Shown one piece after another: positions 1-64,000 of a stretch of 64,000 nucleotides of DNA (position 1 is the first letter of the stretch; each line of letters begins with the position of its first letter). The notes beneath the pieces were generated by a model that worked only from the letters and a program-made list of their open reading frames with translations, was not told where the DNA came from and ran no database searches. The stretch is from Eledone cirrhosa (Eukaryota): NCBI GenBank assembly GCA_964016885.1, contig OZ024741.1, positions 408,332,001 through 408,396,000 on the forward strand, in the 5' to 3' direction. The position numbers were made by a program, and so were the translations under genes.

Positions 1-62
1 TATATATATATAATATATATAATATATAATATATATATATAATATATATATATATATATAAT

Positions 63-139
<77 letters not shown>

Positions 140-190
140 TATATAATATATATATATAATATATATATAATATATATATAATATATATAT

Positions 191-225
<35 letters not shown>

Positions 226-402
226 ATATATATATATAATATATATAATATATATATATAATATATATAATATATATATATAATATATATAATATATATA
301 TATAATATATATAATATATATATATAATATATATATAATATATATATATAATATATATAATATATATAATATATATATAATATATATATATAATATATAT
401 AT

Positions 403-450
<48 letters not shown>

Positions 451-627
451 TATATAATATATATATATAATATATATAATATATATATATAATATATATA
501 ATATATATATATAATATATATAATATATATATATAATATATATAATATATATATATAATATATATATAATATATATATATAATATATATAATATATATAA
601 TATATATATAATATATATATATAATAT

Positions 628-675
<48 letters not shown>
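1..675. repeat. (TA)n microsatellite, imperfect
   Basis: Almost pure TA dinucleotide run with occasional TAA interruptions. Confidence 0.98.
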
Positions 676-677
<2 letters not shown>

Positions 678-881
678 CACACACACACACATATATACAC
701 ACACACATACACACGCGTACATCAACATACAAAGAGACTTATATATACACACACACACACACACACGCACTTCTCCGTATAAGACAAAAGCTGAAAAATA
801 TCTTTTGACATGCTAAAATACCCCCCCATTGCTTTCAGACACATTCTTACTGACCATCCCTGTCACCACGAATTACTCTGC

Positions 882-938
<57 letters not shown>

Positions 939-1008
939 ATCTTAATAGCAAATTTGACACACATCGCTGCTAACCATTATCACAACATCGAACGCCTTAC
1001 TACTACTA

Positions 1009-1066
<58 letters not shown>

Positions 1067-1091
1067 TTGTTGTGAAAGAGTCATTTCTCAA

Positions 1092-1309
1092 TCTTGGCGC
1101 AAAACCAATTTTTTATTCACATGACCTCTACCGACCAATCAAAATTGTTTTGACCACAAGAATTTTTGCTGGAGTCACTTTTTTAACATAAAAACAGTCT
1201 TGGCGCAAAATCAATTTTTTACATTCACATGACCTCTACCGACCAATCAAAATTGTTTTGACCACAAGAATTTTTGCAAATTGGAGCCACTTTTTTAACA
1301 TAAAAACAG
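1092..1309 (+). repeat. Internal ~106-112 bp tandem duplication in the pseudo-LTR (also at ~5997-6214)
   Basis: tcttggcgcaaaa...ttttttaacataaaaacag occurs twice in tandem in each pLTR copy. Confidence 0.9.
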
Positions 1310-1370
1310 GTAGAATTCCCAAAACTAATCAGATCAGAGCAAACAGCACGGACACTCTATCTCAAAATTA

Positions 1371-1408
1371 TTTTTGAAAAGCATTTAAAAATGTGCAACC
1401 GGTAAAAA
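1371..1408 (+). ncRNA. Variant minimal type I hammerhead ribozyme-like motif (5' pLTR)
   Basis: ttt-TTGAAAA-gcattt/aaatgt-GCAA-ccggt-A-aaa: short stem I, U3/A8 core, stem II, palindromic ACCGGT stem III; GCAA replaces GAAA. Confidence 0.55.
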
Positions 1409-1596
1409 CTTAAAAACTTAAAACCACAACTGAATACTAACCCATACAATCACTAATACTCTTTTATTCCTAATTAAACCATTTTTCAACTGTGAACAAT
1501 TTGTCAGCATTTTCTATTCCGTTTACCAATATATAATAACTTGTGTGTTACACCTCTATTCTTTTAACTATCATATCCTCACACGAGATACAGAAA

Positions 1597-2907
1597 ATGC
1601 CAACATTAACGGATACAACCCTCATCAACTCAAATGAAGAGATCCTAGAGGAACTCAAGAAAATCAACACCAACCTATCTTTGCTGGTCGACAAACTTGA
1701 CTCCACAAATAAGGAAACCGCCACCGGATACAAACCCTCCGAAATCGGCGACAAACTCCAAAACCTTTGCGATACTATCCAAACTATGTTCACTACTACC
1801 AACCCAGGAAAAACCAACGAAGAACCATGTGAGATTGATTCACACCAAATGAAAATTCGAACAATTCCAAAATGGAAAATATCCCTCAGAGACAGAAAGT
1901 TCTCATTCTGGAAGATGATACAAAACCACAACAAAGCAGAGATATATGAAAAATGGCTTAACTCAACCCCTCTAACTCTCCCCCGTAAACTACAAATAAA
2001 GTCCATTCCAAATGAACCCGAACCTCAAAGACACCTTAGGGAAAGAATGGCATTGGAAAAAATGAAGACAGAAATTGAACTTCTTAAACTGAGGGCCCAG
2101 AAAAATGAGGAAAAAATCAAAACCATCGATGAAGAGATCCTCCTGGAAATCAACAACAAAACTGAAGGCCCCAAGGTAGAGAAGATCTCCAAATTATGGA
2201 AAGGGGACTGCAACAGAGAAGAACTGAAATCCCTTCAACGCTGGGAAAAAAGTGCCGCTTGGTTCCTACACTATGAATCGACTTTTCAAACGGATTACAC
2301 CTCCAATAACCCGTTCATAAAAATAGGAAAACCCATAACTGAACCGCACAACAACTTCTCAAACCCCCAAGCCTCTAACAAACGAAGAAGGAAGCACCAC
2401 ACCGAAGATGAACTTCCCAACCTCGCTACCATAAGAAGGAACAAAAACCCAAGAAATCATCTCCCCCAGAATGACATTTACAACTTTCCTCCTTCAAGGA
2501 GACACCATACCAAATCACTCAACTACTACGCGGATGCCTCATCGTCAAACATAGGGAAAAGATACCACCGCCATGATAGATGTAACAACTTCCCCGCTTC
2601 AAGAGGACAGCAAGGTAATTACCATTTTCTCAACTCTCGCTTCCACAATACACAACAAACCCACACCACACGATACAACCAACAACGTAGGCCACTTATA
2701 ACACCACAATACAACATGGCACATAGAAACACACACCCATACTCGCAGTACAGGAACACCCCATTCAATCTACAACCACCAACCCGAACCACATTTTACA
2801 ACAACAAGGAATATAACAAACACAGGAGACCACTTAACATCAGCAGACAACCCCTCTACCCCAACCATTTTTTAGACACAGCACACAGATACAGGCAAAC
2901 AAAATAA
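1597..2907 (+). CDS. PLE-1 ORF1: predicted coiled-coil protein with a basic, N/Q/Y/R/H-rich C-terminal tail (436 aa from the first ATG)
   Basis: Uninterrupted ORF (track 1543..2907 starts at GTG; first ATG at 1597, context AAAATGC); heptad-like segments EEILEELKKINTNLSLLVDKL and RMALEKMKTEIELLKLRAQKNEEKIKTIDEEI; lies between pLTR and RT ORF. Confidence 0.75.
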   Translation: MPTLTDTTLINSNEEILEELKKINTNLSLLVDKLDSTNKETATGYKPSEIGDKLQNLCDTIQTMFTTTNPGKTNEEPCEIDSHQMKIRTIPKWKISLRDRKFSFWKMIQNHNKAEIYEKWLNSTPLTLPRKLQIKSIPNEPEPQRHLRERMALEKMKTEIELLKLRAQKNEEKIKTIDEEILLEINNKTEGPKVEKISKLWKGDCNREELKSLQRWEKSAAWFLHYESTFQTDYTSNNPFIKIGKPITEPHNNFSNPQASNKRRRKHHTEDELPNLATIRRNKNPRNHLPQNDIYNFPPSRRHHTKSLNYYADASSSNIGKRYHRHDRCNNFPASRGQQGNYHFLNSRFHNTQQTHTTRYNQQRRPLITPQYNMAHRNTHPYSQYRNTPFNLQPPTRTTFYNNKEYNKHRRPLNISRQPLYPNHFLDTAHRYRQTK

Positions 2908-5156
2908 CACAAGACAGGGAGGAGAAACCGATAGTAATAAAAATTATCAATCTTACTAGTGCAGAACCAACACCCAACCTTATCAACTTACTCTCCAAAG
3001 GTCTTAAATTCACACCGACCCCACTACGTCCTAACTACTATGAAATGAAGGAAGACATCACAGACTTCTGTAGAAAGTTACGACTTAGTGAACAACTATT
3101 CGACCAGTACAATGAGGATGAATCATTAGCCAGAAATAGAAGCAATTACACCCCTTCAAAAGGTAGAAATAAAATCCTGGACGAATTCTGTGAACACATC
3201 ACAAACTTCCCTTACCAACACTTGCACAGACAAAAACACAAGCCAAACCTCAACAAGAAAGAATGGGAAGAATTAAATAGATTAAAAACCGACAGAACCA
3301 TTACAATTAAAGAGGCTGATAAAGGGAGTACAGTAGTCCTAATGGAGACAGAATTCTATATCAACTTAGCGCTCTCCACTTTGGAAAACGAAACATACTA
3401 CGAAAAGGCTGAACACTACAATCAACAGAAAATTATGAGAAACCTAAAAACTCTAATCAACCAATACAAAGAAGGACTCACTAACAGGGAATTCAGCTTC
3501 ATCACAGACTTCACAAGTAAATCCAGCCTTTTCTACGGTATCCCTAAAGTACATAAAAGCGAATCAATAAGTAAGGCATGCAAGGAAGCCACAGACATAG
3601 TCATCAATGTCCCCTCACCCAATGATCTCAAATTAAGACCTATAATAGCAGGCCCCGCTTGCGAAACGCACCGTCTTAGCAACTTCATTGATACCCTTCT
3701 CAAACCCTTCCTCAAGCACATCAAAAGCTATATAAGGGACGACCTAGATATGCTCAATCACCTCCCTAATATGCCACATTCTGAACAAACCCTACTAGTG
3801 ACGTTCGATGTAGTCAACCTATTCTCCAACATCCTCCACAACCTAGGAATAGAAGCTATCCAATTCTGGCTGGATAATTTCCACAATGAACTCCCACAAC
3901 GCATCAAAAAAGAATTCGTGATAGAGGGACTCAAATTTATCTTGGAGAACAATTACTTCGTTTTCAATAACAAACCCTACAGGCAGAAATCTGGGACCGC
4001 TATGGGAACGAAAACAGCCCCCACTTATGCCAACCTAGTCATGGGATACCTGGAAATCACCCTCTACACTAAAGTCCTAAACGAATTTGGAAACACCCTC
4101 CACTTACACATTGAAAGGAACTGGAAGCGATATCCAGATGACTGCTTCATCCTTTGGCACGAAAACATCGAAAAACTTAAAGAATTTCACCCCCTTATAA
4201 ATGGGCTCAACACAAATATTAACTTCACGATGGAATACAGCCATCAACAACTCCCCTTCCTCGACATCCTCATTAAGATCCATAACAAAAAAATAGAAAC
4301 AGACATATACTACAAGCCCACAGACTCCAAGCAATATCTCCCCTTCAACTCTTGCCACCCTAGACACGTTAAAATTAATATTCCCTACAACTTAGCCAAG
4401 AGAATCTGTACTATAGTCTCCAATAAAAACATCTGCTACTTACGGCTACAAGAATTAAAGGACACACTCATAGGCAGGGACTACCCTGCATCACTAATTG
4501 ACAATGGAATCCAACGTGCCCTAAATCAACCAAAACTAAAAGCTCTTCCATACATCTCCACACACAACCCCCTCAACAATGAGGCCTTTGACACCATCCT
4601 CCAGAACATCCCTGTATTGAAAAAGGACCATAGAATGAACCAAATTCTACGAACACACGATATCATAAAGAGCAAAAGACAATCCAAGTCAATGAAAAAC
4701 ATCTTAACACATGCCAAAGTACTGCCAACCACAACAACGAAACCCACAGTAAAAAAATGTAATAGACACAACTGTGGCATTTGCATCAACCTAATAGAGG
4801 GTTCGGAATTCTATTTCAAAGATGGACAACGTTTTATAGTAAAACACAATTTCACATGTGCATCGGAAAATCTAATATATGTATTAACTTCTTCAGGTTG
4901 TCGAGAACAATACATAGGCCAGACCAAAAACAGCCTCCGCCAACGCATGACTGTCCATAGATCCCAAATCAAAATACGGGAATACAGGAAAATACCACTG
5001 AGTGAACACATTGATACCTGTGCCGCCCAAAATCATCCCAACTTCAGAATCTTTCCCCTCTACAAATTTAAAGATAATGCCACCCACACCCAGCGCACCA
5101 GCAAGGAATCTTACTTCATTAACAAATACGGACCCCGTCTAAACACTTCTCCCTAA
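2838..5156 (+). CDS. PLE-1 ORF2: reverse transcriptase, Cys-rich linker and GIY-YIG endonuclease
   Basis: Frame opens after TAA 2835-2837; first ATG only at 3045. Motifs: IINLTS...LLSKGLKFTPTP, IKEADKGS, LRPIIAG, TFDVVNLFSNI, GTAMGTKTAPTYANL, RYPDDCF, LPFLDI, YYKPTD..YLPFNSCHP, CNRHNCGIC, NLIY...YIGQT...R...H...E...LN. Confidence 0.93.
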   Translation, partial: HQQTTPLPQPFFRHSTQIQANKITQDREEKPIVIKIINLTSAEPTPNLINLLSKGLKFTPTPLRPNYYEMKEDITDFCRKLRLSEQLFDQYNEDESLARNRSNYTPSKGRNKILDEFCEHITNFPYQHLHRQKHKPNLNKKEWEELNRLKTDRTITIKEADKGSTVVLMETEFYINLALSTLENETYYEKAEHYNQQKIMRNLKTLINQYKEGLTNREFSFITDFTSKSSLFYGIPKVHKSESISKACKEATDIVINVPSPNDLKLRPIIAGPACETHRLSNFIDTLLKPFLKHIKSYIRDDLDMLNHLPNMPHSEQTLLVTFDVVNLFSNILHNLGIEAIQFWLDNFHNELPQRIKKEFVIEGLKFILENNYFVFNNKPYRQKSGTAMGTKTAPTYANLVMGYLEITLYTKVLNEFGNTLHLHIERNWKRYPDDCFILWHENIEKLKEFHPLINGLNTNINFTMEYSHQQLPFLDILIKIHNKKIETDIYYKPTDSKQYLPFNSCHPRHVKINIPYNLAKRICTIVSNKNICYLRLQELKDTLIGRDYPASLIDNGIQRALNQPKLKALPYISTHNPLNNEAFDTILQNIPVLKKDHRMNQILRTHDIIKSKRQSKSMKNILTHAKVLPTTTTKPTVKKCNRHNCGICINLIEGSEFYFKDGQRFIVKHNFTCASENLIYVLTSSGCREQYIGQTKNSLRQRMTVHRSQIKIREYRKIPLSEHIDTCAAQNHPNFRIFPLYKFKDNATHTQRTSKESYFINKYGPRLNTSP
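2868..2874 (+). promoter_or_regulatory. Candidate -1 ribosomal frameshift slippery heptamer T TTT TTA
   Basis: ORF1 codons cat-ttt-tta give X XXY YYZ in the correct phase, inside the ORF1/ORF2 overlap; ORF2 is in the -1 frame. Confidence 0.6.
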
Positions 5157-5298
5157 ATCGAACCCACAACATACACACGTCAACATACATACCTACATCA
5201 GCACACATCTCTACCCACATATAAACACAATGACATACGTAAACACACATGTTCTATGGTGCAACACAAAAAAATATATGTGCATATATATGTATGTA

Positions 5299-5386
<88 letters not shown>

Positions 5387-5535
5387 ATATATGTATGTGT
5401 GTATATATATATAGTGAATATCATTTCACACCTTTTTTTGTTAAGATTTTTGATGTTCTATTAGGAGAACCGATTTTACTGAAAAAATCGAATAATGTAC
5501 ACCATTTTACCAGGGGGAAAAAATACTGGTCCACC

Positions 5536-5569
<34 letters not shown>

Positions 5570-5748
5570 CACACACACATACACACGCGTACATCAACAT
5601 ACAAAGAGACTTATATATACACACACACACACACGCACTTCTCCGTATAAGACAAAAGCTGAAAAATATCTTTTGACATGCTAAAATACCCCCCATTGCT
5701 TTCAGACACATTCTTACTGACCATCCCTGCTACCACGAATTACTCTGC

Positions 5749-5795
<47 letters not shown>

Positions 5796-5876
5796 ACACA
5801 CACAATTATCTTAATAGCCATTTGACACACATCGCTGCTAACCATTATCACAACACCGAACACCTTACTACTACTA

Positions 5877-5957
<81 letters not shown>

Positions 5958-6430
5958 ACACACACACACACTTGTTGTGAAAGAGTCATTTCTCAATCTT
6001 GGCGCAAAACCAATTTTTTATTCACATGACCTCTGCCGACCAATCAAAATTATTTTGACCACAAGAATTTTTGCTGGAGCCACTTTTTTAACATAAAAAC
6101 AGTCTTGGCGCAAAATCAATTTTTTACATTCACATGACCTCTACCGACCAATCAAAATTGTTTTGACCACAAGAATTTTTGCAAATTGGAGCCACTTTTT
6201 TAACATAAAAACAGGCAGAATTCCCAAAACTAATCAGATCAGAGCAAACAGCACGGACACTCTATCTCAAAATTATTTTTGAAAAGCAATTAGAAATGCG
6301 CAACCGGTAAAAAGTTAAAAACTTAAAACCACAACTGAATACTAACCCATACAAACACTAATACTCTTTTATTCCTAATTAAACCATTTTTCAACTGTGA
6401 ACAATTTGTCAGCATTTTCTATTCCGTTTA

Positions 6431-6440
<10 letters not shown>
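5536..6440 (+). repeat. 3' pseudo-LTR of PLE-1
   Basis: Direct repeat of 676-1535; runs into (TA)n. Confidence 0.93.
6276..6314 (+). ncRNA. Variant minimal hammerhead ribozyme-like motif (3' pLTR)
   Basis: ttt-TTGAAAA-gca attagaaa tgc-GCAA-ccggt-A-aaa; same layout as 1371-1408. Confidence 0.55.
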
Positions 6441-6462
<22 letters not shown>

Positions 6463-6468
<6 letters not shown>

Positions 6469-6778
6469 GGAAAAAGATGAAATCGAAAATGCAACTGTAG
6501 TCTTTTTAAGAATATTTATTTGGTTCCTTTACCGGTTTCGCAGTTCTTTTGCTTTAAAAAGTAGAATTGAAGTGGAGGGTTTTGTGGCTGAGAAAATCCA
6601 CAAACTCTCCATCTCAATTCTACTTCTGAAAAGCACAAGAACTGCGAAACCGGTAAAGGAACCAAATAAATATTCTTAAAAGACTCCAGTTGCATTTTCG
6701 ATTTTAGCTTTTTTCCTTATACTTTCACTCCTTTAGGACGTCTCGTTTTTTTTTATTTTGTAAAAAAAACCCTAATTT

Positions 6779-6783
<5 letters not shown>
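6463..6783. mobile_element. Foldback fragment (inverted arms ~6463-6586 and ~6597-6721 plus ~60 nt tail), probable truncated PLE/retrozyme end
   Basis: Imperfect ~125 bp inverted repeat containing a hammerhead-like motif; TA runs on both sides. Confidence 0.7.
6623..6658 (+). ncRNA. Degenerate minimal hammerhead ribozyme
   Basis: ctt-CTGAAAA-gca caagaac tgc-GAAA-ccggt-A-aag; G8 replaced by A; more decayed copy on the minus strand in the left arm. Confidence 0.6.
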
Positions 6784-6816
<33 letters not shown>

Positions 6817-6820
<4 letters not shown>

Positions 6821-7794
6821 TAAAATTACAGATTAAAGTTTAAGCAAAGAATCGCTGCGTTCACCCTTAACGGGATCTTCTGAAACTAACAAAGTCAATC
6901 TGTGAACGCAGAAGTGAATATTTCAAAAACGTTGCAACCGGAGGAAGACAGGAAGACGATACTTTGGTTCGTGGAAACGTTCCCTGGCAAAGAACGGGAA
7001 AAAACGAATATAATACGTCATTAATAGGAGCGGTGAAAAACAATTACACGCAAAGATAGAACCACGTTTATGGTATAAAAGAAGTCGTAGACTAATGTTC
7101 ACTTAGGTGGTTCATAGAGACGTTCTCTGGCAATGAACGGAAAAAAACGAAGATAATACGTCACATGTGGAGCGTGTGAGAACAATTGCACGCAAAGACA
7201 AAACCACGTAAATGGTATAGTTGAAGTCGTAGACTAAAATTCTAACTAGGAAACCGAATGATTCTCCGCTTCAGAGTTAACGTATCAACGAAGCTTTTGG
7301 TTGCAGCCAAGCTAACGAATGCAGTATCGGTGTGCAGCTAATCACTCAATGGAGAATATTACCCCAGAGTTATAACATTACGTTTTAGACAGCTTTGCAA
7401 ATCAAATACAGCGACCGATAGACGGGCCTCAGTGACCATAGCGACGAAAAAGACTGAACTCAGGAAACATTTTTGACAGACCTGCACCATCGCGTTAATA
7501 TTATAGACAACACATTATATATACCATATAATATACATCACATATAATATATAACATCTCCGCTAGGTTTCTGTAAATCCGAAATCGACAAAATCCACTG
7601 GCAGGGGTCTGCAAGTTAATGTTTTTTCACGACAGAACAAAGGAGTTTACTTCGTCAACAAGTTTTTCGTTCTGTACCTCACGGGTGTGCGTTCTAGCAG
7701 TAAGCACCGCTATAAGACACATGGTTTTCCCAAAGAGAGGTAACCCCCGGTTTTGGCGGTCAATTCGAAATTTGGAACAAAGTAATAAAATTCA

Positions 7795-7797
<3 letters not shown>
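6817..7797. repeat. Unclassified interspersed repeat between TA runs, with an internal ~143 bp-period diverged duplication
   Basis: ~6967-7095 resembles ~7110-7237; segment 7287-7402 has a diverged inverted copy at 30127-30229. Confidence 0.6.
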
Positions 7798-7872
<75 letters not shown>

Positions 7873-8061
7873 ATATAATATATATATATATATAATATAT
7901 AATATATATATATATAATATATATATATATATATAATATAATATATATATATATATATATATAATATATATATATTATATAATATATATATATATATATA
8001 ATATATATATATATATAATATATATATATATATAATATATATATATATATATAATATATAT

Positions 8062-8095
<34 letters not shown>

Positions 8096-8169
8096 ATATA
8101 TATATATATAATATATATATATATATATAATATATATATATATAATATATATATATATATATAATATAT

Positions 8170-8201
<32 letters not shown>

Positions 8202-8280
8202 ATATATATATATATAATATATATATATATATAATATATATATATATATAATATATATATATAATGTATATATATATATA
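7798..8280. repeat. (TA)n microsatellite
   Basis: Direct inspection. Confidence 0.97.
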
Positions 8281-10935
8281 CACAAAAGCCTTCCCTAGTG
8301 AGGAATGTACATCCCAACATAGCTTAGTTGTCAGCGACCTCACGGTCAGAACTAGACGAGCCCTGAAACAGAGGCCAACCTGGAGAAGAAAGATCTGGAA
8401 GCTGAAAGTCCGCTCAACCAGTAACAGATTTAAAGATATTTTACTCAACGCCTACGACAGTAAAGAAGAACAGATAGAGACATTTAACGTAGAAGAGAAC
8501 TGGGAGTTCCTAAAAAATAACTTACTAGAGGCGACGGATGAGGTTTGTGGCTGGAGTAAGACCTCAAGGAGGAGGAGAGTGACTTGGTGGTGGAACAATA
8601 AGGTAGATGAAGCAGTCAAGGCCAAGAGACAGGCATGGAAAGAATGGAAGAACGGGGGGGAGCAGGGTACATTACATAGAGACCAAGAGGGAAGCTAGGC
8701 GACAAGTATACTTAGCTAGGAGGGAAGCAGAGGATAGAAAATTCAAGCATGTTTTACAACGTGAGGACCAGAAACAGGAGGTATTCAAGATTGCGAGGCA
8801 GTGTGTCAGAGATAGTTGTGATGTCATTGGAGAGAAGTGTATCCGGAATGATAAAGGTGAGCTTGCCCTCACAAGTGCTGAGAAGAAAGATGCATGGAAG
8901 AGTCATTATGATAGATTACTAAATGAGGAGAATGCATGGGAAGAAGAGACCCTACCCCACGTAGACCCTATAGAGGGACCAGCAGTACAAGTCAGCGGCA
9001 GCGTAGTAAGTAAGGCAATCAGAGATATGAAGATAGGGAAGGCAACCGGTCCATCGGGTATAGCTGCCGAGATGCTGAAGGCATCTGGGTCTGTAGGTCA
9101 CACTATAACCACACGTATCGTTAACCAGGTAATACTAGAGGGGGCCATACCAAAAGATTGGTGCAGTAGCATCATTGTCAACTGCTACAAAGGTAAAGGC
9201 GATGCACTAGATAGAGGAAACTATAGAGGTATAAAGTTGATGGACCAGGTCATGAAAGTAACAGAAAGAGTTATAGCACAGCTGATTAGGGACCGGGTGA
9301 ATATAGACGAGATGCAATTTGGGTTTGTACCAGAGAAAGGCACCACTGATGCCCTCTTCCTTGTGAGGCAATTACAGGAAAAGTACCTAGCTAAAAGTAA
9401 GCCACTCTACTTGGCATTTGTCGACCTTGAGAAAGCCTTTGACAGAGTTCCACGTGCAGTAATCTGGTGGGCTCTTAGAAAACTAGGAGTAGATGAATGG
9501 CTTGTGAAAGCGGTACAAGCCATGTATAGGGGAGCAGTCAGCAAAGTTAGGATTGGCAATGAGTATAGCGAGGAATTTAGCGTACAGGTTGGGGTCCACC
9601 AGGGCTCTGTTCTTAGCCCTCTCCTGTTCATCATAGTCCTGCAGGCAATAACGGAGGAGTTTAAGACCGGATGCCCATGGGAACTCCTGTATGCTGATGA
9701 CCTCGCACTCATAGCTGAATCTATGGTAGAACTAGAGAATAAATTCCAAACCTGGAAGCAGGGACTAGAGAGAAAGGGCCTCAAAGTCAACATGACAAAG
9801 ACTAAGGTCCTTATAAGTAGACGAGAAAACAGAACCCAGATCCCCTCAGGGAAATGGCCTTGCTCAGTATGTAGGAAAGGTGTAGGTAGGAACTCCATTC
9901 TCTGCCCCAAATGCAAACAATGGGTACACAAGAGATGTAGCGGGGATCTCAGGAAGCTTAATTAAGAATGTAGGATTCACATGCAGCAGCTGTGCTGAAA
10001 CAGCAAGCAAACAGCCACAGGAAACAAGTACCACCAATCTCTGGGAGGGCCTTTCTGCTACCTAGGTGACCGAATTAGCAACGGAGGTGGGTGCTCAGAA
10101 AGTACAATAACTAGGGTAAGAACGGGATGGAAGAAGTTTAGGGAACTACTACCACTGCTAGCTGCAAAAGGCTTCTCCCTCAGAATGAAAGGCAGACTGT
10201 ATGATGCGTGTATCCGAACAGCGATGTTGCATGGTAGTGAGACCTGGGCGCTGAAGGTGGAAGACTTACGTAGATTAGAGAGAAACGAAGCCTGCATGCT
10301 CCGATGGATGTGTAACAGTAATATACGTGAACGACAAAGCATAAAGGAATTGTAAGAGAGACTGAGCATAAGAGGAATCAAATGCTGCGTGCAGGAGAGG
10401 CGGTTACGCTGGTATGGACATGTGATGCGTATGAAGGATGACAGCTGCATAAAAAGGTGCAGAGCACTAGAAGTTGATGGAAACCGCGGAGTGGGGAGAC
10501 CCAAGATGACTTGGGATGAGGTGATAAAAGCCGACCTTACCCAACTACACCTCTCAAAGTCAATGACACACGACCGTGACTTCTGGCGTCACGCAGTAAT
10601 ACAGGGTACCCGACCTCCCATGGGTACATGCTGAAGCATATAAACAATATGCCCCCCCCCCCACCGCAAGGTGGTCGTGGAGGTGCCACGGCAAAAAAGC
10701 ACCCAGCCCACACTGTAAAGTGGACGTGTAGGCGCCACGAAAAAGCACCCAGCACTCACTGTAAATGAGGTTTGTGTTAGGAAGGGCATCCAGCTGTAGA
10801 AATCAAGCCAGATCAGTTCCTGTATGAGCAAGGCATGGTCAGCCGACCAGACACTGCCCACAACAGGACAACCCGTCTAACCCATGCTAGCGTAGAAGAA
10901 CGGACGTAAAACGGTGATGATGATGATGATGATGA
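8281..10935 (+). mobile_element. RTE-clade LINE, 5'-truncated and decayed, with (GAT)n tail
   Basis: Starts at the end of the APE domain (SEECTSQHSLVVSDL); WWWN motif; RT motifs YKGKGD..NYRGI, QFGF, AFVDLEKAFDRV, GVHQGSVLSP, LYADD, FCYLG, LHGSETW, RLRWYGHV; 3' UTR ends aacccatgctagcg...gtaaaacggtgatgatgat. Confidence 0.95.
8283..10634 (+). pseudogene. Disrupted RTE ORF (end of endonuclease, RT, Cys-rich finger)
   Basis: Frameshift at the G7 run ~8654-8660, further disruption near 9950-10050, in-frame TAA at ~10353; pieces match track ORFs 8264..8698, 8607..9965 and 10389..10634. Confidence 0.88.
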
Positions 10936-14442
<3,507 letters not shown>

Positions 14443-14642
14443 NNNNNNNNNNNNNNNNNNNNNNNNNNNNNNNNNNNNNNNNNNNNNNNNNNNNNNNNNN
14501 NNNNNNNNNNNNNNNNNNNNNNNNNNNNNNNNNNNNNNNNNNNNNNNNNNNNNNNNNNNNNNNNNNNNNNNNNNNNNNNNNNNNNNNNNNNNNNNNNNNN
14601 NNNNNNNNNNNNNNNNNNNNNNNNNNNNNNNNNNNNNNNNNN
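14443..14642. other. Assembly gap (200 N)
   Basis: Run of N. Confidence 0.99.
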
Positions 14643-17600
14643 GAGAGACGAAAGATGGGGGAAAGAGAAAGTGAAAGAACGAGAGATGGAGGGAGAGAGA
14701 AAGAGAGCGAGAACGAGAGATGGACGGAGAGAGAAAGAGAGAGAGAACGAGAGATGGAGGGAAAGAGAGAGAGAGTGAGAGAACGAAAGATGGAGGGAAA
14801 GAGAGAAAGAGTGAGGGATGAGAGATGGAGGGAGAGAGCTAAAGAGTGAGAGAACGAGAGATGGAGGGAAAAGAGAGAGAAAGAGTGAGAGAACGAGAGA
14901 TGGAGGGAAAGAGAGAAAGAGAGAGAGAACGAAAGATGGGGGAAAGAGGAAGTGAAAGAACGAGAGATGGAGGTAGAGAGAAAGAGAGAGAGAACGAGAG
15001 ATGGAGGGAGAGAGAAAAGGAGAGAGAACTAGAGATGGAGGGAAAGAGAGAGAGAGTGAGAGAACGAAAGATGGAGGGAAAGAGAGAAAGAGTGAGGGAA
15101 CGAGAGATGGAGGGAGAGAGAAAGAGAGAGAGAACGAGAAATGGAGGGAAAGAGAGAGAAAGAGTGAGAGAACGAGAGATGGAGGGAAAGATAGAAAGAG
15201 TGAGAGAACGAGAGATGGAGGGAAAGACAGAAAGAGAGAGAGAACGAAAGATGGGGGAAAGAGAGAGAAAGAGTGAGAGAACGAGAGATGGAGGGAGAGA
15301 GAGAAAGAGTGAGAGAACGAGAGATGGAGAGAAGAGTGAGAGAACGAGAGATGGAGGGAAAGAGAGAAAGAGTGACAGAACGAGAGATGGAGGGAAAGAC
15401 AGAAAGAGAGAGAGAACGAAAGATGGGGGAAAGAGAGAGAAAGAGTGAGAGAACGAGAGATGGAGGGAGAGAGAGAAAGAGAGAGAGATGGAGGGAAAGA
15501 GAGAAAGAGTGAGAGAACGAGAGATGGAGGGAAAGAGAGAAAGAGAGAGAGAGAACGAGAGATGGAGGGAAAGAGAAAGAGAGAGAACGAGAGATGGAGG
15601 GAAAGAGAGAAAGAGTGAGAGAACGAGAGATTTAGGGAAAGAGAGAAAGAGAGAGAGAACGAGAGATGGAGGGAAAGAGAAAGAGAGAGAACGAGAGATG
15701 GAGGGAAAGAGAGAAAGGGTGTGAGAACGAGAGATGGAGGGAAAGAGAAAAAGAGAGAGAGAACGAGAGATGGAGGGAAAGAGATAAAGAGTGAGAGACC
15801 GAGAGATGGAGGGAAAGAGAGAGAAAGAGTGAGAGAACGAGAGATGGAGGGAAAGATAGAAAGAGTGAGAGAACGAGAGATGGAGGGAAAGACAGAAAGA
15901 GAGAGAGAACGAAAGATGGGGGAAAGAGAGAGAAAGAGTGAGAGAACGAGAGATGGAGGGAGAGAGAGAAAGAGTGAGAGAACGAGAGATGGAGAGAAAG
16001 AGTGAGAGAACGAGAGATGGAGGGAAAGAGAGAAAGAGTGACAGAACGAGAGATGGAGGGAAAGACAGAAAGAGAGAGAGAACGAAAGATGGGGGAAAGA
16101 GAGAGAAAGAGTGAGAGAACGAGAGATGGAGGGAGAGAGAGAAAGAGAGAGAGATGGAGGGAAAGAGAGAAAGAGTGAGAGAACGAGAAATGGAGGGAAA
16201 GAGAGAAAGAGAGAGAGAGAACGAGAGATTTAGGGAAAGAGAGAAAGAGAGAGAGAACGAGAGATGGAGGGAAAGAGAAAGAGAGAGAACGAGAGATGGA
16301 GGGAAAGAGAGAAAGGGTGTGAGAACGAGAGATGGAGGGAAAGAGAAAAAGAGAGAGAGAACGAGAGATGGAGGGAAAGAGAGAAAGAGTGAGAGAACGA
16401 GAGATGGAGGGAAAGAGAAAGAGAGAGTACGATAGATGGAGGGAAAGAGAGAAAGAGTGAGAGAACGAGAGATGGAGGGAATGAGAGAAAGAGGGAGAGA
16501 ACGAGAGATGGAAGGAAAGAGAGAAAGTGAGAGAGAACGAGAGATGGAGGGAAAGAGAGAGAGACAGTGAGAGAACGAGAGATGGAGGGAAAGAGAGAAA
16601 GAGTGAGAGAACGAGAGATGGAGGGAAAGAGAGAAAGGGAGAGAGAACGAGAGATGGAGGGAAAGAGAGAAAGAGTGAGAGAACGAGAGATGGAGGGACA
16701 GAGAGAAAGAGAGAGAGAACGAGAAATTGAGGGAAAGAGAGAAAGGGAGAGAGAACGAGAGATGGAGGGAAAGAGAGAAAGAGTGAGAGAACGAGAGATG
16801 GAGGGAAAGAGAGAAAGAGTGAGAGAACGAGAGATGGAGGGAAAGAGAGAAAGAGTGAGAGAACGAGATATGGAGGGAAAGAGAGAAAGAGAGAGAGAAA
16901 GAGAGATGGAGGGAAAGAGAGAAAGAGAGAGAGAACGAGAGATGGAGGGAAAGAGAGAAAGAGTGAGAGAACGAAAGATGGAGGGAGAGAGAGAAAGAGT
17001 GAGAGAACGAAAGATGGAGGGAAAGAGAGAGAAAGAGTGTGAGAACGAAAGATGGAGGGAAAGAGAGAAAGATTGAGAGAACGAGAGATGGAGGGAAAGA
17101 GAGAAAGAGTGAGAGAACGAGAGATGGAGGGAAAGAGAGAAAGAGTGAGAGAACGAGAGATGGAGGGAAAGAGAGAAAGAGTGAGAGAACGAAAGATGGA
17201 GGGAAAGAGAGCAAGAGAGAGAGAACGAGAGATGGAGGGAAAGAGATAAAGGGAGAGAGAACGAGAGATGGAGGGAAAGAGAGAAAGAGTGAGAGAACGA
17301 GAGATGGAGGGAAAGACAGAAAGAGAGAGAGAAGGAAAGATGGGGGGAAAGGGAGAGAACGAGAGATGGAGGGAGAGAGAGAAAGAGTGAGACAAAGAGA
17401 GATGGAGAGAAAGAATGAGAGAACGAGAGCTGTAAGGAAAGAGAGAAAGAGTGAGAGAACGAGAGATGGAGGGAAAGAGAAAGAGAGAGAACGAGAGATG
17501 GAGGGAAAGAGAGAAAGGGTGAGAGAACGAGAGATGGAGGGAAAGAGAGAGAGAGTGAGAGAACGAGAGATGGAGGGAAAGAGAAAGAGAGAGAACGATA

Positions 17601-20600
17601 GATGGAGGGAAAGAGAGAAAGAGTGAGAGAACGAGAGATGGAGGGAAAGAGAGAAAGAGGGAGAGAACGAGAGATGGAAGGAAAGAGAGAAAGTGAGAGA
17701 GAACGAGAGATCGAGGGAAAGAGAGAGAGAGAGTGAGAGAACGAGAGATGGAGGGAAAGAGAGAAAGAGTGAGAAAACGAGAGATGGAGGGAAAGAGAGA
17801 AAGGGAGAGAGAACGAGAGATGGAGGGAAAGAGAGAAAGAGTGAGAGAACGAGAGATGGAGGGACAGAGAGAAAGAGAGAGAGAACGAGAAATTGAGGGA
17901 TAGAGAGAAAGGGAGAGAGAACGAGAGATGGAGGGAAATAGAGAAAGAGTGAGAGAACGAGAGATGGAGGGAAAGAGAGAAAGAGTGAGAGAACGAGAGA
18001 TGGAGGGAAAGAGAGAAAGAGTGAGAGAACGAGAGATGGAGGGAAAGAGAGAAAGAGAGAGAGAAAGAGAGATGGAGGGAAAGAGAGAAAGAGAGAGAGA
18101 ACGAGAGATGGAGGGAAAGAGAGAAAGAGTGAGAGAACGAAAGATGGAGGGAGAGAGAGAAAGAGTGTGAGAACGAAAGATGGAGGGAAAGAGAGAAAGA
18201 GTGAGAGAACGAGAGATGGAGGGAAAGAGAGCAAGAGAGAGAGAACGAGAGATGGAGGGAAAGAGATAAAGGGAGAGAGAACGAGAGATGGAGGGAAAGA
18301 GAGAAAGAGTGAGAGAACGAGAGATGGAGGGAAAGAGAGAAAGAGTGAGAGAACGAGAGATGGAGGGAAAGAGAGAAAGAGTGAGAGAACGAGAGATGGA
18401 GGGAAAGACAGAAAGAGAGAGAGAACGAAAGGTGGGGAAAGAGAGAGAACGAGAGATGGAGGGAGAGAGAGAAAGAGTGAGACAAAGAGAGATGGAGAGA
18501 AAGAATGAGAGAACGAGAGCTGGAAGGAAAGAGAGAAAGAGTGAGAGAACGAGAGATGGAGGGAAAGACAGAAAGAGAGAGAGAACGAAAGATGGGGGAA
18601 AGAGAGAGAAAGAGTAAGAGAACGAAACATGGAGGGAAAGAGAGAAAGAGTGAGAGAACGAGAGATGGAGGGAAAGAGAGAAAGAGAGAGAGAACGAGAG
18701 ATGGAGGGAAAGAGAGAAAGGTAGGGAGAACGAGAGATGGATGGAAAGAGAGAAAGAGTGAGAGAACGAGAGATGGAGGGAGAGAGAGAAAGAGTGAGAG
18801 AACGAGAGTTGGAGGGAAAGAGAGAAAGGTAGAGAGAACGAGAGATGGAGGAAAAGAGAGAAAGAGTGAGAGAACGAGAGATGGAGGGAGTGAGAGAAAG
18901 AGTGAGAGAACGAAAGATGGGGGAAAGAGAGAGAAAGAGTGAGAGAACGAGAGATGGAGGGAGAGAGAGAAAGAGAGAGAGATGGAGGGAAAGAGAGAAA
19001 GAGTGAGAGAACGAGAGATGGAGGGAAAGAGAGAAAGAGAGAGAGAGAACGAGAGATGGAGGGAAAGAGAAAGAGAGAGAACGAGAGATGGAGGGAAAGA
19101 GAGAAAGAGTGAGAGAACGAGAGATTTAGGGAAAGAGAGAAAGAGAGAGAGAACGAGAGATGGAGGGAAAGAGAAAGAGAGAGAACGAGAGATGGAGGGA
19201 AAGAGAGAAAGGGTGAGAGAACGAGAGATGGAGGGAAAGACAGAAAGAGAGAGAGAACGAAAGATGGGGGAAAGAGAGAGAAAGAGTGAGAGAACGAGAG
19301 ATGGAGGGAGAGAGAGAAAGAGTGAGAGAACGAGAGATGGAGAGAAAGAGTGAGAGAACGAGAGATGGAGGGAAAGAGAGAAAGAGTGACAGAACGAGAG
19401 ATGGAGGGAAAGACAGAAAGAGAGAGAGAACGAAAGATGGGGGAAAGAGAGAGAAAGAGTGAGAGAACGAGAGATGGAGGGAGAGAGAGAAAGAGAGAGA
19501 GATGGAGGGAAAGAGAGAAAGAGTGAGAGAACGAGAGATGGAGGGAAAGAGAGAAAGAGAGAGAGAGAACGAGAGATGGAGGGAAAGAGAAAGAGAGAGA
19601 ACGAGAGATGGAGGGAAAGAGAGAAAGAGTGAGAGAACGAGAGATTTAGGGAAAGAGAGAAAGAGAGAGAGAACGAGAGATGGAGGGAAAGAGAAAGAGA
19701 GAGAACGAGAGATGGAGGGAAAGAGAGAAAGGGTGTGAGAACGAGAGATGGAGGGAAAGAGAAAAAGAGAGAGAGAACGAGAGATGGAGGGAAAGAGATA
19801 AAGAGTGAGAGACCGAGAGATGGAGGGAAAGAGAGAGAAAGAGTGAGAGAACGAGAGATGGAGGGAAAGATAGAAAGAGTGAGAGAACGAGAGATGGAGG
19901 GAAAGACAGAAAGAGAGAGAGAACGAAAGATGGGGGAAAGAGAGAGAAAGAGTGAGAGAACGAGAGATGGAGGGAGAGAGAGAAAGAGTGAGAGAACGAG
20001 AGATGGAGAGAAAGAGTGAGAGAACGAGAGATGGAGGGAAAGAGAGAAAGAGTGACAGAACGAGAGATGGAGGGAAAGACAGAAAGAGAGAGAGAACGAA
20101 AGATGGGGGAAAGAGAGAGAAAGAGTGAGAGAACGAGAGATGGAGGGAGAGAGAGAAAGAGAGAGAGATGGAGGGAAAGAGAGAAAGAGTGAGAGAACGA
20201 GAAATGGAGGGAAAGAGAGAAAGAGAGAGAGAGAACGAGAGATGGAGGGAAAGAGAAAGAGAGAGAACGAGAGATGGAGGGAAAGAGAGAAAGAGTGAGA
20301 GAACGAGAGATTTAGGGAAAGAGAGAAAGAGAGAGAGAACGAGAGATGGAGGGAAAGAGAAAGAGAGAGAACGAGAGATGGAGGGAAAGAGAGAAAGGGT
20401 GTGAGAACGAGAGATGGAGGGAAAGAGAAAAAGAGAGAGAGAACGAGAGATGGAGGGAAAGAGAGAAAGAGTGAGAGAACGAGAGATGGAGGGAAAGAGA
20501 AAGAGAGAGTACGATAGATGGAGGGAAAGAGAGAAAGAGTGAGAGAACGAGAGATGGAGGGAATGAGAGAAAGAGGGAGAGAACGAGAGATGGAAGGAAA

Positions 20601-23600
20601 GAGAGAAAGTGAGAGAGAACGAGAGATGGAGGGAAAGAGAGAGAGACAGTGAGAGAACGAGAGATGGAGGGAAAGAGAGAAAGAGTGAGAGAACGAGAGA
20701 TGGAGGGAAAGAGAGAAAGGGAGAGAGAACGAGAGATGGAGGGAAAGAGAGAAAGAGTGAGAGAACGAGAGATGGAGGGACAGAGAGAAAGAGAGAGAGA
20801 ACGAGAAATTGAGGGAAAGAGAGAAAGGGAGAGAGAACGAGAGATGGAGGGAAAGAGAGAAAGAGTGAGAGAACGAGAGATGGAGGGAAAGAGAGAAAGA
20901 GTGAGAGAACGAGAGATGGAGGGAAAGAGAGAAAGAGTGAGAGAACGAGATATGGAGGGAAAGAGAGAAAGAGAGAGAGAAAGAGAGATGGAGGGAAAGA
21001 GAGAAAGAGAGAGAGAACGAGAGATGGAGGGAAAGAGAGAAAGAGTGAGAGAACGAAAGATGGAGGGAGAGAGAGAAAGAGTGAGAGAACGAAAGATGGA
21101 GGGAAAGAGAGAGAAAGAGTGTGAGAACGAAAGATGGAGGGAAAGAGAGAAAGATTGAGAGAACGAGAGATGGAGGGAAAGAGAGAAAGAGTGAGAGAAC
21201 GAGAGATGGAGGGAAAGAGAGAAAGAGTGAGAGAACGAGAGATGGAGGGAAAGAGAGAAAGAGTGAGAGAACGAAAGATGGAGGGAAAGAGAGCAAGAGA
21301 GAGAGAACGAGAGATGGAGGGAAAGAGATAAAGGGAGAGAGAACGAGAGATGGAGGGAAAGAGAGAAAGAGTGAGAGAACGAGAGATGGAGGGAAAGACA
21401 GAAAGAGAGAGAGAAGGAAAGATGGGGGGAAAGGGAGAGAACGAGAGATGGAGGGAGAGAGAGAAAGAGTGAGACAAAGAGAGATGGAGAGAAAGAATGA
21501 GAGAACGAGAGCTGTAAGGAAAGAGAGAAAGAGTGAGAGAACGAGAGATGGAGGGAAAGAGAAAGAGAGAGAACGAGAGATGGAGGGAAAGAGAGAAAGG
21601 GTGAGAGAACGAGAGATGGAGGGAAAGAGAGAGAGAGTGAGAGAACGAGAGATGGAGGGAAAGAGAAAGAGAGAGAACGATAGATGGAGGGAAAGAGAGA
21701 AAGAGTGAGAGAACGAGAGATGGAGGGAAAGAGAGAAAGAGGGAGAGAACGAGAGATGGAAGGAAAGAGAGAAAGTGAGAGAGAACGAGAGATCGAGGGA
21801 AAGAGAGAGAGAGAGTGAGAGAACGAGAGATGGAGGGAAAGAGAGAAAGAGTGAGAAAACGAGAGATGGAGGGAAAGAGAGAAAGGGAGAGAGAACGAGA
21901 GATGGAGGGAAAGAGAGAAAGAGTGAGAGAACGAGAGATGGAGGGACAGAGAGAAAGAGAGAGAGAACGAGAAATTGAGGGATAGAGAGAAAGGGAGAGA
22001 GAACGAGAGATGGAGGGAAATAGAGAAAGAGTGAGAGAACGAGAGATGGAGGGAAAGAGAGAAAGAGTGAGAGAACGAGAGATGGAGGGAAAGAGAGAAA
22101 GAGTGAGAGAACGAGAGATGGAGGGAAAGAGAGAAAGAGAGAGAGAAAGAGAGATGGAGGGAAAGAGAGAAAGAGAGAGAGAACGAGAGATGGAGGGAAA
22201 GAGAGAAAGAGTGAGAGAACGAAAGATGGAGGGAGAGAGAGAAAGAGTGTGAGAACGAAAGATGGAGGGAAAGAGAGAAAGAGTGAGAGAACGAGAGATG
22301 GAGGGAAAGAGAGCAAGAGAGAGAGAACGAGAGATGGAGGGAAAGAGATAAAGGGAGAGAGAACGAGAGATGGAGGGAAAGAGAGAAAGAGTGAGAGAAC
22401 GAGAGATGGAGGGAAAGAGAGAAAGAGTGAGAGAACGAGAGATGGAGGGAAAGAGAGAAAGAGTGAGAGAACGAGAGATGGAGGGAAAGACAGAAAGAGA
22501 GAGAGAACGAAAGGTGGGGAAAGAGAGAGAACGAGAGATGGAGGGAGAGAGAGAAAGAGTGAGACAAAGAGAGATGGAGAGAAAGAATGAGAGAACGAGA
22601 GCTGGAAGGAAAGAGAGAAAGAGTGAGAGAACGAGAGATGGAGGGAAAGACAGAAAGAGAGAGAGAACGAAAGATGGGGGAAAGAGAGAGAAAGAGTAAG
22701 AGAACGAAACATGGAGGGAAAGAGAGAAAGAGTGAGAGAACGAGAGATGGAGGGAAAGAGAGAAAGAGAGAGAGAACGAGAGATGGAGGGAAAGAGAGAA
22801 AGGTAGGGAGAACGAGAGATGGATGGAAAGAGAGAAAGAGTGAGAGAACGAGAGATGGAGGGAGAGAGAGAAAGAGTGAGAGAACGAGAGTTGGAGGGAA
22901 AGAGAGAAAGGTAGAGAGAACGAGAGATGGAGGGAAAGAGAGAAAGAGTGAGAGAACGAGAGATGGAGGGAGTGAGAGAAAGAGTGAGAGAACGAGAGAT
23001 GGCGGGAAAGAGAGAAAGAGTGAGAGAACGAGATATGGAGGGAAAGAGAGAAAGAGAGAGAGAACGAGAGATGGAGGGAAAGGGAGAAAGAAAGAGAGAA
23101 CGAGAGATGGAGGGAAAGAGAGAAAGTGTGAGAGAACGAAAGATGGAGGGAGAGAGAAAAAGAGTGAGAGAACGAAAGATGGAGGGAAAGAGAGAGAAAG
23201 AGTGAGAGAACGAAAGATGGAGGGAAAGAGAGAGAAAGAGTGAGAGAACGAAAGATGGAGGGAAAGAGAGAGAAAGAGTGAGAGAACGAGAGATGGAGGG
23301 AAAGACAGAAAGAGAGAGAGAACGAAAGATGGGGGAAAGAGAGAGAAAGAGTGAGAGAACGAGAGATGGAGGGAGAGAGAGAAAAAGAGAGAGAGATGGA
23401 GGGAAAGAGAGAAAGAGTGAGAGAACGAGAGATGGAGGGAAAGAGAGAAAGAGAGAGAGAGAACGAGAGATGGAGGGAAAGAGAAAGAGAGAGAACGAGA
23501 GATGGAGGGAAAGAGAGAAAGAGTGAGAGAACGAGAGATTTAGGGAAAGAGAGAAAGAGAGAGAGAACGAGAGATGGAGGGAAAGAGAAAGAGAGAGAAC

Positions 23601-26600
23601 GAGAGATGGAGGGAAAGAGAGAAAGGGTGTGAGAACGAGAGATGGAGGGAAAGAGAAAAAGAGAGAGAGAACGAGAGATGGAGGGAAAGAGAGAAAGAGT
23701 GAGAGAACGAGAGATGGAGGGAAAGAGAAAGAGAGAGAACGATAGATGGAGGGAAAGAGAGAAAGAGTGAGAGAACGAGAGATGGAGGGAATGAGAGAAA
23801 GAGGGAGAGAACGAGAGATGGAAGGAAAGAGAGAAAGTGAGAGAGAACGAGAGATGGAGGGAAAGAGAGAGAGACAGTGAGAGAACGAGAGATGGAGGGA
23901 AAGAGAGAAAGAGTGAGAGAACGAGAGATGGAGGGACAGAGAGAAAGAGAGAGAGAACGAGAAATTGAGGGAAAGAGAGAAAGGGAGAGAGAACGAGAGA
24001 TGGAGGGAAAGAGAGAAAGAGTGAGAGAACGAGAGATGGAGGGAAAGAGAGAAAGAGTGAGAGAACGAGAGATGGAGGGAAAGAGAGAAAGAGTGAGAGA
24101 ACGAGATATGGAGGGAAAGAGAGAAAGAGAGAGAGAAAGAGAGATGGAGGGAAAGAGAGAAAGAGAGAGAGAACGAGAGATGGAGGGAAAGAGAGAAAGA
24201 GTGAGAGAACGAAAGATGGAGGGAGAGAGAGAAAGAGTGAGAGTACGAAAGATGGAGGGAAAGAGAGAGAAAGAGTGTGAGAACGAAAGATGGAGGGAAA
24301 GAGAGAAAGATTGAGAGAATGAGAGATGGAGGGAAAGAGAGAAAGAGTGAGAGAACGAGAGATGGAGGGAAAGAGAGAAAGAGTGAGAGAACGAGAGATG
24401 GAGGGAAAGATAGAAAGAGTGAGAGAACGAAAGATGGAGGGAAAGAGAGCAAGAGAGAGAGAACGAGAGATGGAGGGAAAGAGATAAAGGGAGAGAGAAC
24501 GAGAGATGGAGGGAAAGAGTGAAAGAGTGAGAGAACGAGAGATGGAGGGAAAGACAGAAAGAGAGAGAGAAGGAAAGATGGGGGGAAAGGGAGAGAACGA
24601 GAGATGGAGGGAGAGAGAGAAAGAGTGAGACAAAGAGAGATGGAGTGAGAGAATGAGAGAACGAGAGCTGTAAGGAAAGAGAGAAAGAGTGAGAGAACGA
24701 GAGATGGAGGGAAAGAGAAAGACAGAGAACGAGAGATGGAGGGAAAGAGAGAAAGGGTGAGAGAACGAGAGATGGAGGGAAAGAGAGAGAGAGTGAGAGA
24801 ACGAGAGATGGAGGGAAAGAGAAAGAGAGAGAACGATAGATGGAGGGAAAGAGAGAAAGAGTGAGAGAACGAGAGATGGTGGGAAAGAGAAAGAGAGAGA
24901 ACGATAGATGGAGGGAAAGAGAGAAAGAGTGAGAGAACGAGAGATGGAGGGAAAGAGAGAAAGAGGGAGAGAACGAGAGATGGAAGGAAAGAGAGAAAGT
25001 GAGAGAGAACGAGAGATCGAGGGAAAGAGAGAGAGAGAGTGAGAGAACGAGAGATGGAGGGAAAGAGAGAAAGAGTGAGAAAACGAGAGATGGAGGGAAA
25101 GAGAGAAAGGGAGAGAGAACGAGAGATGGAGGGAAAGAGAGAAAGAGTGAGAGAACGAGAGATGGAGGGACAGAGAGAAAGAGAGAGAGAACGAGAAATT
25201 GAGGGATAGAGAGAAAGGGAGAGAGAACGAGAGATGGAGGGAAATAGAGAAAGAGTGAGAGAACGAGAGATGGAGGGAAAGAGAGAAAGAGTGAGAGAAC
25301 GAGAGATGGAGGTAAAGAGAGAAAGAGTGAGAGAACGAGAGATGGAGGGAAAGAGAGAAAGAGAGAGAGAAAGAGAGATGGAGGGAAAGAGAGAAAGAGA
25401 GAGAGTACGAGAGATGGAGGGAAAGAGAGAAAGAGTGAGAGAACGAAAGATGGAGGGAGAGAGAGAAAGAGTGTGAGAACGAAAGATGGAGGGAAAGAGA
25501 GAAAGAGTGAGAGAACGAGAGATGGAGGGAAAGAGAGCAAGAGAGAGAGAACGAGAGATGGAGGGAAAGAGATAAAGGGAGAGAGAACGAGAGATGGAGG
25601 GAAAGAGAGAAAGAGTGAGAGTACGAGAGATGGAGGGAAAGAGAGAAAGAGTGAGAGAACGAGAGATGGAGGGAAAGAGAGAAAGAGTGAGAGAACGAGA
25701 GATGGAGGGAAAGACAGAAAGAGAGAGAGAACGAAAGGTGGGGGAAAGAGAGAGAACGAGAGATGGAGGGAGAGAGAGAAAGAGTGAGACAAAGAGAGAT
25801 GGAGAGAAAGAATGAGAGAACGAGAGCTGGAAGGAAAGAGAGAAAGAGTGAGAGAACGAGAGATGGAGGGAAAGACAGAAAGAGAGAGAGAACGAAAGAT
25901 GGGGGGAAAGAGAGAGAAAGAGTAAGAGAACGAAACATGGAGGGAAAGAGAGAAAGAGTGAGAGAACGAGAGATGGAGGGAAAGAGAGAAAGGTAGGGAG
26001 AACGAGAGATGGATGGAAAGAGAGAAAGAGTGAGAGAACGAGAGATGGAGGGAGAGAGAGAAAGAGTGAGAGAACGAGAGTTGGAGGGAAAGAGAGAAAG
26101 GTAGAGAGAACGAGAGATGGAGGGAAAGAGAGAAAGAGTGAGAGAACGAGAGATGGAGGGAGTGAGAGAAAGAGTGAGAGAACGAGAGATGGCGGGAAAG
26201 AGAGAAAGAGTGAGAGAACGAAAGATGGAGGGAAAGAGAGAGAAAGAGTGAGAGAACGAAAGATGGAGGGAAAGAGAGAAAGAGTGAGAGAAAGAGAGAT
26301 GGAGGGAAAGAGAGAAAGGGAGAGAGAACGAAAGATGGAGGGAAAGAGAGAGAGAGTGAGAGAACGAGAGATGGAGGGAAAGGGAGAAAGAGAGAGAGAA
26401 CGACAGATGGAGGGAGAGAGAGAAAGAGTGAGAGAACGAAAGATGGAGGGAAAGAGAGAAAGGGAGAGAGAACGTGAGATGGAGGGAAAGAGAGAGAAAG
26501 AGTGAGAGAACGAGAGATGGAGGGAAAGAGAGAAAGAGTGAGAGAACGTGAGATGGAGGGGGAGAGAGAAAGAGTGAGAGAACAAAACATGGAAGGAAAG

Positions 26601-28395
26601 AGAGAAAGGGAGAGAGAACGTGAGATGGAGGGAAAGAGAGGAAGGGAGAGAGAACGAGAGATGGATGGAAAGGGAGAGAGAGTGAGAGAACGAGATATGG
26701 AGGGAAAGAGAGAAAGAGAGAGAGAACGAGAGATGGAGGGAAAGAGAGAAAGGGAGAGAGAACGAGAGATGGAGGGAAAGAGAGAAAGAGTGAGAGAACG
26801 AGAGATGGAGGGAAAGAGAGAGAAAGAGTGAGAGAACGAAAGATGGAGGGAAAGAGAGAAAGAGAGAGAGAACGAGAGATGGAGGGAAAGAGAGAAAGGG
26901 AGAGAGAACGAGAGATGCAGGGAAAGAGAGAAAGAGTGAGAGATCGAGAGATGGATGGAGAGAGAGAAAGAGTGAGAGAACGAAAGATGGAGGGAAAGAG
27001 AGAGAAAGAGTGAGAGAACGAAAGATGGAGGGAAAGAGAGAAAGAGTGAGAGAACGTGAGATGGAGGGAAAGAGAGAAAGAGTGAGAGAACGTGAGATGG
27101 AGGGAAAGAGAGAAAGTGTAAGAGAAGGAGAGATAGAGAGAAATAGAGAAAGAGAGAGAGAACGAGAGATGGAGGGAAAGCGAGAAAGAGTGAGAGAACG
27201 AGAGATGGAGGGAAAGAGAGAAAGAGTGAGAGAACGAGAGATGGAGGGAAAGAGAGAAAGAGAGAGAGAACGAGAGATGGAGGGAAAGAGAGAGAAAGAG
27301 TGAGAGAACGAGAGATGGAGGGAGAGAGAGAAAGAGGGAGAGAACGAGAGATGGAGGGAGAGAGAGAAAGAGTGAGAGAACGAGAGATGGACGGAGAGAG
27401 AGAAAGAGAGAGAGAACCAGAGATGGAGGGAAAGAGAGAAAGAGTGAGAGAACGAGAGATGGAGGGAGAGAGAGAAAGAGTGAGAGAACGAGAGATGGAG
27501 GGAAAGAGAGTAAGAGTGAGAGAACGAGAGATGGAGGGAGCGAGAGAAAGAGTGAGAGAACGAGAGATGGAGGGAAAGAGAGAAAGAGTGAGAGAACGAG
27601 AGATGGATGGAGAGAGTGAAAGAGTTAGAGAACGAGAGATGGAGGGAGAGAGAGAAAGAGTGAGAGAACGAGAGATGGAGGGAAAGAGAGAAACAGAGAG
27701 AGAACGAGAGATGGAGGGAAAGAGAGAAAGAGTGAGACAACGAGAGATGGAGAGAAAGAGAGAGAACGAAAGATGGAGGGAAAGAGAGAAAGAGAGAGAG
27801 AACGAGAGATGGAGGGAAAGAGAGAAAGAGTGAGACAACGAGAGATGGAGAGAAAGAGAGAGAACGAAAGATGGAGGGAAAGAGAGAAAGAGAGAAAGAG
27901 AGAGAGAATGAGATATGGAGGGAGAGAGAGAAAGATAGAGAGAACGAGAGATGGAGGGAAAGAGAGAAAGAGAGTGACAACGAAAGATGGAGGGAAAGAG
28001 AGAGAAAGAGTGAGAGAACGAGAGATGGAGGGAAAGAGAGAAAGAGTGAGTGAACGAGAGATGGAGGGAAAGAGAGAAAGAGTGAGGGAGAACGAAAGAT
28101 GGAGGGAAAGAGAGAAAGAGACAGAGAACGAGAGATGGAGGGAAAGAGAGAGAAAGAGTGAGAGTACGAGAGATGGAGGGAAAGAGAGAAAGAGAGAGAG
28201 AACGAGAGATGGAGGGAAAGAGAGAGAAAGAGTGAGAGAACGAGAGATGGAGGGAAAGAGAGAAAGAGTGAGAGAGAACGAAAGATGGAGGGAAAGAGAG
28301 AAAGAGAGAACGAGAGATGGAGGGAGAGAGAAAGAGTGAGAGAACGAGAGATGGAGGGAAAGCGAGAGAGACAGAGAAAAGGAAAGAGAGAGAAG
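14643..28395. repeat. Purine-rich 36-bp minisatellite (GAGAGAACGAGAGATGGAGGGAAAGAGAGAAAGAGT), ~13.7 kb, with higher-order blocks
   Basis: 12-aa periodicity in the ORF track (REREMEGKRERV, ERTRDGGKERKS); identical variant blocks recur at offsets 666, ~4014-4082 and ~3224. Confidence 0.97.
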
Positions 28396-28828
28396 AATAT
28401 TTACTCTAATAAAAAGCGCGGTATTTAGTGTTTTCCTTACAAATATTGTCTCCTTGTCACGGCTGTCGTCCAACATGTCTTCCTTAACATATTCCACCAA
28501 AATAATTCCTTTCTTGTCGCCAAACTCCTCTCATTTACTCGGACAATTGTCTGGATAACTTTTCTACTCTCGAACTCAATTAATTAAAGTCATTAATATC
28601 TTTCATTCACCGAAGATTTGTATGTTGGGGTCCTTGGTTTGTATTATTTTCCTCTTTCTCTCCGGTATAAAAGTATTTCTGCTGACAACTTTGAAGAAAG
28701 TAACTTAAAGTTGTTTTAACTTGAGAAATGTGTTTATATATGTTGAGAGTTGTGGTGGGCGTGGCGGCATGACCCTGGAAACCATGCAGTGACTTAGTAA
28801 GACTTTAGCTACAAATAGAATAGTTGTA

Positions 28829-28975
28829 AGGAGGAGGAGACGGATGAGGAGAAGAAGAAGGGGGAGGATGAGAATAAGAAAGGGGAGGGGGATAAGAAGG
28901 AGGGGAGGTTAAGGAGGATGTTAAGAAGAATAAGAAGGAGGAGGATAAAAAGAAGAAGAGGACGAGGAAAAACAA
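28829..28975. repeat. GGA/GAA-rich low-complexity tract
   Basis: Degenerate AGG/AAG triplets. Confidence 0.7.
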
Positions 28976-29006
28976 TACTATGATAATATATACAACAATA
29001 GTAATG

Positions 29007-29145
29007 GTTTCTACTTTAGGCACAAGGCCAGCAATTTTGGGAGAGGGGAAAGTCGATTAAATTGACCCAGTACATTACTGTTACTTTATTTTATAAACCT
29101 CGTAAGGATGAAAGGCCAAGTTAACCTGGACCGGATTTGAACTCA
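29007..29145 (-). mobile_element. 5'-truncated copy of the same SINE family
   Basis: Shares gtttctactttaggcacaaggccagcaa...cccagtacattact...ggatttgaactca with 12939-13049 and keeps a ~30 bp segment missing there. Confidence 0.85.
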
Positions 29146-29243
29146 TCAATAGTAGAATAATAGAGACAAGATTGTGAGGTGTCTGGGAATGTGATAAAGA
29201 TTCATTTGTAGAAACACACCTTCAAGTGAATATCATTCACACA

Positions 29244-29298
<55 letters not shown>

Positions 29299-29301
<3 letters not shown>

Positions 29302-29346
29302 GAGTTATTTAATTTGTTGAATAATCAACAAATTAAATAACTCATT
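29299..29346. repeat. Perfect 22-bp-arm hairpin with a 4-nt loop, next to (TA)n
   Basis: aatgagttatttaatttgttga-ataa-tcaacaaattaaataactcatt. Confidence 0.9.
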
Positions 29347-29358
29347 GTGTATATATAT

Positions 29359-29485
29359 AAGCCAGAATCAGTTCCTGTATGAGCAAGACAAGGGCAGCCG
29401 ACTGGACACTGCCCACAACAGGACAACCCGTCTAACCCATGCTAGCGTGGAAGAACAGATGTAAAACGGTGATGATGATGATGAT
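29359..29485 (+). mobile_element. 3'-terminal fragment of the same RTE family with (GAT)n tail
   Basis: Matches ~10806-10925 (aagccaga..cagttcctgtatgagcaag...aacccatgctagcg...gtaaaacggtgatgatg). Confidence 0.93.
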
Positions 29486-29486
29486 A

Positions 29487-29560
<74 letters not shown>

Positions 29561-29907
29561 TAGAGAGAGAGAGATGTTTTCCTATATTATTTCTTGAAAT
29601 AAATTAATTTGTGGAGAGAATATATATAATTAGATTAATATATATTTAAGTTTCTATATATTGTATGTATATATATTGTATGTATATATTGTATATACTG
29701 TATGTATGTTGTAACTTGTGTATAACGTATTGTACAAGTGTTTGTAGGAAGGTGTGTGTATGTGTGTGTGATTTTAACTGCGCACAATGAAAGCATTTTA
29801 AAGTGAAACATCGTCATAACACGCACTATATATACATATATATATGAAGTATTTCCGTAGGAAAGGTAAAGGAAAAGAGAGTGCTCTATGTAGGCTACAG
29901 AGCTTTT

Positions 29908-30019
29908 TAGTTATGTAATAAACAACATAAGATAATTATTTCATTTAGACATAAGTATCTGTCTTCAAGAAACCACTGGTAAATGAAATAATTATCTTAT
30001 GTTGTTTATTACATAACTA
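29908..30019. repeat. Perfect 40-bp inverted repeat with a 32-nt spacer
   Basis: tagttatgtaataaacaacataagataattatttcattta at 29908-29947 and its reverse complement at 29980-30019; followed by a TA run. Confidence 0.9.
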
Positions 30020-30092
30020 TATATATATATATAACATTATATTGATATATATGTATATATAACATTATATATACATAAGTAACATTACAAAT

Positions 30093-30126
<34 letters not shown>

Positions 30127-30131
<5 letters not shown>

Positions 30132-30245
30132 CTAAGCTGTCTAAATGTATGTTATTACTCTGGGGTACTTTTCCCCATCCGAGTGCTAAAGCTACATACT
30201 GTAGCTTGGCCGCGAACTAAAGATTCGTTAATGCTGTACTAAAAT
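30127..30245. repeat. Diverged inverted fragment related to 7287-7402
   Basis: Its reverse complement shares gccaagcta, cactc, taccccagagt.ataacat and tttagacagctt.gcaaat with the 7.3 kb segment. Confidence 0.7.
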
Positions 30246-30246
30246 T

Positions 30247-30326
<80 letters not shown>

Positions 30327-30449
30327 GGAGGTGAGTTTTATTGTAGTACACTAAAGCAATGCAGATATCGGATAAGAAGCACTCTACAGTTTGTGGGACT
30401 GGAGTATGCATAATATAAGATCAAAAGATGGTTAAAGGAGTTCCATATA

Positions 30450-30516
30450 TTTTATTATGCGCATTTCAAAAACAAACATCATCAAGCAATAATATTTGTG
30501 TTTTCATCAGATAAAA
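30450..30516 (-). ncRNA. Type I hammerhead ribozyme (inverted copy)
   Basis: Reverse complement of 34009-34075. Confidence 0.85.
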
Positions 30517-31634
30517 CAGGAGAACATGATATGAAGGCTAAAAAACACTTGTGGAAACAGTTTTAAATCAACATATGAAAAGTGGTTTTAGATTGATGTG
30601 TGATATTGGGAAAAATATTTTATTTAGAGAGGGGGGGGGAGGATGAAAGGGGAGGAGATGAGAGGGAGAGATGGGTGATAGAGAGAAAGAGATAGTTTTT
30701 ATAACTGAGAGGAGATATATTTGTTACATAGAGAGGTTGAAAACCGTTGGAAGATACTGTATAAATTAAAAATTTTGAAAATTAACGAAGGGAGGATATG
30801 TGCGAGGAAAAATATTTTATTTAGGGAGGGCGGGTGGAAAGGATGAAAAAAAGGGGGGAGGAGATGAGAGTGAAGGTGGAGAGGGAGAGATGGGTGATAG
30901 AGAGAAAGAGATAGTTTTTATAACTGAGAAAAAGTTATATTGTTTTAATATAGAGAGGTTGGGAACCGTTGGAAGATAATGTATAAATTAAAGGAATTTG
31001 AAAATTAACGAAGGGAAATTATGTATGAAGATAGAGAGAAAAAAATAATAATTGTGGGTGAATATTCTAACGTCAAAAAAAGAAATGTATGTATTGTGGC
31101 AATTTCCAAATTAGCGAAGAGAAAAATTGTTAAGGTTTGTGTGTAGAAGGATTTGAGAAAAATAATGTGAAGTTAAAGTTTGTATATTGATTGAATTGAT
31201 GATATGTGCGAATAAAGAGTTAATATGTATTAATAATGAGTTCGTTGATGGGGAGAAAAAAATAATAATAAATTAAGGATGAAATTGAGATTAAAAAGAT
31301 TTATGATAGAGAGAAAAAATAATAATGATTGCGGATGAATATTCAAATGACAAAAACAAAAACAAATGTTATGATTTTACGAGAAGATAGAATGAGGGTA
31401 ATGAGTAAACGAGTATTATAGAGTGTATAATGCCCTTTAAAGTAAGGTAGATGGGTATATTTTAAAGAGGTGTATGTATATGTGCCTTTGAGAAAAGATT
31501 CTAAATTGATAAAGAATTGAATATTAACTGTATACTTTGTGAAAAGTTCTATGGAATTTATGCAGGCAGATAGAAAACAAATCTGAGCGTCTATTTATTA
31601 TAGAATCTAGGTTAGAGATAATGGTAAATTTTTG

Positions 31635-33002
31635 AGTCGGAAAATTCCTCAACTTCGCGGTGGAATTTATCGTGACGATGGACTCTTTACTATCCTAAAT
31701 TGCAATATAGTTAAACTTAATATTATTAAGAACAATATACGTAATCTCTTTAACCAACATAACCTAAAAATTGAATTTGATAATAGTATCAAACTAGCTA
31801 ATTTCTTGGATGTATCTCTTAATCTTGACACTGGCCTATATTACCCTTACCATAAAAACAATGAGAACCTTAATTATGTTAACTTTAAATCTAACCATCC
31901 TACCAATATCAAGAATGCTATAGTTAATAATATTGGAAATAGAATATCTAACATATCTTCTAATAAAAACATCTTTGATGCTAACGCCAATTACTATAAT
32001 AACGCACTTTCTAAAGCCGTCTATCCAGATAAAATCACATATAATAAAGAAACAAATTCTAGAAAAACTTACAGTAGAATAATTAATCATAACCATTCCA
32101 ATAATTTTAATAAAAGACCTAGATACAAAAACATAATCTGGTATAATGCTCCTTTCTCCATCTCTATTAATAACAATATTCCTAAATTATTTTTTAGTGC
32201 CTTAAATAAATGCTTCCCTCCCTCACATATCTATAGTAAAATATTTAACAAACACACCATCAAATTTTCGTATTCTACATCCTCCAATATTTCCAACATC
32301 ATCTCTAAACACAACAACAAAATATTAAATACTAAATCTCTTCCTTCCAATATTGAATTTCATAATAACAGTAATAGTACTCCCGACGTCATTGTAAACC
32401 CTAGGCTAACTTCTGTAAACCCAAATACAACGTCAAACACAACTTCGCTAAATGTTCATAATCCAACTCTAAATCAAGAAACTATTATTCCTATTATTCC
32501 TATCGCAAACAACTTCTCCAATCCAATTCCTTCTATAGATAACACTAGATCACTCATTAATAATCTCTCTAATTGCAACTGCCGCATTAAAAATAAATGT
32601 CCTCTCAACAACCATTGCCTCGATAAAAACTTAATTTATGAATGTAAAATTATAACTAGCACCAATTCCTTCACCTATTTTGGCTCCACTTCCACCTCTT
32701 TTAAAGCTCGTCTCTATAATCATCATTCATCTTTCAAATACAAACTTAAAAGAACTAACACTGCTCTCTCAGAACTCATATGGTCCCTAAAAGACAAAAA
32801 CATTAAATATACCATCTTTTGGAAGAAGATTTCTTCTGCATCCTCATACTTGAACAGCTCTCTATCTAAAATCTGTAATCTCTGCCTAAATGAAAAATTT
32901 ACCATTATCTCTAACCTAGATTCTATAATAAATAGACGCTCAGATTTGTTTTCTATCTGCCTGCATAAATTCCATAGAACTTTTCACAAAGTATACAGTT
33001 AA
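31635..33002 (+). pseudogene. 5'-truncated PLE-2 ORF: RT C-terminal half and GIY-YIG endonuclease
   Basis: GIYRDDGL, NFLDVSLNL, YVNFKSNHP, IIWYNAPFS, KIFNKHTIKFSYS, CNCR..CPL..C..NLIY..YFG..FKAR..H..TALSELIWSLK..CNLCLNEK; the TTG start at 31632 is only the inversion junction. Confidence 0.88.
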
Positions 33003-33510
33003 TATTCAATTCTTTATCAATTTAGAATCTTTTCTCAAAGGCACATATACATACACCTCTTTAAAATATACCCATCTACCTTACTTTAAAGGGCATTATA
33101 CACTCTATAATACTCGTTTACTCATTACCCTCATTCTATCTTCTCGTAAAATCATAACATTTGTTTTTGTTTTTGTCATTTGAATATTCATCCGCAATCA
33201 TTATTATTTTTTCTCTCTATCATAAATCTTTTTAATCTCAATTTCATCCTTAATTTATTATTATTTTTTTCTCCCCATCAACGAACTCATTATTAATACA
33301 TATTAACTCTTTATTCGCACATATCATCAATTCAATCAATATACAAACTTTAACTTCACATTATTTTTCTCAAATCCTTCTACACACTAACCTTAACAAT
33401 TTTTCTCTTCGCTAATTTTGAAATTGCCACAATACATACATTTCTTCTTTTGACGTTAGAATATTCACCCACAATTATTATTTTTTTCTCTCTATCTTCA
33501 TACATAATTT

Positions 33511-33913
33511 CCCTTCGTTAATTTTCAAATTCCTTTAATTTATACATTATCTTTCAACGGTTCCCAACCTCTCTATATTAAAACAATATATCTTTTTCTC
33601 AGTTATAAGAACTATCTCTTTCTCTCTATCACCCATCTCTCCCTCTCCACCTTCACTCTCATCTCCTCCCCCCTTTTTTTCATCCTTTCCACCCCCCTCC
33701 CTAAATAAAATATTTTTCCTCGCACATATCCTCCCTTCGTTAATTTTCAAAATTTTTAATTTATACAGTATCTTCCAACGGTTTTCAACCTCTCTATGTA
33801 ACAAATATATCTCCTCTCAGTTATAAAAACTATCTCTTTCTCTCTATCACCCATCTCTCCCTCTCATCTCCTCCCCTTTCACCCCCCCCCCTCTCTAAAT
33901 AAAATATTTTTCC
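33511..33913 (+). repeat. ~222 bp-period diverged tandem duplication in the PLE-2 3' UTR (mirrored in the inverted arm)
   Basis: cccttcgttaattttcaaa...ctaaataaaatatttttcc at 33511 and 33733. Confidence 0.85.
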
Positions 33914-34008
33914 CAATATCACACATCAATCTAAAACCACTTTTCATATGTTGATTTGAAACTGCACTATCCACAAGTGTTTTTTAGCCTTCATATAATG
34001 TTCTCCTG

Positions 34009-34075
34009 TTTTATCTGATGAAAACACAAATATTATTGCTTGATGATGTTTGTTTTTGAAATGCGCATAATAAAA
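34009..34075 (+). ncRNA. Type I hammerhead ribozyme with palindromic stem III; predicted cleavage after AUA at 34069
   Basis: Stem I ttttat/ataaaa; CTGATGA 34015-21; long stem II (acaaatattatt-gctt-gatgatgtttgt); GAAA 34058-61; ATGCGCAT palindrome. Confidence 0.87.
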
Positions 34076-34107
34076 TATATGGAACTCCTTTAACCATCTT
34101 TTGATCT

Positions 34108-34161
<54 letters not shown>

Positions 34162-34167
<6 letters not shown>

Positions 34168-34250
34168 GAAAGGTATAGAAAACATGTTAGCGAAATATAT
34201 ATATTATGGAATACTCTTGGCTTTTTGCTACAATGTTTACTATACCTTTC

Positions 34251-34256
<6 letters not shown>
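34162..34256. repeat. Imperfect foldback (~30 bp arms) between TA runs
   Basis: ataaatgaaaggtatagaaaacat ... atgtttactatacctttcatttat. Confidence 0.85.
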
Positions 34257-34324
<68 letters not shown>

Positions 34325-34371
34325 CATTATATATACTTAAGTAACATTACAAATTGATATATATATATATA

Positions 34372-37300
34372 TCAGGTGAGGATAAATCACTGAAATAACC
34401 AGGTAACCTCACCTGACACATCATTAGAGTGAGGCTAAGGTGCTGACACAACCAGGTAACCTCACCTGACACCTCAGTAAGGTGAGACTAAGGTGCTGAC
34501 ACAACCAGGTAACCTCACCTGACACCTCATTAGAGTGAGGTTAAGGTGCTGACACAACCAGGTAACCTCACCTGACACCTCAGTAAGGTGAGGCTAAGGT
34601 GCTGACACAACCAGGTAACCTCATCTGACACCTCAGTAAGGTGAGGCTAAGGTGCTGACACAACCAGGTAACCTCACCTGACACCTCAGTAAGGTGAGGC
34701 TAAGGTGCTGACACAACCAGGTAACCTCATCTGACACTTTAGTAAGGTGAGGCTAAGGTGCTGACACAATCAGGTAACCTCACCTGACACCTCAGTAAGG
34801 TGAGGCTAAGGTACTGACACAACCAGGTAACCTCACCTGACACCTCAGTAAGGTGAGGCTAAGGTGCTGACACAACCAGGTAACCTCACCTGACACCTTA
34901 GTAAAGTGAGGCTAAGGTGCTGACACAACCAGGTAACCTCATCTGACACCTCAGTAAGGTGAGGCTAAGGTGCTGACACAACCAGGTAACCTCATCTGAC
35001 ACCTTAGTAGGGTGAGGCTAAGGTACTGACACAACCAGGTAATCTCACCTGACACCTCAGTAGGGTGAGGCTAAGGTTCTGACAGAACCAGGTAACCTCA
35101 TCTGACACCTCATTAGAGTGAGGCTAAGGTGCTGACACAACCAGGTAACCTCACCTGACACCTTAGTAGGGTGAGGCTAAGGTTCTGACATAACCAGGTA
35201 ACATCACCTGACACCTTTGTAGGGTAAGGCTAAGGTGCTGACACAACCAGGTAACCTCACCTGACAGCTCAGTAAGGTGAGGCTAAGGGGCTGACACAAC
35301 CAGGTAACATAACCTGACACCTAAGTAAGGTGAGGCTAAGGTGCTGACACAACCAGGTAACCTCACCTGACACCTAAGTAAGGTGAGGCTAAGGTGCTGA
35401 CGCAACCAGGTAACCTCACGTGTCACCTCAGTAGGGTGAGGCTAAGGTACTGACACAACCAGGTAACATCACCTGACACCTAGGTAAGGTGAGGCTAAGG
35501 TGCTGACACAACCAGGTAACCTCACCTGACACCTAAGTAAGGTGAGGCTAAGGTGCTGACACAACCAGGTAACCTCACCTGACACCTTAGTAAGGTGAGG
35601 CTAAGGTGACACAACCACGTAACCTCACCTGACACCTCAGTAAGGTGAGGCTAAGGTGCTAACACAACCATGTAACCTCACCTGACACCTCAGTAAGGTG
35701 AGGCTAAGGTGCTGACACAACCAGGTAACCTCATCTGACATATCAGTAAGGTGAGGCTAAGGTGATGACACAACCAGTTAACCTCACCTGACACCTCAGT
35801 AAGGTGAGGCTAGGGTGCTGACACAATCAGGTAACCTCACCTGACACCTAATTAAGGTGAGGCTAAGGTGCTGATACAACTAGGTAACCTCACCTGACAC
35901 ATCAGTAAGGTGGAGCTAAAATGCTGACACAACCAGGTAACCTCACCTGACACCTCAGTAAGGTGAGGCTAAGGTGCTGACACAACCAGGTAACATCACC
36001 TGACACCTAAGCAAGGTGAGGCTAAGGTGCTGACACAACCAGATAAACTCACCTGACACCTTAGTAGGGTGAGGCTAAGGTGCTGTCACAACCAGGTAAC
36101 CTCATCTGACACCTCAGTAAGGTGAGGCTAAAGTGCTGACACAACCAGGTAACATCACCTGACACCTCAGGAAGGTGAGGCTAAGGTGCTGACACAACCA
36201 GGTAACCTCACCTAACACTCTAGTAAAGTGAGGCTAAGGTGCTGACACAACCAGGTAACCTCACCTAACACTCTAGTAAAGTGAGGCTAAGGTGCTGACA
36301 CAACCAGGTAACCTCACCTAACACTCTAGTAAGGTGAGGCTAAGGTGCTGACACAACCAGGTAACCTCATCTGACACCTCAGTAAGGTGAGGCTAAGTTG
36401 CTGACAGAAGCAGGTAACCTCACCTGACACCTCAGTAAGGTGAGGCTAAGGTGCTGACACAACCAGGTAACCTCACCTGACACCTTATTTGGGTGAGGCT
36501 AAGGTGCTGACACAACCAGGTAACCTCACCTGACACCTCAGTAAGGTGAGGCTAAGGTGCTGAGACAACCAGGTAACCTCACCTGACATCTTAGTAGGGT
36601 GAGGCTAAGGTTCTGACATAACCAGGTAACATCACCTGACACCTTTGTAGGGTGAGGCTAAGGTGCTGACACAACCAGGTAACCTCACCTGACAGCTCAG
36701 TAAGGTGAGGCTAAGGTGCTGACACAACCAGGTAACATAACCTGACACCTAAGTAAGGTGAGGCTAAGGTGCTGACACAACAAGGTAACCTCACCTGACA
36801 CCTAAGTAAGGTGAGGCTAAGGTGGTGACACAACCAGGAAACCTCACCTGACACCTAAGTAAGGTGAGGCTAAGGTGCTGACAGAACCAGGTAACCTCAC
36901 CTGACACCTTAGTAGGGTGAGGCTAAGGTACTGACACGACCAGGTAACATCACCTGACACCTAAGTAAGGTGAGGCTAAGGTGCTGACAGAACCAGGTAA
37001 CCTCACCTGACACCTAAGTAAGGTGAGGCTAAGGTGCTGACACAACCAGGTAACCTCACCTGACACCTCAGTAAGGTGAGGCTAAGGTGCTGACATAACC
37101 AGATAACCTCACCTGACACCTCAGTAGGGTGAGGCTAAGGTACTGACACAACCAGGTAACATCACCTGACACCTAGGTAAGGTGAGGCTAAGGTACTGAC
37201 ACAACCAGGTAACATCACCTGACACCTAGGTAAGGTGAGGCTAAGGTGCTGACACAACCAGGTAACCTCACCTGACACCTCAGTCAGGTGAGGCTAAGGT

Positions 37301-40300
37301 GCTGACACAACCAGGTAACCTCACCTGGCACCTTAGTAAGGTGAGGCTAAGGTGACACAACCAGGTAACCTCATCTGACACCTCAGTAAGGTGAGGCTAA
37401 GGTGCTGACGCAACCATGTAACCTCACCTGACACCTCAGTAAGGTGAGGCTAAGGTGCTGACACAACCAGGTAACCTCACCTGACATCTCAGTAAGGTGA
37501 GTCTAAGGTGCTGACACAACCAGGAACCCTCATGTCACACCTCAGTAAGGTGAGGCTAAGGTGCTGACACAACCAGGTAACCTCATCTGACATATCAGTA
37601 AGGTGAGGCTAAGGTGCTGACACAACCAGTTAACCTCACCTGACACCTCAGTAAGGTGAGGCTAAGGTGCTGACACAAGCAGGTAACCTCACCTGACACC
37701 TAATTAAGGTGAGGCTAAGGTGCGGATACAACCAGGTAACCTCAGCTGACACATCAGTAAGGTGGAGCTAAAATGCTGACACAACCAGGTAACCTCACCT
37801 GACACCTCAGTAAGGTGAGGCTAAGGTGCTGACACAACCAGGTAACATCACCTGACACCTAAGAAAGGTGAGGCTAAGGTGCTGACACAACCAGATAAAC
37901 TCACCTGACACCTCAGTAGGGTGAGGCTAAGGTGCTGTCACAACCAGGTAACCTCATCTGACACCTCAGTAAGGTGAGGCTAAAGTGCTGACACAACCAG
38001 GTAACCTCACCTAACACTCTAGTAAATTGAGGCTAAGGTGCTGACACAACCAGATAACCTCACCTGACACTCTAGTAAAGTGAGGCTAAGGTGCTGACAC
38101 AACCAGGTAACCTTACCTGACACCTCAGTAAGGTGAGGCTAAGGTGCTGGCACAACCAGGTAACATCACCTGACACCTAAGAAAGGTGAGGCTAAGGTGC
38201 TGACACAACCAGATAAACTCACCTGACACCTCAGTAGGGTGAGGCTAAGGTGCTGTCACAACCAGGTAACCTCATCTGACACCTCAGTAAGGTGAGGCTA
38301 AAGTGCTGACACAACCAGGTAACCTCACCTAAAAACTCTAGTAAATTGAGGCTAAGGTGCTGACACAACCAGATAACCTCACCTGACACTCTAGTAAAGT
38401 GAGGCTAAGGTGCTGACACAACCAGGTAACCTTACCTGACACCTCAGTAAGGTGAGGCTAAGGTGCTGACACAACCAGGTAACCTCACCTGACACCTCAG
38501 TAAGGTGAGGCTAAGGTGCTGACACAACCAGGTAACCTCACCTGACACCTCAGTAGGGTGAGGCTATGGTACTGACACAACCAGGTAACATCACCTGACA
38601 CCTAAGTAAGGTGAGGCTAAGGTACTGACACAACCAGGTAAACTCACCTGACACCTAAGTAAGGTGAGGCTAAGGTGCTGACACAACCAGGTAACCTCAC
38701 CTGACACCTCAGTAAGGTGAGGCTAAGCTGCTGACACAACCAGGTAACCTCACCTGACATCTCAGTAAGGTGAGGCTAAGGTGCTGACACAACCAGGTAA
38801 CCTCACCTGACACCTCAGTAAGGTGAGGCTAAGGTGCTGACACAACCAGGTAATCTCATATGACATATCAGTAAGGTGAGGCTAAGGTGCTGACAGAACC
38901 AGGTAACCTCACCTGACACCTCAGTAAGGTGAGGCTAAGGTGCTGACACAACCAGGTAACCTCACCTGACACCTCAGTCAGGTGAGGCTAAGGTGCTGAC
39001 ACAAACAGGTAACCTCACCTGACACCTCAGTAAGGTGAAGCTAAGGTGCTGACACAACCAGGTAACCTCACCTGACACCTCAGTAAAGTGATGCTAAGGT
39101 GCTGACAAAACCAGGTAACCTCACCTGACACCTCAGTAAGGTGAGGCTAAGGTGCTGACACAACCAGGTAACCTCACCTGACACCTTAGTAGGGTGAGGC
39201 TAAGGTGCTGACACAACCAGGTAACCTCACCTGACACCTCAGTAAAGTGATGCTAAGGTGCTGACACAACCAGGTAACCTCACCTGACACCTCAGTAAGG
39301 TGAGGCTAAGGTGCTGACACAACCAGGTAACCTCACCTGACACCTCAGTAGGGTGAGGCTAAGGTGTTGACACAACCAGGTAACCTCATCTGACATTTAG
39401 TAGGGAGAGGCTAAGGTGCAGACAAAACCAGGTAACCTCACTTGACACCTCAGTAAAGTGAGGCTAAAATGCTGACACAACCAGGTAACCTCACCTGACA
39501 CCTCAGTAAGGTGAGGCTAAGGTGCTGACAGAACCAGGTAACCTCACCTGACACCACAGTAGGGTGAGGCTAAGGTACTGACACAACCAGGTAACATCAC
39601 CTGACACGTTAGTAGGGTGAGGCTAAGGTACTGACACAACCAGGTAACATCACCTGACACCTCAGTAAGGTGAGGCTAAGGTACTGACACAACCAGGAAA
39701 CCTCACCTAACACCTAAGTAAGGTGAGGCTAAGGTGCTGACAGAACCAGGTAACCTCACCTGACACCACAGTAAGGTGAGGCTAAGGTGCTGACACAACC
39801 AGGTAACCTCACCTGACACCTCAGTAAGGTGAGGCTAAGGTGCTGACACAACCAGGTAACCTCACCTGACACCTCAGTAAGGTGAGGCTAAGGTGCTGAC
39901 AGAAGCAGGTAACCTCACCTGACACCTTAGTAAGGTGAGGCTAAGGTGCTGAGACAACCAGGTAACATCACCTGACACCTAAGTAAGGTGAGGCTAAGGT
40001 GCTGACACAACCAGGTAACCTCACCTGACACCTCAGTAAGGTGAGGCTAAGGTGCTGACACAACCAGGTAACCTCACCTGACACCTCAGTAAGGTGAGGC
40101 TAAGGTGCTGACACAACCAGGTAACCTCACCTGACACCTCAGTAGGGTGAGGCTATGGTACTGACACAACCAGGTAACATCACCTGACACCTAAGTAAGG
40201 TGAGGCTAAGGTACTGACACAACCAGGTAACCTCACCTGACACCTAATTAAGGTGAGGCTAAGGTGCTGACACAACCAGGTAACCTCACCTGACACCTCA

Positions 40301-43300
40301 GTAAGGTGAGGCTAAGGTGCTGACACAACCAGGTAACCTCACCTGACATCTCAGTAAGGTGAGGCTAAGGTGCTGACACAACCAGGTAACCTCAACTGAC
40401 ACCTAAGTAAGGTGAGGCTAAGGTGCTGACAGAACCAGGTAACATCACCTGACACCTTAGTAAGGTGAGGCTAAGGTGCTGACACAACCAGGTAACCTCA
40501 CCTGACACCTTAGTAAGGTGAGGCTAAGGTGCTGACACAACCAGGTAACCTCACCTGACACCTCAGTAAGGTGAGGCTAAGGTGCTGACACAATCAGGTA
40601 ACCTCACCTGACACCTAATTAAGGTAAGTCTAAGGTGCTGATACAACCAGGTAACCTCACCTGACACATCAGTAAGGTGAAGCTAAGATGCTGACACAAC
40701 CAGGTAACCTCACCTGACACCTTAGTAGGGTTAGGCTAAGGTGTTGACACAACCAGGTAACCTCATCTGACATTTAGTAGGGTGAGGCTAAGGTGCTGAC
40801 ACAACCAGGTAACCTCACCTGACACCTTAGTAGGGTGAGGCTAAGGTGCTGACACAACCAGGTAACCTCACCTGACACCTCAGTAAGGTGAAGCTAAGGT
40901 GCTGACACAACCAGATAACCTCACCTGACACCTCAGTAAAGTGAGGCTAAGGTGCTGACACAACCAGGTAACCTCACCTGACACCCCAGTCAGGTGAGGC
41001 TAAGGTGCTGACACAAACAGGTAACCTCACCTGACACCTCAGTAAGGTGAAGCTAAGGTGCTGACACAACCAGGTAACCTCACCTGACACCTCAGTAAAG
41101 TGATGCTAAGGTGCTGACATAACCAGGTAACCCCACCTGACACCTCAGTAAGGTGAGGCTAAGGTGCTGACACAACCAGGTAACCTCACCTGACACCTCA
41201 GTAGGGTGAGGCTAAGGTGTTGACACAACCAGGTAACCTCATCTGACATTTAGTAGGGTGAGGCTAAGGTGCAGACAAAACCAGGTAACCTCACTTGACA
41301 CCTCAGTAAAGTTGGGCTAAAGTGCTGACACAACCAGGTAACCTCACCTGACACCTCAGTAAGTTGAGGCTAAGGTGCTGACACAACCAGGTAACCTCAC
41401 CTGACACCTCAGTAAGGTGAGGCTAGGGTGCTGACACAACCAGGTAACCTCACCTGACACCTCTGTATGGTGAGGCTAAGGTACTGACACAACCAGGGAA
41501 CATCACCTGACACCTAAGTAAGGTGAGGCTAAGGTGCTGACACAACCAGGTAACCTCACCTGACACCTCAGTATGGTGAGGCTAAGGTACTGACACAACC
41601 AGGTAACATCACCTGACACCTAAGTAAGGTGAGGCTAAGGTACTGACACAACCAGGTAACCTCACCTGACACCTAAGTAAGGTGAGGCTAAGGTGCTGAC
41701 ACAACCAGGTAACCTCCCCTGACACCTTAGTAAGGTGAGGCTAAGGTGACACAACCAGGTAACCTCACCTGACACCTCAGTAAGGTGAGGCTAAGGTGCT
41801 GACACAACCAGGTAACCGCACCTGACATCTCAGTAAGGTGAGGCTAAGGTGCTGACACAACCAGGAACCCTCATGTCACACCTCAGTAAGGTGAGGCTAA
41901 GGTGCTGACACAACCAGGTAATCTCATCTGACATATCAATAAGGTGAGGCTAAGGTGCTTACACAACCAGGTAACCTCACCTGACACCTCAGTAAGGTGA
42001 GGCTAAGGTGCTGACACAATCAGGTAACCTCATCTGACACCTAATTAAGGTGAGGCTAAGGTGTTGATACAACCAGGTAACCTCACCTGACACATCAGTA
42101 AGGTGAAGCTAAGAAGCTGACACAACTAGGTAACCTCACCTGACAACTTAGTAGGGTTAGGCGAAGGTGTTGACACAACCAGGTAACCTCATCTGACATT
42201 TAGTAGGGTGAGGCTAAGGTGCTGACACAACCAGGTAACCTCACCTGACACCTTAGTAGGGTGAGGCTAATGTGCTGACACAACCAGGTAACCTCACCTG
42301 ACACCTTAGTAGGGTGAGGCTAAGGTTCTGACATAACCAGGTAACATCACCTGACACTTTTGTAGGGTGAGGCTAAGGTGCTGACACAACCAGGTAACCT
42401 CACCTGACAGCTCAGTAAGGTGAGGCTAAGGTGCTGACACAACCAGGTAACATAAACTGACACCTAAGTAAGGTGAGGCTAAGGTGATGACACAACCAGG
42501 TAACCTCACCTGACACCTAAGTAAGGTGAGGCTAAGGTACTGACACAACCAGGTAACATCACCTGACACCTAAGTAAGGTGAGGCTAAGGTGCTGACACA
42601 ACCAGGAACCCTCATGTCACACCTCAGTAAGGTGAGGCTAAGGTGCTTACACAACCAGGTAACCTCACCTGACACCTCAGTAAGGTGAGGCTAAGGTGCT
42701 GACACAATCAGGTAACCTCATCTGACACCTAATTAAGGTGAGGCTAAGGTGCTGATACAACCAGGTAACCTCACCTGACACATCAGTAAGGTGAAGCTAA
42801 GAAGCTGACACAACTAGGTAACCTCACCTGACACCTTAGTAAGGTTAGGCGAAGGTGTTGACACAACCAGGTAACCTCATCTGACATTTAGTAGGGTGAG
42901 GCTAAGGTGCTGGCACAACCAGGTAACCTCACCTGACACCTTAGTAGGGTGAGGCTAATGTGCTGACACAACCAGGTAACCTCACCTGACACCTAGGTAG
43001 GGTGAGGCTAAGGTTCTGACATAACCAGGTAACATCACCTGACACCTTTGTAGGGTGAGGCTAAGGTGCTGACACAACCAGGTAACCTCACCTGACACCT
43101 CAGTAAGTTGAGGCTAAGGTGCTGACACAACCAGGTAACATAAACTGACACCTAAGTAAGGTGAGGCTAAGGTGCTGACACAACCAGGTAACCTCACCTG
43201 ACACCTAAGTAAGGTGAGGCTAAGGTACTGACACAACCAGGTAACATCACCTGACACCTAAGTAAGGTGAGGCTAAGGTGCTGACACAAGCAGGTAACCT

Positions 43301-46300
43301 CACCTGACACCTCAGTAAGGTGAGGCTAAGGTACTGACACAACCAGGTAACATCACCTGACACTTAAGTAAGGTGAGGCTAAGGTGCTGACACAACCAGG
43401 TAAGCTCACCTGACACCTCAGTAAAGTGAGGCTAAGGTGCTGACACAACCAGGTAACCTCACCTGACACCTCAGTAAGGTGAGGCTAAGGTGCTGACACA
43501 ACCAGGTAACCTCACCTGACACCTCAGTAGGGTGAGGCTATGGTACTTACACAACCAGGTAACATCACCTGACACCTAAGTAAGGTGAGGCTAAGGTGCT
43601 GCCAGAACCAGGTAACCTCACCTGACACCTCAGTAAGGTGAGGCTAAGGTGCTGACACAACCAGGTAACCTCACCTGACACCTTAGTAAAGTGAGGCTAA
43701 GGTGCTGACACAACCAGGTAACCTCACCTGACACCTCAGTAAGGTGAGGCTAAGGTGCTGACACAACCAGGTAACCTCACCTGACACCTCAGTAGGGTGA
43801 GGCTATGGTACTGACACAACCAGGTAACATCACCTGACACCTAAGTAAGGTGAGGCTAAGGTACTGACACAACCAGGTAATCTCACCTGACACCTAAGTA
43901 AGGTGAGGCTAAGGTGCTGACACAACCAGGTAACCTCACCTGACATCTCAGTAAGGTGAGGCTAAGGTGCTGACACAACCAGGTAACCTCACCTGACATC
44001 TCAGTAAGGTGAGGCTAAGGTGCTGACACAACCAGGAACCCTCATGCCACACCTCAGTAAGGTGAGGCTAAGGTGCTGACACAACCAGGTAACCTCACCT
44101 GACACCTCAGTAAGGTGAGGCTAAGGTGCTGACAAAACCAGGTAACCTCACCTGACACCTCAGTAAGGTGAGGCTAAGGTGCTGACACAACCAGGAAACC
44201 TCAACTGACACCTAAGTAAGGTGAGGCTAAGGTGCTGACAGAACCAGGTAACCTCACCTGACACCTTAGTAAGGTGAGGCTAAGGTGCTGACACAACCAG
44301 CTAACCTCACCTGACACCTCAGTAAAGTGAGGCTAAGGTGCTGACACAACCAGGTAACCTCACCTGACACCTTAGTAGGGTGAGGCTAAGGTGCTGACAC
44401 AACCAGGTAACCTCGCCTGACACCTCAGTAAAGTGAGGCTAAGGTGCTGACACAACCAGGTAACCTCACCTGACACCTCAGTCAGGTGAGGCTAAGGTGC
44501 TGACACAAGCGGGTAACCTCACCTGACACCTCAGTAAGGTGAGGCTAAGGTGCTGACACAGCCAGGTAACCTCACCTGACACCTCAGTAAGGTGAGGCTA
44601 AGGTGCTGACACAACCAGGTAACCTCACCTGACACCTCAGTAAGGTGAGGCTAAGGTGCTGACACAACCAGATAACATCACCTGACACCTCAGTAAGGTG
44701 AAGCTAAGGTGCTGACGCAACCAGGTAACCTCACCTGACACCTCAGTAAAGTGAGGCTAAGGTGCTGACACAACCAGGTAACCTCAGCTGACACCTCAGT
44801 CAGGTGAGGCTAAGATGCTGACGCAAGCAGGTAACCTCACCTGACACCTCAGTAAGGTGAAGCTAAGGTGCTGACACAACCAGGTAACCTCACCTGTCAC
44901 CTCAGTAAAGTGATGCTAAGGTGCTGACACAACCAGGTAACCTCACCTGACACCTCAGTAGGGTGAGGCTAAGGTGCTGACACAACCAGGTAACCTCACC
45001 TGACACCTCAGTAAAGTGAGACTAAGGTGCTGACACAACCAGGTAACCTCACCTGACACCTCAGTAAGGTGAAGCTAAGGTGCTGACACAACCAGGTAAC
45101 CTCACCTGACACCTCAGTAAAGTGATGCTAAGGTGCTGACACAACCAGGTAACCTCACCTGACACCTCAGTCAGGTGAGGCTAAGGTGCTGACACAACCA
45201 GGTAACCTCACCTGACACCTCAGTAAGTTGAGGCTAAGGTGCTGACACAACCAGGTAACCTCACCTGACACCTCAGTAAGGTGAGGCTAGGGTGCTGACA
45301 CAACCAGGTAACCTCACCTGACACCTTAGTAAGGTGATGCTAAGGTGCTGACACAACCAGGTAACCTCACCTGACACCTCAGTAGGGTGAGGCTAAGGTA
45401 CTGACACAACCAGGTAACATCACCTGACACCTCAGTAGGGTGAGGCTAAGGTACTGACACAACCAGGTAACATCACCTGACACCTAAGTAAGGTGAGGCT
45501 AAGTTACTGACACAACCAGGTAACCTCACCTGACACCTAAGTAAGGTGAGGCTAAGGTGCTGACACAACCAGGTAACCTCCCCTGACACCTTAGTAAGGT
45601 GAGGCTAAGGTGACACAACCAGGTAACCTCACCTGACACCTCAGTAAGGTGAGGCTAAGGTGCTGACACAACCAGGTAACCGCACCTGACATCTCAGTAA
45701 GGTGAGGCTAAGGTGCTGACACAACCAGGAACCCTCTGTCACACCTCAGTAAGGTGAGGCTAAGGTGCTGACACAACCAGGTAATCTCATCTGACATATC
45801 AGTAAGGTGAGGCAAAGGTGCTGCCACAATCAGGTAACCTCACCTGACACCTAATTAAGGTGAGGCTAAGGTGCTGACACAATCAGGTAACCTCACCTGA
45901 CACCTAATTAAGGTGAGGCTAAGGTGCTGATACAACCAGGTAACCTCACCTGACACCTAATGAAGGTGAGGCTAAGGTGCTGACACAACCAGGTAACCTC
46001 ACCTGACACATCAGTAAGGTGAAGCTAAGAAGCTGACACAACTAGGTAACCTCACCTGACACCTTAGTAGGGTTAGGCGAAGGTGTTGACACAACCAGGT
46101 AACCTCATCTGACATTTAGTAGGGTGAGGCTAAGGTGCTGACACAACCAGGTAACCTCACCTGACACCTTAGTAGCGTGAGGCTAATGTGCTGCCACAAC
46201 CAGGTAACCTCACCTGACACCTTTGTAGGGTGAGGCTAAGATGCTGACACAACCAGGTAACCTCACCTGACACCTCAGTAAGGTGAGGCTAAGGTGCTGA

Positions 46301-49300
46301 CACAACCAGGTAACATAAACTGACACCTAAGTAAGGTGAGGCTAAGGTGTTGACACAACCAGGTAACCTCACCTGACACCTAAGTAAGGTGAGGCTAAGG
46401 TACTGACACAACCAGGTAACATCACCTGACACCTAAGTAAGGTGAGGCTAAGGTGCTGACACAAGCAGATAACCTCACCTGACACCTCAGTAAGGTGAGG
46501 CTAAGGTACTGACACAACCAGGTAACATCACCTGACACTTAAGTAAGGTGAGGCTAAGGTGCTGACACAACCAGGTAACCTCACCTGACACCTCAGTAAA
46601 GTGAGGCTAAGGTGCTGACACAACCAGGTAACCTCACCTGACACCTCAGTAAGGTGAGGCTAAGGTGCTGACACAACCAGGTAACCTCACCTGACACCTC
46701 AGTAGGGTGAGGCTATGGTACTGACACAACCAGGTAACATCACCTGACACCTAAGTAAGGTGAGGCTAAGGTGCTGACAGAACCAGGTAACCTCACCTGA
46801 CACCTCAGTAAGGTGAGGCTAAGGTGCTGACACAACCAGGTAACCTCACCTGACACCTTAGTAAAGTGAGGCTAAGGTGCTGACACAACCAGGTAACCTC
46901 ACCTGACACCTTAGTAGGGTGAGGCTAAGGTGCTGACACAACCAGGTAACCTCACCTGACACCTTAGTAGGGTGAGGCTAAGGTGCTGACACAACCAGGT
47001 AACCTCACCTGACACCTCAGTAAAGTGAGGCTAAGGTGCTGACACAACCAGGTAACCTCACCTGACACCTCAGTCAGGTGAGGCTAAGGTGCTGACACAA
47101 GCAGGTAACCTCACCTGACACCTCAGCAAGGTGAGGCTAAGGTGCTGACACAACCAGGTAATCCTCACCTGACACCTCAGTAAGGTGAGGCTAAGGTGCT
47201 GACACAACCAGGTAACCTCACCTGACACCTCAGTAAGGTGAGGCTAAGGTGCTGACACAATCAGGTAACCTCACCTGACACCTTAGTAGAGTGAGGCTAA
47301 GGTGCTGACACAACCAGGTAACCTCATCTGACACCTCAGTAAGGTGAAGCTAAGGTGCTGACACAACCAGGTAACCTCACCTGACACCTCAGTAAAGTGA
47401 GGCTAAGGTGCTGACAAAACCAGGTAACCTCACCTGACACCTCAGTCAGGTGAGGCTAAGGTGCTGACACAAGCAGGTAACCTCACCTGACACCTCAGTA
47501 AGGTGAAGCTAAGGTGCTGACACAACCAGGTAACCTCACCTGTCACCTCAGTAAAGTGATGCTAAGGTGCTGACACAACCAGGTAACCTCACCTGACACC
47601 TCAGTAGGGTGAGGCTAAGGTGCTGACACAACCAGGTAACCTCACCTGACACCTCAGTAAAGTGAGGCTAAGGTGCTGACACAACCAGGTAACCTCACCT
47701 GACACCTCAGTAAGGTGAAGCTAAGGTGCTGACACAACCAGGTAACCTCACCTGACACCTCAGTAAAGTGATGCTAAGGTGCTGACACAACCAGGTAACC
47801 TCACCTGACACCTCAGTCAGTTGAGGCTAAGGTGCTGACACAACCAGGTAACCTCACCTGACACCTCAGTAAGTTGAGGCTAAGGTGCTGACACAACCAG
47901 GTAACCTCACCTGACACCTCAGTAAGGTGAGGCTAGGGTGCTGACACAACCAGGTAACCTCACCTGACACCTTAGTAAGGTGATGCTAAGGTGCTGACAC
48001 AACCAGGTAACCTCACCTGACACCTCAGTAGGGTGAGGCTAAGGTACTGACACAACCAGGTAACATGACCTGACACCTCAGTAGGGTGAGGCTAAGGTAC
48101 TGACACAACCAGGTAACATCACCTGACACCTAAGTAAGGTGAGGCTAAGGTACTGACACAACCAGGTAACCTCACCTGACACCTAAGTAAGGTGAGGCTA
48201 AGGTGCTGACACAACCAGGTAACCTCCCCTGACACCTTAGTAAGGTGAGGCTAAGGTGACACAACCAGGTAACCTCACCTGACACCTCAGTAAGGTGAGG
48301 CTAAGGTGATGACACAACCAGGTAACCTCACCTGAGACCTCAGTAAGGTGAGGCAAAGGTGCTGACACAACCAGGAACCCTCTGTCACACCTCAGTAAGG
48401 TGAGGCTAAGGTGCTGACACAACCAGGTAATCTCATCTGACATATCAGTAAGGTGAGGCAAAGGTGCTGACACAATCAGGTAACCTCACCTGACACCTAA
48501 TTAAGGTGAGGCTAAGGTGCTGACACAATCAGGTAACCTCACCTGACACCTAATTAAGGTGAGGCTAAGGCGCTGACACAACCAGGAACCCTCTGTCACA
48601 CCTCAGTAAGGTGAGTCTAAGGTGCTGACACAACCAGGTAATCTCATCTGACATATCAGGAAGGTGAGGCTAAGGTGCTGACACAAACAGGTAACCTCAC
48701 CTGACACATCAGTAAGGTGAAGCTAAGAAGCTGACACAACTAGGTAACCTCACCTGACACCTTAGTAGGGTCAGGCGAAGGTGTTGACACAACCAGGTAA
48801 CCTCATCTGACATTTAGTAGGGTGAGGCTAAGGTGCTGACACAACCAGGTAACCTCACCTGACACCTTAGTAGGGTGAGGCTAATGTGCTGACACAACCA
48901 GGTAACCTCACCTGACACCTTAGTAGGGTGAGGCTAAGGTTCTGACATAACCAGGTAACATCACCTGACACCTTTGTAGGGTGAGGCTAAGGTGCTGACA
49001 CAACCAGGTAACCTCACCTGACACCTCAGTAAGGTGAGGCTAAGGTGCTGACACAACCAGGTAACATAAACTGACACCTAAGTAAGGTGAGGCTAAGGTG
49101 CTGACACAACCAGGTAACCTCACCTGACACCTAAGTAAGGTGAGGCTAAGGTACTGAAACAACCAGGTAACATCACCTGACACCTAAGTAAGGTGAGGCT
49201 AAGGTGCTGACACAAGCAGGTAACCTCATCTGACACCTCAGTAAGGTGAGGCTAAGGTACTGACACAACCAGGTAACATCACCTGACACTTAAGTAAGGT

Positions 49301-52300
49301 GAGGCTAAGGTGCTGACACAACCAGGTAACCTCACCTGACACCTCAGTAAAGTGAGGCTAAGGTGCGGACACAACCAGGTAACCTCACCTGACACCTCAG
49401 TAAGGTGAGGCTAAGGTGCTGACACAACCAGGTAACCTCACCTGACACCTCAGTAGGGTGAGGCTATGGTACTGACACAACCAGGTAACATCACCTGACA
49501 CCTAAGTAAGGTGAGGCTAAGGTGCTGACAGAACCAGGTAACCTCACCTGACACCTCAGTAAGGTGAGGCTAAGGTGCTGACACAACCAGGTAACCTCAC
49601 CTGACACCTTAGTAAAGTGAGGCTAAGGTGCTGACACAACCAGGTAACCTCACCTGACACCTCAGTAAGGTGAGGCTAAGGTGCTGACACAACCAGGTAA
49701 CCTCACCTGACACCTCAGTAGGGTGAGGCTATGGTACTGACACAACCAGGTAACATCACCTGACACCTAAGTAAGGTGAGGCTAAGGTACTGACACAACC
49801 AGGTAACCTCACCTGACACCTAAGTAAGGTGAGGCTAAGGTGCTGACACAACCAGGTAACCTCACTTGACATCTCAGTAAGGTGAGGCTAAGGTGCTGAC
49901 ACAACCAGGTAACCTCACCTGACATCTCAGTAAGGTGAGGCTAAGGTGCTGACACAACCAGGAACCCTCATGCCACACCTCAGTAAGGTGAGGCTAAGGT
50001 GCTGACACAACCAGGTAACCTCACCTGACACCTCAGCAAGGTGAGGCTAAGGTGCTGACACAACCAGGTAACCTCACCTGACACCTCAGTAAGGTGAGGC
50101 TAAGGTGCTGACAAAACCAGGTAACTTCACCTGACACCTCAGTAAGGTGAGCTAAGGTGCTGACACAACCAGGAAACCTCAACTGACACCTAAGTAAGGT
50201 GAGGCTAAGGTGCTGACAGAACCAGGTAACCTCACCTGACACCTCAGTAAAGTGAGGCTAAGGTGCTGACACAACCAGGTAACCTCACCTGACAACTTAG
50301 TAGGGTGAGGCTAAGGTGCTGACACAACCAGATAACCTCACCTGACACCTCAGTAGGTGAAGCTAAGGTGCTGACACAACCAGGTAACCTCACCTGACAC
50401 CTCAGTCAGGTGAGGCTAAGGTGCTGACACAAGCAGGTAACCTCACCTGACACCTCAGTAAGGTGAGGCTAAGGTGCTGACACAACCAGGTAACCTCACC
50501 TGACACCTCAGTAAGGTGAGGCTAAGGTGCTGACACAACCAGGTAACCTCACCTGACACCTCAGTAAGGTGAGGCTAAGGTGCTGACACAATCAGGTAAC
50601 CTCACCTGACACCTCAGTAGGGTGAGGCTAAGGTGTTGACACAACCAGGTAACCTCATCTGACATTTAGTAGGGTGAGGCTAAGGTGCTGACACAACCAG
50701 GTAACCTCACCTGACACCTTAGTATAGTGAGGCTAAGGTGCTGACACAACCAGATAACATCACCTGACACCTCAGTAAGGTGAAGCTAAGGTGCGGACAC
50801 AACCAGGTAACCTCACCTGACACCTCAGTAAAGTGAGGCTAAGTTGCTGACACAACCAGGTAACATCACCTGACACCTCAGTCAGGTGAGGCTAAGGTGC
50901 TGACACAAGCAGGTAACCTCACGTGACACCTCAGTAAGGTGAAGCTAAGGTGCTGACACAACCAGGTAACCTCACCTGTCACCTCAGTAAAGTGATGCTA
51001 AGGTGCTGACACAACCAGGTAACCTCACCTGACACCTCAGTAGGGTGAGGCTAAGGTGCTGACACAACCAGGTAACCTCACCTGACACCTCAGTAAAGTG
51101 AGGCTAAGGTGCTGACACAACCAGGTAACCTCACCTGACACCTCAGTAAGGTGAAGCTAAGGTGCTGACACAACCAGGTAACCTCACCTGACACCTCAGT
51201 AAAGTGATGCTAAGGTGCTGACACAACCAGGTAACCTCACCTGACACCTCAGTCAGGTGAGGCTAAGGTGCTGACACAACCAGGTAACCTCACCTGACAC
51301 CTCAGTAAGTTGAGGCTAAGGTGCTGACACAACCAGGTAACCTCACCTGACACCTCAGTAAGGTGAGGCTAGGGTGCTGACACAACCAGGTAACCTCACC
51401 TGACACCTTAGTAAGGTGATGCTAAGGTGCTGACACAACCAGGTAACCTCACCTGACACCTCAGTAGGGTGAGGCTAAGGTACTGACACAACCAGGTAAC
51501 ATCACCTGACACCTCAGTAGGGTGAGGCTAACGTACTGACACAACCAGGTAACATCACCTGACACCTAAGTAAGGTGAGGCTAAGGTACTGACACAACCA
51601 GGTAACCTCACCTGACACCTAAGTAAGGTGAGGCTAAGGTGCTGACACAACCAGGTAACCTCCCCTGACACCTTAGTAAGGTGAGGCTAAGGTGACACAA
51701 CCAGGTAACCTCACCTGACACCTCAGTAAGGTGAGGCTAAGGTGCTGACACAACCAGGAACCCTCTGTCACACCTCAGTAAGGTGAGGCTAAGGTGCTGA
51801 CACAACCAGGTAATCTCATCTGACATATCAGTAAGGTGAGGCAAAGGTGCTGACACAATCAGGTAACCTCACCTGACACCTAATTAAGGTGAGGCTAAGG
51901 TGCTGATACAATCAGGTAACCTCACCTGACACCTAATTAAGGTGAGGCTAAGGTGCCGATACAACCAGGTAACCTCACCTGACACCTAATTAAGGTGAGG
52001 CTAAGGTGCTGACACAACCAGGTAATCTCATCTGACATATCAGGAAGGTGAGGCTAAGGTGCTGACACAACCAGGTAACCTCACCTGACACATCAGTAAG
52101 GTGAAGCTAAGAAGCTGACACAACTAGGTAACCTCACCTGACACCTTAGTAAGGTTAGGCGAAGGTGTTGACACAACCAGGTAACCTCATCTGACATTTA
52201 GTAGGGTGAGGCTAAGGTGCTGACACAACCAGGTAACCTCACCTGACACCTTAGTAGGGTGAGGCTAATGTGCTGACACAACCAGGTAACCTCACCTGAC

Positions 52301-55300
52301 ACCTTAGTAGGGTGAGGCTAAGGTTCTGACATAACCAGGTAACATCACCTGACACCTTTGTAGGGTGAGGCTAAGGTGCTGACACAACCAGGTAACCTCA
52401 CCTGACACCTCAGTAAGGTGAGGCTAAGGTGCTGACACAACCAGGTAACATAAACTGACACCTAAGTAAGGTGAGGCTAAGGTGCTGACACAACCAGGTA
52501 ACCTCACCTGACACCTAAGTAAGGTGAGGCTAAGTCACTGCCACAACCAGGTAACATCACCTGACACCTAAGTAAGGTGAGGCTAAGGTGCTGACACAAG
52601 CAGGTAACCTCACCTGACACCTCAGTAAGGTGAGGCTAAGGTACTGACACAACCAGGTATCATCACCTGACACTTAAGTAAGGTGAGGCTAAGGTGCTGA
52701 CACAACCAGGTAACCTCACCTGACACCTCAGTAAGGTGAGGCTAAGGTGCTGACACAACCAGGTAACCTCACCTGACACCTCAGTAGGGTGAGGCTATGG
52801 TACTGACACAACCAGGTAACATCACCTGACACCTCAGAAAGGTGAGGCTAAGGTGCTGACACAACCAGGTAACCTCACCTGACACCTCAGTAAGGTGAGG
52901 CTAAGGTGCTGACAAAACCAGGTAACCTCACCTGACACCTCAGTAAGGTGAGCTAAGGTGCTGACACAACCAGGAAACCTCAACTGACACCTAAGTAAGG
53001 TGAGGCTAAGGTGCTGACAGAACCAGGTAACCTCACCTGACACCTTAGTAAGGTGAAGCTAAGGTGCTGACACAACCAGGTAACCTCACCTGACACCTCA
53101 GTAAAGTGAGGCTAAGGTGCTGACACAACCAGGTAACCTCACCTGACAACTTAGTAGGGTGAGGCTAAGGTGCTGACACAACCAGATAACCTCACCTGAC
53201 ACCTCAGTAGGTGAAGCTAAGGTGCTGACACAACCAGGTAACCTCATCTGACATTTAGTAGGGTGAGGCTAAGGTGCTGACACAAGCAGGTAACCTCACC
53301 TGACACCTCAGTAAGGTGAGGCTAAGGTGCTGACACAACCAGGTAACCTCACCTGACACCTCAGTAAGGTGAGGCTAAGGTGCTGACACAATCAGGTAAC
53401 CTCACCTGACACCTCAGTAAGGTGAGGCTAAGGTGCTGACACAATCAGGTAACCTCACCTGACACCTCAGTAGGGTGAGGCTAAGGTGTTGACACAACCA
53501 GGTAACCTCACCTGACACCTTAGTAGAGTGAGGCTAAGGTGCTGACACAACCAGATAACATCACCTGACACCTCAGTAAGGTGAAGCTAAGGTGCTGACA
53601 CAACCAGGTAACCTCACCTGACACCTCAGTAAAGTGAGGCTAAGGTGCTGACACAACCAGGTAACCTCACCTGACACCTCAGTCAGGTGAGGCTAAGGTG
53701 CTGACACAAGCAGGTAACCTCACCTGACACCTCAGTAAGGTGAGGCTAAGGTGCTGACACAACCAGGTAACCTCACCTGTCACCTCAGTAAAGTGATGCT
53801 AAGGTGCTGACACAACCAGGTAACCTCACCTGACACCTCAATAGGGTGAGGCTAAGGTGCTGACACAACCAGGTAACCTCACCTGACACCTCAGTAAAGT
53901 GAGGCTAAGGTGCTGACACAACCAGGTAACCTCACCTGACACCTCAGTAAAGTGATGCTAAGGTGCTGACACAACCAGGTAACCTCACCTGACACCTCAG
54001 TCAGGTGAGGCTAAGGTGCTGACACAACCAGGTAACCTCACCTGACACCTCAGTAAGTTGAGGCTAAGGTGCTGACACAACCAGGTAACCTCACCTGACA
54101 CCTCAGTAAGGTGAGGCTAGGGTGCTGACACAACCAGGTAACCTCACCTGACACCTCAGTAGGGTGAGGCTAAGGTACTGACACAACCAGGTAACATCAC
54201 CTGACACCTCAGTAGGGTGAGGGTTAGGTACTGACACAACCAGGTAACATCACCTGACACCTAAGTAAGGTGAGGCTAAGGTACTGACACAACCAGGTAA
54301 CCTCACCTGACACCTAAGTAAGGTGAGGCTAAGGTGCTGACACAACCAGGTAACCTCCCCTGACACCTTAATAAGGTGAGGCTAAGGTGACACAACCAGG
54401 TAACCTCACCTGACACCTCAGTAAGGTGAGGCTAAGGTGCTGACACAACCAGGTAACCGCACCTGACATCTCAGTAAGGTGAGGCTAAGGTGCTGACACA
54501 ACCAGGAACCCTCTGTCACACCTCAGTAAGGTGAGGCTAAGGTGCTGACACAACCAGGTAATCTCATCTGACATATCAGTAAGGTGAGGCTAAGGTGCTG
54601 ACACAATCAGGTAACCTCACCTGACACCTTACTAGGGTGAGGCTCAGGTGATGACACAACCAGGTAACCTCACTTGACACCTTAGTAGGGTGAGGCTAAG
54701 GTGCTGAAACAACCAGGTAACCTCACCTGACACCTCAGTAAGGTGACGCTAATGTGCTGAGACAACCAGGCACCCTCACCTGACACCTCAGTAGTGTGAG
54801 GCTAAGATGCTGACACAACCAGGTAACCTCAACTGACACCTCAGTAAGGTGAGGCTAAGGTGTTGACACAACCAGGTAACCTCACTTGACACCTTAGTAG
54901 GGTGAGGCTAAGGTGCTGAAACAACCAGGTAACCTCACCTGACACCTCAGTAAGGTGACGCTAATGTGCTGAGACAACCAGGCACCCTCACCTGACACCT
55001 CAGTAGTGTGAGGCTAAGGTGCTGACACAACCAGGTAACCTCAACTGACACCTCAGTAAGGTGAGGCTAAGGCGCTGACACAACCAGGTAACATCATCTG
55101 ACACCTCAGTAAGGTGAGGCTAAGGTGCTGAGACAACCAGGTAACCTCACCTGACACATCAGTAGGGTGAGGCTAATGTGCTGACACAACCAGGTAACCT
55201 AACCTGACACCTCAGTAAGGTAAGGCTAAGATCACACAACCAGGTAACCTCACCTGACACCTCAATAAGGTGAGGCTAAGCTGCTGACACAACCAGGTAA

Positions 55301-58300
55301 CCTCACCTGACACCTTAATAAAGTGAGGCTAAGGTGCTGACACAACCAGGTAACCTAACCTGACACCTCAGTAAGGTGAGGCTAAGGTGCTGACACAACC
55401 AGGTAACCTCATCTGACACCTCATTGAGGTGAGGCTAAGGTGCTGACACAACCAGGTAACCTCATATGACACCTCAGTACGGTGATTCTAAGGTGCTGAC
55501 ACAACCAGGTCACCTCACCTGACACCTTAGTAAGGTGAGGCCAAGGTGCTGACACAACCAGGTAACCTCACCTGACACCCCAGTAAGGCGAGGCTAAGGT
55601 GCTGACACAACCAGGTAACCTCATCTGACACCTTAGTAAAGTGAGGCTAAGCTGCTGACACAACCAGGTAACCTCACCTGACACCTCAGAAAGGTGAGGC
55701 TAAGGTGCTGACACAACCAGGTAACCTCACATGACACCTTAGTAGGTTGAGTCTAAGGTGCTGACACAACCAGGTAACCTCACCTGACATCTTAGTAGGG
55801 TGAGGCTAAGATGCTGACACAACCAGGTAACCTAAACTGACACCTCAGTAAAGTGAGGCTAAGGTGCTGACACAACCAGGTATCCTCACCTGACACCTCA
55901 GTAAGGTGAGGCTAAGGTGCTTACACAACCAGGTAACCTCACCTGAGACCTCAGTAGGGTGAGGCTAAGGTGCTGCCACAACCAGTTAACCTCATCTGAC
56001 ATTTAGTAGGGTGAGGCTAAGGTGCTGACAGAACCAGGTAACCTCACCTGATACTTCAGTAATGTGAGGCTAAGGTGCTGACACAACCAGGTAACCTCAC
56101 CTGACACCTAAGTAAGGTGAGGCTAAGGTGCTGACACAACCAGGTAACCTCACCTGACACGTCAGTAAGGTGAGGCTAAGGTGCTGACACAACCAGGTAA
56201 TCTCACCTGACACCTTAGTAGGGTGAGGCTAAGGTGCTGACACAACCAGGTAACCTCACCTGACACCTCAGTAAGGTGAGGCTAAGGTGCTGATACAACC
56301 AGGTAACCTCACCTGACACATCAGTAAGGTGAAGCTAAGATGCTGACACAACCAGGTAACCTCACCTGACACCTTAGTAGGGTTAGGCTAAGGTGCTGAC
56401 ACAACCAGGTAACCTCACCTGACACATCAGTAAGGTGAAGCTAAGATGCTGACACAACCAGGTAACCTCACCTGACACCTTAGTAGGGTGAGGCTAAGTT
56501 ACTGACACAACCAGGTAACCTCACCTGACACCTTACTAGGGTGAGGCTCAGGTGATGACACAACCAGGTAACCTCACTTGACACCTTAGTAGGGTGAGGC
56601 TAAGGTGCTGAAACAACCAGGTAACCTCACCTGACACCTCAGTAAGGTGACGCTAATGTGCTGAGACAACCAGGTACCCTCACCTGACACCTCAGTAGTG
56701 TGAGGCTAAGGTGCTGACACAACCAGGTAACCTCAACTGACACCTCAGTAAGGTGAGGCTAAGGTGTTGACACAACCAGGTAACCTCACTTGACACCTTA
56801 GTAGGGTGCGGCTAAGGTGCTGAAACAACCAGGTAACCTCACCTGACACCTCAGTAAGGTGACGCTAATGTGCTGAGACAACCAGGCACCCTCACCTGAC
56901 ACCTCAGTAGTGTGAGGTTAAGGTGCTGACACAACCAGGTAACCTCAACTGACACCTCAGTAAGGTGAGGCTAAGGTGCTGACACAAGCAGGTAACCTCA
57001 CCTAACACCTCAGTAAGGTGAGGCTAAGGTGCTGACACAACCAGGTAACCTCACCTGACACCTTAGTAGGTTGAGGCTAAGGTGCTGACACATCTAGGTA
57101 ACCTCACCTGACATCTTAGTAGGGTGAGGCTAAGGTGCTGACACAACCAGTTAACATCATCTGACATTTAGTAGGGTGAGGCTAAGGTGCTGACAGAACC
57201 AGGTAACCTCACCTGACACATCACTAAGGTGAGGCTAAGGTGCTTACACAACCAGGTAACCTCATCTGACACCTCAGTAAGGTGAGGCTAGGGTGTTGAC
57301 ACAACCAGGTAACCTCACCTGACCCCTCAGTAAAGTGAGGCTAAGGTGCTGACACAAGCAGCTAACCTTAGCTGACACGTCAGTAAGGTGAGGCTAAGGT
57401 GCTGACACAACCAGGTATCCTGACCTGACACCTTATCAGGTTGAGGCTAAGGTGCTGACACAACCAGGTAATCTCACCTGACACCTCAGTAAGGTGAGGC
57501 TAAGGTGCTGACACAACCAGGTAACTTTACCTGACACCTCAGTATGGTGAGGCTAAGGTGCTGACACAAGTAGGTAACCTCACCTGACACGTCAGTAAGG
57601 TGAGGCTAAGGTGCTGACACAACCAGGTAACCTCACATGACACCTTAGTAGGTTGAGGCTAAGGTGCTGACACAACCAGGTGACCTCACCTGACATCTTA
57701 GTAGGGTGAGGCTAAGGTGCTGACACAACCAGGTGACCTCACCTGACACCTCAGTAAAGTGAGGCTAAGGTGCTGATACAACCAGGTAACCTCACCTGAC
57801 ACATCAGTAAGGTGAAGCTAAGATGCTGACACAACCAGGTAACCTCACCTGACACCTCAGTAGGGTTAGGCTAAGGTGCTGACACAACCAGGTGACCTCA
57901 CCTGACACCTCAGTAAAGTGAGGCTAAGGTGCTGACACAACCAGGTAACCTCACCTGACACATCAGTAAGGTGAAGCTAAGATGCTGACACAACCAGGTA
58001 ACCTCACCTGACACCTTAGTAGGGTTAGGCTAAGGTGCTGACACAACCAGGTAACATCACCTGACACCTCAGTAAGGTGAAGCTAAGATGCTGACACAAC
58101 CAGGTAACCTCACCTGACACCTCAGTAGGGTGAGGCTAAGGTGCTGACACAACCAGTTAACCTCATCTGACATTTAGTAGGGTGAGGCTAAGGTGCTGAC
58201 AGAACCAGGTAACCTCACCTGACACATCAGTAAGGTGAGGCTAAGGTGCTTATAACAACCAGGTAACCTCATCTGACACCTCAGTAAGGTGAGGCTAAGG

Positions 58301-61300
58301 TGTTGACACAACCAGGTAACCTCACCTGACCCCTCAGTAAAGTGAGGCTAAGGTGCTGACACAAGCAGCTAACCTTAGCTGACACGTCAGTAAGGTGAGG
58401 CTAAGGTGCTGACACAACCAGGTATCCTGACCTGACACCTTATCAGGTTGAGGCTAAGGTGCTGACACAACCAGGTAATCTCACCTGACACCTCAGTAAG
58501 GTGAGGCTAAGGTGCTGACACAACCAGGTAACTTTACCTGACACCTCAGTAAGGTGAGGCTAAGGTGCTGACACAAGTAGGTAACCTCACCTGACACGTC
58601 AGTAAGGTGATGCTAAGGTGCTGACACAACCAGGTAACCTCGCCTGACACCTCAGTAGGGTGAGGCTAAGGTACTGACACAACCAGGTAACATCACCTGA
58701 CACCTAAGTACGGTGTGGCTAAGGTGCTGACACAATCAGGTAACCTCACCTGACACCTCAGTAGGGTGAGGCTAAGGTACTGACACAACCAGGTAACATC
58801 ACCTGACACCTAAGTAAGGTGAGGCTAAGGTGCTGACACAACCAGGTAACCTCACCTGACACCTCAGTAGGGTGAGGCTAAGGTACTGACACAACCAGGT
58901 AACATCACCTGACACCTAAGTAAGGTGAGGCTAAGGTGCTGACACAACCAGGTAACCTGACCTGACACCTAAGTAAGGTGAGGCTAAGGTGCTGACACAA
59001 CCAGGTAACCTCACCTGACACCTAAGTAAGGTGAGGCTAAGGTGCTGACACAACCAGGTAACCTCACCTGACACTTTAGTTAGGTGAGGCTAAGGTGACA
59101 CAACCAGGTAACCTCACCTGACACCTCAGTAAGGTGAGGCTATGTTGCTGACACAACCAGGTAACCTCATCTGACATATCAGTAAGGTGAGGCTAAGGTG
59201 CTGACACAACCAGGTAACCTCACCTGACACCTCAGTAAGGTGAGGCTAAGGTGCTGACACAATCAGGTAACCTCACCTGACACCTAAGTAAGGTGAGGCT
59301 AAGGTGCTGATACAACCAGGTAACGTCACCTGACACATCAGTAAGGTGAAGCTAAGATGCTGACACAACCAGGTAAAATCACCTGACACCTAAGCAAAGT
59401 GAGGCTAAGGTGCTGACACAACCAGATAACCTCACCTGACACCTTAGTAAAGTGAGGTTAAGGTGCTGACACAACCAGGTAACCTCACTTGACACCTCAG
59501 TAAGGTGAGGCTAAAATGCTGAGACAACCAGGCACCCTCACCTGACACCTCAGTAGGGTGAGGCTAAGGTGCTGACACAACCAGGTAACCTTATCTGACA
59601 CCTCAGTAAGGTGAGGCTAAGGTGTTGAAACAACCAAGTAACATCATCTGAGACCTCAGTAAGGTGAGGCTAAGGTGCTGAGACAACCAGGCACCCTCAC
59701 CTGACACCTCAGTAGGGTGAGGGTAAGGTGCTGTCACAACCAGGTAACATCACCTGACACCTTAGTAAATAGAGGCTAAGGTGCTGACACAACCAGGTAA
59801 CCTCACCTGACACCCCAGTAAGGCGAGGCTAATGTGCTAATACAACCAGGTAACCTCATCTAACACCTCAGTAAGGTGAGGCTAAGGTGCTGACACAACC
59901 AGGTAACCTCACCTGACACCTTACTAGGGTCAGGCTAAGGTGCTGACACAACCAGGTAACCTCACCTGTCACCTCAGTAAGGTGAGGCTAAGGTGACACA
60001 ACCAGGTACCCTCACCTGACACCTCAGTAAGGTGAGGCTAAGGTGCTGACACAACCATGTAACCTCATCTGACAAGACAGTAAGGTGAGGCTAAGGTGCT
60101 GACACAACCAGGTAACCTCACCTGACACCTCAGTAGGGTGAGGCTAAGGTACCGACACAACCAGGTAACATCACCTGACACCTTAGTAAAGTGAGGCAAA
60201 GGTGCTGACACAACCAGGTAACCTAACCTGACATCTCAGTAAGGTGACGCTAAGGTGCTTACTCAACCAGGTAACATCATCTGACACCTCAGTAAGGTGA
60301 GTCTATGGTGCTGAGACAACCAGGCACCCTGACCTGACACCTCAGTAGGGTGAAGCTAAGGTGCTGACACAAACAGGTAACCTGACCTGACACCTTAGTA
60401 AGGTGAGGCTAAGGTGCTGACACAACCAGGTAATCTCACCTGACACCTCAGTAAGGTGAGACCAAGGTGCTGACACAACCAGGTAACCTCACCTGACACC
60501 TTAGTAGGGTGAGGCTAAGGTGCTGACACAACCAGGTAACCTCACCTGACACCTCATTAAGGTGAGGCTAAGGGGCTGGCACAACCAGGTAAGCTCACCT
60601 GACACCTCAGTAGGGTGAGGCTAAGGTGCTGACACAACCAGGTAACCTCACCTGACACCTCAGTAATGTGAGGCTAAGGTGCTGACACAACAAGGTAACC
60701 TCACCGGACACCTCAGTAGGGGGAGGCTAAGGTGCTGTCACAACCAGGTAAGCTCATCTGACACCTCAGTAGGGTGAGGCTAAGGTGCTGACACAACTAG
60801 GTAACCTCACCTGACACCTTAGTAAAGTGAGGCTAAGGTGCTGACACAACCAGGTAACCTCGCCTGACACCTCAGTAAGGTGAGGCTAAGGTGCTGACAC
60901 AACCAGGTAACATAACCTGACAGCTAAGTAAGGTGAGGCTAAGGTGCTGACACAACCAGGTAACCTCACCTGACACGTTAGTAGGGTGAGGCTAAGGTAC
61001 TGACATAACCAGGTAACATCACCTGACACCTTTGTAGGGTGAAGCTAAGGTGCTGACACAACCAGGTAACCTCACCTGACAGCACAGTAAGGTGAGGCTA
61101 AGGTGCTGACACAACCAGGTAACATAACCTGACAGCTAAGTAAGGTGAGGCTAAGGTGCTGACACAACCAGGTAACCTCACCTGACACGTTAGTAGGGTG
61201 AGGCTAAGGTACTGACACAACCAGGTAACATCACCTGACACCTAAGTAAGGTGAGGCTAAGGTGCTGACACAACAAGGAAACCTCAACTGACACCTAAGT

Positions 61301-64000
61301 AAGGTGAGGCTAAGGTGCTGACAGAACCAGGTAACCTCACCTGACACCTTAGTAAGGTGAGGCTAAGGTGCTGAGACAACCAGGTAACCTCACCTGACAC
61401 CTCAGTAAGGTGAGGCTAAGGTGCTGACACAACCAGGTAACCTCACCTGACACCTCAGTAGGGTGAGGCTAAGGTACTGACACAACCAGGTAACATCACC
61501 TGACACCTAAGTAAGGTGAGGCTAAGGTGCTGACACAAGCAGGTAACCTCACCTGACACCTCAGTAGGGTGAGGCTAAGGTACTGACACAACCAGGTAAC
61601 ATCACCTGACACTTAAGTAAGGTGAGGCTAAGGTGCTGACACAACCAGGAAACCTCACCTAACACCTAAGTAAGGTGAGGCTAAGGTGCTGACAGAACCA
61701 GGTAACCTCACCTGACACCTCAGTAAGGTGAGGCTAAGGTGCTGACACAACCAGGTAACCTCACCTGACACCTCAGTAAGGTGAGGCTAAGGTGCTGACA
61801 CAACCAGGTAACCTCACCTGACACCTCAGTAAGGTGAGGCTAAGGTGCTGACACAACCAGGTAACCTCACCTGACACGTCAGTAGGGTGAGGCTATGGTA
61901 CTGACACAACCAGGTAACATTACCTGACACCTAAGTAAGGTGAGGCTAAGGTACTGACACAACCATGTAACCTCACCTGACACCTAAGTAAGGTGAGGCT
62001 AAGGTGCTGACACAACCAGGTAACCTCACCTGACACCTCAGTAAGGTGAGGCTAAGGTGCTGACACAACCAGGTAACCTCACCTGACATCTCAGTAAGGT
62101 GAGGCTAAGGTGCTGACACAACCAGGTAAACTCACCTGACACCTCAGTAAGGTGAGGCTAATGTGCTGACACAACCAGGAAACCTCAACTGACACCTAAG
62201 TAAGGTGAGGCTAAGGTGCTGACAGAACCAGGTAACCTCACCTGACACCTTAGTAAGGTGAAGCTAAGGTGCTGACACAAGCAGGTAACCTCACCTGACA
62301 CCTCAGTAAGGTGAGGCTAAGGTGCTGACACAACCAGGTAACCTCACCTGACACCTCAGTAAGGTGAGGCTAAGGTGCTGACACAATCAGGTAACCTCAC
62401 CTGACACCTAATTAAGGTAAGGCTAAGGTGCTGATACAACCAGGTAACCTCACCTGACACATCAGTAACGTGAAGCTAAGATGCTGACACAACCAGGTAA
62501 GCTCACCTGACACCTTAGTAGGGTTAGGCTAAGGTGTTGACACAACCAGGTAACCTCATCTGACATTTAGTAGGGTGAGGCTAAGGTGCTGACACAACCA
62601 GGTAACCTCACCTGACACCTTAGTAGGGTGAGGCTAAGGTGCTGACACAACCAGGTAACCTCAACTGACACCTAAGTAAGGTGAGGCTAAGGTGCTGACA
62701 GAACCAGGTAACATCACCTGACACCTTAGTAAGGTGAGGCTAAGGTGCTGACACAACCAGGTAACCTCACCTGACACCTTAGTAAGGTGAGGCTAAGGTG
62801 CTGACACAACCAGGTAACCTCACCTGACACCTCAGTAAGGTGAGGCTAAGGTGCTGACACAATCAGGTAACCTCACCTGACACCTAATTAAGGTAAGTCT
62901 AAGGTGCTGATACAACCAGGTAACCTCACCTGACACATCAGTAAGGTGAAGCTAAGATGCTGACACAACCAGGTAACCTCACCTGACACCTTAGTAGGGT
63001 TAGGCTAAGGTGTTGACACAACCAGGTAACCTCATCTGACATTTAGTAGGGTGAGGCTAAGGTGCTGACACAACCAGGTAACCTCACCTGACACCTTAGT
63101 AGGGTGAGGCTAAGGTGCTGACACAACCAGGTAACCTCACCTGACACCTCAGTAAGGTGAAGCTAAGGTGCTGACACAACCAGATAACCTCACCTGACAC
63201 CTCAGTAAAGTGAGGCTAAGGTGCTGACACAACCAGGTAACCTCACCTGACACCCCAGTCAGGTGAGGCTAAGGTGCTGACACAAACAGGTAACCTCACC
63301 TGACACCTCAGTAAGGTGAAGCTAAGGTGCTGACACAACCAGGTAACCTCACCTGACACCTCAGTAAAGTGATGCTAAGGTGCTGACATAACCAGGTAAC
63401 CCCACCTGACACCTCAGTAAGGTGAGGCTAAGGTGCTGACACAACCAGGTAACCTCACCTGACACCTCAGTAGGGTGAGGCTAAGGTGTTGACACAACCA
63501 GGTAACCTCATCTGACATTTAGTAGGGTGAGGCTAAGGTGCAGACAAAACCAGGTAACCTCACTTGACACCTCAGTAAAGTTGGGCTAAAGTGCTGACAC
63601 AACCAGGTAACCTCACCTGACACCTCAGTAAGTTGAGGCTAAGGTGCTGACACAACCAGGTAACCTCACCTGACACCTCAGTAAGGTGAGGCTAGGGTGC
63701 TGACACAACCAGGTAACCTCACCTGACACCTCTGTATGGTGAGGCTAAGGTACTGACACAACCAGGGAACATCACCTGACACCTAAGTAAGGTGAGGCTA
63801 AGGTGCTGACACAACCAGGTAACCTCACCTGACACCTCAGTAGGGTGAGGCTAAGGTACTGACACAACCAGGTAACATCACCTGACACCTAAGTAAGGTG
63901 AGGCTAAGGTACTGACACAACCAGGTAACCTCACCTGACACCTAAGTAAGGTGAGGCTAAGGTGCTGACACAACCAGGTAACCTCCCCTGACACCTTAGT
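34372..64000. repeat. 53-bp tandem satellite (ACACAACCAGGTAACCTCACCTGACACCTCAGTAAGGTGAGGCTAAGGTGCTG), roughly 560 copies, continues past the window end
   Basis: Period 53 (tgctgac at 34441 and 34494); low divergence; occasional 50-bp variants lacking 3 nt; first unit is degenerate. Confidence 0.98.

Follow-up and report, generated by a model that had tools for sequence, protein, structure and literature searches.

The window, a 64,000-nt stretch of Eledone cirrhosa DNA, contains a young Penelope-like retroelement (PLE) that is present in many copies and carries an endonuclease (EN+). At the junction of its ORF1 with the reverse transcriptase (RT) frame, the RT is very probably reached by a programmed -1 frameshift on the heptamer T TTT TTA, as predicted from sequence. 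In the window, exactly 10 codons separate the heptamer from the ORF1 stop. The element may represent a widespread clade of two-ORF EN+ PLEs in which the stop is held one ribosome length past the heptamer, which would be a natural collision-programmed -1 frameshift; we propose this tentatively, at slightly less than an even chance.

Structure of the element and its reading frames

The following features were located, all on the + strand:
677..1535, +, 5' pseudo-LTR-like direct repeat, a copy of the element's 3' end with (TA)n before it, 93% identical to 5549-6440
1597..2907, +, ORF1, 436 aa, with a predicted all-helical N-terminal domain and a low-complexity tail rich in N, Q, R and H
1624..2295, +, helical, coiled-coil-like domain of ORF1, helices at aa 10-233 (AlphaFold2)
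2838..5156, +, ORF2 frame (RT and GIY-YIG), -1 relative to ORF1, no ATG before 3045
2868..2874, +, slippery heptamer T TTT TTA in ORF1 phase, found in the sequence and conserved in copies and relatives
2875..2904, +, 10-codon spacer from heptamer to ORF1 stop, unstructured in folding and of the same length in relatives
2905..2908, +, ORF1 stop TAA with C at +4, the putative pause site of a leading ribosome
2943..3023, +, N-terminal RT motif IINL..LSKGLKFTPTP, which precedes the first ATG (invariant columns of a 17-sequence alignment)
3630..4187, +, RT core, YPDD at 4131-4142 (Pfam RVT_1, E 6e-6, slightly short of the curated cut-off)
4758..4784, +, CX4CxxC Zn-finger-like linker of the Neptune/Nematis type (motif as defined in PMC8557442)
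4872..5141, +, GIY-YIG endonuclease (Pfam PF01541, E 7e-6, above the cut-off)
5549..6440, +, 3' pseudo-LTR-like direct repeat with (TA)n at its end, from repeat comparison

The ORF1 frame is free of stops from 1540 to 2907 (ATG at 1597, TAA at 2905-2907), the ORF2 frame is open over 772 aa, and the two overlap by 70 nt. Within the overlap the ORF1 codons cat-ttt-tta form the heptamer, which is followed by G. The original prediction had described this offset, overlap and in-phase heptamer, and had argued that a start at 3045, the first ATG of the RT/GIY-YIG frame, would omit the N-terminal RT motif lying 5' of it. All of this was recovered in the sequence, and the predicted -1 fusion, put at about 1186 aa, has 1186 aa in the window copy.

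By its motifs (GLKFTPTP) the RT appears to be of the PLE type; a database search that took in proteins of up to 1351 aa gave 93 homologues. Pseudo-LTR direct repeats, a C-terminal GIY-YIG domain and the PLE-type RT motif, all EN+ PLE traits, are present. The single-ORF trait is absent, ORF1 being separate and in -1 overlap in 90 of 100 copies among the matches listed. Public contigs leave off at 1535 and run into TATATA. The window copy is degraded: it carries YPDD, whereas YLDD is found in 51 of 57 loci, and has an in-frame deletion of 36 nt near 4522. Searches for a hammerhead ribozyme gave no Rfam match and no CTGANGA..GAAA match in the repeats; atypical variants can escape such searches (PMC4209133).

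Conservation of the heptamer and the -1 offset

A flanking-pattern search of the genome gave 376 junction matches. Among the 100 matches listed, a hand count gave T6A in 90, T5 in 4, T7 in 4 and substitutions in 2. The in-frame T7 form is present in only 5 of the 376 junctions genome-wide, on at least two subfamily backgrounds, so that the family consensus is not a single continuous ORF, one of the outcomes against which the original prediction was to be checked. Independent public contigs also agree on the T-run, crossing the junction gap-free (X4, 2792-4222; X5, 2770-2920); the four contig sets compared are of an unrecorded kind and have no bearing on splicing or expression.

Conservation beyond the family, also named earlier as a check, was found in other families of this genome, in distant relatives and at metagenome loci. 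In the other families, whose RT is 44-70% identical to that of the window, T6A stands upstream of 62 of 81 anchors, in the exact -1 phase in 49. Of 80 metagenome loci, 22 match the ORF1 profile, 21 of them in the frame that places the RT at -1 and 20 with an in-phase heptamer. A heptamer by itself is a frequent sequence, but over 39 junction regions about 0.08 in-phase T6A/T6G would be expected by chance. These junctions were selected via their heptamer, and the 39 do not include cases whose upstream frame is short (L164, L166, L168, L179, L181, L182, L201 and others), which were set aside as chance. The non-circular test is therefore given by protein-level counts in ORF1 homologues. Of 92 near-full-length homologues, 73 have Phe-Leu close to the end of ORF1 and 69 have it within the last 35 aa (5.7 expected from upstream windows), and the residue preceding Phe can be encoded with a final T in all 73 (background 0.78).

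Variants that keep the slippery form occur in the 39 junctions as T TTT TTG (7) and T TTA AAC (1), and in 17 of the 39 the -1 frame meets a stop no more than 2 codons upstream. The database proteins P0051 and P0055 pass from ORF1 into RT exactly here (..RFFR.. and ..PFFR..). A protein search of this genome returned the window's own family only, a search with the GLKFCP pattern gave 0 matches, and viral contigs yielded a single weak locus.

Distance from the heptamer to the ORF1 stop

The spacer has exactly 10 codons in 26 of 73 ORF1 homologues, is longer in 47 and is shorter in none; the strongest peak of a dipeptide at a given position unrelated to FL comprises 8 proteins, versus 26 for FL at 10. 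Among DNA junctions, 14 of 39 have 10 codons; over the 36 compared with codon shuffles, 14 have this spacing versus 1.4 in the shuffles (maximum 6 in 2000). When the RT peptide was held fixed, 8.4 junctions were expected versus 14 observed (p 0.0055), and the RT-frame peptide alone can thus yield much of the excess. The RT motif lies at distances between 16 and 68 aa in the 10-codon group, which uses TAA, TAG and TGA as stops; the stop in the same codon is TAA in a sister family and, in a third family, TGA in 14 of 18 copies. Scoring FL or FF across all 151 proteins placed 4 of 93 spacers below 10, and natural-looking spacers of 1-4 codons were found at four metagenome loci of two lineages (L155, L158, L159, L165).

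On a quick tree, the 10-codon state changes 9 times versus 22 in shuffles, and one clade of 29 contains 21 of the 27 cases; this clustering suggests that the cases are largely inherited rather than independent. In this genome, close relatives carry TGG instead of a stop at codon 11 and are still abundant, which suggests that the conserved entity may be a nucleotide element; T is found at +31 in 25 of 39 junctions. A C at +4 after the stop is present in 9 of 14 junctions of the 10-codon group versus 4 of 25 others (p 0.004), or in about 5 of 9 versus 4 of 19 when counted by lineage by hand, which gives a weak hint of enrichment. Three loci (L160, L178, L210) combine the 10-codon spacing with a hairpin. 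The spacer distribution also has minor bumps, at 20-23 codons and at 31; the codons of IINL are the source of stops at such distances in this genome.

Probable frameshifting and alternative explanations

Of the classical traits of -1 programmed frameshifting, a conserved 0-frame X XXY YYZ heptamer is present and a stem-loop or pseudoknot 5-9 nt downstream is absent. No downstream hairpin was found in the window (z -1.1 and +0.15), in keeping with the caveat attached to the original prediction, nor was an H-type pseudoknot in a crude scan. Across the junctions there is no excess of structure (mean z -0.24) in these searches, which covered local pairing.

Three readings dispense with slippage altogether. 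The source copy could be non-autonomous and carry an inactivating indel, or the T-run could be misassembled, either of which would produce the offset. T5 and T7 variants do exist, two T7 copies (L223, L224) have subfamily variants in common, and the window copy is damaged; against this, the T7 copies are few and lie on different subfamily backgrounds, independent contigs concur, the RT changes shared among copies are under purifying selection and distant relatives have the identical offset. The prevalence of T6A, the rarity of T7 and the offset in relatives largely refute this reading, which we regard as extremely improbable. Splicing, with TTTTTTAG as the 3' splice site and an exon from further upstream joined to the RT frame, had been raised as a doubt from the beginning; of the 39 junctions, 29 have an AG directly after the T-run, and introns are retained in PLEs (PMC8557442). 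It is nevertheless very unlikely, because AG is absent in the other 10 junctions, including one whole multi-copy family of this genome (TTTTTTAAC), and none of the seven in-frame GT sites resembles the donor consensus. In addition, the residue after Leu is one that an initial G could not encode in 21 of 73 homologues, and splicing would not require a conserved ORF1 phase. Internal initiation near the ORF1 stop, or reinitiation after termination there, finds some encouragement in an RT-frame ATG exactly at the stop position in several families of this genome, in an ATGA overlap in the third family and in the nearest database RT proteins, which are annotated from a Met directly before the conserved motif. 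The window family and its sister, however, have ATA at that position and lack an ATG before 3045, 29 of 35 junctions lack a Met before the RT motif, and this reading leaves the in-phase heptamer unexplained; we consider it improbable. With T7 rare in the family, the heptamer and the -1 overlap conserved and splicing improbable, the sequence data argue strongly for frameshifting.

A further reading accepts slippage and differs in its stimulator: U UUU UUA would be slippery enough by itself, or a factor that escaped detection would act (long-range pairing, a protein-binding element or an effect of the nascent peptide), and the stop at codon 11 would be inherited or part of such an element. All evidence for frameshifting fits this reading, families with spacers of 19-31 codons are abundant in this genome, spacers of 1-4 codons occur, TGG replaces the stop in several lineages, and the clustering of the 10-codon state on the tree favours inheritance. 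On the other side, exactly 10 codons are retained despite unalignable spacers, RT identities of 27-50% and exchanges of the stop codon; shorter spacers are strongly depleted (5 observed versus 21.6 in codon shuffles, but 7.5 with the peptide fixed); and the junctions have no structure in common. We judge this a serious possibility, somewhat short of even.

Proposed mechanism

In the mechanism we propose, a -1 frameshift with a collision as its stimulator, most ribosomes would terminate at the ORF1 stop and release ORF1 protein alone, and some would slip one base back on T TTT TTA and produce an ORF1-RT-GIY-YIG fusion. A ribosome paused at the stop 10 codons on would be struck by a trailing one, and this collision would promote the slip in place of an RNA structure: when the A site of the ribosome in front holds the stop, the one behind would be halted just while its Phe and Leu tRNAs are being moved over the heptamer. 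The trait expected of a collision model, a stall site one ribosome length past the heptamer, is present in the window and in many of its relatives. In E. coli reporters the -1 shift is greatest when 9 codons lie between the heptamer and a UGA that is slow (PMC6815119); yeast ribosomes collide at a gap of no fewer than 10 codons, and disomes build up at human stop codons (both 10.1101/2023.02.01.526718). Taken together, the agreement of the spacing with that of collided eukaryotic ribosomes and the collision-induced shift in E. coli suggest that the terminating ribosome may be the stimulator. Yeast collisions have been reported to cause +1 shifts (PMC7544199), which counts against a collision-driven -1 shift. 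We hold it possible, at a little under an even chance, that the terminating ribosome acts in this way, and assign the mechanism as a whole the same standing; if frameshifting is granted, a queued ribosome as the stimulator is about an even call.

Were the mechanism correct, RT output would scale with the ribosome load on the element RNA, and heptamer, 30 nt and stop would constitute a structure-free class of signal that is invisible to structure-based predictors. With the stop as stimulator, this would be a natural, conserved eukaryotic case of collision-driven -1 frameshifting, for which the other instances found were confined to E. coli reporters built for the purpose and a single viral mutant.

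Comparison with known systems

The heptamer U UUU UUA is also the slippery site of HIV-1 gag-pol. The junction shares with it the identical heptamer, the order of structural protein before polymerase and a G that often comes next, and differs in having no stimulatory stem-loop and no retroviral gag, protease or integrase here; in HIV-1 the heptamer has a GGG context (PMC5009743).

Like the Neptune/Nematis EN+ PLEs (Craig et al. 2021, PMC8557442), the element has an RT, a linker (CX2-5CxxC in those elements) and, at the C terminus, a GIY-YIG domain, as well as pseudo-LTR-like direct repeats and (TA)n flanks, and its EN region looks, by eye, like the Neptune rows in Fig. S2 therein. The searches for a hammerhead yielded none in it, and unlike canonical EN+ PLEs, which are described as single-ORF, it has a separate helical ORF1 of 436 aa with the RT at -1. 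A concrete expression mechanism is suggested for a large, active EN+ PLE group usually held to be single-ORF. A PLE ORF1 separable by a frameshift with a pseudoknot is given in the legend to Fig. 1 of PMC8557442, the text of which does not state the clade; coiled-coil ORFs are carried by EN- Athena/Terminon elements (PMC6431247), and Neptune-like PLEs bearing an esterase exist (PMC5408684, PMC3905857). Common to the window element and these two-ORF PLEs are an ORF1 placed upstream of the RT via a frameshift and its coiled-coil-like character; the window element differs by the lack of a pseudoknot, the presence of an endonuclease and an ORF1 that is not an esterase. It does not match Athena/Coprina (EN-, telomeric repeats), since GIY-YIG is present and the copies are interspersed over many contigs.

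A frameshift at a PLE ORF1 is thus already in print (PMC8557442) and less new than first assumed, and Arkhipova 2006 and Repbase reports may already cover the ORF1 of this element together with its frameshift. What is new is the 10-codon spacing, which had not been foreseen and was not found in the portions of the literature on the PLE ORF1 frameshift that were consulted. A parallel is provided by Smith et al. 2019 (PMC6815119) with synthetic reporters in E. coli, in which the heptamer likewise lies one ribosome length before a stall and no structure is involved. That case is engineered and peaks at 9 codons, whereas the present one would be natural, evolutionarily conserved and eukaryotic, with its mode at 10. 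Non-stop stimulation has been described for a drug-selected herpes thymidine kinase mutant (PMC8310308).

ORF1 protein and selection on both frames

ORF1 matched no Pfam family, and there was no match in the ESM Atlas and none at E<=0.001 with Foldseek; the best VIA hits (Z 8.8) were generic helical bundles without a specific fold match. These database blanks establish neither novelty nor absence. The helical domain was modelled by AlphaFold2 with a mean pLDDT of 85 and a pTM of 0.67, and ORF1 may be an RNP-building helical protein produced in excess. Its homologues form 600 clusters at 50% identity, a hitherto unannotated family that is defined here.

Purifying selection acts on both frames. 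ORF1 differs from that of two other families by a dN of 0.38-0.45 and a dS of 1.7-2.4. In the RT, changes common to at least 3 of 47 copies comprise 9 synonymous and 1 non-synonymous, versus 64 synonymous and 147 non-synonymous private changes (Fisher p 0.0002); as the shared changes are mostly synonymous, the source copies needed their own RT.

Organization of the ORF1/RT junction

The element in the window is an endonuclease-bearing (EN+) Penelope-like retroelement (PLE) with the following features:

1597-2907, + strand: ORF1, from ATG 1597 to TAA 2907, 436 aa
2838-5156, + strand: open RT frame, one base behind ORF1, 772 aa, with RT and GIY-YIG domain
2868-2874, + strand: slippery heptamer T TTT TTA in ORF1 phase
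677-1535 and 5549-6440: direct repeats flanking the element, 93% identical, adjoining (TA)n

The coordinates of ORF1, RT frame and heptamer in the original prediction were reproduced when the sequence was rechecked. The earliest ATG of the RT frame is at 3045, 3' of the N-terminal RT motif (IINL..LSKGLKFTPTP) invariant in relatives, so that the claimed lack of an earlier start was confirmed. For a slip at the heptamer, a fusion of 1186 aa was computed for the window copy, the length that had been estimated.

The 40 best-scored genome matches to the element are near-identical, hence the family is young. The window's own copy is damaged: it has YPDD where 51 of 57 loci have YLDD, and a 36-nt deletion. 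A CX4CxxC linker precedes the endonuclease, a type of linker that marks Neptune/Nematis PLEs (PMC8557442); Neptune-like PLEs with an esterase are mentioned in PMC5408684 and PMC3905857. Named relatives are few and all from bivalves. No hammerhead ribozyme was found in the window element; a hammerhead-like CTGAGGA..stem..GAAAC was seen by eye in L130, in the flanking DNA of a truncated copy (- strand, ~200-260 nt upstream of the RT motif). In public contigs, coverage of the terminal-repeat part 1144-1575 exceeds that of the 5' part of ORF1 ~50-400x and climbs steadily 5' to 3' along the RT, which points to heavy 5' truncation and perhaps to non-autonomous derivatives.

Origin of the -1 offset

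An indel as the source of the offset was rejected. A pattern spanning the T run matched 376 places in the host genome, with T6A in 90 of the 100 matches listed; the T7 form, which puts ORF1 and RT in one frame, occurred 5 times genome-wide, on at least two subfamily backgrounds, and a single continuous ORF is thus not the family form. Independent contigs also span the site without a gap. Among 47 copies, RT changes common to several were 9 synonymous versus 1 non-synonymous, and private changes 64 versus 147 (shared versus private, p 0.0002). Between families, the ORF1 domain had a dN/dS of ~0.2, and the RT one of 0.1-0.16. Selection acts on both frames while the -1 offset stays.

Conservation in relatives

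In other families of the host genome, T6A was present upstream of 62 of 81 RT anchors, with the exact -1 phase in 49; the remaining anchors were truncated or indel-bearing. The best 80 of 155 metagenome loci were analysed. The ORF1 profile matched 22 of them; 21 of these matches lay in the frame expected and 20 had the heptamer in phase, and the heptamer and -1 overlap are accordingly kept in relatives, as the original prediction had proposed to check. The 39 junctions collected (27 metagenome, 12 host genome) comprised 31 T TTT TTA, 7 T TTT TTG and 1 T TTA AAC. For ORF1 proteins, the best 150 of 600 homologue clusters were examined. Phe-Leu occurred within the last 35 residues in 69 of the 92 homologues of at least 290 aa (5.7 expected), and the residue before Phe was able to end in T in 73/73 (background 0.78). 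Overlap between junction and protein sets was 1 of the 35 junctions checked. Two database proteins continue from ORF1 into the RT at the junction spot. The ORF1-positive locus L208 (~715-760) is without a canonical heptamer, its ORF1 ending in Tyr-Phe plus exactly 10 codons.

By sequence comparison, the site is a real, conserved and probably functional -1 frameshift site of a two-ORF EN+ PLE clade. In thirteen more distant PLEs (L162, L164, L166, L168, L177, L179-L183, L187, L218, L221) the RT frame stays open for 200-340 aa ahead of the motif and the ORF1 profile finds no match; these are probably single-ORF relatives. Canonical EN+ PLEs are termed single-ORF by Craig et al. (2021, PMC8557442); the Fig. 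1 legend there words ORF1 as separable by a frameshift with pseudoknot. The original prediction likewise takes canonical Penelope to be single-ORF.

Alternative routes to RT expression

The AG after the T run could serve as a 3' splice site. It is, however, absent in 10 of 39 junctions, one multi-copy family has TTTTTTAAC at the site, and the in-frame donors are without likeness to the consensus. Reinitiation would start the RT near the ORF1 stop, and in some families an RT-frame ATG does overlap codon 11, the stop position after a 10-codon spacer. In L230-L247, L073 and L100 it lies exactly at this conserved position after the heptamer, as ATGA over the stop in the third host-genome family and as ATGG where TGG replaces the stop. 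Against this route, the window family has no RT-frame ATG at codon 11, and a Met before the RT motif is absent in 29 of 35 junctions. Frameshifting by -1 at the heptamer is considered likely.

Stop codon spacing as candidate stimulator

Neither a hairpin nor a pseudoknot was found 3' of the heptamer in the window, where the original prediction had also seen no hairpin, and no structure excess was found across the junction set. One lineage (L160, L178, L210) combines 10-codon spacing with a hairpin whose end lies directly ahead of the stop (z -1.2 to -4.3).

The surprising part of the junction is the heptamer-to-stop distance, which is conserved. It amounts to exactly 10 codons in the window element, in 14 of 39 DNA junctions and in 26 of 73 ORF1 homologues (shorter in 0/73). 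Shuffled RT-frame codons gave 1.4 such junctions in 36, and a null with the RT peptide fixed gave 8.4 (p 0.0055). The p-values overstate independence, since a quick tree groups the 10-codon cases, with 21 of 27 in one clade and 9 changes in all (starred branches force 5 of them), so that the spacing is mostly inherited. Spacer sequences are unalignable, the distance to the RT motif in the 10-codon group ranges from 16 to 68 aa, and families differ in the stop used at codon 11: two have TAA, whereas a third has TGA in 14 of 18 copies.

A ribosome terminating at the ORF1 stop would block the trailing ribosome as the latter's tRNAs cross the heptamer. In E. coli reporters, -1 shifting was highest with the heptamer 9 codons before a slow UGA (Smith et al., PMC6815119); according to a preprint (10.1101/2023.02.01.526718), the minimal collision gap in yeast is 10 codons and disomes occur at human stop codons. 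A second ribosome ~30 nt ahead of stalled stops is described in PMC7544199. Counting against a collision stimulator are spacers longer than 10 codons in 47/73 homologues, spacers of 1-4 codons in four metagenome loci, spacers below 10 in 4/93 proteins once the count is widened to FF and partial proteins, TGG at codon 11 in abundant sister families, and +1 shifts reported from yeast collisions (PMC7544199). The full mechanism, frameshift plus terminating-ribosome stimulator, is put forward tentatively, its chances being judged slightly below even.

For trailing-ribosome stimulation, the accessible text of PMC8310308 cites nothing beyond the E. coli studies and a mutant of herpes virus. PMC6431247, PMC3846280, PMC5009743, PMC4209133, PMC13282606 and PMC4700185 were also consulted. 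No stop-spaced frameshift in a retroelement was found in this literature search, which covered mainly open-access papers; an account of this ORF1 with its frameshift may already exist in Arkhipova 2006 or Repbase.

ORF1 protein and other features of the window

AlphaFold2 predicted a confident, all-helical ORF1 domain (pLDDT 85) followed by a low-complexity tail. Searches of Pfam, ESM Atlas and Foldseek matched no family or specific fold; from position and analogy, a role in RNP assembly may be inferred. Three bivalve gene models (P0020, P0051, P0082), one named Toll-like receptor 4, hold PLE RT or ORF1 pieces and are likely annotation artefacts.

Elsewhere in the window, the following were recorded:

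8607-9965, + strand: another RT frame of 452 aa, unrelated to the first, with Pfam RVT_1 and a C-terminal PHD-like match
30405-31633 and 32893-34120: the two arms of a long inverted repeat, 95-98% complementary and ~1.26 kb apart
from ~34230 onward: 53-bp tandem satellite, >500 copies

The second RT frame, which may be RTE-like, is probably a LINE fragment, and the inverted repeat was read as a fold-back or TIR element.
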